A stretch of 63,732 nt of DNA, counting the filler, from Nitrospinae bacterium RIFCSPLOWO2_12_FULL_45_22 (lineage in GTDB: Bacteria > 2-12-FULL-45-22): assembly GCA_001803565.1 (NCBI GenBank). It is 7 parts of 7 records of this genome, joined end to end, with 100 filler letters (N's around TTAATTAATTAA, not from the genome) between each part and the next. Parts side by side here need not be neighbours in the genome. Positions count along the whole stretch, not along the records: positions 47,804 to 58,367 come from MHDQ01000231.1; 6 more parts are not named here. One strand, written 5' to 3'. The notes under the pieces are model-generated. The model searched no databases. It saw only the letters and a program-made list of their open reading frames with translations, and was not told the origin of the DNA. Positions 1 to 63,732 of this stretch are shown here, piece after piece. Each line of letters starts with the position of its first letter. Positions within the stretch are counted from its first letter, which is position 1. A program made the translations under genes and the position numbers.

Positions 1-1545
1 ATAGGTGGTAGAATAATTGAGGGTACCAGGATTATAATTGGTGGTGCCATGTTCGTGCTTTACTTCGGGAGGGTTGCTGGTGGTACCGAAATAGAGGTTA
101 TAAGTAACCGTATCGCCGACATCAGGATCACCGCCAGACCAGCTCAGTACACTATTAACCGCAATGCCTGTAGAGCCATGGGCGGGTTCAAGGATAGTGG
201 GTGTATAAGGGGGATGGTTGTCATTAATTTGAGAGTATTTAATGATGGTATAATCATTATAAGAATTAGAATAGTCTCCGGCCCGACCACTAGAACCGGC
301 CACATATACGTTACCATTTATATCTACACCTAGGCGCTTAGGTCGATCAGAGCCCCCTCCATCATATCTGACCACCCATAGCCGATTCCCTTCGGTATCA
401 AACTTGATTGTTATATAGTCAGAGCTGTAATCTGTGGACACATATACATTGCCGTTCATGTCTAAGGTCATGGAACGATTAGAGCCGCCATAATCTCCGA
501 ATTCTCCTTTTCCTGGTCTCTGCCATATCTGGTTCCCGTCCTGGTCATACTTAATAACATAGCCATAACCGTTAGTTAAGACATAGACGTTGTCACTGCT
601 ATCTATCTTCAGTGACCTACCACCAAATTCTGCTGACCAGAGCTGGTTCCCATCTTTATCATACTTGGCAGTTCCACTAGAATCAGTCACCAATAGACTG
701 TCACCGCTATCTACGACTATATCAAGCCCATACCCCCTACTAATTTTCCAGAGCTGGTTCCCATCGGAATCATACTTTATGATACTATTTCCCCCGCGGG
801 TGGTATTCACACCTATGTAGACATTGCCCATACTATCTACAGCTATGGTCATAGAATTAACATCTTCTAAAGGATATTGGGCTAATTGGTGAATTTTTAT
901 CCAGAGTTGGTTCCCCTCAGAATCATGTTTGCTGGTAAGAAGATGTACACAACTATCAGAAGGATAAGAACTACACCAACCAGTACTTGTTCCGGTTACA
1001 TAGACATTACCGCTTTTATCTATGGCGACATCATAGGCTTGGTCATTAAGGCCATTATAGGTTCGGGAAAAATATTCAAATTCTCCATCGTCCCTGGCTA
1101 CCCATAGCTCGTTTCCATCGGAATCATATTTGATAGTAGTAAAATCATAAGAGGAAGTATCTATGTTGTAACTAGACCCGGTAACATATATATTGTCCCT
1201 ATTTTCTATCGCCAGGGCTTGGGCCTTATCGTCTCCTGCCCCTGAATCATACCTATTTACCCAGACTTGTTTCCTCTGAGGGTCATATTTGATAGTAGAG
1301 TAATCAAAGGCAGAATCTTGGCCACTGCTATAGCCAGTGACATAGATATTACCATGGCTATCTAGACCCAGATCAGTGATAAAGTCATTACCTCCCTTGG
1401 GACTATCATAACTTGCTACCCATTCTTCCTTCACCACCTCATGGGCCATAACCCAAGGGATAAATAAAGGCAGATTAAAGAGGAACATAGACAAGATGTA
1501 AGGAATAAATCTCTTGTTTTTTTGGCCAACCAAAAAATTAACCAT
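1..1545 (-). CDS. Secreted SBBP-type beta-propeller repeat protein with a downstream Ig/FN3-like region; 3' end runs off the window
   Basis: Not in the ORF track. Manual translation from ATG at 1545 gives MVNFLVGQKNKRFIPYILSMFLFNLPLLSLGLWA (signal-like), then repeated D-x-x-GN(I/V)YVTG and IKYD-x-x-GNQLW units. The frame is open to position 1. Confidence 0.85.
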   Translation of the reverse strand, partial: MVNFLVGQKNKRFIPYILSMFLFNLPLFIPWVMAHEVVKEEWVASYDSPKGGNDFITDLGLDSHGNIYVTGYSSGQDSAFDYSTIKYDPQRKQVWVNRYDSGAGDDKAQALAIENRDNIYVTGSSYNIDTSSYDFTTIKYDSDGNELWVARDDGEFEYFSRTYNGLNDQAYDVAIDKSGNVYVTGTSTGWCSSYPSDSCVHLLTSKHDSEGNQLWIKIHQLAQYPLEDVNSMTIAVDSMGNVYIGVNTTRGGNSIIKYDSDGNQLWKISRGYGLDIVVDSGDSLLVTDSSGTAKYDKDGNQLWSAEFGGRSLKIDSSDNVYVLTNGYGYVIKYDQDGNQIWQRPGKGEFGDYGGSNRSMTLDMNGNVYVSTDYSSDYITIKFDTEGNRLWVVRYDGGGSDRPKRLGVDINGNVYVAGSSGRAGDYSNSYNDYTIIKYSQINDNHPPYTPTILEPAHGSTGIAVNSVLSWSGGDPDVGDTVTYNLYFGTTSNPPEVKHEHGTTNYNPGTLNYSTTY

Positions 1546-1774
1546 CTAAATTTTCCCCACAGGTTTATATTACTCTGGGAGTTAATCGTTTATAAACTAA
1601 AAATTAATGATTAAATTTGATTATATTACAGACTTCTCCAAGCATATAAATAATAGATATCCCAATGATTGACCACAGCATCATAGACATGGAAAGCGAT
1701 CTGGCCTTTATCATTAAAGACATAATCGATCCTCCCTGGTTTTGCTGCCATTCTTAAAATATTTCCTCACGCCG

Positions 1775-4700
1775 CTAAGGGTTAATAGTAAAGGGAGCGA
1801 TATTGACTTGGCCAATGAGTTTAGGAGTAGCGCTCTGGGCCGTGCCTGGTTCTGCCAGAGCAGCAAAAGCAAAGTATGATCCCGGCGGTAGGCTGAGGGC
1901 GCAAAGATGGTAACTGTCCAATTTTCCATTACCATCGCTATCGGCATTCATCTCTGGAGCTGAGGGAAATAGCCAGCCAGAAGGTAAAGCCACATCCCGG
2001 GCAAAAGGGGTAAAGGTACGGGAGTCGGTCGGGTCACTGCTAATTAGATCAAGGGAGGGGTTGAGAAAGAATAATCTACCATCAGCATAGCCTATACCGA
2101 TGAAGACATCGGCTCTCAGCTTGAAATTACTAGGGTTCCCTGCCCATATCATCAATTCTATAGAATTGGCTGAGGCTTGTCTGGCAGCCGCTACTTGGAT
2201 TGGGCGTTCTCTACCGATAGCAAAGACGGTTACGATATCGGTTGGGCTCTGGCCCTGGTTATTTTTTACTACCAGCTCTATCTGGTAAATACCATCACGG
2301 TCTGGATAATAAAGACTGGGCTTTGCACTTTCGGGCTCTGCGATAGTGGCTTGGCTACCCGCAGGCTTGCTTATGAGAGACCAGTAATATGTCAGGGTAT
2401 CAGTACCAGGGTTATAGCTGGGAGAGCCATCCAGGTAAACAGTAGAACCAGGAAAGACAACCCGATCCCTCCCAGCATAAGCCATGGGCTTGGCATCGGA
2501 GCTATCCCGGGCTATTATGATCACACTATCTGGCTTACTCGCCTCTTTACCATCACTAGCAACTAACTCTACCTCATAGAATCCTACGGCATCTGCTACC
2601 AGTGAGGGATAAACGCCGGTAGGATCAGAAAGGATAGCCTGACTCCCTCTTGGCTTCGAGATTAAAGTCCAATGATAGGCGAGGGGATCATTCTCAGAAT
2701 CAAAACTGGCCGATCCATCCAGGGTCGTTTCGGTTCCTGGGGCCACTAGCTGGTCTGAGCCAGCCCGGGCAATGGGCCTGATGTTCGGGGAAAGAGCTTT
2801 ATAGTTATGGAAGGCGATCTTGCCGGTATCATTGATAGGATAATAGGAATAATCCATGGAAAAATAATAATCATAAACAGTTCCACCTATACTCCAGGAA
2901 GCAATGGATACTGCTTGATTTACCTGATTTCCATTATAAAAATATATGGTAGTTGTAATACTAAATCTTGCCATATAATAATAATAGTAATGGGTAGCAA
3001 AGGCTATCTGGCCTTTATTATTAATACTGGGGCGACTGGGTCTACCAAAGAAATAATCATAATTACCAGTTTCAGGAATAATAATATGTATCTCATATCC
3101 ATCATAGGAATAAAGACGCCAGCCAGCAATATATGTGCCGCCTCCTTGGGGATAAGATTCATAAGCAGCGGCTGTAAAGGCCATTTGCCCCTGTTCATTT
3201 AGGCTGACATAAGAGACCTGGGATATCCCTTTATCCTGAGTAACATTGGAGATTGTGTGGTTGGCATAGAGATAGATATCAGAGCGGGATTGGTCTTTGC
3301 TTTGGGCGATAAAGGCGATCTGACCCTGGTTATTGAGGCTGGGGTAGGTAGCCCCGGCCAAATCCAGACTGGCAGTTATATTAGAGATGGTATTATAGTT
3401 ATATAAATAGATATCTTTTCGGCTACTATCCAGATTTTCTCCCACAAAGGCGATCTGGCCCAGATTATTAAGGCTGGGCGTGTCAACCTCTTTTAGATCC
3501 AGACCAGCGGTAATATTAGATACGCTATTGCCATCATAGAAATAGATATCACGACGTCTACTATTCGGGTCCTCACCTACAAAGGCGGTCTGCCCAGCAT
3601 CATTAATGCTGGGGGAAAAAGCATTAACGTCTAAATGCGAGGTAAGGTTGACGACCGAGCCATTGGCATAGAGGTAGATATCCGATTGTAAAAGCAACGA
3701 ATCGTAAGCGGAAAAAGCTATCTGACCCTTATTATTAATACTCAGGGCAAAGTCGGAAAAGGACTTTTGGCCTCTAATACCTTTGATAGATTGTCCATCA
3801 TAGATATAAATATCCGATATACCTCCCCTGAGCTCGGCCGCAAAGGCGATCTGGCCACCGTTATTAAGGCTAACCGAATTCAAATATATCTTTAAAGGGT
3901 CGATAATATTGCCGGCAATCTCATTTATCTCCTTCCCATTCCAAAGATAGAGGCCATACCCTCCGGAAGTATTAGCCAAAAAAGTCACCATACCCAAATC
4001 ATTGAGGTCAATAGATTTACAGGTGGGTCCAGCCAGACACCGATCCCCAATGGTAATATTACTATTAACCGTAATGCCGTTTATCTGACCATTCTCGTAA
4101 ATATAGATATCACGGTGGCTGTGCTCCTGGTCCTCGCCTACAAAACCGATCTTACCAGAATCATTAAGCCTGATATGGGAGAAGTAGGAAATATTCTCTG
4201 GAAGATTAATAGGGTAGACTGAGCTCCCGTCATATAAGTATAAGAACAATCTGGAATAATCAATATTGGAAGACTCAATGTTATATCCGGAAAAGGCTAT
4301 CCATCCCTTATTATTAATACTGACGCCAGATCCATCAGGGGAGACTTTGGTATTGGTAGTAATATTAGTGATAGTGCCTTCACTATACAGATAGACCCCT
4401 GCTTGGCCACTAGAATAATCAGTAGCTATAAAGGCAATCTGGCCGGAATCATTAAGCGCAGAATAGGAAAAAAAAAGAGAAGAGAGATTTAGCCCACCCG
4501 TGATATTAGCTACCTCATTACCGTCATAAAAAAATATATTATCTGGCCTTGAAGAAGGTTCAGCAAAAGGCGAAGAAGAGTTATCATAGCCAATAAAGGC
4601 TATCTGACCTCGGTTATTGAGGTTCGGCTGGAAGAAAGAATAATTCCTGAAGGAAGAGGTGATATTCTTTGTCTCCCGGTGGCCATCATAGAGATAGATA

Positions 4701-4915
4701 TTCGAATAATTTGAGGGTGAAGACCCACCCTTACCGGTAAAGGCCATCTGACCGGAATCATTAAGGGATAGCTCATAAGCAGATATGTACTCTGAACCAT
4801 CCCACATAGGGACAATCTCAAAACCTTTTGCCCTGCCCCAAGTGGAAGCGCTAATTACCCACCCTAACCCTACCAGCAACAAACCCCAGAAAATAACCCT
4901 TCTCAACCCCCCCAT
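1775..4915 (-). CDS. Secreted NxxGxxAF tandem-repeat (beta-propeller) protein with two PKD/REJ-like Ig domains
   Basis: Signal peptide, many (S)LN-x-x-GQIAF repeats, and two PKD-like domains (PIARAGSDQ...LDGSASFD; PMAYAGRD...LDGSPSY). Confidence 0.85.
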   Translation of the reverse strand: MGGLRRVIFWGLLLVGLGWVISASTWGRAKGFEIVPMWDGSEYISAYELSLNDSGQMAFTGKGGSSPSNYSNIYLYDGHRETKNITSSFRNYSFFQPNLNNRGQIAFIGYDNSSSPFAEPSSRPDNIFFYDGNEVANITGGLNLSSLFFSYSALNDSGQIAFIATDYSSGQAGVYLYSEGTITNITTNTKVSPDGSGVSINNKGWIAFSGYNIESSNIDYSRLFLYLYDGSSVYPINLPENISYFSHIRLNDSGKIGFVGEDQEHSHRDIYIYENGQINGITVNSNITIGDRCLAGPTCKSIDLNDLGMVTFLANTSGGYGLYLWNGKEINEIAGNIIDPLKIYLNSVSLNNGGQIAFAAELRGGISDIYIYDGQSIKGIRGQKSFSDFALSINNKGQIAFSAYDSLLLQSDIYLYANGSVVNLTSHLDVNAFSPSINDAGQTAFVGEDPNSRRRDIYFYDGNSVSNITAGLDLKEVDTPSLNNLGQIAFVGENLDSSRKDIYLYNYNTISNITASLDLAGATYPSLNNQGQIAFIAQSKDQSRSDIYLYANHTISNVTQDKGISQVSYVSLNEQGQMAFTAAAYESYPQGGGTYIAGWRLYSYDGYEIHIIIPETGNYDYFFGRPSRPSINNKGQIAFATHYYYYYMARFSITTTIYFYNGNQVNQAVSIASWSIGGTVYDYYFSMDYSYYPINDTGKIAFHNYKALSPNIRPIARAGSDQLVAPGTETTLDGSASFDSENDPLAYHWTLISKPRGSQAILSDPTGVYPSLVADAVGFYEVELVASDGKEASKPDSVIIIARDSSDAKPMAYAGRDRVVFPGSTVYLDGSPSYNPGTDTLTYYWSLISKPAGSQATIAEPESAKPSLYYPDRDGIYQIELVVKNNQGQSPTDIVTVFAIGRERPIQVAAARQASANSIELMIWAGNPSNFKLRADVFIGIGYADGRLFFLNPSLDLISSDPTDSRTFTPFARDVALPSGWLFPSAPEMNADSDGNGKLDSYHLCALSLPPGSYFAFAALAEPGTAQSATPKLIGQVNIAPFTINP

Positions 4916-5029
4916 CTTCCTTTCCTCCCATTAATAACTTAAACCTTCCTAATTCTTTCGTCGGTTTTTTCTTTAGGGGACGGAATTTTAGCACCAGCTC
5001 ATCATTAGACGGAATATATGAAACTGCCT

Positions 5030-5506
5030 TCATTTTTCTCCTCCAGAGAGTAATAGCAGAAAAGCAAGGAGACCTCCCAAAACAAGCAAAGCCTTCTCTC
5101 GCTCTTCTTTTTTCAGCTTTAACGATCTAATATAAGTAGATAATTTTATCAAAGCCTGCTGATATTGATAGGGATCGTACTCAATATACTCCCTTCCCTG
5201 TAAGGCGGCTAAGTCTTTTGGGTCTATTCCCTTTTCTACAATAGGAATAACCGATTTATTGCATTGTAATGAATATCCTATTTCTTGTTGTACCCAGTTC
5301 GACCTTATCCCATTCCGTGTTAACAAGGCAACTACACAATCAGATTTTTCGATTTGTTCAAACACTTTCTTGCCAAGATGCTCGCCGGGGACTAGATACC
5401 ACTCTGCAACAGATACTTCTACTCCAAATTTCGAAAGTAAATTTGCTAGTGATATAACTAATCCTTGGTCCCGCGTGCTATGGCTTATGAAAACTTTATA
5501 TGCCAT
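5030..5506 (-). CDS. TIR-domain protein (TIR_2-like) with a C-terminal membrane anchor
   Basis: KVFISHS box, SNWVQQEIG with the putative catalytic Glu, and a hydrophobic tail ALLVLGGLLAFLLLLS. Confidence 0.85.
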   Translation of the reverse strand: MAYKVFISHSTRDQGLVISLANLLSKFGVEVSVAEWYLVPGEHLGKKVFEQIEKSDCVVALLTRNGIRSNWVQQEIGYSLQCNKSVIPIVEKGIDPKDLAALQGREYIEYDPYQYQQALIKLSTYIRSLKLKKEEREKALLVLGGLLAFLLLLSGGEK

Positions 5507-5668
5507 TTTTCCCTATTTCAACGCATTCATATCCGTACTTCGCTCTTTACCCTAAATTGGGGGAAGAATAGTCGAAGCTCGTTTTTTGTTCCAATTTGGC
5601 AGGATATACGAAGTTCGGTTATTCCTCCCTTTCATAGGTGTCTCTTTACTACCCTCATGCCCTACCAC

Positions 5669-6514
5669 TTATTTACCAAAATATAGCTCTTGGTGCTTTA
5701 CTATCTGGTCAATCTGTTTTAATTGGTGGATTAGTTGGGGTAGGGCATCTAGTGGGAGCATGGTGGAGGCATCAGAGAGGCCCTGGGCAGGGTCAGGGTG
5801 CACTTCCAGAAACACAGCGTCACAGCCTACGGCAACCGCACCGCGGGCTAGGTAAGGGATAAATTCTTGATCCCCACCAGAGGCTTTACCAGCCCCGCCA
5901 GGGAGCTGGAGGCTATGGGTGGCATCGAAGATTACAGGGAAGGCAAATTTACGCATGATAATCAGGGAGCGCATATCAGCAACCAGATTATTGTAACCAA
6001 AGGTGGAACCCCGTTCGGTCAAGAGGATCTGGCGATTACCGGTGGTGAGGATTTTTTCTATAACATGCTCCATATCCCAGGGGGCCAGGAACTGACCCTT
6101 CTTTACATTGACAGGCTTACCAGCTTTGGCTACTGCCAGGACCAGGTCGGTCTGTCGGCATAAAAAAGCTGGTATCTGGATAACATCGAGGACTTTGGCA
6201 GCCGCTTCTACCTGATCTGGCGAATGAACATCAGATAGAATCGGCACACCAACTTCCTCTTTGATCCAGGATAGAATCTCAAGGCCCTGATGCAGGCCCG
6301 GGCCCCTGGGAGCTGAGACAGAAGTACGGTTGGCCTTGTCATAGGAGGCTTTAAATATAAATGGTATACCCTGTTGCTGGGCTATTTCATTGATATTTTT
6401 GGCCAGGGATAAGGTACTTTCGGCATCTTCAATGACACAAGGCCCAGCAATCATAACCAGCGGATTTCTCCCACCTATCTTTACCTTACCAATCGCTACT
6501 ACTTTAGTATCCAT
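5669..6514 (-). CDS. kdsA: KDO-8-phosphate synthase
   Basis: IAGPCVIE, FKASYDKANRTS and KKGQFLAP motifs; sits next to pyrG and kdsB. Confidence 0.97.
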   Translation of the reverse strand: MDTKVVAIGKVKIGGRNPLVMIAGPCVIEDAESTLSLAKNINEIAQQQGIPFIFKASYDKANRTSVSAPRGPGLHQGLEILSWIKEEVGVPILSDVHSPDQVEAAAKVLDVIQIPAFLCRQTDLVLAVAKAGKPVNVKKGQFLAPWDMEHVIEKILTTGNRQILLTERGSTFGYNNLVADMRSLIIMRKFAFPVIFDATHSLQLPGGAGKASGGDQEFIPYLARGAVAVGCDAVFLEVHPDPAQGLSDASTMLPLDALPQLIHQLKQIDQIVKHQELYFGK

Positions 6515-6573
6515 AGTCTGGCCTTTCTGTGTTTAGCAATAACTTATTATTTAAAGCCTTGAGGGACTATTCA

Positions 6574-6733
6574 GGCCACCAAGTCACAAAGACACAAAGG
6601 AAAGGAAATGTAACTCAAGGCTTTAGCCTTGATCAACCCTAAAGGGTTGAGTTACAGAGTTCATAAAGTGTTAACTCCTTTTGGATAAATATGAAGAATG
6701 CCATCGGCTTCGTGCCTTAGTGTCTTTGTGGCA
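6574..6733. repeat. Nested palindromic intergenic element
   Basis: Outer inverted repeat GCCACCAAGTCACAAAGACACAAAG...CTTCGTGCCTTAGTGTCTTTGTGGC. It encloses GTAACTCAAGGCTTTAGCCTTG...AACCCTAAAGGGTTGAGTTAC. The stretch 6609-6702 is nearly identical to 51296-51389. Confidence 0.8.
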
Positions 6734-6759
6734 ATACAATTGAGTATTTATATCCCGGA

Positions 6760-8502
6760 TTAATCCTTTTGGATCAATTGAGCCGCCATTTCAATGGCGG
6801 GATCTTGTTGTCTATCCCGGGACTTATGGTTCAGGGTTGCCTCGATGAAAGATTTGAATAGCGGATGGGGTTGCTTGGGAGAGGATTGGAATTCCGGGTG
6901 GAATTGCACCCCCACGAACCAGGGATGGTCCACCAACTCTATTAGTTCTACTAATCGCCCGTCAGGGGATAAGCCACTCACCTTGAGCCCCTTCTTTATC
7001 AGAATATTTCGATAATGATTATTTACTTCATATCTATGCCGGTGCCGCTCATAAATCTCAGCAGTCTGATATATCCTGAGGGCAAGAGAACCCTCTTCTA
7101 GTTTACATTTATAAGCCCCTAACCGCATGGTGCCACCCATATCCCCACCACCCAATTGATAGGGTGGTTTTTTTTGCCGGGTATCTAGCTTCAACCTTAA
7201 TTGGGTACCATATTTTTCTTTATCACCCATCTGCTCTGGGTGTAAGTCAATAACTGGATCGGGGCATTCAGGGTGGAATTCAGAACTGTTGGCCTCCTTT
7301 ATACCACAGACATTCCTGGCAAATTCAATCACCGCACATTGCATCCCAAGACATATGCCAAAGAATGGTATCTTCTTCTCTCGGGCATATTTGATAGCTG
7401 CTATCTTACCCTCTATTCCCCGGTCGCCAAACCCACCAGGTATAAGGATTCCCTCTGCATCGGCTAAAAGTCTTCCTGGCCCTTCAGCCTCGATCGCTTC
7501 CGAGTCAACCCATTGTAAGATTACTTCGGCATTGTTCCCTATCCCAGCATGGACCAGGGCTTCAGTAAGGCTCTTATATGAATCCTTCAGGTTGACATAT
7601 TTGCCTACTATAGCGATCCGGGTAGAGGCAGAAGGCCATTTGGCCTTTTCGACGATCTTTTCCCACTCAGAAAGATTGGGTTCATGGGGTGGCAGCTTTA
7701 ATAACCGGGCAACAATATCGTCTAACCCTTCCTGATGCAAGGCTAAAGGGACCTCATAGATAGTATCTACGTCTTTAGCCGTTATAACCGCTTCCTCTGA
7801 GACATTACAAAACAGGGCGATCTTGGATTTCAACTCTTTAGGAAGGGGTTTTTCTGTGCGGCATAGGAGTATATCCGGCTGGATACCTATTTCGCGCAGC
7901 TCTTTAACACTATGCTGGGTAGGTTTAGTCTTTAATTCATCAGCCGACTTGATATAGGGTACCAGGGTTACATGGACATAGAGGACATTTTCTCTACCTA
8001 CATCCGTCCGGAACTGTCTGATAGCCTCCAGGAAGGGTAGGCTCTCAATATCTCCTACTGTGCCGCCGATCTCGCAGATAACGATATCATTATCGTCCCT
8101 TACCGAAAGGAAATGGGATTTTATTTCATCAGTGATATGGGGGATGACCTGTACTGTCCTGCCCAGGTATTCTCCCTGTCTTTCCTTAGTAATAACCGAA
8201 TAATATATCTTGCCGGTAGTGATATTGTTTCTTTGGGTCATCCTGGCTGAGGTGAACCTTTCATAATGGCCTAAGTCTAGGTCGGTCTCGGCCCCATCGT
8301 TAGTAACGAATACTTCACCATGCTGAAAGGGGCTCATGGTTCCAGGATCAACATTTATGTAGGGGTCAAATTTTTGCAGGGTGACCTTCAACCCACGGCT
8401 TTCCATTAAAGCCCCAATGGCTGCGGCGGCTAAGCCCTTACCCAGGGAGGATAGGACCCCGCCGGTAACAAATACATATTTAGTTTGCTTATCCTCTGCC
8501 AT
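6760..8502 (-). CDS. pyrG: CTP synthase
   Basis: [18 protein letters not shown] and QFHPEF motifs. Confidence 0.98.
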
Positions 8503-8518
8503 CTCAGTCTAATAATTT

Positions 8519-8706
8519 ACCACGGATGAACACGGATTCTTGGCTTCATTGCAAAATTAGCAATGTAAAATTAGCAATTAACAAGTAATGGTATTGCGAG
8601 CAAAGCGAAGCAAAAGGAGTTAATTTTGAAATGCTAATTGCTAACTTTGCATTTTGCGTTGAAAAAGATTTTAGCCATCTCTGTCTATCCGTGGGCATCA
8701 GTGGTC
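8519..8706. repeat. Nested palindromic intergenic element
   Basis: CCACGGATGAACACGGAT...ATCCGTGGGCATCAGTGG encloses inverted short tandem arrays (CAAAATTAGCAA / TTGCTAACTTTGCATTTTG). Confidence 0.7.
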
Positions 8707-8716
8707 AAAATCCTAA

Positions 8717-9484
8717 TCATGGGTAAACAGTTGGTTTCCTGAGTTGTTGCCAAAGGGTCTCAGCTTTTTTAAGGTCTTCTGGGGTATCTATGCCAATCCC
8801 TTGATAAGGGCAATTAATGACCTTAATTTTATACCCATTTTCTAAAACTCGCAACTGTTCTAATTTTTCTGCCTTCTCTAGTGGACTTTGGGGCAGCTTG
8901 GCAAATTTTAGTAAAAAGTCTTTTCGATAGACATACACTCCAATATGTTTAAAGACATGATTAGAAATAGGAGGGGGTTCAGGCCAGCCATCACGGAAAT
9001 AGGGGATAGGGGAGCGGGAAAAATAAAGAGCAAAATCGTAACAATCCGTTACTACTTTAACAATATTAGGATCGAGCAGTTCATTCGAGCTCCTAATATG
9101 GGTCTTTAAGGTACCCATCAGCAGAGATGGCTCTTGCAGAAAGGGTTCTACAGCCAATGAAATAATACTTCCTTCCATAAAGGGCTCATCCGCCTGAAGG
9201 TTGACCACAATATCAGCGGCTATCCCTTCTGCTACCTCAGCTATGCGATCAGTGCCGGTTTGGTGGTTAGGCGAGGTCATCTGTACTTCAGCGCCAAAAC
9301 CTCTAGCGGTTTCATAGATGGCCTTGTGGTCCGTAGCAATAATAATCTGGTTTAGCAAAGAGCATTGTCGGGCACCTTCATATACCCACTGGATAATGGG
9401 CTTGCTCGATAGTTTAGCTAGAAGTTTTCCTGGAAAACGGGTGGCCCCATAACGGGCCGGTATTATAGCTGTTATCTTCATCAT
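8717..9484 (-). CDS. kdsB: CMP-KDO synthetase
   Basis: IIPARYGATRFPGK, GTDRIAEV and EKLEQLR motifs. Confidence 0.96.
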   Translation of the reverse strand: MMKITAIIPARYGATRFPGKLLAKLSSKPIIQWVYEGARQCSLLNQIIIATDHKAIYETARGFGAEVQMTSPNHQTGTDRIAEVAEGIAADIVVNLQADEPFMEGSIISLAVEPFLQEPSLLMGTLKTHIRSSNELLDPNIVKVVTDCYDFALYFSRSPIPYFRDGWPEPPPISNHVFKHIGVYVYRKDFLLKFAKLPQSPLEKAEKLEQLRVLENGYKIKVINCPYQGIGIDTPEDLKKAETLWQQLRKPTVYP

Positions 9485-9570
9485 TGGTTATTGGGTAATT
9501 GGGTTATTGGGTTATTGGGTTATTAGGTAATTGGGTTATAATGACCTAATGACCTAATAACGTAATCACC
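9484..9570. repeat. Inverted array of 8-nt tandem repeats (TTGGGTTA / TAATGACC)
   Basis: Seen directly. Related arrays lie at 23560-23625 and 24895-24957. Confidence 0.75.
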
Positions 9571-9578
9571 TTTTAAAC

Positions 9579-10758
9579 CTAGTAGGCGTTCCTATTTATT
9601 AGCCCCTTCCAGAAAGTTAGCCAGAGTATCTTCAAATCAAAGATAGGAGACCAATGTTCTATATAATAAAGATCGTATTCTATGCGCTTCTCTAGCGAGG
9701 TATTACCCCGCCAACCATTAACTTGTGCCCAGCCAGTAATCCCGGATTTCATCATATGACGGAGCATATACTGGGGGACAGATTTTTTGAATTTATCAAC
9801 AAATACTGGTCTTTCTGGTCTGGGGCCCACGAGACTCATCTCTCCTTTCAAGACATTAAAAAGCTGAGGGAGTTCATCCAGGCTAGTTCTGCGTAATATG
9901 GTCCCACAGGTGGTACATCTTTCATCATCTTTCTTGGCCCAGACCGCGCCGCTATCTTTTTCTGCATCCACTACCATAGTACGGAATTTATACATCGTGA
10001 AGGGTTTCCTATCCATGCCACATCGCTCTTGCCGGTAGAAGACCGTGCCGGGTGAGGTAAGTTTGATTATAAGAGCTATAAGGAGCATTAAGGGAGAGAG
10101 GAGAATAATAGCGACAGAGGAAAGGGCCAGGTCTAGCCCACGCTTGATAAACCGGTTCCAGCCAATCATAGGGCTCTCTCGCAGGCTGATGATTGGGAGA
10201 CCATCCAGGTCTTCAATGCCAGCGTTGAGTTGCATGAACCTCAATAAGTCTGGCACTACTTTTATATCTACCGTCTCCTCGCCTAAAGATTCCATTAATT
10301 CTTCTATCTTCTGATGATCATCCAGGGGCAAGGCGATAAATAGTTGGTCTATAGCATTATCCTGGATAATTTTCTGGGTTTCTTTCAGGGGGCCTAATAT
10401 TTTACTTGTTTTATTTGTTTCATCTTCAAGATCATCATCTACAAAACCTATCAGGTCAAAACCCAGTTCAGGATGGGCCTTGATCCGCTGGGCCAGGGTC
10501 TGCCCTAGCTCCCCTGCCCCTACGATTAGGGTTCGGTGCAGGTTATAGTATCCCTTTTTTCTCAGCCAGGGCAATAGCCTGATCAAGGCCCATCTTGCGC
10601 TACTCAAGAAGGAAATATTCAATACCCAAAAATACACCATGACCATCCGGGAATAAGAGTAATCCCGATAGAAGAAGGTCACGGAAGCTAATAAGAAGAG
10701 GGCTACCGAATTGGCTTTTATAAGCAGGTAGAACTCCTGCCAGACAAACTGGGCTCGC
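9579..10758 (-). CDS. Undecaprenyl-phosphate glucose phosphotransferase (WcaJ family), 5'-truncated at the contig end
   Basis: KFRTM, SLDELPQLFNVLKGEMSLVGPRPER and GITGWAQVNG motifs. The frame is open to the linker. Confidence 0.92.
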
Positions 10759-10858
10759 NNNNNNNNNNNNNNNNNNNNNNNNNNNNNNNNNNNNNNNNNN
10801 NNTTAATTAATTAANNNNNNNNNNNNNNNNNNNNNNNNNNNNNNNNNNNNNNNNNNNN
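10759..10858. other. Artificial contig linker (N44-TTAATTAATTAA-N44)
   Basis: Six-frame stop spacer. Identical linkers lie at 17096-17195, 25693-25792, 42303-42402, 47704-47803 and 58368-58467. Confidence 0.99.
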
Positions 10859-10868
10859 GAGGCATGAG

Positions 10869-11186
10869 ATGAAAAAACGAAAGAAGGTCATAACAAAAGA
10901 AGAGATCATTGAGACCCTAAGAAAGCATAGAGATACTTTGTTGAAATACAAAGTCAAAGAAATTGGGCTTTTTGGGTCTTTTGTTAGGGGTGAACAAGGT
11001 GAGAAAAGTGATATAGATTTTTTTGTAAATTTTGAAGAGCCATCACTTGAAAATTTTATGGGGCTTTCTGCTTTATTAGAAGACCTTTTGCAGAGAAAGG
11101 TAGAAATTCTCACCCCTGCTGGTATTGAGAGTATCAGAATTAACTATGTTAAGGAAGAAATAAAAAGGAGCATTGTTTATGCCTAA
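10869..11186 (+). CDS. MNT-type minimal nucleotidyltransferase antitoxin
   Basis: GLFGSFVRGE...SDIDF motif; overlaps the HEPN gene. Confidence 0.9.
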   Translation: MKKRKKVITKEEIIETLRKHRDTLLKYKVKEIGLFGSFVRGEQGEKSDIDFFVNFEEPSLENFMGLSALLEDLLQRKVEILTPAGIESIRINYVKEEIKRSIVYA

Positions 11187-11529
11187 AAGGACGGATAAAG
11201 AATTTTTGTTAGATATTATGGAAGCAATAAATAGAATTGAGCTTTATACAAAAGGATTAAATTACCAGGATTTCTTACAGAAAATAGAAACGCAGGATGC
11301 AGTGGTGCGCAACCTTGAAATCATCGGCGAGGCGGTTAAGAACACCTCAAAAAATCTAAAGGCCAAATATGATAATATTCAATGGAAAGAAATCGCAGGA
11401 ATGCGAGACAAAGTTATCCATTTTTATTTCGGGGTAAACTGGGATATTGTCTGGAAGGCTGCAAAAGATAGCTTACCACAACTTAAAGAGAAAATAGAAA
11501 GAATTCTTCAGGAGATAAAGGAAAAGTGA
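11179..11529 (+). CDS. HEPN/DUF86 (HepT-like) RNase toxin
   Basis: DAVVRNLEIIGEA and GMRDKVIHFYFGV (R-x4-H) motifs. Confidence 0.9.
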   Translation: MPKRTDKEFLLDIMEAINRIELYTKGLNYQDFLQKIETQDAVVRNLEIIGEAVKNTSKNLKAKYDNIQWKEIAGMRDKVIHFYFGVNWDIVWKAAKDSLPQLKEKIERILQEIKEK

Positions 11530-11835
11530 ACATAGAAAAACACCTTGTCTTACTTCTACCTGATAACTTTTAACCTCTTCCTCGTTCAACTCTCTATATT
11601 GAAAACGGATAATCATGGTTTTATCATCAATTCGCTGTAATGGATTTTCATCGTCCAGAACAAAGAACCTTTCCATAATTACCTCGCTTATTTACTTTTA
11701 CTTTTACTTTTATTTACTTTACCTTTCTTTCCTGAAGAAGATTTCATATTTTGTAATACTCGCTCTAACGCTTCTTCACTTATCCACTTATCAATTACCT
11801 CCTCTTAAACCGCCACTGCCCGGCGATTTTCATAA
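11530..11835 (-). pseudogene. Remnants of an excisionase-like HTH gene and a possible DNA methylase fragment beside tRNA-Gln
   Basis: A broken frame reads MKIAGQWRF...EEVIDKWISEE (HTH_17-like). ERFFVLDDENP...IIRFQYR resembles an internal piece of a modification enzyme (weak). Confidence 0.45.
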
Positions 11836-11916
11836 GGGTTTCAATTCTTTATTATCTATTATCGTATTTTCAAACCTCAAATGCGGTAGGCGAAAATTGG
11901 CTAAAATCGTCCAGGC

Positions 11917-11990
11917 TGGCTCGGGGGCCAGGATTCGAACCTGGATTAGAGGATCCAAAGTCCTCGGTCCTGCCGTTAGACGACCCCCGA
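11917..11990 (-). tRNA. tRNA-Gln (TTG)
   Basis: Cloverleaf TCGGGGG...; anticodon arm GAGGA-CTTTGGA-TCCTC; GTTCGAATC T-loop; encoded CCA. Confidence 0.96.
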
Positions 11991-12113
11991 TTATTTCTCC
12001 ATTATAGCAATAAAGCCCTGTTATAGCAAGGGATAGGCTTTTTCTTTTAGATTAGAAAAGAGATGAGAGAAGGATTGAGCAGGAGCGAGAAGGAAGGGGG
12101 TTAGCAGGGAATA

Positions 12114-13142
12114 CTAGCAAGCTACTTTTCCCAGGAGGAGTATATTATCTAAAACCTTTCCTGTCCCGATGACCGTGGTAGCAAGGGGGTCTTTGGTCAG
12201 ATAAACCGGTACCCCGGTTGCCTCTGCTAATAGCACGTCTAGTCTTCTTAGCAGGGCTCCCCCTCCGGTAAGGAATATACCCCTTTCTGCTATATCGCCC
12301 ACTAATTCTGGGGGAGTGTTATCCAGAGCGGTTTTAACCGCGGCTACTATGGCCTTGAGGGGTTCAGCGATGGCTTCTCTAACCTCTTCTTCAGTAATAT
12401 CTAAGATCTTTGGTAGCCCATGCACCAGGTCCAACCCCTTTATCACCATATGCTCTTCTAAGCTATTACCATTAGGGCAGGCAGAGCCTAGCCTTATTTT
12501 TATCTCTTCGGCCGTCTTTTCTCCCACCATAAATTTGTATTTCTTTTTCAGATAATGGGCGATCATCTCGTCCATTAGATTACCCCCTACCCTAATGGAT
12601 CTGCTATATACTATCCCGGCAAGGGATATGACCGCTATCTCAGTAGTGCCACCACCAATATCTACAATCATATTGCCTATAGGCTCTTGCACAGGCAATT
12701 CGGCTCCTATTGCCGCAGCCATAGATTCTTCTAACAAAAAGACATACTTAGCACCAGCAAACTCCGCTGATTCTTTTACTGCCCGCTTCTCGATCTGGGT
12801 TATCCCCGAAGGGACCGAGATAATAATCCTGGGTTTGAAGAACCTTCTCCAGGGGTGAACCTTGGCAATGAAATGACGCAGCATAAACTCTGCTAACTCA
12901 AAATCTGCTATCACTCCATCCTTCAAGGGCCGTATAGTTTCAATTGACTCTGGGGTCCGGCCCAACATTCGTTTCGCTTCATCACCTACCGCTAGGACCC
13001 TTTTTGTGGTTTTATCAATAGCTACTACTGAGGGCTCCTTCAGGGTTATCCCCTTACCCTTAATAAAGATCAAGGTATTAGCTGTCCCTAAATCTATTGC
13101 TATTCTATTAAAAAACCAGCTACCCCAATAATTCGATGGCAT
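12114..13142 (-). CDS. mreB: Rod shape-determining protein MreB
   Basis: IAIDLGTANT, DIGGGTTE and LTGGGALL motifs. Confidence 0.95.
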   Translation of the reverse strand: MPSNYWGSWFFNRIAIDLGTANTLIFIKGKGITLKEPSVVAIDKTTKRVLAVGDEAKRMLGRTPESIETIRPLKDGVIADFELAEFMLRHFIAKVHPWRRFFKPRIIISVPSGITQIEKRAVKESAEFAGAKYVFLLEESMAAAIGAELPVQEPIGNMIVDIGGGTTEIAVISLAGIVYSRSIRVGGNLMDEMIAHYLKKKYKFMVGEKTAEEIKIRLGSACPNGNSLEEHMVIKGLDLVHGLPKILDITEEEVREAIAEPLKAIVAAVKTALDNTPPELVGDIAERGIFLTGGGALLRRLDVLLAEATGVPVYLTKDPLATTVIGTGKVLDNILLLGKVAC

Positions 13143-13420
13143 GGCTATTCACCGCCCTGGAGAAATTTTTATCCTTATCTTTCCTTATCGGTGGGATACT
13201 AAAAATAGTTTAGTCCCTCACGCCGGTTTAGCAACAAAACCGAGGAAGAGCAATTATCATGCCACAATCCAATTTATTCTTCTTAGTTAGTTGCCTTGGC
13301 CTGAAGCCTTAATGGTATGGAATCATCAGGGATACCATTGAGGAAGTGGCTGCCAACCTGATTACTTTTGGCGCCAAAAAATTGGTCAGTACGTCAATTT
13401 TTTGGCGATTACCATGGGTT

Positions 13421-13495
13421 TGGAGCCGGCGGGGGGAGTCGAACCCCCGGCCTACTGATTACGAATCAGTTGCTCTACCCCTGAGCTACGCCGGC
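13421..13495 (-). tRNA. tRNA-Thr (CGT)
   Basis: GCCGGCGTAGCTCAG...; anticodon loop TT-CGT-AA; encoded CCA. Confidence 0.96.
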
Positions 13496-13761
13496 CTAAT
13501 TCTTTTCTGAGTTTATGTTAGCTCCCCTTGTTTGTCAAGCTAGTAGTCCTTGTGCCGTCTTGGCCAAAGCAAAAACTCCCCATTTGAATAAGGGCGCTAT
13601 GGGCTCCTGTTCTGCCGAAGAGCAGAGGACGAAGGGGTGGCTTAAAGTTGACATTATGGCCAGGGGAGCTATAATAATCTTGAGCAGACGGCTATTGTTG
13701 CTCTAAACGACCCGTAAAATAGTCCTTTGATCACCCAGGAAAGAAGGAGGGGGAAAGGGAG

Positions 13762-14928
13762 ATTTTAAATTCTTCCGGTAAAGAAGAAAGGGCTATATTA
13801 GTAGCCTTAAAACCGGGTAATATTAAAAGATATCAGCTCGAAGAGTCTCTGGATGAGCTAGGGCGCTTAACAGAGACCGCTGGTGCTGTAGTCGTCACCC
13901 GGGTAGTTCAGGAAGCAGAAGCCCCTAATCCTGCTCTTTATATCGGCAAGGGTAAGGCAGAAGAGATAGGCCTTCTCGGTTATGAAAAGGATGCTAACCT
14001 GGTCATCTTTGATAACGAATTAAGCCCGGCTCAACTGCGGAATTTAGAAAAGTTTATCCCTTTCAAGATTATTGACCGGACGCAATTGATCCTGGATATC
14101 TTTGCCCAGAGAGCCCGTAGCCATGAAGGTAAGCTACAAGTAGAGTTGGCCCAACTCTCTTACCTACTGTCCCGGTTGGTAGGGCGGGGCATTGAGATGT
14201 CCCGGTTAGGTGGTGGCATAGGGACCAGGGGTCCAGGAGAAACTCAGTTGGAGGTGGATAGGCGAAGGATATTAAAGAGGATCCACACGATTAAGAGCAG
14301 GATAAAAGAGATACAAAAAACCCGCAAGCTCCATCGGCAGCACCGACATTCTTTAGGATTACCTATCCTGGCCCTTATAGGCTATACCAATACCGGCAAG
14401 TCCACCCTGATGAACCGGCTTACTGCGGCTGATGTAATGGTGGATGACAAACTCTTTGCTACCCTTGATCCGACTGTCAGGGGGCTAAAATTATCTAATG
14501 GGCTAATGGCTTTGGTTTCTGATACTGTGGGCTTTATTCAGAAACTGCCTCATACGCTGGTAGAGGCTTTCAAAGCTACCCTAGAAGAAGTAAAGGGGGC
14601 CGATATTTTACTCCATGTGATAGATTCCAGTCATCCAGAAGTAGATAGGCAGATTCAGGATGTATATAAGGTTTTACAGGAACTAGGGGCCGATCAGAAG
14701 CCGATCATTTCGGTCTACAATAAAGTAGATAAGCTCTCCCGGGATGAAGCCGACGAGAAAATCTTACGGGTTAGAGGCAGAGGGATTGCTATATCGGCCT
14801 TAAAGGGCTATGGGATAGAAGATTTACTTGAGGCTATACGAGACGAACTGCAGAGGATAAAGAATCCTGCAACCGCTGGCGTTAAACAAAGCAAATCTGT
14901 AACAGTTCACGGGGTTCAGTTAACTTAA
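13762..14928 (+). CDS. hflX: GTPase HflX, probably starting at a non-canonical ATT
   Basis: [16 protein letters not shown] and DTVGF motifs. The conserved N-domain (ERAILV...[15 protein letters not shown]...YIGKGK) is in frame upstream of the called start at 14086. Confidence 0.9.
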
Positions 14929-14944
14929 CTTTGTCACATTTGCC

Positions 14945-15230
14945 ATGTCATTCTGAGCGAAGCGAAGAATCTTGTTACCGGAAGGCTGAGACCCTTCGCG
15001 GAGTTTATCCTGAGCACAGTGAAGGGCTCAGGAAAAGACTTTAATTTTTGGTAATAGTTTAGCCACAAAAAGGCACAAGAAAATTCTGGTTAAGTTTATA
15101 ACCACAAAGACACCAAGGGCACAAAGAATTCAATTGACCATCCTCGATATGCCACCCTTCTTTTTCTTAGTGTTCTTTGTGGCTTTGTGGTTCATATTGT
15201 TTTTGTTCCTTTTGCGCATTTTTGCGGCTT
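14945..15230. repeat. Cluster of palindromic mini-elements
   Basis: GTCATTCTGAGCGAAGCGAAGAATCT unit (also at about 46127-46192). Nested arms AGCCACAAAAAGGCACAA...TTTTGCGGCT and ACCACAAAGACACCAAG...CTTTGTGGCTTTGTGGT. Confidence 0.75.
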
Positions 15231-15305
15231 ATTTTTAGAAGACTTTAGTTGGCTAAACATTTACGAATCTTAAATGGTCATCAATATTTGGAGATTGAGC
15301 GAAAG

Positions 15306-15941
15306 ATGTCTTTGAGGAAAAGAGTGCCTGTCTGTGCCGTGTCCCCGCCTGCTATGCGGGCATGCGTCACGGCAGACAGGCCTGACAACCGATCCCTGAC
15401 CCCCGTTAACTGTTATGCAAATCTTATTCTTATCGGATTTAAAGGCTGTGGCAAGAGCTATGTAGGGGATGCCCTGGCCTACCGGCTGGGATGGCCTTTT
15501 CTTGATCTGGATAATTTGATCGAGGGCTTTTATGCTGAGAGACAAGGCGAAGTCTTAGGCTATCGAGAGATCTATAAGAGACACGGAGCGGTTTTTTTCC
15601 GGCAACTGGAAGAAGAGTCCCTAAAGAAAGCCCTAATTAAAGGTAGACAGGTTATTGCCCTGGGTGGTGGCACTATCTTTGCCTCGCCTGCTATTGCTGC
15701 TTTATTACAGGATCAGGTAGTGATCTATTTGACTGTCGAGCCTACCCTACTTTTCCAGCGTATCATGAGCCAGGGCACCCCCGCCTTCTTTGATCCCAAT
15801 GATCCCGAGGGCTCTTTCTGGTCTCTGTACCAGGAACGCCCCCCCCATTATCAAAAACTGGCCCATTATACCTTTGATAATACTACCAAGAAGGTGGAAG
15901 AACTGGTGGAAGAGATTATCATAACTTTGGGACTAGAGTAA
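15306..15941 (+). CDS. aroK: Shikimate kinase with a palindrome-derived N-terminal insert
   Basis: LILIGFKGCGKS P-loop, FLDLD and VIALGGG motifs; lies upstream of aroC. Start codon uncertain. Confidence 0.85.
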   Translation: MSLRKRVPVCAVSPPAMRACVTADRPDNRSLTPVNCYANLILIGFKGCGKSYVGDALAYRLGWPFLDLDNLIEGFYAERQGEVLGYREIYKRHGAVFFRQLEEESLKKALIKGRQVIALGGGTIFASPAIAALLQDQVVIYLTVEPTLLFQRIMSQGTPAFFDPNDPEGSFWSLYQERPPHYQKLAHYTFDNTTKKVEELVEEIIITLGLE

Positions 15942-16044
15942 CGTAATAATAGTATCAGTATCACCTATTAGTATTAGGTCATAGTTAGAGGCTCTAACAA
16001 CTTATACTGACACTGATACTAACAACTGGCACTAAGTACAAAAT

Positions 16045-17095
16045 ATGGCAGGGAACTCCTTTGGGCAACTATTCCGGATCCATACCTGGGGTGAGTCGCA
16101 TGGACCAGCTATTGGTGTGGTAGTAGATGGTTGCCCGGCGGGATTAGAATTGAGCGAGGAGGATATCCAGAAAGAGCTGGATAGACGCCGGCCCGGCCAA
16201 AGCCTTATCACTACCAGCCGGCAAGAAACAGACCAGGTGGAAGTCCTCTCTGGTATTTTGGCGGGTAAGACTACTGGTACTCCTATTTCCCTCCTGATAA
16301 GGAACCTTGATGCCGATTCTCGACCTTACCAGGAACTGGCTGATGTCTTTCGGCCCGGTCAGGCTGATTATACTTATTGGGTAAAATATGGCCTGCGGGA
16401 TTGGCGTGGTGGAGGGCGGGCCAGTGCCCGGGAGACAGTGGCCCGGGTAGCAGCCGGTGCTATTGCCCGAAAAATTTTGGCTCAAGAGAAGATAGAGATT
16501 ATTGCCTATACCATAAGGGTAGGAGATATTGAGGCGCAGGAGTTTGATCCCCAGGAGATAGAGCGAAACCCGATCCGTTGCCCGGACCCGATCCGGGCTA
16601 AAGAAATGGTAAACAAGATCCTGGGTATCAAAGAGAGCGGAGATTCTATTGGTGGGGTAGTGGAGGTTAGGGCGAGCGGTATACCAGCCGGATTAGGGGA
16701 ACCGGTTTTTGATAAGCTGGATGCCGACTTAGCCAGCGCACTGATGAGTATCGGGAGTGTCAAGGGAGTAGAGATTGGTGCTGGCTTCCAGGTCAGCCGA
16801 TTGCTGGGATCAGAAAATAATGACCCTTTTTATCTGGATGGTGGCCGGATTAGATCCCGGACAAATCAGGCAGGTGGTATCCTGGGTGGTATCTCTACTG
16901 GTGAAGATATCATTATCCGCCTGGCGGTCAAGCCCACACCTTCTATCGCCAAACCTCAAGAGACTGTGGATACTCAGGGAAACCCAAGAACCATCGCTAT
17001 CCAGGGCCGGCATGACCCCTGTATCTGTCCCCGGATAGTCCCTGTAGCAGAAGCTATGGTTGCCTTAGTCCTGGTTGACCATTTGCTCCGACACC
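16045..17095 (+). CDS. aroC: Chorismate synthase; last codons cut by the contig end
   Basis: [22 protein letters not shown] and GRHDPC motifs. Confidence 0.97.
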
Positions 17096-17276
17096 NNNNN
17101 NNNNNNNNNNNNNNNNNNNNNNNNNNNNNNNNNNNNNNNTTAATTAATTAANNNNNNNNNNNNNNNNNNNNNNNNNNNNNNNNNNNNNNNNNNNNATCGG
17201 CCAGGTATGCAATGAATTAAATATCAGACTTGTGGGGTGTCAGTTAGGTTGTTTCTAATACCTGCCAGGGGCGTGG

Positions 17277-17393
17277 TTCACTTCCCGGACTGGAACTCAA
17301 AGCTGGACAGAAGATTCTCGACCAGCTCGGCACGCTCCACCGGTGGCAGTTCCAACGCCTCAGCAAGAATGCGCTCTCCATGTTTTTACATAT
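17277..17393 (-). pseudogene. Addiction-module (TIGR02574-like) antitoxin remnant
   Basis: ATG TAA followed by ERILAEALELPPVERAELVENLLSS; early stop and truncated. Confidence 0.55.
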
Positions 17394-17456
17394 GTCACCA
17401 CCCCTCCTTTATGTTGATGATCCGATTGTATTTTAGCACACTCTGGAGGCGTTTTC

Positions 17457-17831
17457 TAATTCTTCCTTTCCTCGACTGATTTACCTTGAAAGGTAATTAC
17501 ATCGCGTAGATTAATGACCTCGCCGTGAAAGATGCCTGCCTCATCACCAAACTCGACTTTTGCAATGTATCCTTTATATCCCATCATGGCGTTACCCCTA
17601 CTTCTTGCAAAAATCTGCGAACCGATTTTACTGTGCCTTTATCAGCTTCCTTTTGTGGATGCGGTCGATGAAACACAGCCCTGACACCCTGCAAAGCAAC
17701 TCGAACCCTTGAGCCTCAGAAATTTCTGCGCCCACTGCTTTGAACAATGCTTCAATATCTTTCCAGGCAATGTTGGTCCGCATTGGTTCTTCAAAGATCG
17801 CTTCCAAGATTTTTCTGTGTTTCTTTTTCAC
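17457..17831 (-). pseudogene. Degraded hicAB toxin-antitoxin pair
   Basis: HicA-like KKHRKILEAIF...WKDIEALF is frameshifted before AVFHRPHPQKE. HicB-like MMGYKGYIAKVEF...FHGEVINLRDVITFQG is truncated. Confidence 0.75.
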
Positions 17832-17904
17832 AGAGCAATAGTGCTACATTATGATACCATTTTCAAGAAATTTTACTGAAAACCGGGTCTTTTGCACATT
17901 TGCC

Positions 17905-17971
17905 ACCTAACGGTGGCGCTCAGCGGGCGGCGCGGCTTTTTGCGACAGTCCACTGGAGCGACTGGTTATGG
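17905..17971 (-). mobile_element. Integron attC site 1
   Basis: Minus strand CCATAAC...imperfect palindrome...GTTAGGT; it overlaps the stop codon of the upstream gene. Confidence 0.8.
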
Positions 17972-18415
17972 CAGATGCTGTAAATCTTCTAAGTCTTTGT
18001 GTCTACCACACGCTCTTTTGTTTGCCTTAAGATCATCTAAGGCAATAAAGTTCACCGGAATGCCGTCGATCTCTATTATTTCTCGACGTGTATAGCATTG
18101 GTGGAAATCTATGCCAGAGGCTGTCGTTATCACTTCGATCCGGACTGGAGGAACGCCCATCCGGATGACCCTACCCTTTTCAGTGAAAAGGTCCTTCGTC
18201 ACCTCTCGTTCCAACATCCCGAAATCGCGAAGTGTTTTTGCCGTCTTCTCGGCGTTCGCCTCACTCACGGCAATCCAAATGTCCAGGTCCCCTGTTGCGC
18301 GCGGGTAACCATGGTAGCCGACCGCATAACCGTCTACAACAAGGTACTCAACATCGTGAGAGTTCAGCAGTCTCAAGAAGTCTCTGAAGTCTGGATGTAG
18401 TTCGATATGAGCCAT
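17966..18415 (-). CDS. Nucleotidyltransferase-family cassette protein
   Basis: YLVVDGYAVGYHGYPRATGDLDIW and GRHKDLEDL motifs. The usual GG motif reads DG here. Confidence 0.75.
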   Translation of the reverse strand: MAHIELHPDFRDFLRLLNSHDVEYLVVDGYAVGYHGYPRATGDLDIWIAVSEANAEKTAKTLRDFGMLEREVTKDLFTEKGRVIRMGVPPVRIEVITTASGIDFHQCYTRREIIEIDGIPVNFIALDDLKANKRACGRHKDLEDLQHLP

Positions 18416-18557
18416 ACACCATCCGTCGATTAAACTCGATAGCGTTCAAGCGTTCAACCGCGCTTCGGGATAACCAGTACCGTTTCTCTTCCGTGATGTC
18501 ATCAAAGGAGGAGACCGTAAGCCGTGACTTATCGAGACGAGGCATCTTACCGTCCAT
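18348..18557 (-). CDS. Small protein overlapping the nucleotidyltransferase gene (putative partner)
   Basis: YWLSRSAVERLNAIEFNRRMVYG; overlaps the downstream gene and lies in the same cassette. Confidence 0.6.
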   Translation of the reverse strand: MDGKMPRLDKSRLTVSSFDDITEEKRYWLSRSAVERLNAIEFNRRMVYGSYRTTSRLQRLLETAELSRC

Positions 18558-18583
18558 ATCTCATTCTCCTGATGATCTTATTG

Positions 18584-18670
18584 CCATAACGTAGAAATCA
18601 GGCGCGGGCCAAAAAGCTAGCCCGAAAGGCCGCCGCGCTTATTCACGTCGCCGGAATTGATTGGTTATCC
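18584..18670 (-). mobile_element. Integron attC site 2
   Basis: Minus strand GGATAAC...GCGCGG...CCGCGC...GTTATGG. Confidence 0.8.
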
Positions 18671-18672
18671 CT

Positions 18673-19206
18673 TCAATTTGTTTCAACGATGTAATCACTT
18701 TTTTTCTCGTTCCAAGTCATCTTCATTGATGATGGATAATCATTTGCAACCAGCTCAAATATATTGATTATCTCTTTGATGGGGATTCGGTAAATGGTTT
18801 TATCTCGTTCAAAATCTGAGCAAGCATATACTCCTCCCCAATTTCTATCTTTTTCTCGATAAGCAAAAATTGTACAGCTATGAATAAGTTGATTAGCCAA
18901 AAAGACGATGTTCTTGGTTACGTTTTTTTCTTCTGTTAAATCATATACTTCGTCTATATCCCACTGATTAAATTTGGTGATTCTTTTGCCAGTAGGAGTG
19001 TAACAAAATACTGAAGCCCTATATTCTTGTGATTTTCTTGATACCTTATGAGTCTCAAGGAGTTTCCGAATACAAAAGAACGAAACAATCAACTCTTTTT
19101 CAAAATTGACTACTATCCTTTCACTCCAACGCTTAGGTTTCTTTACAGGTCTTAAGCGTTTTGCATGAATCAATAGATCTTCTTTCCAGTAGCAAGATTC
19201 AATCAT
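18673..19206 (-). CDS. Hypothetical integron cassette protein
   Basis: 177-aa AT-rich ORF that fills the space between attC3 and attC2. Confidence 0.75.
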   Translation of the reverse strand: MIESCYWKEDLLIHAKRLRPVKKPKRWSERIVVNFEKELIVSFFCIRKLLETHKVSRKSQEYRASVFCYTPTGKRITKFNQWDIDEVYDLTEEKNVTKNIVFLANQLIHSCTIFAYREKDRNWGGVYACSDFERDKTIYRIPIKEIINIFELVANDYPSSMKMTWNEKKSDYIVETN

Positions 19207-19214
19207 TTATTTTG

Positions 19215-19271
19215 GGATAACGCCGGCCTTCAGCGGCGCTTTCTAGCGTCTGCTGCAAGGCGTTGTTATCT
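19215..19271 (-). mobile_element. Integron attC site 3
   Basis: Minus strand AGATAACAACGCCTTGCAGC...GCTGAAGGCCGGCGTTATCC (57 bp). Confidence 0.85.
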
Positions 19272-19276
19272 GACTG

Positions 19277-19639
19277 TTACTTATTGAAGCCCAGACCCAG
19301 TTTTGAAGAAACTTCATCCAGTTTTTTGTCAAGAGTCCATATTGGAACTCCTGTTAATACTGCCGACGCAATCAGGTGGACATCAATATAGCCTAATCCC
19401 TTCCCCATAAGTTTATTACTCTCTATAAATTGCATAATTTCTTCATGTTCTGCCTGGGTCGCCATGGGAAGTGCTTGAAGAAGTGAAAGTATTTCAGATC
19501 TATTATCGAGATTCCCACAAGCCAGTTCACCAACTATAAATGGATGACAAATAACATCTCCATCATTTAATAATCTCTCAAGCTTTGTATTGCCCTCCCG
19601 CAGATGGGATACCCATACCGAAGTATCAACAATAACCAT
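19277..19639 (-). CDS. vapC: VapC PIN-domain toxin
   Basis: IVDTSVW, GELACG, GYIDVHL and WTLDK motifs. Confidence 0.9.
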   Translation of the reverse strand: MVIVDTSVWVSHLREGNTKLERLLNDGDVICHPFIVGELACGNLDNRSEILSLLQALPMATQAEHEEIMQFIESNKLMGKGLGYIDVHLIASAVLTGVPIWTLDKKLDEVSSKLGLGFNK

Positions 19640-19640
19640 T

Positions 19641-19838
19641 TTATCGGCTTTCTGTTCTTCTGCGAGGTATCATTCTCAATTTCTTTTCGGTTCCCCCTAA
19701 TCTGGCAAGTCTCTTACTGCTTTCCCTCGCAATCAAGGCTTCCAGGCCACGCTTGACTAAAGTCGTCTTTTCCTTAATGCCAGTCAATTTTGACGCCTTA
19801 TCAATCAATTTGTCCTCTATATTTAATGTTGTCCTCAT
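19641..19838 (-). CDS. vapB: VapB antitoxin
   Basis: MRTTLNIEDKLI ribbon-helix-helix start; adjacent to vapC. Confidence 0.88.
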   Translation of the reverse strand: MRTTLNIEDKLIDKASKLTGIKEKTTLVKRGLEALIARESSKRLARLGGTEKKLRMIPRRRTESR

Positions 19839-19923
19839 CGTTTTTCACCTCAATTATATGTAATATTGTATGTATAAGTATGTTTTAATAAAGCATATTT
19901 GTCAAGTAACATCTGGGTTCATT

Positions 19924-20229
19924 CTAAACAGCAGCGGCATAAACGTGTACTTCTTTGTTCAGCCTGTCGTCTAATTTGTCTTTTTCAGTTTCAAGGTTAT
20001 ACCGTGCTTGTAAATTTATCCAGAATCGTTCTGAAAGACCAAAATAACGTGATAACCTCAGGGCAGTGTTAGGAGTAATAGAACGTTTGCCTTGTACGAT
20101 TTCGTTGATACGTCTTGCCGGTACACTAATATCCTTAGCTAATTTATACTGGCTAATCTCCATAGGTTTCAGAAACTCTTCCATGAGGATTTCACCCGGA
20201 TGAATTGGCTGTAGTTTTTGTTTGGTCAT
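19924..20229 (-). CDS. higA: HigA antitoxin
   Basis: PIHPGEILMEEFL...RINEIV...FWINLQ. Confidence 0.93.
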   Translation of the reverse strand: MTKQKLQPIHPGEILMEEFLKPMEISQYKLAKDISVPARRINEIVQGKRSITPNTALRLSRYFGLSERFWINLQARYNLETEKDKLDDRLNKEVHVYAAAV

Positions 20230-20238
20230 ATGCTCCTC

Positions 20239-20520
20239 CTAATGATAGTCAACTATTTCTACGTTGTAAGCATCCCCATCACGCCATTCAAAACATATGC
20301 GCCACTGTTTGTTGATGCGAATGCTATACTGTCCTTTTCTATCACCCGATAGCTTTTTAAGGTGATTAGATGGTGGTATACGTAAATCTTGAAGCACCTC
20401 CGTTGCATCCAAAATCTCAAGTTTCCGTCGAGCAATTTGTTGGATACTCTGTTGGAACTTCCGAGATATTTCGCGATTAAATAGCTTTTCAGTTTCCGTG
20501 CTCGCAAAACTTTTTATCAT
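20239..20520 (-). CDS. higB: HigB (RelE-family) toxin
   Basis: MIKSF...PPSNHLKKLSGDRKGQYSIRINKQWRICF...IVDYH. Confidence 0.93.
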   Translation of the reverse strand: MIKSFASTETEKLFNREISRKFQQSIQQIARRKLEILDATEVLQDLRIPPSNHLKKLSGDRKGQYSIRINKQWRICFEWRDGDAYNVEIVDYH

Positions 20521-20528
20521 CAAAAGTA

Positions 20529-20564
20529 ATAATATCGCATGCCGTTAATAATGTCAAACGGCAT
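20529..20564 (-). promoter_or_regulatory. Sigma70 promoter of higBA with a palindromic operator
   Basis: TTGACA (20557-20552), a 17-nt spacer, then TATTAT (20534-20529). The inverted repeat ATGCCGTT-N10-AACGGCAT brackets the -35 box. Confidence 0.75.
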
Positions 20565-20743
20565 CAGACACATAACGTATGCGTCACTGATGAGTGCCAC
20601 CGAACAATAATCAAATGCCTAAAACCATAATGGCGATAACGGTTATGAGGTAAAGGCAAAAAATGCGGGATTCCAGAGGAATATAATCTCTTTTTTCATA
20701 GAGGTAGATTATCATATATCATCAGCTTGCTCAGGCCCGTGAT

Positions 20744-22393
20744 TTAGCTCTCTAAGTTTGCTTCTAATACCTGCCAGGGGCGTGGTTCATGCTCATCCCG
20801 TTGGCGGTACACGTAATATTCAGGATTGATATTGGTTTCTTTGATGGCCTGGGGCCAGTTCCCCTCGAGACGGTGAGCAGCATATAGAAGATTCCCTACT
20901 AAACGGTCACCCCGGGCTAATAGGGCCTGGATAAAAGACCATTTGGGTAGGTCATGGATGACAGAGACATTGTCCATCTTCACTAAATCTTGTTTTATAT
21001 ATTTGATCTTGGCCTTGAGAGACCCTATAGTATCCATACCTACCAATTGAAAAGGGGTAAGGGGTTTAGGGACAAAAGGTGTGAGACTCAGGGTGATATT
21101 GCCAGCAAACTTACGGGTCTTAAAGGTCTTCTGGCCGATATGTTTGATCTTCCTGGCCAGTTGCCCTATAGCGGCAATATCCTCCTGGGTTTCCGTAGGC
21201 AAGCCGATAAGGAAATAGAGCTTAAGATGAGTAATACCGGCATTAAAGGCCAGGGCTATACCTTCTAATATCTCTTCGTCCGAGATATCTTTATTGATAA
21301 CCTTCCTAAGCCTCTCTGTGCCGGCTTCTGGTGCCAGGGCAATGGTCTTTTGGCCACCGGAGGCCAAAAGGGTCAGGAGTGGAGCCGATATTTTATCAAT
21401 CCGCAGAGAAGGGGCTGATATCTCTCCCCCCAGGGATATAATCTCCTGGCAGAGACTTAATAAGTCCGGGAAGCTGGTCAGGTCTGGGCTGATGAGACCT
21501 ATCCTTTTAGTATACTGTAATCCCTTTTTTACCTGGCTTAGGATAGTTTCTGCCGCATAGAACCGGACGGGCTTATAAAGGGAGCCGCTCAGACAGAACC
21601 GGCATTTCCTGGTGCACCCCCGCCCTATTTCTACTAGAAAGATATCAGAAAATTCTGTATTAGGGGTAATGATCTGGCTGGAGGTAGGGGATTGGTCTAC
21701 ATTCTTCAGCCATTGCCTCTCTACTCGGCCTGGCATAGCGGGTGACGGTTCCGATCCACAAAAAAGGTTTCCCTCTTTATACTTTACCGAGTAGCCGGCC
21801 GGGTAATAGACCCCGGGTAAGCAAGCCAGATTATGGGTTAGGGCTCTCCTGTCTATGCCCCACCCTCCTGCGTTCCCTCGCAGACAGTTTAATACCTCTG
21901 GCATTAATGCTTCCCCTTCACCGATAAGGAAAAGGTCTATAAAATCTGCCAGGGGCTCAGGATTAGTCATGGCGCAAATACCGCCGGCGATAACCAGGGG
22001 ATGCGAGTTATCTCTTTGGTGGCTGAAGAGGGGTATCTGGGTCAATTCCAGAATCTTTAATACCTGGAGATAATCGAGCTCAAAGGATAAAGAAAAGGCC
22101 AGGATATGAAACTCTTTCAGGGGAGTTTGGGATTCGAGGGAGAATAAAGGGATATGCTGCTGTTCATAGAGAGGAATGTCTCCTGGGTCAGGCAAAAAGC
22201 CCCGCTCACACAGGATATCATTATCCTGATTCAAGAGGCTATAGACCTTTTGAAATCCTAGATTGGACATCCCAATATAGTAAGTATTGGGATAGATCAG
22301 GGCGATAGAAAGCTTCCCGCCAAAGGATTTCTTTATGCTCCCTTTTTCCTGGGCGAGGATTTCCCTCGCCTTTTTATAGAGTTTCCAGGACAT
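20744..22393 (-). CDS. Radical SAM protein (TIGR03960-like)
   Basis: YPNTYYIGMSNLG, CTRKCRFC (CxxxCxxC) and LAPEAGTERLR motifs. Confidence 0.85.
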   Translation of the reverse strand: MSWKLYKKAREILAQEKGSIKKSFGGKLSIALIYPNTYYIGMSNLGFQKVYSLLNQDNDILCERGFLPDPGDIPLYEQQHIPLFSLESQTPLKEFHILAFSLSFELDYLQVLKILELTQIPLFSHQRDNSHPLVIAGGICAMTNPEPLADFIDLFLIGEGEALMPEVLNCLRGNAGGWGIDRRALTHNLACLPGVYYPAGYSVKYKEGNLFCGSEPSPAMPGRVERQWLKNVDQSPTSSQIITPNTEFSDIFLVEIGRGCTRKCRFCLSGSLYKPVRFYAAETILSQVKKGLQYTKRIGLISPDLTSFPDLLSLCQEIISLGGEISAPSLRIDKISAPLLTLLASGGQKTIALAPEAGTERLRKVINKDISDEEILEGIALAFNAGITHLKLYFLIGLPTETQEDIAAIGQLARKIKHIGQKTFKTRKFAGNITLSLTPFVPKPLTPFQLVGMDTIGSLKAKIKYIKQDLVKMDNVSVIHDLPKWSFIQALLARGDRLVGNLLYAAHRLEGNWPQAIKETNINPEYYVYRQRDEHEPRPWQVLEANLES

Positions 22394-22403
22394 AAGCCCA
22401 TCA

Positions 22404-23543
22404 TCAGTCCGCCTTTCGCCTCAAGAATGCCGGCACATCCAGGTTCTTTTCTTCCAAACCGGGCTGCTGATAGCGGGGAGGGGCGGTTGGTGCACCTTTG
22501 CGGACATTACTGTCTACTCTAATATCGGTATCCCCTCTGGCCGGCATTGGCCGTAATTTTAGCCGGGGCTCTTCCGCGGCTTTTTTGCCACTGCCAAACC
22601 CTGTGGCAATGACCGTTACCCTTACCTCTTCTCCCATACTCTCATCTATTACCGAACCAAAGATTATATGGGCCTCTTCATGGGCGGTTTCATAGATCAA
22701 GGAGGTGGCCTCATTTATCTCGTATAGGGTAAGGTCTGCCCCGCCACTAATATTTATCAGCACGCCGGTAGCACCTTCGATGGAGGACTCTTCCAGGAGT
22801 GGGCTGGCTACGGCTTTTTGGGCGGCCTCTATTGCTCGGTTCTCACCCCGGGATGAACCAGTGCCCATAAGGGCCATGCCGGTTTCAGACATAATAGTCT
22901 TTACATCGGCAAAGTCTACATTTATCAAACCAGGCACGATGATGATATCAGAAATACCTTTGACGGCTTGCTTCAGGACATCATCGGCCAGCTTGAAGGC
23001 ATCCCGGAAACTGGTCTTTCTCTCTACTATATTCAAGAGTCTCTGGTTAGGGATGGTAATGAGGGTATCTACCCGCTCCTTTAGTTCTTTCCATCCTATT
23101 TCGGCTTGGATAGCTCTCCTCTTCCCTTCAAAGACAAAAGGCTTGGTTACTACCCCAACGGTCAGTGCCCCTTTTTGCTTAGCTACTTCTGCTATTATCG
23201 GAGCCCCGCCGGTACCGGTCCCCCCACCTAGCCCGGCAGTAATAAAGACCATATCCGCGCCTTCCAAGAGCTCACTAAACTTGTCTGCATCTTCCAGGAC
23301 AGCCCTGCGGCCAATGTCTGGGTCGGCGCCAGCCCCTAACCCTTTAGTGAGCGTGGCCCCAATCTGGATCTTTATGGGGGCCAGGGAATTGCTTAGGGCC
23401 TGGGCATCGGTATTGGCCGCTATGAATTCTACTCCTTCTAGACCAGCAGAAATCATAGTATTGATGGCATTACCACCACCACCGCCGATCCCTATAACTT
23501 TGATTTTAGCCAGATGATTATCTTCTGCAAATTGTAACACCAC
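22404..23543 (-). CDS. ftsZ: Cell division protein FtsZ
   Basis: GGGGGNA and GGGTGTG motifs; C-terminal LDVPAFLRR. Confidence 0.98.
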
Positions 23544-23630
23544 CCTTTTCCCCTCCCTTAATGATTAGGTCATTGGTTACTGGTTATTGGTCATTGGTAA
23601 ACACTAATGACCAGTGGCTAATGATTTTTC

Positions 23631-24863
23631 TTAAAAGAAGTCTGTTAACCATTCTTTCATTTTTAGCACGGTCTTATGGAAAAAGTTATGCCCATTGTCC
23701 TTGCTCCCCTTGACAGAGAAAAAGTCTTTTGACCCATAAAGTACCAGCCCTACTGCCGTGGCATAGATCGGGCTCCTGACTATATCTGCTAGCCCTTTGA
23801 TACCGATGGGTATGCCCCGGTGGACGGGCAGTTCAAATATCTCTTCCGCTAACTCTGTCATCCCTTCCATAATGGTGCTTCCCCCGGTAATCACTATGCC
23901 GGAAGCCAATAAATCCTTACAGCCACTCCTTATTAGCTCCTGGTCTACCAGGCGATAAATTTCCTCTACCCGGGGTTCTATTATCTCGCTCAGTACTTTA
24001 CGGGAAAGCATCCTGCTATCCCGGCCTCCTACACTAGGGACTTGTATCTCTCCGTCTTCTCTGACCAGTGCAGAATAGGCAACCCCATAGTCCCTCTTTA
24101 ATTTCTCCGCCTCCAGGGGAGGTGTCCTTAACCCAATAGCAATATCGTTAGTGATATGACTCCCCCCTACATCCAGGACCGCCGTATGTCTTATGCTCCC
24201 TTGCCTAAATACCGCTATATCAGTGGTCCCACCACCAATATCTACCAGGGCTACCCCTAACTCTTTCTCATCCGGAGTTAAGGTAGCTTCTCCCGATGCC
24301 AGGGGTTCCAAAACTATCGTCTTAACTTCTAGCCCAGCTAGATTTACACACTTAACGATATTCGTAGCGGCACTCGAGGCACCGGTAACAATATGCACCG
24401 CCCCTTCTAACCTAATACCTGATAATCCTAAAGGCTCTCTGATGCCATCTTGACCATCTATAGTAAACTCTTGCGGCAAGACATGGAGCACCCTCCGGTC
24501 CATAGGTACGGCCACGGCCTTAGCAGCATCAATAACCCTATCTATATCCACCCGGCTTACCTCTTTGCTCTTTACTGCTACAATACCCTGGCTGTTTATG
24601 CCTTTGATATGAGCCCCGGCAATGCCAGCATATACTGAATCAATCTCTATCCCAGCCATCAATTCTGCTTCTTTAACGGCATTCCGAATGGACTCTACTG
24701 TACTTTCAATATTGACCACCATCCCTTTCCTTAATCCCTTTGAGGGATATTTGCCAATACCAATTATTTCCATCTGGCCATCAACGCCGCGATCGGCTAT
24801 GATAGCGCAAATCTTAGTGGTGCCGATGTCCAAACCAACAATTGTATTTTCCTTCCTGGCCAT
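23631..24863 (-). CDS. ftsA: Cell division protein FtsA
   Basis: GLDIGTTKI and DIGGGTTD motifs; lies between ftsQ and ftsZ. Confidence 0.97.
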   Translation of the reverse strand: MARKENTIVGLDIGTTKICAIIADRGVDGQMEIIGIGKYPSKGLRKGMVVNIESTVESIRNAVKEAELMAGIEIDSVYAGIAGAHIKGINSQGIVAVKSKEVSRVDIDRVIDAAKAVAVPMDRRVLHVLPQEFTIDGQDGIREPLGLSGIRLEGAVHIVTGASSAATNIVKCVNLAGLEVKTIVLEPLASGEATLTPDEKELGVALVDIGGGTTDIAVFRQGSIRHTAVLDVGGSHITNDIAIGLRTPPLEAEKLKRDYGVAYSALVREDGEIQVPSVGGRDSRMLSRKVLSEIIEPRVEEIYRLVDQELIRSGCKDLLASGIVITGGSTIMEGMTELAEEIFELPVHRGIPIGIKGLADIVRSPIYATAVGLVLYGSKDFFSVKGSKDNGHNFFHKTVLKMKEWLTDFF

Positions 24864-24956
24864 TTTTTCCTCACCTCCTCTCCCGGGTTTAAATTAGTCA
24901 TTAGTCACTGGTCATTTGTTTTTTTTACCAATTACCAATGACTAATGACCAATGAC

Positions 24957-25692
24957 CTAAATATGAGGTTTTACGATTACCAAATCCCTAAAAGAAAGGT
25001 CTATATAAGCTATCCCTTTTCCTTCCCGCTCTATGAAGGGTGAGATAGCGTGAAGATAAGATAGATTTTGTTTTAGCTGGCTAAAGGACAATCTAATTTC
25101 TGTGTGTATGGCCTTTAGAAATACTACTGGCCGCTCTATCTGAGATAGATCCAATCTAGCAATCCCCCTGGTAGCTATCCAGGGCGAGGCATTGAGGGCG
25201 ATTAATAACTCTGCCCCTTTCTTGAGCCTGGCTTTTGTCCCTTCCTGTTCCCCTACGCCAGTTATTAAGGGCAATTGAAGCCCTCCAGTGCCTTTGAGAG
25301 GGGTAAGGATCTGGCCATCCTGGGCAACCAACATTCTCGTCCTAGAGACCGAGTTCTGTGCCGGTTTGTAGGGATGGGACTCTGTGCCCATCCTTGGGCG
25401 GCCAGAGACGACCGCCCCTACTGGCTCTCTCTCTACTATAGAAACAGTTAGCCTGTCAGGCAATACCCGTCTTATAACACCATCTCTTACCCAGGGATGG
25501 AGCACGAGCCTCTGATTCAAGCCCTTTACATCCAGGCTAAAGATGTTTACGCTGGCATTTAACCCTAAAAACTTTTGCACGGCCTCTTTATCCAGGTATT
25601 TGTTGCCCTCAATTTCTATCTGGGTAAGGTTGAAATAAGGAGAGGAGGTTAGATAATGGTAAAGGTAGTTGATACTTGCCCCTAAGCAACCA
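24957..25692 (-). CDS. ftsQ: Cell division protein FtsQ, 5'-truncated
   Basis: POTRA-like PYFNLTQIEIEGN...HPWV...RRVLPDRLTVSIVEREP and C-terminal YIDLSF; upstream of ftsA. Confidence 0.85.
25368..25421. repeat. 54-bp GTAG-type REP doublet inside ftsQ
   Basis: GTAGGGATGGGACTCTGTGCCCATCC-TT-GGGCGGCCAGAGACGACCGCCCCTAC. Confidence 0.75.
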
Positions 25693-25893
25693 NNNNNNNN
25701 NNNNNNNNNNNNNNNNNNNNNNNNNNNNNNNNNNNNTTAATTAATTAANNNNNNNNNNNNNNNNNNNNNNNNNNNNNNNNNNNNNNNNNNNNGTAGTCGC
25801 AGGCTTTAGCCTGCGTTAATTTAAATGGTTATTCTTGTCTAAAGATTTCTCCCTTCGCTCGAAATGACTATTTTATTTGGCCGTTTACTATAG

Positions 25894-27006
25894 TTACAGG
25901 GTGCGCTTGAAGGCAATGGTAGCAATAATGAGTGCCAGGCCAGTGAATAGGCAGAGGATGAGTAGGTCTGACCAGATGACCCTCAGGTCAGGCCCCCGGA
26001 AGATCAAGGATTTCAGGGCAGCGACGGCATAAGTCTCTGGGTCAATAGCAGAAAAGGCCCGTAACCATGGTGGGAAGGAATGTATGGGATAGATGGCACC
26101 GCTGGGGAAGAATAGGATCACATTGAGGAAGCTAGCAAAGGCCCCTACAATCCGGGGGTGACCCGCCCGGCCCAGGATAATAAACATCAACCCCAGATGA
26201 CCCAGGGTAGCCAACGCAATAATACCGGTTATAGCTACTAAGCCCCATAAACCGCCTTTCAGGGGTAAGCCGGTAATCAGGCTACAGAGGGCAAAGATAA
26301 TAAGGGATATAACTGTAGTAATAAAGAGCCCGGAAGCAATCAGTCCCCCCACAATATCCTTCTTTTCCAGGGGGGTGACAAAGTAGGCTTCATGGATGCC
26401 TAAGAAACGATCCATTATTAACCCAAACACGCCCGTGGTAATACTGCCTAAAAATATTCCCATAATAATTATCCCCGGGATAATAAACTGGTCATAGTCA
26501 AATACTGGATAGAGGTTTTCTTCCTGTACCTCTATCCGGCCCAGTTCTTGCCGGATGGGGATATATTCCTGCTGGAAACCACTCAAGGCAGCCCTGAGCC
26601 CATTATATAAGCTATCGGCAGAAAAGATATTGACATTATCCAGGAATAACCCCAGGTCGGCCCGTTCACCCCGAACCACTTTCCGGCTATAATCACTGGG
26701 GATGATCAGGGCCCCGGCGTAAAATCCTCTTCGTGTGGCCTCAATAGCAGCCTGAGGGTCTTCTTCGCGATAGACCCTCCAGGTCTTAGGGCTAGCTTCT
26801 ATGGCTAGCAAGAGTTCTATTACCCGCTGGCCTTTAGGCCCTCTATCCAGGTCCACCACTGCCAGGGGGAGGTGCTTCAGGCTACCCTGGATGCTATTGC
26901 CTACAATCAAGAGATAGCCTATGGGAAATAGTAAAGTAATAACTAATACAATGGGGTTACGGATAAACTTCTTGATATCTCGTTTGAATATAGCCCAGAA
27001 CCGCAT
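25894..27006 (-). CDS. ABC-2 type exporter permease
   Basis: Multiple TM segments and FFPSGAIYP...PPWL motif. Confidence 0.9.
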   Translation of the reverse strand: MRFWAIFKRDIKKFIRNPIVLVITLLFPIGYLLIVGNSIQGSLKHLPLAVVDLDRGPKGQRVIELLLAIEASPKTWRVYREEDPQAAIEATRRGFYAGALIIPSDYSRKVVRGERADLGLFLDNVNIFSADSLYNGLRAALSGFQQEYIPIRQELGRIEVQEENLYPVFDYDQFIIPGIIIMGIFLGSITTGVFGLIMDRFLGIHEAYFVTPLEKKDIVGGLIASGLFITTVISLIIFALCSLITGLPLKGGLWGLVAITGIIALATLGHLGLMFIILGRAGHPRIVGAFASFLNVILFFPSGAIYPIHSFPPWLRAFSAIDPETYAVAALKSLIFRGPDLRVIWSDLLILCLFTGLALIIATIAFKRTL

Positions 27007-27133
27007 ATCTATTGAGTTTTCAGTGATCAGGGATCAGTTGTCGGCCCGGCCATACCTGATCAGTATCACTACCCTTCAGCTTGTCTCCAAGCTGATTGCT
27101 GACCGCTGGCCTCTGATCGCTGACGGCTGCTTC

Positions 27134-28138
27134 TTATTGAATAGTTTGGGGCATACCCGCACCAATGATCCAGGATATCTTGCGGGGTTCTTCTTCCCGA
27201 ATGGAACGGCCCGTATAATGGATAAAGACATCTTCTAAGGATAGTTCCCTGACAACCACCTTTTCCACCTGATGCCCACCAGCCCTTAAAACATCAATGA
27301 GGGGCAGCATAGTCCTGGAACCTTCATCCACATAAAAGCTGTGGAGTCCATCCCCCACTTCTACGCGGTGTAAACCAGGGATTTTAGCAGTTATGGCCTC
27401 AACGGCCCCAGGCTCCAGAGCCGGGCAAAGGGTCATTTCTACCACATCCGTTCCTGGCAAGGTCTTTTTTAGCCCCGAAGGGGTATCCAGGGCAATGATC
27501 TTACCATAATCAATAATCGCCACTCGACGGCATAAGTACTCAGCCTCTTCCATATAATGGGTAGTGAGCAGGATGGTCAATCTCCATTGCTGGAGCATCT
27601 TTCCCAGTATTTCCCAGATAACGTGGCGACTCTGCGGGTCTAAGCCAATAGTGGGTTCATCCAGGAAAAGTACCTGGGGCCGGTGCATGAGCCCCCGGGC
27701 TAGCTCTAACCTCCGCCTCATACCACCAGAATAAGTGGCTACCAGGTCATGGGCCCGGTGGGTAAGACCTACTGATTCCAATAAATACTCTGACCTCTCC
27801 CGCCGCTCTTTCTTTGGTATAGCATAGAGCTGCCCATATATATCCAGGTTTTCCCAGGCAGTGAGGTCCAGGTCGGTAGTTAATGCCTGGGGTACTACAC
27901 CGATAATCTTTCGGATAGCCTTAGCTTCCCTTATAATATCTTTGCCTGCCACATAGGCCCTGCCCGAGGTTGGCTTCAAGATAGTACAAAGCATCCGGGT
28001 TAAGGTGGTTTTGCCGGAACCATTAGGCCCCAGAAGGCCAAAGATCTCACCCGGTGCGATAGCGAAGCTTACCTGATCAACCGCAACCTTCTGGCCGAAT
28101 TTTTTGGTTAGTTCAACAATTTCAACGGTATTGCTCAT
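27134..28138 (-). CDS. ABC exporter ATP-binding subunit (DrrA-like)
   Basis: GPNGSGKT, YSGGM and LFLDEPT motifs. Confidence 0.93.
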   Translation of the reverse strand: MSNTVEIVELTKKFGQKVAVDQVSFAIAPGEIFGLLGPNGSGKTTLTRMLCTILKPTSGRAYVAGKDIIREAKAIRKIIGVVPQALTTDLDLTAWENLDIYGQLYAIPKKERRERSEYLLESVGLTHRAHDLVATYSGGMRRRLELARGLMHRPQVLFLDEPTIGLDPQSRHVIWEILGKMLQQWRLTILLTTHYMEEAEYLCRRVAIIDYGKIIALDTPSGLKKTLPGTDVVEMTLCPALEPGAVEAITAKIPGLHRVEVGDGLHSFYVDEGSRTMLPLIDVLRAGGHQVEKVVVRELSLEDVFIHYTGRSIREEEPRKISWIIGAGMPQTIQ

Positions 28139-29129
28139 CTTTTTGAAACTCCACCTGGACACTCATACCCGGCTTCAGGATGCCCGTAGGGTCTTGCAAG
28201 GCTATTTTTATACGAAAGGCCTTGATATCCTGCCTACCCCGCTTCACATCACGCTGGGTAGAGAATTCTCCTTCTGCTCCAATAGCCACTACCTTGCCCG
28301 AGAAAGACTTTTCTGGGATGATCTCTAACCAGGCGCGGGCTGCCATTCCCAAAGAGACTAAAGGCATAGCCTTTTCGTCCAGGTACACTTTGGCCCATAT
28401 CTCGCTGAGGTTCCATAGGGTAAGGATAGGTACACCAGGAGAGACTATTTCCCCGGGCTCAAAATATCTTTTGGCCACCAGGCCCATTATAGGGGAGAAT
28501 ATTTCTGCATCTTCCAGGCGGGTCTTCAGAACCTGGACTGAGGCTTGTCGGTGGGCAATCTGTACCCTCGCTTCTTCCATCTGGCCCTGGGTAGCGTCCA
28601 TCTGCCGGGCAGCCGCATCTGCCTCCGCCGAAGCGGCCTTTACACCAGCCTCTAAGGCCAGATATGCCGTCCGGGCACGGTCGTATCCTTCCTGGCTAAT
28701 TACGCCTTCTTTCCAGAGGTTTTCTGCTCGTTGGTGATCTTTTTTTGCCTGGTTGCGGTTTATTTCGGTCTGGCGGAGTTTCTCGTAGGCTTGGGCAAGG
28801 CGGGCTTCTGCGGCCTTCTTTTCTTTCTCTAACCGGGCCAGGGTTGCCTCTGCCTGTCTGACCTCTTCTTCGGCCTCTAGTATTTGCGCTTGAAGGTCCC
28901 GGGCTTCCAGCTCTACTACTTTATTGCCCTTATTTATAAGATCTCCTTCTTCGAAAGGGAGGGTTATGATGCGGCCGAATATCTTGGAAGAGACATTTAC
29001 TTCTTGTCCTTCAATAAGCCCCACAGCCTTTATGTTTTCCTGTTCTTGGTGACGAACTAATGACCAGATAAGTAGGGGTATAAAAAGCAGGATAAGGGCC
29101 GCAAGAAAGAGCCATATCTTTCGCGCCAT
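28122..29129 (-). CDS. HlyD-family membrane fusion protein
   Basis: N-terminal TM, lipoyl-like halves around a coiled coil, and LKPGMSV. Confidence 0.9.
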   Translation of the reverse strand: MARKIWLFLAALILLFIPLLIWSLVRHQEQENIKAVGLIEGQEVNVSSKIFGRIITLPFEEGDLINKGNKVVELEARDLQAQILEAEEEVRQAEATLARLEKEKKAAEARLAQAYEKLRQTEINRNQAKKDHQRAENLWKEGVISQEGYDRARTAYLALEAGVKAASAEADAAARQMDATQGQMEEARVQIAHRQASVQVLKTRLEDAEIFSPIMGLVAKRYFEPGEIVSPGVPILTLWNLSEIWAKVYLDEKAMPLVSLGMAARAWLEIIPEKSFSGKVVAIGAEGEFSTQRDVKRGRQDIKAFRIKIALQDPTGILKPGMSVQVEFQKDEQYR

Positions 29130-29287
29130 AAAACATTTTCAGCAATAAGCTGCCACTAAAAAATAAGGTGTTGAGCAAGCTCGACCACTACACACTATAT
29201 ATAACATTATGTAGTGGCATTAAGTAAATGCCATAAGGCATGAAGCTTTTATACTTTTTTTAACGACTGTTTTGCCAGGCATATCCT

Positions 29288-29917
29288 CTATCCTCCATGC
29301 TTTATCTTCTTTATAACACTATTCTTTTCATCAATCTCAAAATCTTCAAAAATCGTTGGAACATGACCCTTTAATATTTTTAAAATTTCTATCACTACTT
29401 TCCTTATTTCCCACTGTGCGGTAGGACTGCTTCTGAGTTCAATTATATGATGCCACTCCCTGAGATTAGCAGTAACTACAATCTGGCTTTTAACAGCATT
29501 GGGTAGTACAAATCTTGCATCTTCATTTTTAATTCCTAATCTTTGTAATTCTGAGTAACTCCTCTTTGCCTCTTCCATAAATTTAGTAAAAAGGATATGG
29601 GCTTTTGAATTGTTTTTAATAGGATCTGGTTCGACATAATTGAAATTACTTTCATCAACATATCTTTGTGACTGTTGAGTGAATGAGCATAATCTATGCC
29701 TTACTAATTGATGTGTAAATGCCCTTGATACTCCAGAAATCCTGAATGTAGCATAAGCATGTTCTAATACAGAGTAATGCCCTCTCTTAGTAAGCATTCG
29801 TATAAATTCTTTTTCAGTATTTTCTCCTTGCCTATTAAACGATAAATAAGATGTACGTCCCGCTGTTTCTATTAGTTTCTCTGCATCTGGAGTGATAAAC
29901 AATAACTCAACTTTCAT
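29288..29917 (-). CDS. thyX: FAD-dependent thymidylate synthase
   Basis: GHYSVLEH, RHRLCSFTQQSQRY (ThyX signature), EDARFVLP and AQWEIR motifs. Confidence 0.95.
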   Translation of the reverse strand: MKVELLFITPDAEKLIETAGRTSYLSFNRQGENTEKEFIRMLTKRGHYSVLEHAYATFRISGVSRAFTHQLVRHRLCSFTQQSQRYVDESNFNYVEPDPIKNNSKAHILFTKFMEEAKRSYSELQRLGIKNEDARFVLPNAVKSQIVVTANLREWHHIIELRSSPTAQWEIRKVVIEILKILKGHVPTIFEDFEIDEKNSVIKKIKHGG

Positions 29918-29924
29918 TTAATCA

Positions 29925-31187
29925 TCATTTCTTCCGAAATACGGTAATCCATTCTTCTTTAATGATTCCGCCGTTATGATTTCTGTCTGGTGGTAATGAA
30001 CGATTTTTGATTTCATCCCTGCTTATTTCTAATAGCTTAAAACCGGTATTTTCCGCTATAGGAGAAAAAATCTTGTATGTTGGAATTTGAACCCCGCAGA
30101 TAGTATTGCTTCCAGTAATTAAGCAAAAATAGCCACCTTTTTTTAGCACATGATAAATCTCTTTGAAAATACTTTTCATATCCTCGAAGTAATTATAAAC
30201 AATGTGGGATTTCTTTCTATCTATTTGCCAAATTTGGTTAAGAATTATATTGAGGAGTCGATATTCACTTTTGGGTATAGCACTGTAGTTACTTCCTGAA
30301 ATATTTTCAGTTCCAATTGCCCGCTTCTTTAGATATCTTACTTCTTCGGGAGTAGCTAATCCCAACCACCATAATTCCAGTTTATAACTCCTAAAATAAT
30401 CCTGAGCATTAATATATGGGGGTGATGTGATAATGAAATCAACTTCCTCCATTCTATTTGGTTTCAATGTGGCTAAAGTTTCTCTTGCATCTCCTTGGAA
30501 AACTTTCACATAATTATTATTTTCGGTTAAATGCCATGAAATTGCTTTAATTTTTTCAAAATTTTTAGCAATAGAGTCCTCAAAATATTGTATTGGTGTA
30601 GGTACCCATCCTGTTTTGACTTTCTCTATAACTCTTTTCGATTTGTATGTTTTTGCCATTCGAGGATCAGCATAAGATGACTTTCTAATTATTGAAGAAA
30701 AACAAACTAATAAAAACCTATAGAGACTTTCACTAAATCTACCATTGAGACTCTCAATACTAAATTTTATCCTGGATAGTTCATTCCTTGCTTTTTTGCA
30801 GAACCAATAGTCAATATTTGGAAACACTACAGTTAGTTTCCTATTGCTATTTTTTACATCTTCTTTAACTAAACGAATTGCTAAACTGAGTTCATCTATA
30901 TCTAATGGCGTGGTTTTCACCTCTGAGATAAGTGTTGCCAATGGGTTAATATCGATACCTATAGCATTTCTGCTCAAAAATCTTGCTTCCAAAAGTGTTG
31001 TTCCCGAGCCACAAAAAGGGTCGAAAATCACGTCCCCTCTTTTGGTATATTTTTCTATAAAATAACGAGGGATGTGAGGAATAAGTTTGGCAGTATAAGA
31101 ATGAATTCCATGGGTCAGATAATTTGTAGCAGGAATCTCTTTAAGACTATATAACCGTTGAAAGTCCATTCTTTTTACTTTGCTCAT
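29925..31187 (-). CDS. Amino (N4-C/N6-A) DNA methyltransferase, alpha-type motif order
   Basis: FDPFCGSGTT (motif I) precedes ITSPPY (motif IV). The ATG at 31187 overlaps the upstream TGA (ATGA). Confidence 0.88.
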   Translation of the reverse strand: MSKVKRMDFQRLYSLKEIPATNYLTHGIHSYTAKLIPHIPRYFIEKYTKRGDVIFDPFCGSGTTLLEARFLSRNAIGIDINPLATLISEVKTTPLDIDELSLAIRLVKEDVKNSNRKLTVVFPNIDYWFCKKARNELSRIKFSIESLNGRFSESLYRFLLVCFSSIIRKSSYADPRMAKTYKSKRVIEKVKTGWVPTPIQYFEDSIAKNFEKIKAISWHLTENNNYVKVFQGDARETLATLKPNRMEEVDFIITSPPYINAQDYFRSYKLELWWLGLATPEEVRYLKKRAIGTENISGSNYSAIPKSEYRLLNIILNQIWQIDRKKSHIVYNYFEDMKSIFKEIYHVLKKGGYFCLITGSNTICGVQIPTYKIFSPIAENTGFKLLEISRDEIKNRSLPPDRNHNGGIIKEEWITVFRKK

Positions 31188-32191
31188 AAAGTGTTTACCT
31201 TGGGTAATGGCAAGAAAAATTGAAAAGTGTTGCCTATACCCCACGAATAGTAGGGAATATTGTGTTCAACGGGTGTAGTGGTAATTATATTAAGTGGTAT
31301 CTTTGGATTAGATAGAAGATAAAAGAAAATGCCTATTATCTGTGGCTTTGTGCCAAGAGGTGATATAAATATGTTATATTTTTTAGTTATGGCATCAGTA
31401 ATATATTTCTTAAGAACATTACTTGTTTCAACTGGATTGAGTGCAGAAATACTATCTTTAGAAGGTATCTCTTTCAAAAGTAGTTCGTTATATTTTTCGC
31501 AGTATGTATCCCATGTGGGTATGGAGCCAGGTTTTGTCACGAAAAGCAGATTAACATTTGCATCAAATTTATTAATCAACGACCATGCTCTCATCTCCTC
31601 GTAACCTAAAATGATTATCAAAAGGTCATCTCTGGTAGAAAACCATTCATTCCAATAGAATGGTAAAATATGAATCCCCTTAATTCCATAAGACAATTCA
31701 CCTTCTTCCGGTGATGCATAATTTTTTGGTATCGTATAAAGCAGTCGTAATTTTTCTACATTAAGAAACTTTCTTATGTAAAATAGGGTATCTAACAAAA
31801 GACTTTTTGTAAAGGTGGTTATATCCATTGTAATCACGAGATTTTTATGCCCCAATAAACTGTTATGTTTACAGTAATTATGAAATTTTAGAATGCTTTC
31901 AGTACTTTTTCCATGCTCAACGGCAATTGTATAATATTTCTCCTCAAAGGTTTCAATTTTAAAAAGGCTTTGCATTTCTTCAATAAGATTCTCTCTTTTC
32001 TCGTTTGGCTCTGTAAATCTAAACAATACTATCCTCTCTGAAAAGTTAGTTTCACACCTTTGTGGTACCCCCAAACATCTTTCCTCAAAACTACCGCATG
32101 TTAAAAAAATAGTGTCAGGTACATCTTTTCTAATAGAGAAAATTCTATCAACTCTTTTTGGTTGCAATTCATCCATGCTACAAATCTCCAA
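31184..32191 (-). CDS. Uncharacterised protein, possibly tandem Rossmann/CARF-like; partner of the ATPase
   Basis: 335-aa ORF with SFEERC, MDITTFTK, ILGYE and ISPLGTKP motifs; overlaps or abuts both neighbours. Confidence 0.7.
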   Translation of the reverse strand: MEICSMDELQPKRVDRIFSIRKDVPDTIFLTCGSFEERCLGVPQRCETNFSERIVLFRFTEPNEKRENLIEEMQSLFKIETFEEKYYTIAVEHGKSTESILKFHNYCKHNSLLGHKNLVITMDITTFTKSLLLDTLFYIRKFLNVEKLRLLYTIPKNYASPEEGELSYGIKGIHILPFYWNEWFSTRDDLLIIILGYEEMRAWSLINKFDANVNLLFVTKPGSIPTWDTYCEKYNELLLKEIPSKDSISALNPVETSNVLKKYITDAITKKYNIFISPLGTKPQIIGIFFYLLSNPKIPLNIITTTPVEHNIPYYSWGIGNTFQFFLPLPKVNTL

Positions 32192-34997
32192 GTCTTATCT
32201 GAAGGTCATTTCTTAACAATTCTTTCAACTCTGCTAAATTTGTATATTCTATAGCCCATGGTCTTAGATCCGAAATAGGACGCTCAGAACTTAAGCTGGT
32301 ATTATGAAGCTGAATGAATTTCTTATCTCTTCCAAATGCAAGACCAAGGCCAAACATCATGGATATGTCATTATAGGTAGTGTCAATGATACAAAAAGAG
32401 GAGCTTCTGATTGCTTTACACATCTGGCATAAATTAGCCAAAGTTTTTGCAGGGACGTGTACTACAATTTGGTGTTTTTGACTTAGAAGTTCTCTAATTA
32501 GCCTCTCAGTGGTCTTAAAGAAATCTTGATTTTTATCGAAAGGCATGCCTATGAATATCTTGCCTTCTTTTGTTTCGACCTTCATATTTGGACAATTGCC
32601 TCTAAGCACCCAGCATGATACTTGACGTTCTTTCTTTGTGTTTTCAATTGTAGGCAAAATTTTATCCTGAATAGTTTCAGCTATGCTAGCCGGACTTAGT
32701 TGATACGGCGTATACTCTATCCCTTCCAAAGGCGGGGGAGGAAAATTCGCCTTATGATTGGGTGGGATTTTTTCCTTATAAACCAGCATAAAGTTTAGTT
32801 TATTTAATCCAGTTGCCATTCCCAATTCAAATATTACATTTGGATTAACCTCAGTAATCTCAAAAAGACCAATTGGCATTTGCCTTACGCAAGAGCAAAT
32901 TTTACAAAGGATTAGTCCTCCCTTTACCTCAACATCATCAACATCTACACATCGAATCTTAAAATTATCATGCATCGATTCCTTTATCCATCTCCTAGGA
33001 TCTTTAACCCAACTTTTTGGGTCAAAAGGGATGGCCAGAAAAGCTTTGGCTTTTATCTCCGATAAAGAATATTTTATTAAATTTTGATTACATCCAACAC
33101 CTGTAACTGGACAATTAGAAAGGTTCAAAGGGATCTTTTTATCATTGAATGGAAAAAGCGAAGTCTGCTTTGTCTGTTTATCTTTCTTACGCACAACCCT
33201 CTTTCTTTCCTCAATTTGCTTGATAATCTTTTCAAGTGTTTCTGTGCGGTTCTCAGTAGAACATAACCCTTTCAATTCTTCTACCTTAAGCTCAGTCCGC
33301 CAACGCTTTTCGAGTGAGATTCCAAGCAAAGGACTAAAGATCCAATTTAAACTAAAAGATTCCGGCATTGGATATTTCACATCTCTTGGTTTAAAAGAAA
33401 CCTCACTAAGAAATACTGGTAAATCTAACCCACTTTCAATAAGTCCTCTCACTATTCTATAGTCTTCATCCTCAAACTTCTCGCTGTCAATTATTTCAAT
33501 TCTATTTGCCTGGGGTTGAGTTGAGAAATGGAGCTTGGCGCGCAAGATACTTCCGATATCAAAAATGAATCGTCCCAATTTTTGCCCATATTGATTGGTA
33601 ACATTTTGTGGGATTGTAATTGTAAGTTCTCTCTTGGAAACCTCCCATGCGGCTTTAGATTGAGTATGCACATCTATGGATTGTCCTTCTTCAATTCTCA
33701 TTCCATTTTGACGGGCTAATGAAAAAGCCCCACGACATAACCATATAAAAAGTCGTATTATTCCAGACGATAGAGCAACATACTCATCAAATCCTGCATA
33801 CAATTTATCCTTTCCTTTTTGCCTAAGTAACCTATATATTGCTGCATCTCTATAATGTCCTTCAAAATTTTTCCGATACACTTCAGGGTCTTCGATATTT
33901 TTCTTTTTCGTTAAATCATTGCGTATCTTTTTTAATTCTCTTTGGATTTCTTCTTCTGTTAAATCTTCGTATTTCAATGTGAGTGATGGGAGCAATCTCC
34001 CAGGATCTTTTTCCTTATAAAAACTATCATACAGATTTAACCTATTGACAAATATATCTTTTGCGAGGCGCTTATATGGTGCCCGAGTCTCTCTTGATAC
34101 ATCAAAATGCAGAGGTATTATTTCATAGTCATGTACCTCATCAATTCTTTCTAAAGTTTTAATACCTTTAATCTTTGAGGCAATCCTGAAAATCAACCTG
34201 CGTTGTTTTATAAGACGATTAATTAGTTTTTGCTGGTAGGTATCTAAATCTTCATACTCATCAATTAAAACGAACAAAACCTTTTCACTCAAAATTTCTA
34301 TTTCATTTCGGATAATATTGAAAAGTTCTAATATAAAATCAGGGGTGTTAGTAAAATGTAGGTTTTCTCTAAACTTAGAAAAATCCTTTTCATAGGGAAA
34401 CAATTTTACAAAATTTTGAATTTCCTTTATTTCACTATCTAATGAATTAAAGATCTCAGAAAAAGTGTGGCCCCTTAGTATTGCAGTTCTTCCAGCAATT
34501 TTGAGCCAGATTTTTGCTTTTTTCTCTTTTGGGATATCTGAAAAATTGATGCAGAAAAACCGGGTTGCATCCAAAATTGCTCTGCCTATTTGCAAGTTAA
34601 ATAAATGCTCAAAAATGGGATTAAGCTGATCAATTGAAAGAAACGATATATTCTCGGTTGAAAGAGGAAAAAAACAATCTGATTTGACATAGACACCAAA
34701 ATATCCTCTATTATAGTCTCTCATGATCAATTCTTTCTTATTTAATTTTCTTCTTATATCGTTAATTACGGATTGGACTGATAACATTCTAAGAATATGT
34801 GATTTTCCACAGCCTCTTCCACCCATTATTATTAGTGCTTTCGTAATACTTGGATCTTCTAATTTGTCCATAAATCCTGGAGGAGCAAAACAGCTAACCA
34901 ATTCTTTATAATTCGCTGGAAATTCTTCCACTCTCCAGTCTTCTAATCGATCTTTGGCAAAAGGGTTTTGCCAGGCAATCTTATTATTGTTGATCAT
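32178..34997 (-). CDS. ORC/CDC6-like P-loop ATPase with two C-terminal NDT/TIR-like domains
   Basis: Walker A GGRGCGKS and Walker B VLIDEYE. C-terminal repeats AFLAIPF...NPNVIFELGMA and IFIGMPF...DISMMFGLGLA. Confidence 0.8.
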   Translation of the reverse strand: MINNNKIAWQNPFAKDRLEDWRVEEFPANYKELVSCFAPPGFMDKLEDPSITKALIIMGGRGCGKSHILRMLSVQSVINDIRRKLNKKELIMRDYNRGYFGVYVKSDCFFPLSTENISFLSIDQLNPIFEHLFNLQIGRAILDATRFFCINFSDIPKEKKAKIWLKIAGRTAILRGHTFSEIFNSLDSEIKEIQNFVKLFPYEKDFSKFRENLHFTNTPDFILELFNIIRNEIEILSEKVLFVLIDEYEDLDTYQQKLINRLIKQRRLIFRIASKIKGIKTLERIDEVHDYEIIPLHFDVSRETRAPYKRLAKDIFVNRLNLYDSFYKEKDPGRLLPSLTLKYEDLTEEEIQRELKKIRNDLTKKKNIEDPEVYRKNFEGHYRDAAIYRLLRQKGKDKLYAGFDEYVALSSGIIRLFIWLCRGAFSLARQNGMRIEEGQSIDVHTQSKAAWEVSKRELTITIPQNVTNQYGQKLGRFIFDIGSILRAKLHFSTQPQANRIEIIDSEKFEDEDYRIVRGLIESGLDLPVFLSEVSFKPRDVKYPMPESFSLNWIFSPLLGISLEKRWRTELKVEELKGLCSTENRTETLEKIIKQIEERKRVVRKKDKQTKQTSLFPFNDKKIPLNLSNCPVTGVGCNQNLIKYSLSEIKAKAFLAIPFDPKSWVKDPRRWIKESMHDNFKIRCVDVDDVEVKGGLILCKICSCVRQMPIGLFEITEVNPNVIFELGMATGLNKLNFMLVYKEKIPPNHKANFPPPPLEGIEYTPYQLSPASIAETIQDKILPTIENTKKERQVSCWVLRGNCPNMKVETKEGKIFIGMPFDKNQDFFKTTERLIRELLSQKHQIVVHVPAKTLANLCQMCKAIRSSSFCIIDTTYNDISMMFGLGLAFGRDKKFIQLHNTSLSSERPISDLRPWAIEYTNLAELKELLRNDLQIRLGDL

Positions 34998-35264
34998 ACC
35001 TACACCTCCATTATTCCATTAACCATATGCGCCACAAACAATTCTTCTTTAATCGGGGGCCTTGCAAAGATTTTGTAATTGTTTAGTCAATATTAGGATT
35101 TTAACCACGGATGGACACAGATAGCGTAAAGCTTAAAGCGCAAAGTGCAAAACTAAGGAATAAATTACCTCAGCTTTAATCTTTACACTCTACGCTTTGG
35201 TCATCCGTGTGTATCCGTGGCAAATATTATAAGGCTTTATTTGGCTAAACTATTACAAGATTTT

Positions 35265-36575
35265 TTATTTTTTTATGCCCTGGGCTAATGCTGTCTGAAA
35301 ATGGATATTGGCATTCCTTAGGGCACAAAAAGAGCCACACATAGTACAGGTATCAGCCAGGGAAGGCTGCCGGGCTTCACGGATCTTTCTGGCTTCATTG
35401 CCATAAAGCGCCAGGGCAAACTGGGCATCCCAGTCCAGGTCTCGGCGGGCTTTGCTGATAGCCAGGTCGCGCTGCCGTCCTTTATCTTTATACTTGTTCA
35501 TATCGCCAATATGGACCGCTACTTTAGCTACTTTCACACCGGTCTTTACATCTTCTATAGTAGGTAGGGCCAGGTGCTCGGCCGGGGTAATATAACAGAT
35601 CAGATCAGCGCCATAGCGCGATGAACAAGCGGCACCAATAGCAGCGGCTATATGGTCAAAGCCGGGCGCAACATCAGTAGCGATAGGCCCCAGCATATAA
35701 TAAGGGGCATCATTGCTCATCCTTTTCTGTAATATGATATTAGCTTCTATCTCATCCAAAGGGACATGCCCCGGCCCTTCCACCATCATCTGACACCCCA
35801 TCTGCAGGCCGATCTCTGCTAACTCGCAATTTATTACCAGCTCCTGGATCTGGGCCCGGTCGCTCGAATCATGGATAGCCCCGGCTCGCAGACCATTCCC
35901 CAGCGATAATACACCATTATATCTCTTGAGGATATTCACTACCCGATCAAATTGCTCATAAAGGGGGTTTTCCCGGTTGTTATGGAGCATCCAGGCCACC
36001 ATAGAGCTGCCACCCTTAGAGACCAGGCCACCATAGCGGTACCCTTGTCGCTTGAGGCGATCTATTGTGTAGAGGTTGATGCCGCAATGGATAGCCATAA
36101 ATGAGATCCCATCCGCACATTGCTTTTCTATAACATCAAATAGGAGTTCTTCATCTAGCTTATTGGGAGCGCCATATTTTCGATTAGCCTCACAAAATGC
36201 CTGATATAAAGGGACACTACCGACGGGTATTTTCACGGCGGCTATAATCTCTTGCCGTACCCGATCCAGGTCTCCGCCTACACTAAGGTCCATCAAGGTG
36301 TCAGCACCAGCTTCTTCCGCGGCTAATGCCTTAGCTACTTCTTCAGCAATACTACAAATATCAGGCGAGGTGCCTATACTGGCATTGATCTTTGTCCAGA
36401 GGCCCTTGCCGATCCCTACCGGCTTAGCCTTATGCTGCGGGTTAGCGGGGATGATAACCTGTCCCAAGGCCATCTTCTGCTGGATGTACCTGGGTTCTAC
36501 CCCCTCTACCTTTGCTACCTCCTTCATCTCGGAGGTTATGATCCCTTCTTTAGCCAATTCTACTAATGTTGCCAT
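35265..36575 (-). CDS. bzaF: 5-hydroxybenzimidazole synthase (ThiC paralog; anaerobic cobamide lower-ligand synthesis)
   Basis: ThiC fold with C-terminal CTMCGSFC. KINASIG, VSKGG, LGNGLRAG and YYMLGP match BzaF as I recall it, against ThiC NIG/VSRGG/LGDGLRPG. Neighbours are an O-methyltransferase and DUF2284. Confidence 0.85.
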   Translation of the reverse strand: MATLVELAKEGIITSEMKEVAKVEGVEPRYIQQKMALGQVIIPANPQHKAKPVGIGKGLWTKINASIGTSPDICSIAEEVAKALAAEEAGADTLMDLSVGGDLDRVRQEIIAAVKIPVGSVPLYQAFCEANRKYGAPNKLDEELLFDVIEKQCADGISFMAIHCGINLYTIDRLKRQGYRYGGLVSKGGSSMVAWMLHNNRENPLYEQFDRVVNILKRYNGVLSLGNGLRAGAIHDSSDRAQIQELVINCELAEIGLQMGCQMMVEGPGHVPLDEIEANIILQKRMSNDAPYYMLGPIATDVAPGFDHIAAAIGAACSSRYGADLICYITPAEHLALPTIEDVKTGVKVAKVAVHIGDMNKYKDKGRQRDLAISKARRDLDWDAQFALALYGNEARKIREARQPSLADTCTMCGSFCALRNANIHFQTALAQGIKK

Positions 36576-36724
36576 CTCTACCTCCCCAAATTATATTCAG
36601 GACGCGGATTTCCGCAGATTCACGCAGATAAAACGGTAAGGAGTGAGGCGTAAGGAGTAAGCAGTTATCTGCTCACTGTTCTACAATCTTGAAAATCTAC
36701 GTTCATCTGTGTCCCAAAATTATT

Positions 36725-37726
36725 TTATTTAACCGCTATAATTAGTGAAGTGCCACCGGTTAATGGTTTTAGCCGGGACCCAGAAAAGCCGAGGTTTTCC
36801 AGGATGCTCCGGAGCTCATCCCAGCCGTAATTCCTGCCTCCCCAGGTACCTACCAGCATATTCAGTGAGAAAAGGGCCCCTTGCCAGGGGATAGGGTTGT
36901 CATCAGTTAAGACATAGTCATGGATTATCAGACACCCTTGCGGCCTCAATGCCCTATAGGCCCGAGCAAAGATATTATTGTTGGTCTCAGGGTCATACAT
37001 ATGAATCAGTTGAGAGATCAGGATAACATCATAAATCCTATCTCCATAGTCCTCGTAGCGGCAATCTCCCTCCTTATAAGAGACCCTGCCCTGGCCATTA
37101 AGTAGCGGTGAGATATCTCTTACCATTTTTATTATATGGGGCAAGTCAAAGAGGGTGATCTGGGGATGAGGGTATTGAGCCAATAATAATCGCGTGATAG
37201 GGGCCAGGCCACAGCCCAGGTCTAATAAATGATCTTTACCTTCTAAATCCAGACTAGCTATTATCTCGGGAGCCACCAGGCTAGTAGCCTGCTCCATAGC
37301 CCTAATAAACAGGGTCAACTGGGAAGGATCAGGTTCGGTATAGGTATTTGATATGAGTGGTTGGCCGGATTTTAGTACCTCAGCCAGCCCTTCCCAGTAA
37401 TTTTTCATGTACTCGGTATGGGAGATAAAATCGCCTATATAACCCTGTCTGCCCTTAACCAGGTATTGATTGCTCAATGGACTGTTATAATATTGCTGAT
37501 CATTGCTCCTGGTTAGCAGGCCCAGGTTAGTGAGGGCAGTCAGGAAAATAGTAGTAGCACGAGGGTCCAGTTGAAGATGGGCAGCTATCTCTTCTGCATC
37601 CATAGGGCCTCCGGCCAAAAGCTCAAAAATACCTGCTCGGTGGGCCACAAATAGGGATTGCGAAAGCCAATAGCCACGGCTAAGCTGGATCAAATAATCT
37701 GCCCCTTTATCCTTTAACAACTCCAT
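36725..37726 (-). CDS. SAM-dependent O-methyltransferase with dimerisation domain (BzaC-like)
   Basis: LLDLGCG and LFDLP motifs, N-terminal winged-helix dimerisation region, adjacent to bzaF. Confidence 0.8.
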   Translation of the reverse strand: MELLKDKGADYLIQLSRGYWLSQSLFVAHRAGIFELLAGGPMDAEEIAAHLQLDPRATTIFLTALTNLGLLTRSNDQQYYNSPLSNQYLVKGRQGYIGDFISHTEYMKNYWEGLAEVLKSGQPLISNTYTEPDPSQLTLFIRAMEQATSLVAPEIIASLDLEGKDHLLDLGCGLAPITRLLLAQYPHPQITLFDLPHIIKMVRDISPLLNGQGRVSYKEGDCRYEDYGDRIYDVILISQLIHMYDPETNNNIFARAYRALRPQGCLIIHDYVLTDDNPIPWQGALFSLNMLVGTWGGRNYGWDELRSILENLGFSGSRLKPLTGGTSLIIAVK

Positions 37727-37900
37727 CCCTTATTGCTGAAAGTGTTGAGCTGTCAACAATCAGCAGTCAACTCTTTCCGTTAGTAGTAAGGCATGAGGCG
37801 TAAGGTGATTTTTTTCCTCACGCCTTACCCCTCACTCACTCCTTACGCCTCACGATTGATTTCGCTGAAAGCTGATGGCTGATAGCTAATCGCTTATGTA

Positions 37901-38395
37901 TTATCTGAGTAATACCAGGCCAAAAAAATCCCTGGACTTATCCTTTTCTGCCACGAACCTACCTTCCCAACCACAACGCCTTACCGTGCTAAACACATCT
38001 ATCCCCGTGGCTTCCATAGAAGGCCGGGCCTGGGTAGGGTGTTGGCAGGGGCGGCTAGTATCACAAGACTCACATAGCCGGCAGGGACCAGAGCCCAGTC
38101 CAAAGGCTTTAACAAAACCGCGGTTAAGGAAGGCCCTTTCCAATTCTGTAGCTAGATACCGGATTAACCAGCTACTGTCAGCCCGGAAGAGCAATGCCTC
38201 ATTATAATCTCTTAATATAAGCCTCATCTCTTCGAGAGAAGGGGAGAAAGGTGGGCAGACCAGGCAATTGTTGTAATAAGGACAGCCATATTTACATTTT
38301 AGAAATACCCAGGGGGCAGTCACAATGTTTCTGACAGCAATCACCTGGGCATCGTGACAACCAAGATGCCGGGCCAGTTGCTCTAAATCTTCCAT
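37901..38395 (-). CDS. DUF2284 Cys-rich metal-binding protein
   Basis: KCKYGCPYY...CPP, GPCRLCESC...C and ARPSMEATGIDV motifs. The real start is likely ATG 38395, because the longer ORF is translated repeat DNA. Confidence 0.85.
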   Translation of the reverse strand: MEDLEQLARHLGCHDAQVIAVRNIVTAPWVFLKCKYGCPYYNNCLVCPPFSPSLEEMRLILRDYNEALLFRADSSWLIRYLATELERAFLNRGFVKAFGLGSGPCRLCESCDTSRPCQHPTQARPSMEATGIDVFSTVRRCGWEGRFVAEKDKSRDFFGLVLLR

Positions 38396-38470
38396 CTGCG
38401 GGTTATGGGTTACGGGTTGCGGGTTAAGGGTTAAACTCGCAACTCGCAACTATTATTTTACTTATTATCG

Positions 38471-38710
38471 CTATTCTTTCTGGATGATTATTTCCCAATC
38501 AGAGCCATTTATAGGGGCTACTTTTAATACCTTATTCCCTTCATGTTCCATACTTCGAGGTACATTCTTGGTAGCAGGTAAATAATTAACGATAACACGC
38601 AATATAGACCCCGAGGCCATCTCTTCTATGGCCAGTTTGGACTTTACAAAGGTATAGGGGCAGACCTCTCCTTTAAGGTCAAGCTCTTTATCAATCACCA
38701 GGTTCTCCAC
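38471..38710 (-). CDS. TusA-family sulfur carrier
   Basis: LDLKGEVCPYTFVK motif; GTG start behind GAGAGGAG. Confidence 0.88.
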   Translation of the reverse strand: MENLVIDKELDLKGEVCPYTFVKSKLAIEEMASGSILRVIVNYLPATKNVPRSMEHEGNKVLKVAPINGSDWEIIIQKE

Positions 38711-38738
38711 AATTCTCCTCTCTGTTCTTAAATTTGTT

Positions 38739-38962
38739 ACCACAAAGACACAAAGAACACAAAGAATTTAATTAACAATCCTTCGGATGCCATCCTTAAG
38801 AACTGGAACATTAAAATTGATGAGCAACCCAAGCCACAAATCAGAAAGTTTAAGATATGTCAGAAGTTGCGCTTCATGTAGATGTACCTCTATCGCCGAA
38901 CCAATTATAAGATTTGATAACTCATCGCTTTTCTTAGTGCACTTTGTGGCTTTGTGGTTCAT
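38739..38962 (-). pseudogene. Internally deleted GxxExxY gene bounded by 9-mer inverted repeats
   Basis: N-terminal [14 protein letters not shown] is fused directly to C-terminal [10 protein letters not shown]...GLLINFN...GIRRIVN. The central GxxExxY part is missing. Confidence 0.8.
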
Positions 38963-38975
38963 CTTATCTTAATTC

Positions 38976-39335
38976 CTAATAAGAAATGACTATGTGGCTT
39001 TGGGCCAGCAGTCCGGCAATCTCTGCCCGGGTCTTTATCTCTACTGGAAGCGATAATTGCCCTAATCCTCGCTCCTCTAAAGATTCTCTTTCTACCACCA
39101 ATGGACAATCCAGACTTTGCAAAGTCTCGATGTGTCGGGCCAACGGGGCTGAGCCAATAGCCTCTGGTGAGGTCTTCAGCAAGGTATATACCCCATCCTC
39201 CAAAAAAATTACCTGCACCTTATCATCCCTTAAGGTAAGCCCCAGGCTCATCCGCAGGGCATCGGCGTTCCTTACGGTATCAAAGGGTGCCTTTCTAAGG
39301 AGTACTGATATAGTTTTTTCTGCGTCTCGGGCCAT
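38976..39335 (-). CDS. DsrE/DsrF (TusC-like) family protein
   Basis: RKAPF, FLEDGVY and ESLEERGL motifs. Confidence 0.8.
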
Positions 39336-39338
39336 GGG

Positions 39339-39650
39339 TCAATTCAAGCTTATGAATCTATCGCATTCATGAGCGATACAGGCCAGGTCATATTGACTGC
39401 CAAAGACTACTCCTTCCCTCTCCTCGCTAATGGCTCGCTCCTGGGCATTAAAATCACAGAGGGTTATATTAGCCCCTTTTTCGCGCAAGGCTATAAACCC
39501 CTTATGATAGATATTATAAACCCCATCGCACATCAGGAAGATATGGACTTCTCTTGCTGTAGCCAGGGCTGCTTCTGCTAAGCGGATGCAAGTATAGGTA
39601 TTTTCGTTTTCTGGGCTGGTAGTTAATAAGATACCTAGTTTTTGCGCCAT
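39339..39650 (-). CDS. DsrE (TusD-like) family protein
   Basis: IFLMCDGVY, LCDFNAQER and GSQYDL motifs. Confidence 0.8.
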   Translation of the reverse strand: MAQKLGILLTTSPENENTYTCIRLAEAALATAREVHIFLMCDGVYNIYHKGFIALREKGANITLCDFNAQERAISEEREGVVFGSQYDLACIAHECDRFISLN

Positions 39651-40460
39651 CTAACGAGCCCCTAAGGTACAGAATTGTTCGTAATCAATCAGCTCTGTAA
39701 TGGTCGGATTGATGCCACAGAGCGGGCAATGGTTATCCTTTTTCAGCCTTACCCCTCTGAAGTCCATGCTTAAGGCATCAAAAAGCAACAACCTGCCTAC
39801 CAGGGGCTCGCCCTTTCCCAGGATAAGCTTTATCGTCTCGATAGCTTGAATAGTGCCGATAATCCCTGGTAATACGCCTAAAACACCGGCTTCCTGACAG
39901 CTAGGCACCATATCGGCTGGTGGTGGTTCCGGGTAGAGGCAGCGATAACATGGCCCCTCAGGGGGTTTAAATACCGTGGCCTGCCCTTCAAACCGAAATA
40001 TACTACCATGGACATTGGGCTTGCCTAGCATTACACAGGCATCATTGATCAGGTAACGGGTAGGGAAATTATCACTACCATCTACTATTATGTCATAGCC
40101 CGCAAAGAGCGATAGAATATTGTCAGTAGTAAGCCTTTCGGGATAAGTATTGACCGTTACATCAGGATTCAGGGAGACCATAGTCTCTTTAGCAGAGTCT
40201 ACCTTGAGCCGGCCTATATCGCTGGTATTATGCAGGATCTGCCGCTGCAAATTACTCAGTTCCACTACATCGGAGTCTATGATACCAATAGTCCCTATGC
40301 CTGCGGCGGCTAAATAATAGGCACAGGGCGACCCTAAACCGCCAGCACCGACCAGTAGTACCTTTGCTTCCAGGAGCTTCTGCTGTCCACTACCACCTAC
40401 TTCTTTAAGGATAATATGACGACTGTAGCGCCGGATCTGCTCTTCACTGAATTTATGCAT
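39651..40460 (-). CDS. MoeB/ThiF-family adenylyltransferase
   Basis: RYSRHI, GAGGLGSP, SNLQRQ, CYRC and SCQEAGVLG motifs. Confidence 0.92.
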   Translation of the reverse strand: MHKFSEEQIRRYSRHIILKEVGGSGQQKLLEAKVLLVGAGGLGSPCAYYLAAAGIGTIGIIDSDVVELSNLQRQILHNTSDIGRLKVDSAKETMVSLNPDVTVNTYPERLTTDNILSLFAGYDIIVDGSDNFPTRYLINDACVMLGKPNVHGSIFRFEGQATVFKPPEGPCYRCLYPEPPPADMVPSCQEAGVLGVLPGIIGTIQAIETIKLILGKGEPLVGRLLLFDALSMDFRGVRLKKDNHCPLCGINPTITELIDYEQFCTLGAR

Positions 40461-40761
40461 ATCTCACCTTCAGCACAAATTGGTTAAACCACTTGTGCTC
40501 TATTTTAAGCAGAAGAACCCGCTATGTCAACTTCTTCACCAAGATTCAAGGAAAATTTGGCTTGACAAGAAGGCAGAACTGATTTAAATAGAGGTTATAC
40601 CTGAGGGACCAAGGAACTGCCTGATAGTTACTACACAAAATCCTATCCCTTGACCAGAGTTGATGTCTTGCTCAGCTTGGAGCTACCCCTCATTTTCCTC
40701 CCGTCGGTCCCCAAAGAGGAACAAAGTTTATAAACCTATCACAGTATAAGGGGGGCGGGTT

Positions 40762-42003
40762 ATGAAAAAGGAAGAGTTTTTTGCTGAGGCCATACCTGGT
40801 AGCACCGGACCTTTGCAAGGGGTGAGGGTATTAGAAGTAACTACATCTTTAGCAGGGCCTATAGTAGGGACTCTGCTGGCCGATTTAGGGGCAGAAGTCA
40901 TCAAATGTGAGCTGCCCAAGGTAGGCGAAGTAATAAGGTATTGCCCACCTTTCTTAAGTAGCGAGGCATTTATGGAGCGGAGTACACCACACCTAAGTGT
41001 AAACCGGAACAAGAAAAACATTACCCTCGCATATAATAAGAGCGAGGGGGCAGCCATTTTTAAAGAACTAGCTGCCAAAGCTGATGTTATTGTAGAAAAC
41101 TATAAACCCGGTGCTACGGATAAATGGGGTATCGGCTATAAAGATATCAGAAATATCAAACCAGATATTGTCTATACTTCCATCACCGGATATGGTCAAT
41201 TTGGTCTCTATCATAAGAAACCAGGCTATGATCCTATTGCCCAGGCTATGAGTGGTCTGATGCACATTACCGGTCAGCCCGATGGCCCACCTACTACTAC
41301 TGGTAACTATATGGCGGACAATTTGACTGGTTGGCAAGGGGCCTTTGCCACGGTAGCAGCCTTGTTCTACCGCGAAAAAAGTGGTAAGGGACAGCATATT
41401 GATGTCTGCCTGTTAGATTCTCTATTGTATACCACTGAGATGGGCATCATGGCAGCATCACACCTGAACTTCTTTTGGGAGAGACTGGGTAGTGGGGCAC
41501 ATCCCATAGGGACGCGGGTCCTTTATCGCTGTAAAGATGGCTATGTCTGCTCCCTGGTAGCTATTCAGACCCATTGGGAGAGGCTCTGTAAACTCATCGG
41601 GCGGGAGGACCTTATTACTGACCCTCGTACCAGAACCTTGATAGACCGAGTAACCAATTTCCAATTATGTGCCGACACTATCCAACAATGGACTATGGGT
41701 AAGACAGTAGAAGAAGTAGTGAGGCTATTTGACGAAGCAGAGCTGGTAGCAGCCAGGATATATGATTTCCGTCAGATAATTGAAGACCCCCATATCCAGG
41801 AGCGGGACATGGTGACTGAAGTTACCCACCCAATCCATGGGAAGCTCAAACTCTATGGAGTAGCGGCAAAACACTCCCTCACACCAGGTAAGGTAAGGAT
41901 GCACGCACCTATGCTGGGTGAGCATAATAACGAGATATATCAAGAGCTACTGGGCTATGGAGAGGATAAATTGATAGCTTTAAGAGAAAAAGGTATAGTT
42001 TAG
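40762..42003 (+). CDS. Class III (CaiB/BaiF) CoA transferase
   Basis: PLQGVRVLE, LADLGAEVIK, NRNKK and ENYKPG motifs. Confidence 0.92.
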   Translation: MKKEEFFAEAIPGSTGPLQGVRVLEVTTSLAGPIVGTLLADLGAEVIKCELPKVGEVIRYCPPFLSSEAFMERSTPHLSVNRNKKNITLAYNKSEGAAIFKELAAKADVIVENYKPGATDKWGIGYKDIRNIKPDIVYTSITGYGQFGLYHKKPGYDPIAQAMSGLMHITGQPDGPPTTTGNYMADNLTGWQGAFATVAALFYREKSGKGQHIDVCLLDSLLYTTEMGIMAASHLNFFWERLGSGAHPIGTRVLYRCKDGYVCSLVAIQTHWERLCKLIGREDLITDPRTRTLIDRVTNFQLCADTIQQWTMGKTVEEVVRLFDEAELVAARIYDFRQIIEDPHIQERDMVTEVTHPIHGKLKLYGVAAKHSLTPGKVRMHAPMLGEHNNEIYQELLGYGEDKLIALREKGIV

Positions 42004-42240
42004 GGCATCCTTCATTTCGCCCAAAAAGTAGTTAACACTTTTAGTCAATAAAATTATTTTACTAATTTACCACCGAGCGCACAGAGAAAATTACTCTCTG
42101 GCCTCTTTGAAGTGTGGGAGTTTGCGGACCCTCTTCAACCCTAACTCCCTGACTCTCCCACTCCTTAACTTCCTGGAGTGGTGAAGGGTTAAAAAACTAT
42201 TTTCCTTTTGTCAAACTGTTAACTACTTTTGCAGGATGGC
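42004..42240. mobile_element. MITE-like element, copy 1
   Basis: Inverted ends CAAAAAGTAGTTAACA / TGTTAACTACTTTTG. About 195 bp are nearly identical to 45894-46098. Confidence 0.65.
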
Positions 42241-42402
42241 TGATTTTGTTTTCAAAAATTCTTGATTGATAGATTTTCATCCGTTACTATCCAAACTTGT
42301 ATNNNNNNNNNNNNNNNNNNNNNNNNNNNNNNNNNNNNNNNNNNNNTTAATTAATTAANNNNNNNNNNNNNNNNNNNNNNNNNNNNNNNNNNNNNNNNNN
42401 NN

Positions 42403-42574
42403 TCTCCGTTGAAGAAATAACTAATTCATTGGTATGGTAGTCCATCATAGGATAGGCCAGTTGCACATCAAAGATAGTAATCTGAGGATCCGGTCTCTTG
42501 AGGGCTGTTCGGGGAAAACATCCCACCATTAGGTACTCCAATAAGATAGCCAGGCAAATCGCCATCCGTGTCAT
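42403..42574 (-). CDS. Partial exported or lipoprotein-like protein, cut by the contig end
   Basis: MTRMAICLAILLEYLMVGC N-terminus behind a GGGAGG RBS. Confidence 0.5.
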
Positions 42575-42639
42575 ATTTTCCTCCCCTCTGTGCTCTGTGG
42601 TTTCATATTTTTCCCTCTTTTTTCATAAAACTTCTGACA

Positions 42640-44112
42640 TTACCAACCTGAGAATAAGACCGGGTACCAAGCCGCTATAATCAGGCTGATACCAACAAAA
42701 TGGGGTAAGTACACCAGCCCGGGTCGGGACCAGACCTTTTGTAGTCTTATTATCCGAAAACCTAAATAAAGACTCCAAAGGGCACTGGTAGCCAATAGCG
42801 CAGCCCTTATTAGATATACTATTTCCTTCTCCAGGCCATTTTGCTGGAAATAACCAAAGGTGAGCTGGCTCAGCCCCAAAAATAAAGAGAAGAGGCTTAT
42901 GGGGGTATAGAGATAACCGATCCTGGTAAACAGTTCTTTGAAATCGCCTTTCTCCTGCATCCGGGGCAAGAGGAGTTGGGTAGAGATAGCCGTTAAGAGG
43001 GATAGGAGACCAAGGCTTAACAATACTGCGGCCAGGATAAAGACTACTATAGTGACGGCATCTAGTAGATAAAAGACCTCCCCGACCTCAGGATAATGGC
43101 TCATAAGCCACCAGGGCCCACCATAGGCCATGAGTTTACCCAGGCCTAAATTAAGGCCCACGCTCCCCAGGATATATTTTAGCTGGATAAAGAGGGGATC
43201 TACCGTCCAATGGAAGACCCCTAAAGGTAACCCTATAGCACCAAAGAGAAAGATCACTTCCCAAAAGAGGGGTTCGCAATAATTGATATTTAACAGCTCT
43301 TCCCCAGGTCTCCTCATACTCAGATGAATAGAATCTTTCCAGTTGGCGCACCGGAAGCACATGAGACAATAGCGGTTAGTGGAGAGGTTGGGCAGATAGA
43401 TAAAGACCGGGCAAGGGTCTTTTCTGGCTCCCTTACCTGGATTATTTTTGTCAAATTCGGCCAGCTTCCGGTGATCTACCCGGAAATGTAAAGCACCAAG
43501 GCGGGAAAATACCCCGAACAGTAAGCTTACCGGACAAAGATAGCGACACCATACCCAGCCGGAGCGGGTATATATCAGATTAAAGATTATAGCCAGGAGG
43601 GTAGAACCACCCAGGATCAAGAGTTGGGGCTTGGGATACTCATATACCCCCACCAACTGACCAAATATGGTTATAGCAATAAAGGCCAGCAGCGGTATCC
43701 CACCCCATTTCATCCAGTTAGGCACCGGGAGGTTGCCACCGAAAGGACTGGCATAAGCCGATAAGGCCCCTTCCGGGCAGAGAAAGCCACACCAGGCCCG
43801 ACCAAAGAGGATCATGGAGAGGACCACCAAAGGCCACCAGATATACCAGAAGATAAAATGGGAAAAGAGGACAAAATTATTAAAAGGCCCAGCACTTTCT
43901 GGAGCCCTGGGCAAAAGAGGTGGTATCAGGATCAAGGATAGATAGAAAAGGATCATAATAATATGTAGAGCAGTAATTATCCACCGTCTATTCACCAGGA
44001 AATTCTCGATTCCCTGCAAATGAATGGACCTCCCCCTCCTTTTTTTATAAGTTGCAATCCCTTCCCTAACCCCAATATAATCTGCTTCCCTTTGACTACT
44101 AATTGCCTTCAT
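42640..44112 (-). CDS. Membrane polyferredoxin / 4Fe-4S binding protein (FtrD/NapH-like)
   Basis: GRAWCGFLCPEG, WCRYLCP and CLMCFRC motifs, many TMs, downstream of FTR1. Confidence 0.85.
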   Translation of the reverse strand: MKAISSQREADYIGVREGIATYKKRRGRSIHLQGIENFLVNRRWIITALHIIMILFYLSLILIPPLLPRAPESAGPFNNFVLFSHFIFWYIWWPLVVLSMILFGRAWCGFLCPEGALSAYASPFGGNLPVPNWMKWGGIPLLAFIAITIFGQLVGVYEYPKPQLLILGGSTLLAIIFNLIYTRSGWVWCRYLCPVSLLFGVFSRLGALHFRVDHRKLAEFDKNNPGKGARKDPCPVFIYLPNLSTNRYCLMCFRCANWKDSIHLSMRRPGEELLNINYCEPLFWEVIFLFGAIGLPLGVFHWTVDPLFIQLKYILGSVGLNLGLGKLMAYGGPWWLMSHYPEVGEVFYLLDAVTIVVFILAAVLLSLGLLSLLTAISTQLLLPRMQEKGDFKELFTRIGYLYTPISLFSLFLGLSQLTFGYFQQNGLEKEIVYLIRAALLATSALWSLYLGFRIIRLQKVWSRPGLVYLPHFVGISLIIAAWYPVLFSGW

Positions 44113-44123
44113 CCACTACCCTC

Positions 44124-45335
44124 CTATGATATGGGTTTAAGGGGTTTAAGAATAAAAAGATAAGCCATAGCCAGCAAGGCCGCTGCCAGCAAAATTCCCT
44201 GGCAGGTCAAAGATTCTACGGTAGGATATATCCTTAAAAAGTCGATCTGGGGGATAAAAGCGACCGGGGTGGCGCTTATTAGCCCTCCTACCTGGAATTC
44301 AATGATCCCTTGGCCGGTGAAGGAAAAGGCCAAATAATAGAGGAAGATGCTGGTCAGGGTAAAAAAGAGCCTTATGGGGATACGGACACTACCTAGCTTG
44401 AAGATAAAAAAGACTCCGGCTAAGGTCCCGGAACCTAATAGAAATCCTAACCAGATAAGCCCAGTATCCAATCCTTCCCCACTGGCTAATAAGGCCTGAT
44501 AAAAGAGGACGGTTTCCGCCCCTTCTCTATATACGGCTAGAAAAGCGGTAAACCCTAAGGCAAAGAGGCTGCCCTGGCTCAGAGACACCTTTACCTTCTC
44601 CTGGATAAAGGCCATCCATTTGGCTGCCTCGGCTTTGCTGGTAAGCCAGTAACTGACATAAAAGAGGACTATTGCTGCCAGGAGCATAGTTGCCCCTTCC
44701 ATGATCTCCTGGCCAGCGGGGTTTTGGGCAAAGATAGATTGAATCAGGAAGGCGGTAAAGATACTGGCCAATAGGGCAAACCCGGCTCCCTGATAGACTA
44801 CCTTTATCTTATTATCATTACCAGTTTTTATAAGATAGGCTGTAAGGGCGCTAATGATCAGGATGGCCTCAAAACCCTCCCGCAGAATAATAAAAAGGGA
44901 GTTTAGCAGGGCCCTCCATGGGCTTGGTTCTTCTATCTCCAACAATTTTGCGGCTTCTCCTAACCGGGTGATAAGCCGCTGGAACTCTTGTTCAACTTGA
45001 TCCTGAGAAGCCCCGGTCCGCATAAGGCTAATTATTTTGCCAAAGATAGATTCTATTTCAATCTTTGCCCTAGAGGATCTAGTGGCCAGGAGGGCTTCCA
45101 GACCTTTTCCTTCAAAAACATCGAAATATGCGCTAGAGACTATACCCTTGGCCCTTTGCTGCTCCCCTTTGCAGTAAAGCATAAGGGCTTCTTCCAGCAA
45201 GCCCTTTGTCTGTAGGACAATATCCCGTACCGGGACCTTATCCATAGAGGAGGAATACTGGTCTCCTGCTATCGCCTTGCTTGAGACAAAGATTAATGAG
45301 ATAAGTACATAAAAGAAAATAATCCTCTTTACCAT
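44124..45335 (-). CDS. FTR1-family iron permease
   Basis: Two RExxE motifs (LREGFEA, YREGAET) and multiple TMs. Confidence 0.92.
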   Translation of the reverse strand: MVKRIIFFYVLISLIFVSSKAIAGDQYSSSMDKVPVRDIVLQTKGLLEEALMLYCKGEQQRAKGIVSSAYFDVFEGKGLEALLATRSSRAKIEIESIFGKIISLMRTGASQDQVEQEFQRLITRLGEAAKLLEIEEPSPWRALLNSLFIILREGFEAILIISALTAYLIKTGNDNKIKVVYQGAGFALLASIFTAFLIQSIFAQNPAGQEIMEGATMLLAAIVLFYVSYWLTSKAEAAKWMAFIQEKVKVSLSQGSLFALGFTAFLAVYREGAETVLFYQALLASGEGLDTGLIWLGFLLGSGTLAGVFFIFKLGSVRIPIRLFFTLTSIFLYYLAFSFTGQGIIEFQVGGLISATPVAFIPQIDFLRIYPTVESLTCQGILLAAALLAMAYLFILKPLKPIS

Positions 45336-45635
45336 GATTGCTCCCTCCCATCGCAGGACTTTAAGAATTATGCTAAAATAAAAAATGGATCTGGAAAGAG
45401 ATGCGAGCAGAGTCTTTACTCCTCTTCTCCAGGATTCCCTCCCAGGACCCTGCTGGGGTAGGGCAGCTAACCTTTCTCCCCAGCGGGGTCTAAAGAGGTC
45501 CCTTACTTTATTCTCTTGTGAATAGCCAACTCAAAAAGTAATTATGAATCTTTCTCTTTGCCCCTCTATTTTAACTGATTATTATTTGCCTTTTCTTAAT
45601 TTAGCCGAATAAAGCAATGTGTTTAGCTAAAAAAC

Positions 45636-45692
45636 CTCTGTTATTTTAATTAAGTCTCAATTAAAATAACAGAGCTGATATATCTATGTCAA
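45636..45692 (-). promoter_or_regulatory. Putative sigma70 promoter overlapped by a perfect 16-7-16 palindrome
   Basis: CTCTGTTATTTTAATT-AAGTCTC-AATTAAAATAACAGAG. The minus strand reads TTGACA...TG-T-TATTTT towards FTR1. Confidence 0.55.
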
Positions 45693-45893
45693 GAATTTTT
45701 TTACCGGGGGACCATTCCCTTTGTAATGAAGCCGGCCTTTGAAGATACCCGGGCTCTACTCGGGGGACTAGAGAGCTTATAGCTCAGATAAATCAAGATG
45801 ATAGAGAGGTTAGGGGATTTATCGTTGCAGATGGTGAGAAGACTGGGGAATTGGTCAGGCAGTTAAGATAAGTGAAAAAATTGCTGCCCTTTT

Positions 45894-46098
45894 GCATCCT
45901 TCATTTCGCCCAAAAAGTAGTTACCACTTTTTGTCAGTAAAATTATTTTGCTAATTTACCACAGAGCACACAGAGATCACAGAGAAAACTACTCTCTGGC
46001 CTCTTTGAAGTGTGGGAGTTAGCGGACCCCCTTCAACCCTTACTCCCTAACTCTCCCACTCCTTAACTTCCTGGAGTGGTGAAGGGTTAAAAAAACTA
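45894..46098. mobile_element. MITE-like element, copy 2 (right end missing)
   Basis: Nearly identical to 42005-42199, with one extra 9-nt ACAGAG-type unit. Confidence 0.65.
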
Positions 46099-46253
46099 GT
46101 AACCGTTCACCAGCTCTTTATCGTCACGTCATTCTGAGCGAAAGCGAAGAATCTCAATTCCCCAGAGACCCTTCGCTCCGCTCAGGGTGACAGGCCCGGT
46201 GAACGGGTACTCTCAAAAGAATGTCAAGAAAAATTTCTCGGCTCGGAAAGGGA

Positions 46254-47252
46254 TTAAGTTTTGGCCCCGCGCATCATCAAGGTTTGACCTTCCTGCACTA
46301 CTTCGTCTCGTTGGTTAAGCATCTGGAAGGCAAAGGTAAGGACACCCCGATCGGGTTTGGATTTGGATACTCTGAACTCAGCTACCTTGAAAAGGCAGCG
46401 GATAGTGTCGCCGATCTTTACTGGGGCTAAGAATAAAGAGCCATCGTTTAAGTGCCCCGCTTCGGTGGCGGCCCCGGGGCTCTTAGCCCTCAGCAAGTCA
46501 CCATCCCTGGTCCAGAGGCCAAAGCCCGCCGTAAAGACCAGCATAGGTGGGGCAATCCTCTCGCCAAATACGGTCTGTTTAGCAAATTCGGCATCCACAT
46601 AGAGCGGGTCATAGTCGCCACAGAGGCCCGCAAAATTTACTATATCGGCTTCAGTAAAGGTGCGGCCTGAAGTCATTCCTCCTTCATCAGGTACAAAATC
46701 TTGTAAATAATAGACCTTGTTTGGGTCAAGGACAAACCGTTTTATCTCCCAGGGTTTTTTGGTTTTGCACTGTAACCGTTTACCTGCCGCGGCCTTTCTC
46801 CTTACCTTAGTAGTTAAAGTACCATCATAAATCGCCTGGCCGTTCTGGTTTACCACTTGAAAATTAGTCTTAACCATCCCAAATCCTTCCTGCTCCGGGT
46901 CATCCATTAGCTCTGCTACCTTCCAGCAGATCTTTATGGTATCACCCAGGGCAATAGCTCCCCGATAGTTGTTCTCAAAGCTACGAAAATAGGCCTCTGG
47001 TACTCCCCGGCCAGTTATATGCGGGGCATCAATAGACAACATACCGCTGACCAGGGTAGAGCCTAATAAGCCATGGGCAATCCGACCGCCATAGCCCCCC
47101 CCTTCAGTCAGGTGGCGATCCAGATGTACCGGGGCATAATCGGCCGTTATACAGGCAAATTTGACAATGTCTGCCTCTCCTACCGTACGGGTAAAGGTTT
47201 CGCCTTGCTCCCCAATAGTATAATCTTCCAGGAATTGATAAGCCTGAGCCAT
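46254..47252 (-). CDS. Tandem MaoC-family (hot-dog) dehydratase
   Basis: Two repeats: RTVGEADIVKFACITADYAPVHLD...RIAHG and RTFTEADIVNFAGLCGDYDPLYVD...RIAPP. Confidence 0.88.
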   Translation of the reverse strand: MAQAYQFLEDYTIGEQGETFTRTVGEADIVKFACITADYAPVHLDRHLTEGGGYGGRIAHGLLGSTLVSGMLSIDAPHITGRGVPEAYFRSFENNYRGAIALGDTIKICWKVAELMDDPEQEGFGMVKTNFQVVNQNGQAIYDGTLTTKVRRKAAAGKRLQCKTKKPWEIKRFVLDPNKVYYLQDFVPDEGGMTSGRTFTEADIVNFAGLCGDYDPLYVDAEFAKQTVFGERIAPPMLVFTAGFGLWTRDGDLLRAKSPGAATEAGHLNDGSLFLAPVKIGDTIRCLFKVAEFRVSKSKPDRGVLTFAFQMLNQRDEVVQEGQTLMMRGAKT

Positions 47253-47803
47253 TGCTNNNNNNNNNNNNNNNNNNNNNNNNNNNNNNNNTTGGTTATTGGT
47301 TATACCCAACCCTTTGTAGCGAAAATCTTTAATGTTGTCAAACAAAAACTTGTTCCTCGACTACTAAATTCGCCCCCAGCCCCCCTAATTACAGACGCCT
47401 TTCTCGTCCTTTGGTGAGCTAGCATTTTATAAAATAATCTTTCCCTAACACGAAAAATGATGGGAATAAGAATTTTCGTAAATGTTTAGCCAAAATAAGA
47501 TGGAACACAAATTACACGAATATACGAATAGCACGAATGAAATAAAAATGTTGCCTGCAACGCCCTGGCTGTTGGCAGACAGGGATGTTTATCCCGCGGT
47601 TACAGGGTTTAGATTCTATCTCCGACAATTTTGTGATGACCTTTATTTGGCTAAACAATTACTTGACAGAGGCTTTTACCCAATGATAGATTTTATCGAG
47701 CAGNNNNNNNNNNNNNNNNNNNNNNNNNNNNNNNNNNNNNNNNNNNNTTAATTAATTAANNNNNNNNNNNNNNNNNNNNNNNNNNNNNNNNNNNNNNNNN
47801 NNN

Positions 47804-48412
47804 TGAGCCTACATAATAGGCCACCGGCATCGGCTCACCCCGGGCATGCCACTTCTTCATAATAAGATCCCCTTGCTGGCCATAGGTAGGGTCATAACCG
47901 ATGCCATTACGGGTATGGATCATACCGCGGTAGTTGGCCCAGTTATTCCAATGCTCCTCCGGGTCCTCCATGCACCAGCAGCCGGTAGTGGTATACCGAC
48001 CCCCATCACCATGATGCAGATAAGGCCAGGGGAACTTCAGGAGATTCGCCTCTTTACCCATCTGGATATGTTCTTTGCAGGGCCCGGTAGAAACTATGGT
48101 CGGAGGGATACCGGTGTATAGTCGCCTCAAGAGTTCAAAGGCAAAATCAAAAGGATGGGCATCGGGCGGGGCACCACCGGCAATGGCTAAACGGCGCCAT
48201 ATCTGCTGCGGTGGGCCTGCCCAGGGCTCTCCCAATAACGTATAACCCTCCGGATAACCTTTTATTTTTTTGAACCAAAGGATTGGGCCGCCTACCCGGC
48301 AAGACATGGTAGAGAAGGCCGCCGCCTCCAGATTCCAATCTACCTCTTCTTCTATCTCGATCAACTCCCCCAACTCTTTTAATCGCTTTATGAATTCTCG
48401 TATTGATGGCAT
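47804..48412 (-). CDS. UbiD-family (de)carboxylase, 3'-truncated
   Basis: IREFIKRLKELGELIEIEEEVDWNLE and HHGDGGRY motifs. Confidence 0.88.
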
Positions 48413-48752
48413 CTTGACCCCCTTGTTGGTTAACTGGTTAATTAGTGAGTAACCGTTCAGCCACCAAGGCACTAAGTCACCAAGAAGCTCAAAACTTAAA
48501 ATGCAAAGTCTAAAATTAAGGTAATTATTCCTCCCTGCCTGTGCGGTGCACGCAGACAGGAGCTTTACACTTTTAGCTTTGCGTTTTACATTTCCTTGGT
48601 GCCCTTGTGTCTTAGTGGCTGATAAAGCTTAGCCGGGTGAACTGGTTAATTAGTGATTGGTTAATTGGTACTACTCACCATTCACCAGTTTAATGAATAA
48701 CCTCTTCTTAAAGCTTAGCTGAAAACTGACGTCTGACATCTGAATGCTAACT

Positions 48753-50267
48753 TTAGCGGCCAACAATCTGGGGCTTGGGTTTTATCCCTAATTTTTCCCA
48801 GCGCTCTAATACTCGCTTACGGATCTCTTGAGGGAAATGTTCAAAGGAGAGCCTGGCTGGTATATCCTCCTTGGGCCAGGTAGTGGGGAAGGTACAGTCA
48901 AAAAAGACCTTGCTGCCTGTACCGCGTTTCTTGTCTTCCTCGCTAGTATAAGCCACTAACGGACTCAGCGAGGCATCGGCCCCTTCCCAGATAACGATCC
49001 CCCTATCCGGATGGTTCTTCTCTATGAAATCCCAGTAGACATAGGTCATCTCCATGGGTGGCACATCATCTTCCACAAAAATAAGCTTATCAATTAGCCT
49101 GCCGGCCCGAGAGGAAAATACGGTAGCCGCTATCTGGTAGGGATGGCCGGGGAATAGGGGCTTTATAGAGATTACACCGGTGGTAAGGCCCCACTCGACC
49201 GGTAAGTTCAGCCAACGGACAAATAGGTTCGCATGGAGTCTAATTATTCTGATAAGTTCAAAAGAGGCGGTAGTAGACAAAACAGCCATAAAATCCGATA
49301 CTTTAGCCCCATCTACTATAAAAGGCAGGATAGGGTTTTTGCGATGAGTAATGGCTTTTACATTAATAACTGGTTGAGGAGAAGGTTGAGAATAGCCAGC
49401 CGTCTTCTCACCATAGGGCCCCTCAATAATACGCACATGTGGTGGGACTTCCCCTTCTATCACGATCTCAGAGGTTGAAGGCACCAACAGGTCAGAAGAC
49501 TCGGCCTTTACCATCTCTATCGGCTCTAGTCTCAACCCCCCTGCTATTGCTGCCTTATCCGTACCTTCCAATAGGAAGAATAATGAAGAAATATATAGAG
49601 CCACTGGGGCACCTAAACAGATACATATCGGCATGGGCTTGTTTTCTCTTTCATACTTCTGATATATCTTCCAGATCCCTTCACCGATAATAGTAATGAG
49701 AGAAGGCTCTTGAGGTAAGAAAGAACCTATAAGGGTCCGATAATCTTTAATCATGACCCGGCTGAATCCCCATTCTTGCATACCACTCTCTGGATCCTTA
49801 GCCGTGATCCCATGAAAAGAGGAATACCGTCCCCCATCATCGGCATGGATAAAAGGGAAAGGGAAATTAAACAGGTCCACTTCGTCCCCCAGAAGGACCT
49901 CCTCCTTGCAGGGGCCACTCTTGACCTGAGTAACGCGCAAAGGACTTCTCAACCTTTCCTTTATCACGTCCAAAAATTCCGGGTAATAGTATTTGTTATA
50001 AGCAAGGTTATGCTCTAATTCCAGGGCAATAGCCTGTCTGGTCCAGGGTAGCCGTTCCCGGGTATAAAGGGTCCCGGGACCGCTCAAGAGGCTCGTAGCC
50101 ATACTATACCCTTCCGGATAGCCCTTTATATTTTTGTAATGGATAGCCTTATCCCCCAGGCGGTTGCTCATGGCCCCCAAGGCAGCCGCTTGCAAGTGCC
50201 AATGAATTTCTTCTTCAATCGGGTTTAGCTCCCCCATCTTCTCTAGCCTGGCAATATATCTTCTCAT
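48753..50267 (-). CDS. UbiD-family (de)carboxylase
   Basis: HADDGGRY, EIVIEG, EGPYGE and FFDCTFP motifs. Confidence 0.9.
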   Translation of the reverse strand: MRRYIARLEKMGELNPIEEEIHWHLQAAALGAMSNRLGDKAIHYKNIKGYPEGYSMATSLLSGPGTLYTRERLPWTRQAIALELEHNLAYNKYYYPEFLDVIKERLRSPLRVTQVKSGPCKEEVLLGDEVDLFNFPFPFIHADDGGRYSSFHGITAKDPESGMQEWGFSRVMIKDYRTLIGSFLPQEPSLITIIGEGIWKIYQKYERENKPMPICICLGAPVALYISSLFFLLEGTDKAAIAGGLRLEPIEMVKAESSDLLVPSTSEIVIEGEVPPHVRIIEGPYGEKTAGYSQPSPQPVINVKAITHRKNPILPFIVDGAKVSDFMAVLSTTASFELIRIIRLHANLFVRWLNLPVEWGLTTGVISIKPLFPGHPYQIAATVFSSRAGRLIDKLIFVEDDVPPMEMTYVYWDFIEKNHPDRGIVIWEGADASLSPLVAYTSEEDKKRGTGSKVFFDCTFPTTWPKEDIPARLSFEHFPQEIRKRVLERWEKLGIKPKPQIVGR

Positions 50268-50282
50268 ATGACACCCCTTTCT

Positions 50283-51197
50283 CTAATTTGACCTATTTAG
50301 CATATCCTCCAATGTTTTTGCAATCTTCATAACCTCTTTAGAAGCCGGGCTTTCGGGATGGGCCAGGACAAAAGGCTTTCCCTCATCCGAGCAGACACTT
50401 AACCGTGGGTCCAAAGGTATCCTACCCAAGAAAGGCACTTCCAGATCCTTCGCTAGCTTCTCACCACCGCCAAACCTTAAAATATTTACTGTGGTACCGC
50501 ATTCGGGACAGACAAAACCACCCATGTTCTCTATAACCCCAAAGATCCTCACCTTGGCCTTCCTGCAGAGCAGACTGGCTTTATAGGCTACATTCTGGGA
50601 TACTTCGGAAGGGACCGTTACTATTACTGCACCACTCAGATCAGGAATATATTCCATCATATTCACTGAATCCGAGCTGGTACCGGGCGGCAGATCTATC
50701 AGTAAATAATCCCTCTCTCCATATACCACATGGCTAAGAAACTCCTCGGTAGCATTCCTCCTCATATCATGAAACCAGGTTAATACCTCATCGTCTTGCA
50801 GAATATTACCCATAGAGATCACCTGGATACCCAATGTGCCTTCCACCGGTAGAATTCCATCATCACTAAGGGTCAGCTTCTTGGCCATAATGCCGAGCAT
50901 CTTCGGTACCGTAGCCCCATCGAAATCCTGATCTAGAATGCTCACTTTCCTGCCCAGCATGGCCAGGGCAGTACCTAAGTTCACGGTAGTTATTGATTTA
51001 CCCACGCCCCCTTTACCGCCTACTATAGCAATCTTGTGCTTGATCTTGCTCATAGTTTGTTTAGCCTTACCCATCCGCCGGCGGATAAACATCTTATCTT
51101 TCTCGGGGTTCTCACACTCAAAGAACTTTTCGCAACTCTCACAAAACTTGTCACAACTAAGGTCTACATTAATAGAAATAATCTCCCTGCCTTCCAT
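50283..51197 (-). CDS. Mrp/NBP35 (ApbC) Fe-S carrier ATPase with an N-terminal Cys cluster
   Basis: GGKGGVGKS, DLPPGT and ENM...CPEC motifs; N-terminal CDKFCESCEKFFEC. Confidence 0.9.
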   Translation of the reverse strand: MEGREIISINVDLSCDKFCESCEKFFECENPEKDKMFIRRRMGKAKQTMSKIKHKIAIVGGKGGVGKSITTVNLGTALAMLGRKVSILDQDFDGATVPKMLGIMAKKLTLSDDGILPVEGTLGIQVISMGNILQDDEVLTWFHDMRRNATEEFLSHVVYGERDYLLIDLPPGTSSDSVNMMEYIPDLSGAVIVTVPSEVSQNVAYKASLLCRKAKVRIFGVIENMGGFVCPECGTTVNILRFGGGEKLAKDLEVPFLGRIPLDPRLSVCSDEGKPFVLAHPESPASKEVMKIAKTLEDMLNRSN

Positions 51198-51295
51198 AAA
51201 GCATCCTCCCTTACTAAGTTGTTATTGGGAAAACAAATGCATTCTTACTTTTTTCGGATAACATTTTTCATATACCTAACCCTTTGCCCTATGCG

Positions 51296-51389
51296 TGTAA
51301 CTCAAGGCTTTAGCCTTGAACAACCCTAAAGGGTTGAGTTACAGGGTTTATAAAGGGTTAACTACTTTTGGGCAAACATAAAAGATGCC
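51296..51389. repeat. Dispersed palindromic repeat, second copy of 6609-6702
   Basis: TGTAACTCAAGGCTTTAGCCTTG..AACCCTAAAGGGTTGAGTTACA...GTTAACTACTTTTGGGC...GATGCC. Confidence 0.8.
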
Positions 51390-51667
51390 GGAACAAGGAG
51401 GTAAAATATCCCCTCACCCCTCCTTTACCTTTTAGCACAGTGGACAATTCCATGTCAAACGTTTCGTTTAATGTCAATAAACTTCTGAATTGCCTTGTTA
51501 AACCTTCTAGGTTGATAATTGTCCTAAACGATAGAATATTCAATGTCTTTTTAGGCAGAACTTTTTGGCTAGAAAAAATTTTTCCTTTATTATATACTTT
51601 TTTTGGCCAGCAAGCCAGATTTTTTGATTCCCCCATCACCGCAAAGGTTGATAAAAGGAGGTAAGAG

Positions 51668-52792
51668 ATGGAGAGTTTTAAAGAGTTAATAGACAATCGC
51701 CACGAGTATGCCAGGGAATGGAAGAAAAGAACCGGGGGCAAAGTCCTGGGATATTTATGCTCCTATGTGCCGGAGGAAATAGCTGTAGCAGCAGGGGTAC
51801 TTCCGGTCAGGATCTTTGGTAGCCATGAACCTCAGGATGTAGCAGAGAAACATATATATTCGATGTTTTGCCCCTTTTGTCGAGACTGTTTAGCCCAGGG
51901 GTTATTAGGTAGATATGACTATCTGGATGGGTTGGTCATGGCACATAGTTGTATGCATCTCCGCCAGACCTATTTTTCCTGGAAGACTAATATACCCTTA
52001 TCCTACACTTGCTATATCGGGATGCCTTCTAAGCCCCAGAGCCCATTAGCCAAAAAGTTTTTAAAAGGCGAGCTGGAAGACTTTAAGGAGTCCTTAGAAG
52101 AATGGACCGGTAAAACCACTGGCAATAAAGAACTGGATGAGGGGATAGAGGTTTTAAACCAAAATCGTCGGTTGTTGCGGGAAATATATGAATTGAGAAA
52201 GGATGAAATACCGCCTCTTACTGGGGCAGAAGCCATGGAGATAGTCTTATCCAGTCAGGTTGTTGATAAAACTGAGCATAGTAACCGGTTAAGTAAATAT
52301 TTAGAAGAAATAAAGCAGAGGAGCGGAAAGGGTGAGAAGGATCAGGTAAGATTGATGGTTATAGGCAGTGAAAACGATGATACAGAAATGATTAAGTTAG
52401 CTGAATCTCTAGGCGGTATAGTAGTGATAGATGACCATTGTACTGGGACAAGGTATTTCTGGAATGAGGTAATACCAGAAGAGGATAGACTATCAGCCAT
52501 TGCTACTCGTTACCTGGACCGGCCCCGATGTCCGCAGAAAGACTTTGAAACCAGGAGCAGATTGCCGCATATTGCCCAATTGGTCAAGGGTTATAATGTG
52601 CATGGGGCAATCGTCATCCAGCAGAAATTTTGCGACCCTCACGAACTGGATATTCCTATAATAATGAATTATCTAAAAGAAGAACTAAACACCCCCAGCC
52701 TTTTCCTGGAGTTTGATGTTACGTTCCCGGCAGGGCAGTTCCGGACCAGGATCGAGGCCTTTATAGAAACCCTTCAATTAGAGGTTGTGTAA
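51668..52792 (+). CDS. Benzoyl-CoA reductase BzdN-like / 2-hydroxyacyl-CoA dehydratase family subunit
   Basis: MFCPFCRDCLAQGL, DDHCTGTRYFW and QQKFCDPHELD motifs. Confidence 0.88.
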   Translation: MESFKELIDNRHEYAREWKKRTGGKVLGYLCSYVPEEIAVAAGVLPVRIFGSHEPQDVAEKHIYSMFCPFCRDCLAQGLLGRYDYLDGLVMAHSCMHLRQTYFSWKTNIPLSYTCYIGMPSKPQSPLAKKFLKGELEDFKESLEEWTGKTTGNKELDEGIEVLNQNRRLLREIYELRKDEIPPLTGAEAMEIVLSSQVVDKTEHSNRLSKYLEEIKQRSGKGEKDQVRLMVIGSENDDTEMIKLAESLGGIVVIDDHCTGTRYFWNEVIPEEDRLSAIATRYLDRPRCPQKDFETRSRLPHIAQLVKGYNVHGAIVIQQKFCDPHELDIPIIMNYLKEELNTPSLFLEFDVTFPAGQFRTRIEAFIETLQLEVV

Positions 52793-53013
52793 TCACTACC
52801 TTAAGCGTAGAGTATTTGCTTTTAGGAGCGACAGCGCCAGTGCTGTCATTCCTAAACTCAAGGTTTTTGTAAACATACAAGAGGGTATTTACCGCAGAGA
52901 CCCAGAGCTTCGGAGAATAGAACTATATGCCGATAGAACTAAACTAGCTCATCAATAGGCTTCTCTGCGCCTCTGCGCCTCAGCGGTGAATAGTAAAAAA
53001 TAAGGAGGCAAGA

Positions 53014-54321
53014 ATGATGGAGACGATAAAAAACTGGGAGAGTAAACCCTTAGAATGTTGGCAAAAGGCAAAGGAATTAAGACTAAATTTTTATAAAGAA
53101 TTCATAACGGCAAATCAGGAAGGCAAGATAGTAAATGTGGCCTGTGGCTTAGTGCCCCAGGCGTTAATTGCTGGGTTTGGGGATTTTGTCCATCTGCAAG
53201 GGGAGCCTTACGGGGCCAGTTGTGGCTTTGATCGTAGGTTTTCGGACGAAGTAATAGATGCCTTTGAGACCAGGGGTTTTGCCCGGGACCTCTGATCATA
53301 TTTAAAGAACCAGTTAGGTTCTATCTATGTCAATAAATATCTCTTTGGTGGTGAATTCCCTAAGCCCACATTTGTATTAAGCGGACATGGCTGTGATAGT
53401 CATGCCAAATGGGTTCAATTAATAGCGGAACATTACCAGGTGCCTTTATATGTCCTTGATCTCGGCCTAGCTGATATAACCGAGAAAAAGACCCAACGAA
53501 AAATAGAGTATTTAACGGAACAACTATTTGAATGTGTGGAGTGGCTCGAGCAAGTTACCGCGAAGAAATTTGACGAAGATAGATTCAGAGAGGCTTTTAT
53601 TAATACTACCCAGTTGGGACAGCTCTGGGCCGAAATTTGCTGCCTTAATAAGGCCATTCCGGCACCTTTAGACCAAAAATCCATGTACTCATTCTTTGCC
53701 TTCCCCCTACTGGCACCCCATAGGAAAGAGACCGTAGAGCTTTATCGAGAGTTACGGGATGAGACGAAATGGCGGGTAGAGAATAAGATAGCCGCAGTAG
53801 CCACTGAGAGATGCCGACTATTCCATGATGGTCAACCACCCTGGGGATTCTTGAAAATTTTTCGCTATCTGGAAAAATATGGCGCCGTGTGTGCCGGTGG
53901 AATATATGGCTTTTCTTTGGGAGCAACCTGGGATTGGGATAAAATGGAGCCCGCCAAAACCCCTATAGAAAAAGGGGCCCCTTTAGATACCAGAGACGAT
54001 TTGATTAAGGCTTATGCCGAGTGGTACATAAAGAGTTATATCGCCCAGAATATGTTATTTTCCCCCCTATGGAAGGCCGAAGCCTATCTAAAGACTATGA
54101 AGGACTGGCATATTGATGGACTATTGGTCCATCTCAATCGGGGCTGCGAAGGATGGGCCTTTGGTCAGTTAGAGATGCGCCTGGGGGTGATAAAAGGCGG
54201 TTATCCGGTATTAACCTATGAAGGGAATATGAGTGATAACAGAGAATTTGACGAATCTCAAACGCTGGATAGGCTTGAGGCCTTCCTCCAGAGCCTGGGG
54301 CTAAAAAAGCTGACCGATTAG
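53014..54321 (+). CDS. BzdO-like / 2-hydroxyacyl-CoA dehydratase family subunit, probable selenoprotein (TGA 53293-53295 read as Sec)
   Basis: Track ORFs 53014-53295 and 53440-54321 share one frame and are separated only by a single TGA in GFARDL*SY. Other motifs: GEPYGAS, GCDSHAKW, HLNRGCEG. Confidence 0.85.
53293..53332 (+). promoter_or_regulatory. Putative bacterial SECIS hairpin
   Basis: TGA-T-CATA-TTTAA-AGAACC-AGTTA-GGTTCT-ATC-TATG-TCA: a 6-bp upper stem, a loop with G in position 2 starting 16 nt after UGA, and a lower stem that includes the UGA. Confidence 0.7.
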
Positions 54322-54503
54322 TTATGCCAGGTAAGAAGACTAGACCGGATTTATACGGGATTGAAACTGCGGCTTGAGGGCCGAGTGGACAGTAAGGAGT
54401 GAGCAGTAACAAAAAGAGAAAGCTTCAAAGAAAGGATGGATCACGAGAGTTTACATAATTCTGAAGGGTTAGGTAATTTGGTTTGTGGTAACAAGATAAG
54501 CTT

Positions 54504-54884
54504 ATGGATGTTGCTATAGGGACAGACCTGGTAGAAATAGGACGGATTAAAGGGGCTATAAATCGGAGGGGAGAACGGTTCCTTAACCGGATCTTTACCC
54601 CTAATGAGATAAGGTATTGCCAGAGGCAAAGGGCTCCTTACCCATGTTATGCTGGCCGCTTTGCAGCCAAAGAGGCGGTATTTAAGGCCTTAGGCAAAGG
54701 ATGGCGCTTGGGTATGAAATGGACCGAAATGGAGGTGTTAAACGATCCCCAGGGCCAGCCATATATCATCTTGAGCGGTAGGGTCAAAACCCAGGCAGAG
54801 GAGGTGGGAATCCGCAGGTTTTTGATAAGCCTCTCCCATACCCGCGACTATGCCCTCTGCCAGTTATTGGCCCTCAAAGAGTAA
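54504..54884 (+). CDS. acpS: Holo-ACP synthase
   Basis: IGTDLVEI, AGRFAAKEAVFKALG and ISLSH motifs. Confidence 0.95.
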   Translation: MDVAIGTDLVEIGRIKGAINRRGERFLNRIFTPNEIRYCQRQRAPYPCYAGRFAAKEAVFKALGKGWRLGMKWTEMEVLNDPQGQPYIILSGRVKTQAEEVGIRRFLISLSHTRDYALCQLLALKE

Positions 54885-55350
54885 TTAATCCGTAAACTGT
54901 TCTGGTATAGCCACAAAAAGGCGCAAAAAGCTCTTTGTGGCAGAATAGTTATAATATCCTTATAAAGGGTATTGACGATTTCATAAAAAAGGTTAAGATT
55001 ATTAAAAAGAAATGGAAGGCAAAGAAAGTTCGGCACAGAGAGAGGGGATTTCATATGCCATAAAAAAAGATTTGAGGAGGGGAAGGCCATTTTTAAAAAT
55101 CGTTTAGTAGAGGCAATTACTTATCTGGTTATTTCCTTGATTTGTCTTGTTGCTGGATTAAAGATCACTAATCTCAATTATGCTATTTTTCTTTATTTGA
55201 TGGCGGCCATGTTCGTTTTGGCTATCTTCCGGCCCAAAGAACTACCGTAACACAGCTTAAGGCGCAAAGTGTAAAGCTTAAAAAGCTGAGGTAATTTGTT
55301 TCCTGAGTTTTGCGCGTTGCGCCTTAAGCTGTACGCTTTCTATTAAGAGG

Positions 55351-55427
55351 GGCGGTGTAGCTCAGGTGGTCAGAGCAGGCGGCTCATATCCGCCATGTCG
55401 GGGGTTCGAGTCCCTCCACCGCCACCA
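55351..55427 (+). tRNA. tRNA-Met (CAT), elongator type
   Basis: GGCGGTGTAGCTCAG...GGCGG-CTCATAT-CCGCC...GTTCGAGTCC...CCACCA, with a paired 1:72 position. Confidence 0.93.
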
Positions 55428-55620
55428 TCCCTTAGCTTAATCCATACTCTTTTTCTAAATACCAGGGTTCGATGGGCATTCTTCAGAGTCGCTACGGCGC
55501 CATAACCCGTGGTAGCAAATCCTTGATCTCGATCATCGGTGACTCGGGCTTTTCAAAAAGGCGGCTCGCACCGAGTACCTCGATCCCGGCTCTAACGATT
55601 TTAAATAAAGACAGTATTCA

Positions 55621-56010
55621 TCAATGGACTCTGAAGCGATAGTGCAACTTATGAACATTACTTACTTGATCGAATTCCCTTTGAATCTTATCCCGGACTT
55701 CCCGATCAAGTCGAGTCCAGGTCGTTGTTTGACTTGGAATTGGATTTATAGGCGCATCATAACCATATGCCAGATTTATTCCACAAAGGTCAGAGATTAA
55801 ATATCTATCGTGGAAATCATCCCAGATGAATACCTCGAAATTAAACTGATTCCAGCCGGCCTGTTTAAACCGAGCATTCCAATCCTTAAACTGGACCACC
55901 TGTCTACTTGCTCCATAACCTTCATAGCATACTCGATGAAGTTCAATTATAGGTCTTGGTCTATTGCTGGGACGATCAACAAGGTTTATGCTTCCGGATC
56001 TCAGCCTCAT
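55621..56010 (-). pseudogene. C-terminal fragment of an unknown accessory protein
   Basis: FHDRYLISD motif, no credible start, lies among other fragments. Confidence 0.45.
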
Positions 56011-56085
56011 CCAAGGAAACGTACTTCAGGTCGCTTAAGTCCAGACGTCCGCTGAAATCGATATTATTCATACGTAGCATTGGTG

Positions 56086-56295
56086 TCAGTAGAAGGCAAA
56101 TCTCGGATGTAGAACATCGGAGTTAACCCGAACGATAAAAACATGCTCATTAACCGCGGCTTCGTCAAAAGGAAAATCATCGTTTACAAAAGCTGTTTTG
56201 CCTGTTGTGGCTCTATCCTTTACAATTAGAACATCATTCCGAAGGATATTGCCTTGATTAAGGGATTCATAATAGGATCTCGGTATAAATTTCAT
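56086..56295 (-). pseudogene. Type I R-M specificity-subunit (HsdS-like TRD) fragment
   Basis: NDVLIVKDRATTGKTAFV...AVNEHVFIVR. Confidence 0.65.
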
Positions 56296-56309
56296 TCCCT
56301 CAAGACGTG

Positions 56310-56788
56310 GCTTGCCATCATTGAACTCTCTACCAGGTTAGATTACCTGGTAAAAAAGAGGGGCATAGGCCTGGTAACCGGTGAGGTAGGTAGTGGTAAA
56401 ACCACCGGCATCCGGGCCCTCTGCCATGCCCTTAACCCAGGCCTCTATAAGCCCCTCTACTTGCCTAATACCACCGGAAGTGTCCTGGACCTCTATAAGT
56501 CCCTGGCAGAGCTCCTGGGTCTTATTGACTCAAGCTCCAGGGCCAAACTCTATATCCAAATCCATCATGAGATAGAGCGCCTGGTGGAGAGTAAAAAAAT
56601 CTCTCCTCTCCTGATTGTGGACGAGGCCCACCTCCTCCGCATAGAGGCCCTGGAAGAGCTCAGGCTCCTCACCAATTACCAGATGACACCCGCAAGGCGG
56701 GTACCCGCGGGAACATCTTACCCTTATCCTGGTTGGCCAGGCAGAGCTACGGATAAAGCTAGGCCTCAATATCAATGAGCCATTAAAC
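56310..56788 (+). pseudogene. ExeA-like AAA ATPase (transposon helper) fragment, frameshifted
   Basis: GEVGSGKT and LIVDEAH motifs. The continuation HLTLILVGQAEL is in another frame after a GC palindrome at about 56689-56711. Confidence 0.75.
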
Positions 56789-56789
56789 T

Positions 56790-57493
56790 CTGGCTTATCA
56801 CATGGGAGACAATCCTGTGGAGACGGTAATAAAAGGAGGGCGGGTTGTATTAGAAAATGGGCATTTAATATGAAAAAAGATATCTCTTGAGAAGGGGATT
56901 TCCCGGAAAATACGGTTGCCCTTATTGGTTTTCCTTTGGATAAGGGCATTGAACGGATCGGGGGACGTATCGGCGCATCCCGCGGACCGGCCCGGATCAG
57001 AAAAGCCTTTTACCGGTTGGCAAACGGATGTCGCCATCCGATTAATGAGTTAACTTTGCTTGACCTAGGTGATGTAGTACCTCAGATGGATCTAGAAACC
57101 TCCCATGAGCAACTGGGCGATATTATAACCTTCTGGATAAAAAAAGGAATATTACCCATTGTCCTGGGAGGCAGCCATGACTTAAGCTTCGGCTCAGTCA
57201 GTGGCTTAATCCAGGCAATACCTGGTCAGGAGAAAATCGGCCTGATAAATATTGATAGTCATCTCGATATAGATGTATGTGCGCGGGCTTATACACCAGG
57301 AGCCAGTGCATCCCAAGCCGATGGACTTACGGCTTCAGAAATCCTTCAGATTAGTTTTTTGGCTGGAAAAGAGAAGAAAGTTAAGCTCTTGGATGTCTGT
57401 GAAGTCAGCCCGCTTCTGGACATAGCGAATATGACGGTTAGCCTGGCTGCCCGGATTATCTATTGCTTTTTACAGGGCCTGACATTAAGATAG
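56790..57493 (+). pseudogene. hutI C-terminal remnant plus a formimidoylglutamase/arginase-family (hutG-like) pseudogene
   Basis: LAYHMGDNPVETVIKGGRVV tail. The next gene starts at ATG 56870, has TGA at codon 7, and joins DSHLD directly to IDV, which implies a large internal deletion. Confidence 0.75.
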
Positions 57494-57511
57494 GGAAAGG
57501 ACCAAAATTAA

Positions 57512-57566
57512 TCCCCCTCACCTCAATCCTCTCCGCTTAGGGGAGAGGATTGAGGTGAGGGGGGGT
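57512..57566. repeat. Long hairpin (REP-like element or terminator)
   Basis: CCCCCTCACCTCAATCCTCTCC-loop-GGAGAGGATTGAGGTGAGGGGG. Confidence 0.7.
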
Positions 57567-57585
57567 ATTTTCAGGAGAAAGATTT

Positions 57586-57933
57586 ATGCAACCAAGCAAG
57601 ATTATGCACATAAAGCGTCATATGCTAATGGTCCGGATTATCTACTGGGCCAATGCCTTTTGTTTTGTTAGCCTGCTTATTTCTGCTCTGGCGTTGTTGG
57701 GAATAAAGAATTATGAGGTAAATTATTGGGGTTATTTTTATTCGATGACTTTTCTCTGGCATGGTAACCTGCACGATTATCTGATTATCCCGTATCTGCT
57801 TCTCTTTTTACCCCACCTTTATCTCGCTTTAATAGCCTATCCTATTACTTTTATTGGCATGATAACCGGGTATGTGCCCAAAGAATATGCCCAGAAGCGC
57901 CACCAAAAATGGTATCAGGACAAAGTTGGATGA
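57586..57933 (+). CDS. Small membrane protein, function unknown
   Basis: AGGAG RBS and two to three hydrophobic segments. Confidence 0.55.
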   Translation: MQPSKIMHIKRHMLMVRIIYWANAFCFVSLLISALALLGIKNYEVNYWGYFYSMTFLWHGNLHDYLIIPYLLLFLPHLYLALIAYPITFIGMITGYVPKEYAQKRHQKWYQDKVG

Positions 57934-57973
57934 AGGGGCTTAAGGGAACAATCGTTTATCCCCGAGGTAAGTT

Positions 57974-58367
57974 ATGTTTCAAAGCCTGAAAGTAAAAATA
58001 GCCCTGTGGGTGGGAGTACCCCTGATTTTAATTGTGAGTGTCTCCCATCTCGTGGCCCTCAGAGGGATTCAAAAAGAACTAATGACTGCGGCAGAACTCA
58101 GGGCCAGATCTCTCCATGGCGTGATCAATCGGTCGATCTTCTATATAATGCTCCATGGCAGGTCCCATAAGGGAGGAATAGACACTCTTTTAAAGGCGAT
58201 ATACTCCATTTCCGAGGTGGAGCAAATAAGGATATTTAGTGAAGAGGGAATTATCCTGAAATCATCAAAACCGGAAGAAATAAGAGAAAAAATATATAAA
58301 GAAGTGGAGGAAGCTACCCGGAAAATAAATATTACGCCGGAGAAAATTGAAGGAGAAGAAGTCATTG
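57974..58367 (+). CDS. Membrane sensor (histidine kinase/MCP-type) N-terminus, truncated at the contig end
   Basis: FQSLKVKI-TM start and periplasmic IRIFSEEGIILKSS. Confidence 0.65.
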
Positions 58368-58473
58368 NNNNNNNNNNNNNNNNNNNNNNNNNNNNNNNNN
58401 NNNNNNNNNNNTTAATTAATTAANNNNNNNNNNNNNNNNNNNNNNNNNNNNNNNNNNNNNNNNNNNNCTACTT

Positions 58474-58743
58474 ATGGAAAACAATAGAAAATTCAGACCG
58501 GATACCAATTTAAAACTAATGGATCAAGCCCGGCAGGTGCTACGATATCATCACTATGCCTATCGAACTGAGCAGACATATTGTGACTGGATCATTCAAT
58601 ACCTGAGGTTTTATAAATACAAAAAACATCCCAGGGAAATGGGGAAGACCGAGAGTGATACATTTTTGAGCTATCTGGCAACGGATAGAACGGTTTCAGC
58701 ATCACCGCAACGGCAGGCATTGAATACTATTATATTGTCCTGA
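58474..58743 (+). pseudogene. intI: Integron integrase N-terminal SAM-like domain, truncated
   Basis: KLMDQARQVLRYHHYAYRTEQTYCDWI...HPREMG...FLSYLA...VSASPQRQALN. It stops before the catalytic domain. Confidence 0.8.
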
Positions 58744-58766
58744 AGCATCCGTGAACAGGAGATAAA

Positions 58767-59837
58767 TCAGGTAATACGAACCCGCCAACCAAAAGGGTCT
58801 TCCCTGCGACCATACTGGATGCCGGTGATTTCTTCATAGAGTTTTTGGGACAATTCCCCTATTTTACCGTTCGCTACCCGGAAATCTTTTCCCTTGTAAT
58901 AAATTTCACCAACAGGAGAAATAACCGCAGCGGTACCGGTGGCAAACATTTCCTTTAGAGACCCGTTTTTACACCCACCAATGACCTCCTCAATGGAGAT
59001 GAGACGTTCCGACACCTTGAGCCCCCAGCGCCTGACGAGCTGCAGTACAGAATCTCTGGTAACACCTGGCAGGATAGTACCTCCCAGGGGTGGGGTGACG
59101 AGTTCATCATGGATAAAAAAGAAGATATTACTTGTACCCACCTCCTCTACATAATGAAGTTCTTTAGCATCAAGCCATAAAACCTGGGTATAGCCTTTTT
59201 TGGCGGCTTGTTGTGATACGAAGAGCGTAGGACCATAGTTGCCAGATGTCTTTGTCTCCCCCACTCCCCCTTTTGCCGCGCGTATATACTCATCAGAAAC
59301 GTAAATCTTAGTTGGGTTGAACCCTTCAGGGTAGTAGGCTCCGACTGGACAGAGAACGATATAAAACAGGTACTGCTCCGAAGGTCTCACTCCAAGCCCT
59401 GGCTCAACGGCTATCATTGTGGGTCGAATATAGAGTGATGTGCCATCCGATTTAGGTATCCAACCACGGTCAAGTAAAATCAACTCCTTTATGGCACGGA
59501 GAAAGAGATCCGGGGGCACCTCCGGCATAACCATTCTTCGGGCGGAAGCTTGCATACGTTCAATATACTTCTCTGGCCGAAACAAGACAATACCTCCGTC
59601 CTCTAAGTAATAGGCCTTTAATCCTTCGAATACTTCTTGGTTATAGTGCAAGACCATAGCGGTCGGATCAAGTCTCAGTTCCTGGTAAGGTTCGATGCGT
59701 GCGTTATGCCATCCTTTTAATCGGGTATAATCCATAAGAAACATATGATCAGTGGTATATTTCCCAAAACCCAATTCAGAATCTTTGGGACGAGATTTCT
59801 GGCCGATAGCCTTGGATCTAATGAATTTGATCTCCAT
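58767..59837 (-). CDS. ilvE: Branched-chain amino acid aminotransferase
   Basis: FEGLKAY, LYIRP, KTSGNY, EEVGTSN, ILPGVTRDS and GTAAVISP motifs. Confidence 0.95.
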   Translation of the reverse strand: MEIKFIRSKAIGQKSRPKDSELGFGKYTTDHMFLMDYTRLKGWHNARIEPYQELRLDPTAMVLHYNQEVFEGLKAYYLEDGGIVLFRPEKYIERMQASARRMVMPEVPPDLFLRAIKELILLDRGWIPKSDGTSLYIRPTMIAVEPGLGVRPSEQYLFYIVLCPVGAYYPEGFNPTKIYVSDEYIRAAKGGVGETKTSGNYGPTLFVSQQAAKKGYTQVLWLDAKELHYVEEVGTSNIFFFIHDELVTPPLGGTILPGVTRDSVLQLVRRWGLKVSERLISIEEVIGGCKNGSLKEMFATGTAAVISPVGEIYYKGKDFRVANGKIGELSQKLYEEITGIQYGRREDPFGWRVRIT

Positions 59838-59936
59838 AGTGGATCCCCCTCACCAGATGAGCCAACAATCTACCTATAAGTAATTTAATCCGTCTCTTTA
59901 GGGATTGTAAAGTAAAAGAAATTGTATCCCTATTAA

Positions 59937-61118
59937 TTAAATTACACTTGCCTCCTTCAGTTCATATGTCTCATTAGGGGTCAAACCCAACAGGGTTTCA
60001 TAGATTTCCTGATTATGCTGGCCTAATAGGGGTGCCGGTTTTATAGGGCCCACAGGAGAAGGAAGTTTTATGGGAGAATTGAGCACCTTAACTTTGCCTA
60101 TACCCGGCTGATCGATCTCGGCAATCATACCCCGCTGGATAAGATCCTCATCATTCCATACCTCCTCGACATCTAATACTGGGCTACAAGGAACATCTCT
60201 TAGGGCCATCTCGTCATATATCTCTTGCTTGGTCCTGGATTGGGTCCAGGCCCCTATCATGGTATCAATCTCTTCCCGGTTCCGCCATCGGGTATAGGGG
60301 GATCCATATTTGTCCGGGGTGATAAAATCCTCCCTCCCAATAACCTTCATCACCTCATTGGCTTGGGCATCGGTCAGGCCTAAGATATAAATATAGCCGT
60401 CTCTTGCTTGATATACGTTATATGGAGCGACACCAACCATACGGTTCCCTATCTCTTTCTCTACCTTTGCTGATTCATGATAGACATTGTGAATACCCAA
60501 CGGGAAATAAAGGATCGTATCCCGCATGGCTATTTCAACCCTTTGCCCCTGGCCGGTTTTTTCGCGATAATATAAGGCGCCCATGATGGCCATAGCAAAA
60601 TGAGTCGCTGCGCCAAAATCGGCATAGGCGGCAGGGCATCTTATGGGTGGATTCCCGGGAAACCCGGTAGAAGCCATCGCCCCCCCTACTGCCTGAATAA
60701 TAGGATCATAGGCCGGGGTCTTCTCATACCGACTACCTCGCCCAAAACCACTGATAGAGGCATATATGAGCCGTGGATTGATCTCTGTCAAACCCTCGTA
60801 AGTAAGACCCCATTTCTCCATGGTGCCAGGCAAGAAATTTTCTACCAGAATATCGACATGTTTGATCAGTTCTCTGAATATATCTTTCCCTTTATCCTTC
60901 TTCAGGTTCAGGGTGATACACTTCTTATTGACATTGAGCAAGACATAGGGATAGCTAATGCCTTTATGGTAAGTACTCAGTACCCTCATAGGGTCGCCCG
61001 ATGGTGCCTCCAATTTAATCACTTCAGCCCCCAGGAAACCAAGGAGTAAAGTTGCATAGGGTCCGGTACCATACTGTGAGCTGTCTAATACTTTGATGCC
61101 TTCAAGGACGAGTGACAT
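59937..61118 (-). CDS. Class III (CaiB/BaiF) CoA transferase
   Basis: LEGIKVLD, LGAEVIKLE, ENFLPG and APLLGQHN motifs. Confidence 0.92.
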   Translation of the reverse strand: MSLVLEGIKVLDSSQYGTGPYATLLLGFLGAEVIKLEAPSGDPMRVLSTYHKGISYPYVLLNVNKKCITLNLKKDKGKDIFRELIKHVDILVENFLPGTMEKWGLTYEGLTEINPRLIYASISGFGRGSRYEKTPAYDPIIQAVGGAMASTGFPGNPPIRCPAAYADFGAATHFAMAIMGALYYREKTGQGQRVEIAMRDTILYFPLGIHNVYHESAKVEKEIGNRMVGVAPYNVYQARDGYIYILGLTDAQANEVMKVIGREDFITPDKYGSPYTRWRNREEIDTMIGAWTQSRTKQEIYDEMALRDVPCSPVLDVEEVWNDEDLIQRGMIAEIDQPGIGKVKVLNSPIKLPSPVGPIKPAPLLGQHNQEIYETLLGLTPNETYELKEASVI

Positions 61119-62032
61119 GTTTTTATCTCCTCGGACGCTTCTATTTTCTTTATTCCTTCATCAACCAGCCCGGCATAGCGGTCATGCAAACCCGAAAGCC
61201 CCCCTTTTAATCCCTTATCTCTTCGCTGTTTCAGGTAGCTGTATTCTTCAGGCTCCCAGCGCAAGTTAGTAAACAAGGTATGGGACACATAGCCCTGGGC
61301 AAAGCCCGCAGTAAGCCCCAGGGAATCATAGACCATATGCCGTGTAGCCTTACCTATAGCGATGCCGTCCCGGGGCATAAGGCAGAGGGCCTTAACCATC
61401 TTATCAACTTCTTCCTCCATCCGTTCATGAGGGACAGCTTTGGTCACCAGTCCCATCTGTGCTGCTTCTTTACCATCGAACAATCGGGTAGTGAGTAAAA
61501 TATCCAGGGCCCTCTTCATCCCCACAGTCATAATGAGGATAGGGATGTAAGGAATAGCGGCACCACCTGAACCGAGTCGCTGATCGATCAAGCCGAGCTG
61601 GGCATCTTCGGTTACTACGGCGAAATCGCAATATAACAAAAGGTGGGTCCCTATACCAAAACTGTAACCATGGGCCTGGGCAACGGTTATCTTGGGATGC
61701 AAAAAGATTCGTTGGAACCCATCCATAAAGCGCCGATCCAATTTTAATCTTATACGCTGACTCGGGCGCTTCTCATCTGGCTGTCCCGTTCCTCCGCCAT
61801 AGACATGATATACCGTATCAAGCCTTTCACCCGCACAAAAACAAGGGCCATTACCTTTCAGAAGAACGACCTTCACCTCATCATCCTCTGCCGCCTCATC
61901 AAAGGCAGCAAAAAACTCGACTGCCTCTTCCCCCATGCCGATCAGGTCGAGGACATTGCGTTTTTCTGGCCGGTTTAAGATGATCTTGGCCACACTCCCT
62001 TCCTTTTCATAGATCAATGTCTTATAGTCCAT
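61085..62032 (-). CDS. Enoyl-CoA hydratase/isomerase (crotonase) family protein
   Basis: ILNRPEKRN, FCAG and AQAHGYSFGIG motifs. Confidence 0.88.
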   Translation of the reverse strand: MDYKTLIYEKEGSVAKIILNRPEKRNVLDLIGMGEEAVEFFAAFDEAAEDDEVKVVLLKGNGPCFCAGERLDTVYHVYGGGTGQPDEKRPSQRIRLKLDRRFMDGFQRIFLHPKITVAQAHGYSFGIGTHLLLYCDFAVVTEDAQLGLIDQRLGSGGAAIPYIPILIMTVGMKRALDILLTTRLFDGKEAAQMGLVTKAVPHERMEEEVDKMVKALCLMPRDGIAIGKATRHMVYDSLGLTAGFAQGYVSHTLFTNLRWEPEEYSYLKQRRDKGLKGGLSGLHDRYAGLVDEGIKKIEASEEIKTCHSSLKASKY

Positions 62033-62225
62033 TTCCTCCCCTCCCCTAAAGATTCATCTCTCGTCTCACTCCTTACTACTCACTGCTCACGGTTTAGTGG
62101 TCTTTGTACCCCGGTGGCAGATGAAGTTTACCCGGGTAAATGGTAATATATCATAATCATTAGATATAAGGGTGCAAGGTTTTGTAGGAGGATACTGGAG
62201 ACATTTAAGCAGGGCTTCCCCAGCA

Positions 62226-63500
62226 CTATACCCGCTCGGTCAGCATTTCAAAAAATCCTTCGAGTTTATCCTTTAGATCATCGGTTGAGGCAAAGGATGG
62301 GTCCATAACATCACAATCGAGGACCAGCGTAGGGATATTGCATTCCTCCTGTAAGGCATCCTTTATGCTTCGGATAAGGGCACAGGCCTGTCGGCAGCCA
62401 ATATGGGCAAAATAGAGGGCCCCATGCGGTTTAAATTCCCTGGCTATTCTTAAGGTGTCTCGGATAAAACTATCTGCCGGGCCGTGCATCTGTTTGATCG
62501 TGGAAAAATGGAGATTAATCATGGCCAAACTCTCGAGGGGTTTGGATAGATCAATATTATCCTGGCCCACCCAGGCATTCCCGGATTCCATAACAATACT
62601 GGCACCATATTCCCTTTCCAGCCAATCCAATAGCTTCAGTTCATAAAAGGGTGGTATAAAGCAGGAGATGAGCCTGAAACGCTCTTGGGGAATAGCTCCC
62701 TGCTTATTTTCTACCTTTTCCCGAATCTCATCACGAATGAGTTCCAGATAAGCTACCCCTTCGGGTGTAGCTAAACATAGCCAGCCAGCAATAAGCATAT
62801 TTACAAATGTTCTATTCTTCATAGGGGCAGGTATGGCTTTTCTCAGTTGATAAATTTCTCGATAGAGTTGAACGGTACGCCAGGATAAAGCCACGACCTC
62901 TCTAAGGCGGTCATAGTCCATTTTTCTCCCGGTTTGCTCTTCCAGAAAATGAATCAATCGCTCTAATTCTCTTACAAAATAACTAAACTCAACACCATTA
63001 CCCCTATAAGGCCGTTCCAGGAAAAACCCTGGACACCTGAATTTATCCATCAATAAATCGCCACTCTTGGCGGTATTGTCACAAACTTGATTCGTCCATA
63101 CAATGAAATCTGGTCTGGGCATCTCCTCCTTGATCGAACTGGCCGCTAAAATCCTATGGGCAGAGCATACCTCTGGCGCTAACCCGGCTTCAGCCGCTGT
63201 GCCGAGGTATTCCCCATACTTATTCAGCATAATAGTCATCATGGCTGCGGTTGATTCCAGATGGAGCGGGACAATATCCATGGCATGGAATAATTCTATG
63301 GGTGCCATGACGGTATGACCCCCGATAAACTTTCCCTCCTCTTTGGCATTCACTATTTTTTTATAGTAATCACCCATTAGTTCATAATAGACCTCGTCGC
63401 TCTTTATAGTGGGACTGGCCTTACGGTGGCGATGCATAACTCCAAGGATATCAACCATCAATTCTAAGTTTGTCTTCTTGCTGTCCTCTAATCTCTTCAT
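62226..63500 (-). CDS. 2-hydroxyacyl-CoA dehydratase / benzoyl-CoA reductase family subunit
   Basis: GLAPEVCSAH, QVCDNTAK and HIGCRQ, giving three cluster-type Cys. Confidence 0.88.
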   Translation of the reverse strand: MKRLEDSKKTNLELMVDILGVMHRHRKASPTIKSDEVYYELMGDYYKKIVNAKEEGKFIGGHTVMAPIELFHAMDIVPLHLESTAAMMTIMLNKYGEYLGTAAEAGLAPEVCSAHRILAASSIKEEMPRPDFIVWTNQVCDNTAKSGDLLMDKFRCPGFFLERPYRGNGVEFSYFVRELERLIHFLEEQTGRKMDYDRLREVVALSWRTVQLYREIYQLRKAIPAPMKNRTFVNMLIAGWLCLATPEGVAYLELIRDEIREKVENKQGAIPQERFRLISCFIPPFYELKLLDWLEREYGASIVMESGNAWVGQDNIDLSKPLESLAMINLHFSTIKQMHGPADSFIRDTLRIAREFKPHGALYFAHIGCRQACALIRSIKDALQEECNIPTLVLDCDVMDPSFASTDDLKDKLEGFFEMLTERV

Positions 63501-63732
63501 AACCCATCTCCTGCCTAAATAATGAAATCGGTTATCTCTGTCTTTACAGGGCGTCTACAGATGCCCCCAACAGGGCCGCCATGCTGCCCCATAATCCCCT
63601 AACAGAAATGCTACCGGCCTGGTAAATAATTGGGTCCGCCACAAACCATATAACGGTTTATGGATTACCTGTTGAAGGTTCTTTTGTCAAGCCTTTTTTC
63701 CTCGAAGTCGCGAATCATATTCTCCGATCATT

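Follow-up and report, generated by a model that had tools for sequence, protein, structure and literature searches.

In this study, we analyzed a stretch of DNA of 63,732 nucleotides (the window), in which seven contigs of the genome of Nitrospinae bacterium RIFCSPLOWO2_12_FULL_45_22 (NCBI GenBank assembly GCA_001803565.1) are joined with runs of N between them. The source genome is a metagenome bin of 321 contigs and 3.67 Mb, and it is 85% complete. A gene for a BzdO-like protein of the HGD-D family is located on contig C231, which occupies positions 47804–58367 of the window (~10.5 kb) and also carries genes for BzdN-like, Mrp/ApbC-type, and UbiD-family proteins (Table 1). An earlier note on this DNA had described the BzdO-like gene as a single 435-codon frame broken by TGA alone, with no other sign of decay, and translation bore this out. 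The sole in-frame stop is the TGA at residue 94, in the context GFARDL-U-SYLKNQLGS, and there are no frameshifts.

Table 1. Features of the BzdO-like locus and a paralog in the window (positions count along the whole window).
Feature	Coordinates	Strand	Details
BzdO-like HGD-D subunit, predicted selenoprotein (Sec94)	53014..54321	+	435 aa; one frame with a single TGA; profile and structure matches
UGA, predicted selenocysteine codon	53293..53295	+	Aligned to BzdO Cys95 (8s02_A); Cys/TGA paralog column; unchanged TGA in independent contigs
Shine-Dalgarno-like AAGGAGG	53002..53008	+	5 nt upstream of the ATG; read from the sequence
Candidate bacterial SECIS	53293..53332	+	Lower stem 53293-53300/53326-53332; upper stem 53306-53311/53317-53322; loop AGUUA 53312-53316; MFE -9.5 kcal/mol
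BzdN-like partner subunit	51668..52792	+	374 aa; TIGR03190 433.6 bits, below the cut-off of 453.8; PDB 8s02_B, E 5.5e-125
Mrp/ApbC-type iron-sulfur cluster carrier ATPase	50283..51197	-	Divergent from the bzdNO-like pair; Pfam ParA/NUBPL, E 5.7e-75; NCBIfam MrpORP 242 bits, below cut-off
UbiD-family (de)carboxylase	48753..50267	-	Pfam UbiD domains; TIGR00148 207.8 bits, below cut-off
Second UbiD-like frame, cut off	47804..48472	-	Pfam UbiD domains
Distant HGD-D paralog	62226..63500	-	29% identity; Cys at the aligned site; contig C248

The product of the BzdO-like gene matches the Pfam HGD-D profile (PF06050) from end to end (profile positions 1–342 of 342) with an E value of 1.4e-49 and 170 bits, against a gathering threshold of 28.4. 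Its top NCBIfam match is TIGR03191 (benzoyl-CoA reductase, bzd-type, subunit O) at 404.6 bits, which is below the cut-off of 448.6. Among proteins of solved structure, the closest is BzdO from Aromatoleum sp. CIB (PDB 8s02_A, E 2.3e-112). In this alignment, U94, C127, C378, E64, H130, and Y96 correspond to Cys95, Cys128, Cys380, Glu65, His131, and Tyr97 of BzdO, respectively. According to the available text of the BzdNO structure paper (Fuchs et al. 2025, PMC11971306), the [4Fe-4S] cluster of BzdO is coordinated by Cys95, Cys128, and Cys380 and carries a water or hydroxyl at its fourth iron, this water is adjoined by the acid/base pair Glu65 and His131, and the benzoyl pocket is formed by Trp46, Ser44, Leu302, Leu383, and Tyr97. 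The earlier statement that the first conserved Cys of this family is a [4Fe-4S] ligand agrees with that text; the TGA column corresponds to Cys95, which ligates the catalytic cluster. In the same alignment, Trp46, Ser44, and Leu383 of the pocket are replaced by Leu, Cys, and Trp (381), respectively, in the protein studied here, which retains Leu302 and the Tyr residue. Since the pocket is remodeled, the substrate is probably a compound other than plain benzoyl-CoA. The assignment as a BzdO-like subunit, as the earlier note had it, holds with regard to homology to 8s02_A; the TIGR03191 score below the cut-off, the altered pocket, and a contig that carries no BcrAD-type ATPase gene set the enzyme apart from a plain BzdO.

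In the BzdN-like protein, all six Cys ligands of the BzdN [8Fe-9S] double-cubane cluster (Cys36, Cys73, Cys100, Cys263, Cys293, and Cys327) are aligned to Cys, and the bzdN-like and bzdO-like genes together thus code for a catalytic core of the BzdNO type. The genes for the Mrp carrier and the two UbiD proteins lie upstream in divergent orientation, an arrangement that is compatible with an aromatic-acid pathway and is no proof of one. Neither a BcrAD-type ATPase gene nor bzdPQ is present on the 10.5-kb contig, and all 10 BcrAD_BadFG matches in the genome are located elsewhere.

The genome contains 67 HGD-D matches. We aligned the 35 paralogs that match the product of the BzdO-like gene, itself included, and the column of residue 94 holds Cys in 32 of them and TGA in three. 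Besides the gene at 53014–54321, TGA occurs in the paralogs at C53:6708-7886 and C148:3053-4042, which encode HadB-like alpha subunits and are each placed behind a gene for a double-cubane-like beta subunit. An 8-bp hairpin located 18 nt past the UGA is common to these two paralogs, which differ in it by a single U-A to U-G change. All five short database homologs of the N-terminal piece of the C53 protein (5/5) stop at ...GFGRDS, immediately before the TGA. The distant paralog at 62226–63500, which had been pointed out earlier as a Cys counterpart, indeed has Cys at the aligned site, but it lies on a different contig and on the minus strand and is only 29% identical.

In a collection of 5.8 billion proteins, the closest full-length relative (P0002, 77% identity) reads ARDL-C-SYLKNQLGS, with Cys in place of the TGA-encoded residue. 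P0003 (89%) and P0005 (~80–83%) are present as C-terminal pieces only. When the 93-residue N-terminal piece was used as the query, exactly two 92-aa proteins were obtained (P0122 and P0123), both ending in ...GFARDL. P0122 pairs with P0003 and P0123 with P0005, as the partners have longest contigs of equal length on record (40,234 and 26,682 bases), and the P0122 cluster is represented on 32 contigs. Because the split orthologs end in ...GFARDL and their C-terminal pieces retain 83–89% protein identity, which indicates constraint on the frame downstream of the TGA, the interruption is conserved at the UGA codon and both flanks are conserved as well. The codon at the break in the 89% and ~80% orthologs, which are known as proteins only, is presumably TGA. 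Cys is found at the residue-94 column in 118 of 119 full-length database homologs (the query itself was entered as C). An alternation of Cys and TGA, which the earlier note had proposed to look for, is therefore seen at two levels: as 32 Cys and 3 TGA among the 35 paralogs, and as Cys in the 77% ortholog and a split just before the codon in the 89% and ~80% orthologs. Its further claim that standard gene callers split the gene is matched by the databases, which carry 92-aa pieces and pieces of 289–338 aa. A search of protein representatives with the 93-aa N-terminal piece gave 84 matches, and among the 83 readable ones, none of the 48 that are shorter than 200 aa stops at the Cys column.

To look for recurrence elsewhere, we scanned a single genome from each species for the pattern G-[FY]-[AP]-R-D-x-TGA-x-Y-x-[KR...]-x3-G-S. 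The scan yielded five matches, four of which were chance matches without homology to the query, and one was real and located in a Dehalococcoidales genome. Read through the TGA at the same codon, the Dehalococcoidales BzdO scores 577.9 bits against TIGR03191, above the cut-off, and keeps Trp46. The genes around it, in the row PaaX-like regulator, BzdN-like, BzdO, activase, and BzdQ-like, form a bzdNOPQ-type operon, in which the BzdN-like protein (430.6 bits) and the BzdQ-like protein, whose gene is cut by the end of the locus, are below their cut-offs. A 7-bp hairpin with the loop GGGCU is located 20 nt downstream of this UGA (z -2.88), and selA is present in the genome. Sec forms are rare. 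Among 50 BzdO-like matches, found in 26 of the 401 genomes sampled from the class of the Dehalococcoidales genome, the only one with TGA is the seed itself, and none of the 43 matches across 40 other genomes searched with the 53014–54321 protein has it. In a neighbor-joining tree without support values, the 53014–54321 gene clusters with the two split orthologs and the Cys-containing P0002 is their sister, and the Dehalococcoidales gene is placed elsewhere, beside a Cys form. This topology, which is suggestive only, would be consistent with two or more switches between Cys and Sec in the BzdO-like proteins and with another one in the HadB-like group.

In the bacterial SECIS model used by bSECISearch, a stem-loop stands directly 3' of the UGA, with an apical loop approximately 16–37 nt downstream and a G in the first two loop positions. 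The hairpin that follows the UGA of the BzdO-like gene has a 6-bp upper stem (AGAACC/GGUUCU), a UGA-to-loop distance of 16 nt, and G at loop position 2, and its lower stem takes in the UGA itself. Folding thus reproduced the sequence, the 16-nt spacing, the loop G, and the lower stem as first described. This short hairpin is rich in A and T. A stretch of 48 nt that starts with the UGA folds with a z value of -2.53, and 6 of 200 shuffled sequences fold equally well; for a 61-nt segment, z is -0.98 and 35 of 200 shuffles are as good. Over the equivalent 48 nt, the hairpin ranks fourth by z among the 35 HGD-D paralogs of the genome, and three Cys-coding paralogs fold better. Since the folding statistics are modest and Cys-coding paralogs can fold better, the hairpin matches the shape of a bacterial SECIS, yet it is no proof by itself. 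We also considered hairpin stability as a means of telling TGA genes from Cys genes and rejected it, as the TGA genes rank 4th, 10th, and 16th among the 35 paralogs. An Rfam scan of positions 52700–53600 at E <= 10 returned no SECIS family and only four matches at chance level.

The earlier note had asked whether the genome holds the machinery for Sec insertion, and this is the case. The genome contains selA (524 bits) and selD (401.5 bits), the latter with a single TGA of its own in the motif GGGU, the wing domain of SelB was found in a 642-aa frame, and a tRNA-Sec with the anticodon TCA is encoded on contig C247. TGA terminates 494 of 1821 open frames of at least 250 codons (27%); it is thus a normal stop, and the genetic code is standard. 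These results bear on the possibility that ribosomes insert one of the standard amino acids at the UGA, either by near-cognate insertion of, for example, Cys or Trp or under an altered code. Low-level read-through of UGA does occur in bacteria. Nevertheless, we regard this possibility as very unlikely, because TGA ends more than a quarter of the long frames, in-frame TGA among the paralogs is confined to the Cys column (3 of 35), the Sec pathway is complete with a selD that is itself a selenoprotein gene, and the hairpin is located at a distance typical of SECIS elements. Judged from these sequence features, the in-frame UGA of the gene at 53014–54321 is almost certainly read as selenocysteine.

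Gene callers report two pieces for the orthologs, as would be expected if the TGA were a real stop and a 93-aa polypeptide assembled with a second polypeptide made by restarting translation. However, the frame contains no ATG, GTG, or TTG from the TGA up to Cys127. Translation from 53440, the earliest restart codon listed, would remove Cys127 and His130, and no ribosome-binding site is apparent there. A restart product is therefore implausible, as a start at 53440 would omit two cluster ligands. Moreover, the break falls exactly at a cluster ligand, which would be lost. We give an assembly of two polypeptides slightly less credence still than read-through as a standard amino acid.

Metagenome data provide a further view of the codon. 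Besides the contig of origin, a search for the locus gave only two near-identical contigs and a single homolog at 50%. The two near-identical contigs (L035 and L036, with 99.4% and about 99% nucleotide identity) have the identical TGA, each together with substitutions of its own. Contigs from four of four runs, belonging to four studies, cover 53293–53295 with no variants, although one of the runs is possibly the source sample. The 22 runs returned for the locus include none listed as RNA. The TGA is thus not unique to this assembly; uniqueness would have spoken against the earlier reading. In addition, a contig of low depth represents a divergent strain, with 15 differences in 186 nt. None of these falls within the 55 nt of 53274–53328, which contain the TGA and the upper hairpin, whereas all 15 are in the following 131 nt. 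Eight of the 11 listed differences are at the third codon position when counted in the frame that continues past the TGA. The first one, 53329 G>A, disrupts one pair of the lower stem.

A pseudogene, in which a nonsense mutation of the Cys codon made the TGA a real stop, has a very low probability, below that of two assembling polypeptides. It would take one base change from TGC or TGT, and the redundancy of 67 HGD-D matches in the genome could tolerate the loss. On the other hand, the 89% and ~80% orthologs are interrupted at this very codon with both halves conserved, no second lesion is found across 435 codons, and the substitutions downstream of the TGA in the divergent strain favor the third codon position. 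TGA also occurs at the same column in two more paralogs and in the Dehalococcoidales BzdO, and the five short homologs of the C53 N-terminal piece all stop just ahead of it. The possibility that a TGC or TGT was misread or misassembled as TGA, although conceivable in a fragmented bin of this kind, is practically negligible given the same TGA on two other metagenome contigs with independent substitutions and its invariance in all four runs, one of them possibly the source sample.

As a whole, the data are best explained by a full-length BzdO-like subunit in which UGA94 is decoded as Sec, the predicted ligand of a catalytic cluster, and we estimate the probability of this reading at about 85%. 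Those checks suggested in the earlier note that we carried out all favored it. SelB and the tRNA-Sec would insert Sec at codon 94 with the aid of the hairpin that begins at the UGA. Sec94 would then stand in for Cys95 and, together with two Cys residues of the protein, hold the catalytic [4Fe-4S] cluster, the fourth iron of which would bear the reactive water. The BzdN-like subunit would serve as the electron store with its [8Fe-9S] double-cubane cluster, and the activating ATPase would be encoded elsewhere in the genome. The enzyme is most likely the core of an ATP-driven acyl-CoA (probably aryl-CoA) reductase working at very low potential, with a selenolate predicted on its catalytic cluster. 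The sequence shows the UGA, its place in a ligand column that otherwise holds Cys, the Sec machinery, and the conserved interruption, whereas the insertion of Sec, the Fe-Se ligation by Sec94, and the nature of the substrate are inferred. Selenium at this site may alter the reactivity, the redox potential, the spin state, or how stable or hemilabile the ligand is.

We also lean toward a broader proposal for the benzoyl-CoA reductase/2-hydroxyacyl-CoA dehydratase superfamily, namely that Sec would bind the catalytic [4Fe-4S]-OH2 cluster directly in radical enzymes driven by ATP. At least three Cys/Sec switches would have taken place at one ligand position (in the BzdO-like clade, the Dehalococcoidales BzdO, and the HadB-like clade of the genome studied here). 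If this reading is true, the recurrence of the switch suggests that the selenolate ligand confers a selectable change of properties on an ultra-low-potential cluster.

Compared with the BzdO/BzdN pair of 8s02, the proteins described here share full-length homology, the positions of the ligands, Glu65, His131, and Tyr97, the N-then-O gene order, and the six Cys of the [8Fe-9S] cluster. They differ in that the first ligand is encoded by TGA rather than a Cys codon, the pocket is altered, the BzdO-like score is below the TIGR03191 cut-off, and the contig is without bzdPQ. The tungsten-containing class II benzoyl-CoA reductase (BamE and BamF) and Methanococcus HdrA likewise have Sec in anaerobic aromatic-ring reduction or low-potential electron transfer, with Cys/Sec alternation and genes that are split by callers, but they belong to unrelated protein families. 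HdrA Sec197 and BamF Sec19 are discussed in the accessible parts of the literature as selenol/selenylsulfide redox sites and not as iron-sulfur ligands, whereas the Sec described here is predicted to replace a ligand of a cluster at the catalytic site. Sec also stands in place of a metal-binding Cys at the catalytic site of [NiFeSe] hydrogenases and Mo/W formate dehydrogenases, where the metal is Ni, Mo, or W. In the present protein, the metal would instead be an iron of a [4Fe-4S] cubane.

The alpha subunit of (R)-2-hydroxyisocaproyl-CoA dehydratase, HadB (PDB 3o3m), has the HGD-D fold family in common with the BzdO-like protein, and its [4Fe-4S] cluster is placed similarly to that of BzdO, according to the available text of PMC11971306. 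It is nevertheless distant (E 5e-32; NF052455 156.9 bits against a cut-off of 750), and it is a dehydratase rather than a reductase. The double-cubane cluster protein DCCP (PDB 6eno and 7yyl) belongs to the same superfamily and has a related activating ATPase, but the match is weak (NF040772 64.8 bits against a cut-off of 350; E about 1e-6). The statement in the earlier note that Sec had been reported in double-cubane reductases found no confirmation: the accessible portion of the Haft 2022 preprint links DCCPs to a selenoprotein operon by gene neighborhood only and states that they were not known to be connected to selenium.

In the BzdNO structure paper (PMC11971306), the string 'selen' has no occurrences. 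A full-text search of openly accessible literature, outside of which an earlier mention may exist, returned no report of selenocysteine in HGD-D proteins, class I benzoyl-CoA reductases, or 2-hydroxyacyl-CoA dehydratases. In the literature searched, the only benzoyl-CoA reductase described with Sec is the class II enzyme (BamE and BamF), which is unrelated. What is new here, and supported by the sequence comparisons above, is the apparent use of ordinary UGA/SECIS recoding at a predicted catalytic iron-sulfur ligand, in a family for which that literature describes no Sec.

Class I benzoyl-CoA reductases reduce the aromatic ring beyond normal biological potentials by means of a [4Fe-4S] cluster with bound water. 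According to the accessible text on BzdNO, variants in which Ala replaces a Cys ligand of the cluster could not be made owing to their instability, and the EPR signals are not assignable to individual clusters (PMC11971306). A natural Sec ligand, if the assignment is correct, would test how ligand chemistry tunes such a cluster, and it would be a case in nature of selenium bound to a catalytic iron-sulfur cluster, where 77Se could serve as an intrinsic probe for spectroscopy. The finding would extend the known uses of selenocysteine. Because gene callers split such genes, groundwater, soil, and sediment genomes appear to have a broken pathway, and the bzd operon of the Dehalococcoidales genome is one such case.

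Finally, the extra residues Cys44, Cys70, and Cys293 led us to consider a second iron-sulfur cluster in the subclade. This was rejected because position 293 is occupied by Gly in P0003, the ortholog with 89% identity. The three Cys residues co-occur only in P0001, P0002, and P0004 among 119 homologs, and two of them are at positions that, as read from motifs, are homologous to BzdN ligands.

The HGD-D family (PF06050) is very strongly expanded, with 67 matches in the 3.67-Mb genome (85% complete; contigs C231 and C248 of the window included), and the BcrAD_BadFG ATPase family has 10; alpha/beta-type neighbouring pairs are common among these genes. Two further members, both HadB-like alpha-type genes, carry a single in-frame TGA (L044 on contig C53 and L045 on contig C148). 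Each is preceded by a double-cubane-like beta subunit, and the two share an 8-bp hairpin 18 nt past the UGA. For the N-terminal piece of the C53 gene, all five of the five short database homologs stop just ahead of the TGA.

The same codon replacement was found in a BzdO of a Dehalococcoidales MAG (L041), whose gene row reads PaaX-like regulator, BzdN-like, BzdO, activase and BzdQ-like. Its TGA codon has its own hairpin, and selA is present in this MAG. In the genome of the window, selD is itself a selenoprotein gene (L003), and a strong stem-loop follows its TGA-bearing motif.

Coordinates of TGA-bearing genes and of the additional cysteine codons
Feature	Location	Strand	Remark
HadB-like alpha-type HGD-D gene, one in-frame TGA (L044)	G000:C53:6642-7889	+	TGA at same Cys column
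HadB-like alpha-type HGD-D gene, one in-frame TGA (L045)	G000:C148:3047-4339	-	TGA at same Cys column
BzdO with TGA at Cys95 codon, Dehalococcoidales MAG	L041:1480-2805, contig CAZCMK010000078.1	-	scores above equivalog cut-off
selD, itself a selenoprotein gene (L003)	G000:C19:5853-6779	-	TGA in motif GGGU
Cys44 of BzdO-like protein	window 53143-53145		
Cys70 of BzdO-like protein	window 53221-53223		
Cys293 of BzdO-like protein	window 53890-53892		

Among 119 homologs, the trio Cys44, Cys70 and Cys293 occurs only in the BzdO-like window protein, its 77% ortholog P0002 and the database homolog P0004. By our reading of the motifs, two of the three lie at positions of the BzdN double-cubane ligands. 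The trio is not invariant, because residue 293 is Gly in the 89% ortholog P0003. While Trp46 of BzdO occupies the space of the lost sub-cluster, the window protein has Leu at that position; conversely, BzdO Leu383 is replaced by Trp.

The window (1-63732) consists of seven contigs, C226-C231 and C248, with paired 44-N spacers at the joins, and a gene neighbourhood spanning these joins is not real. Upstream of the bzdNO-like pair and in divergent orientation, an iron-sulfur carrier of the Mrp/ApbC type is encoded alongside two (de)carboxylases of the UbiD family (47804-51197, minus strand); each of these genes scores below its own equivalog cut-off.

The region between the bzdN-like and bzdO-like genes (52793-52997) varies between strains, measuring 206 nt here versus 67 nt in the near-identical metagenome contig L036, and contigs from other runs depart from the window sequence upstream of 52998. 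Sequence from around 52960-52990 is also present on three further contigs of this genome and on numerous short contigs of high depth, which makes it a possible small repeat element.
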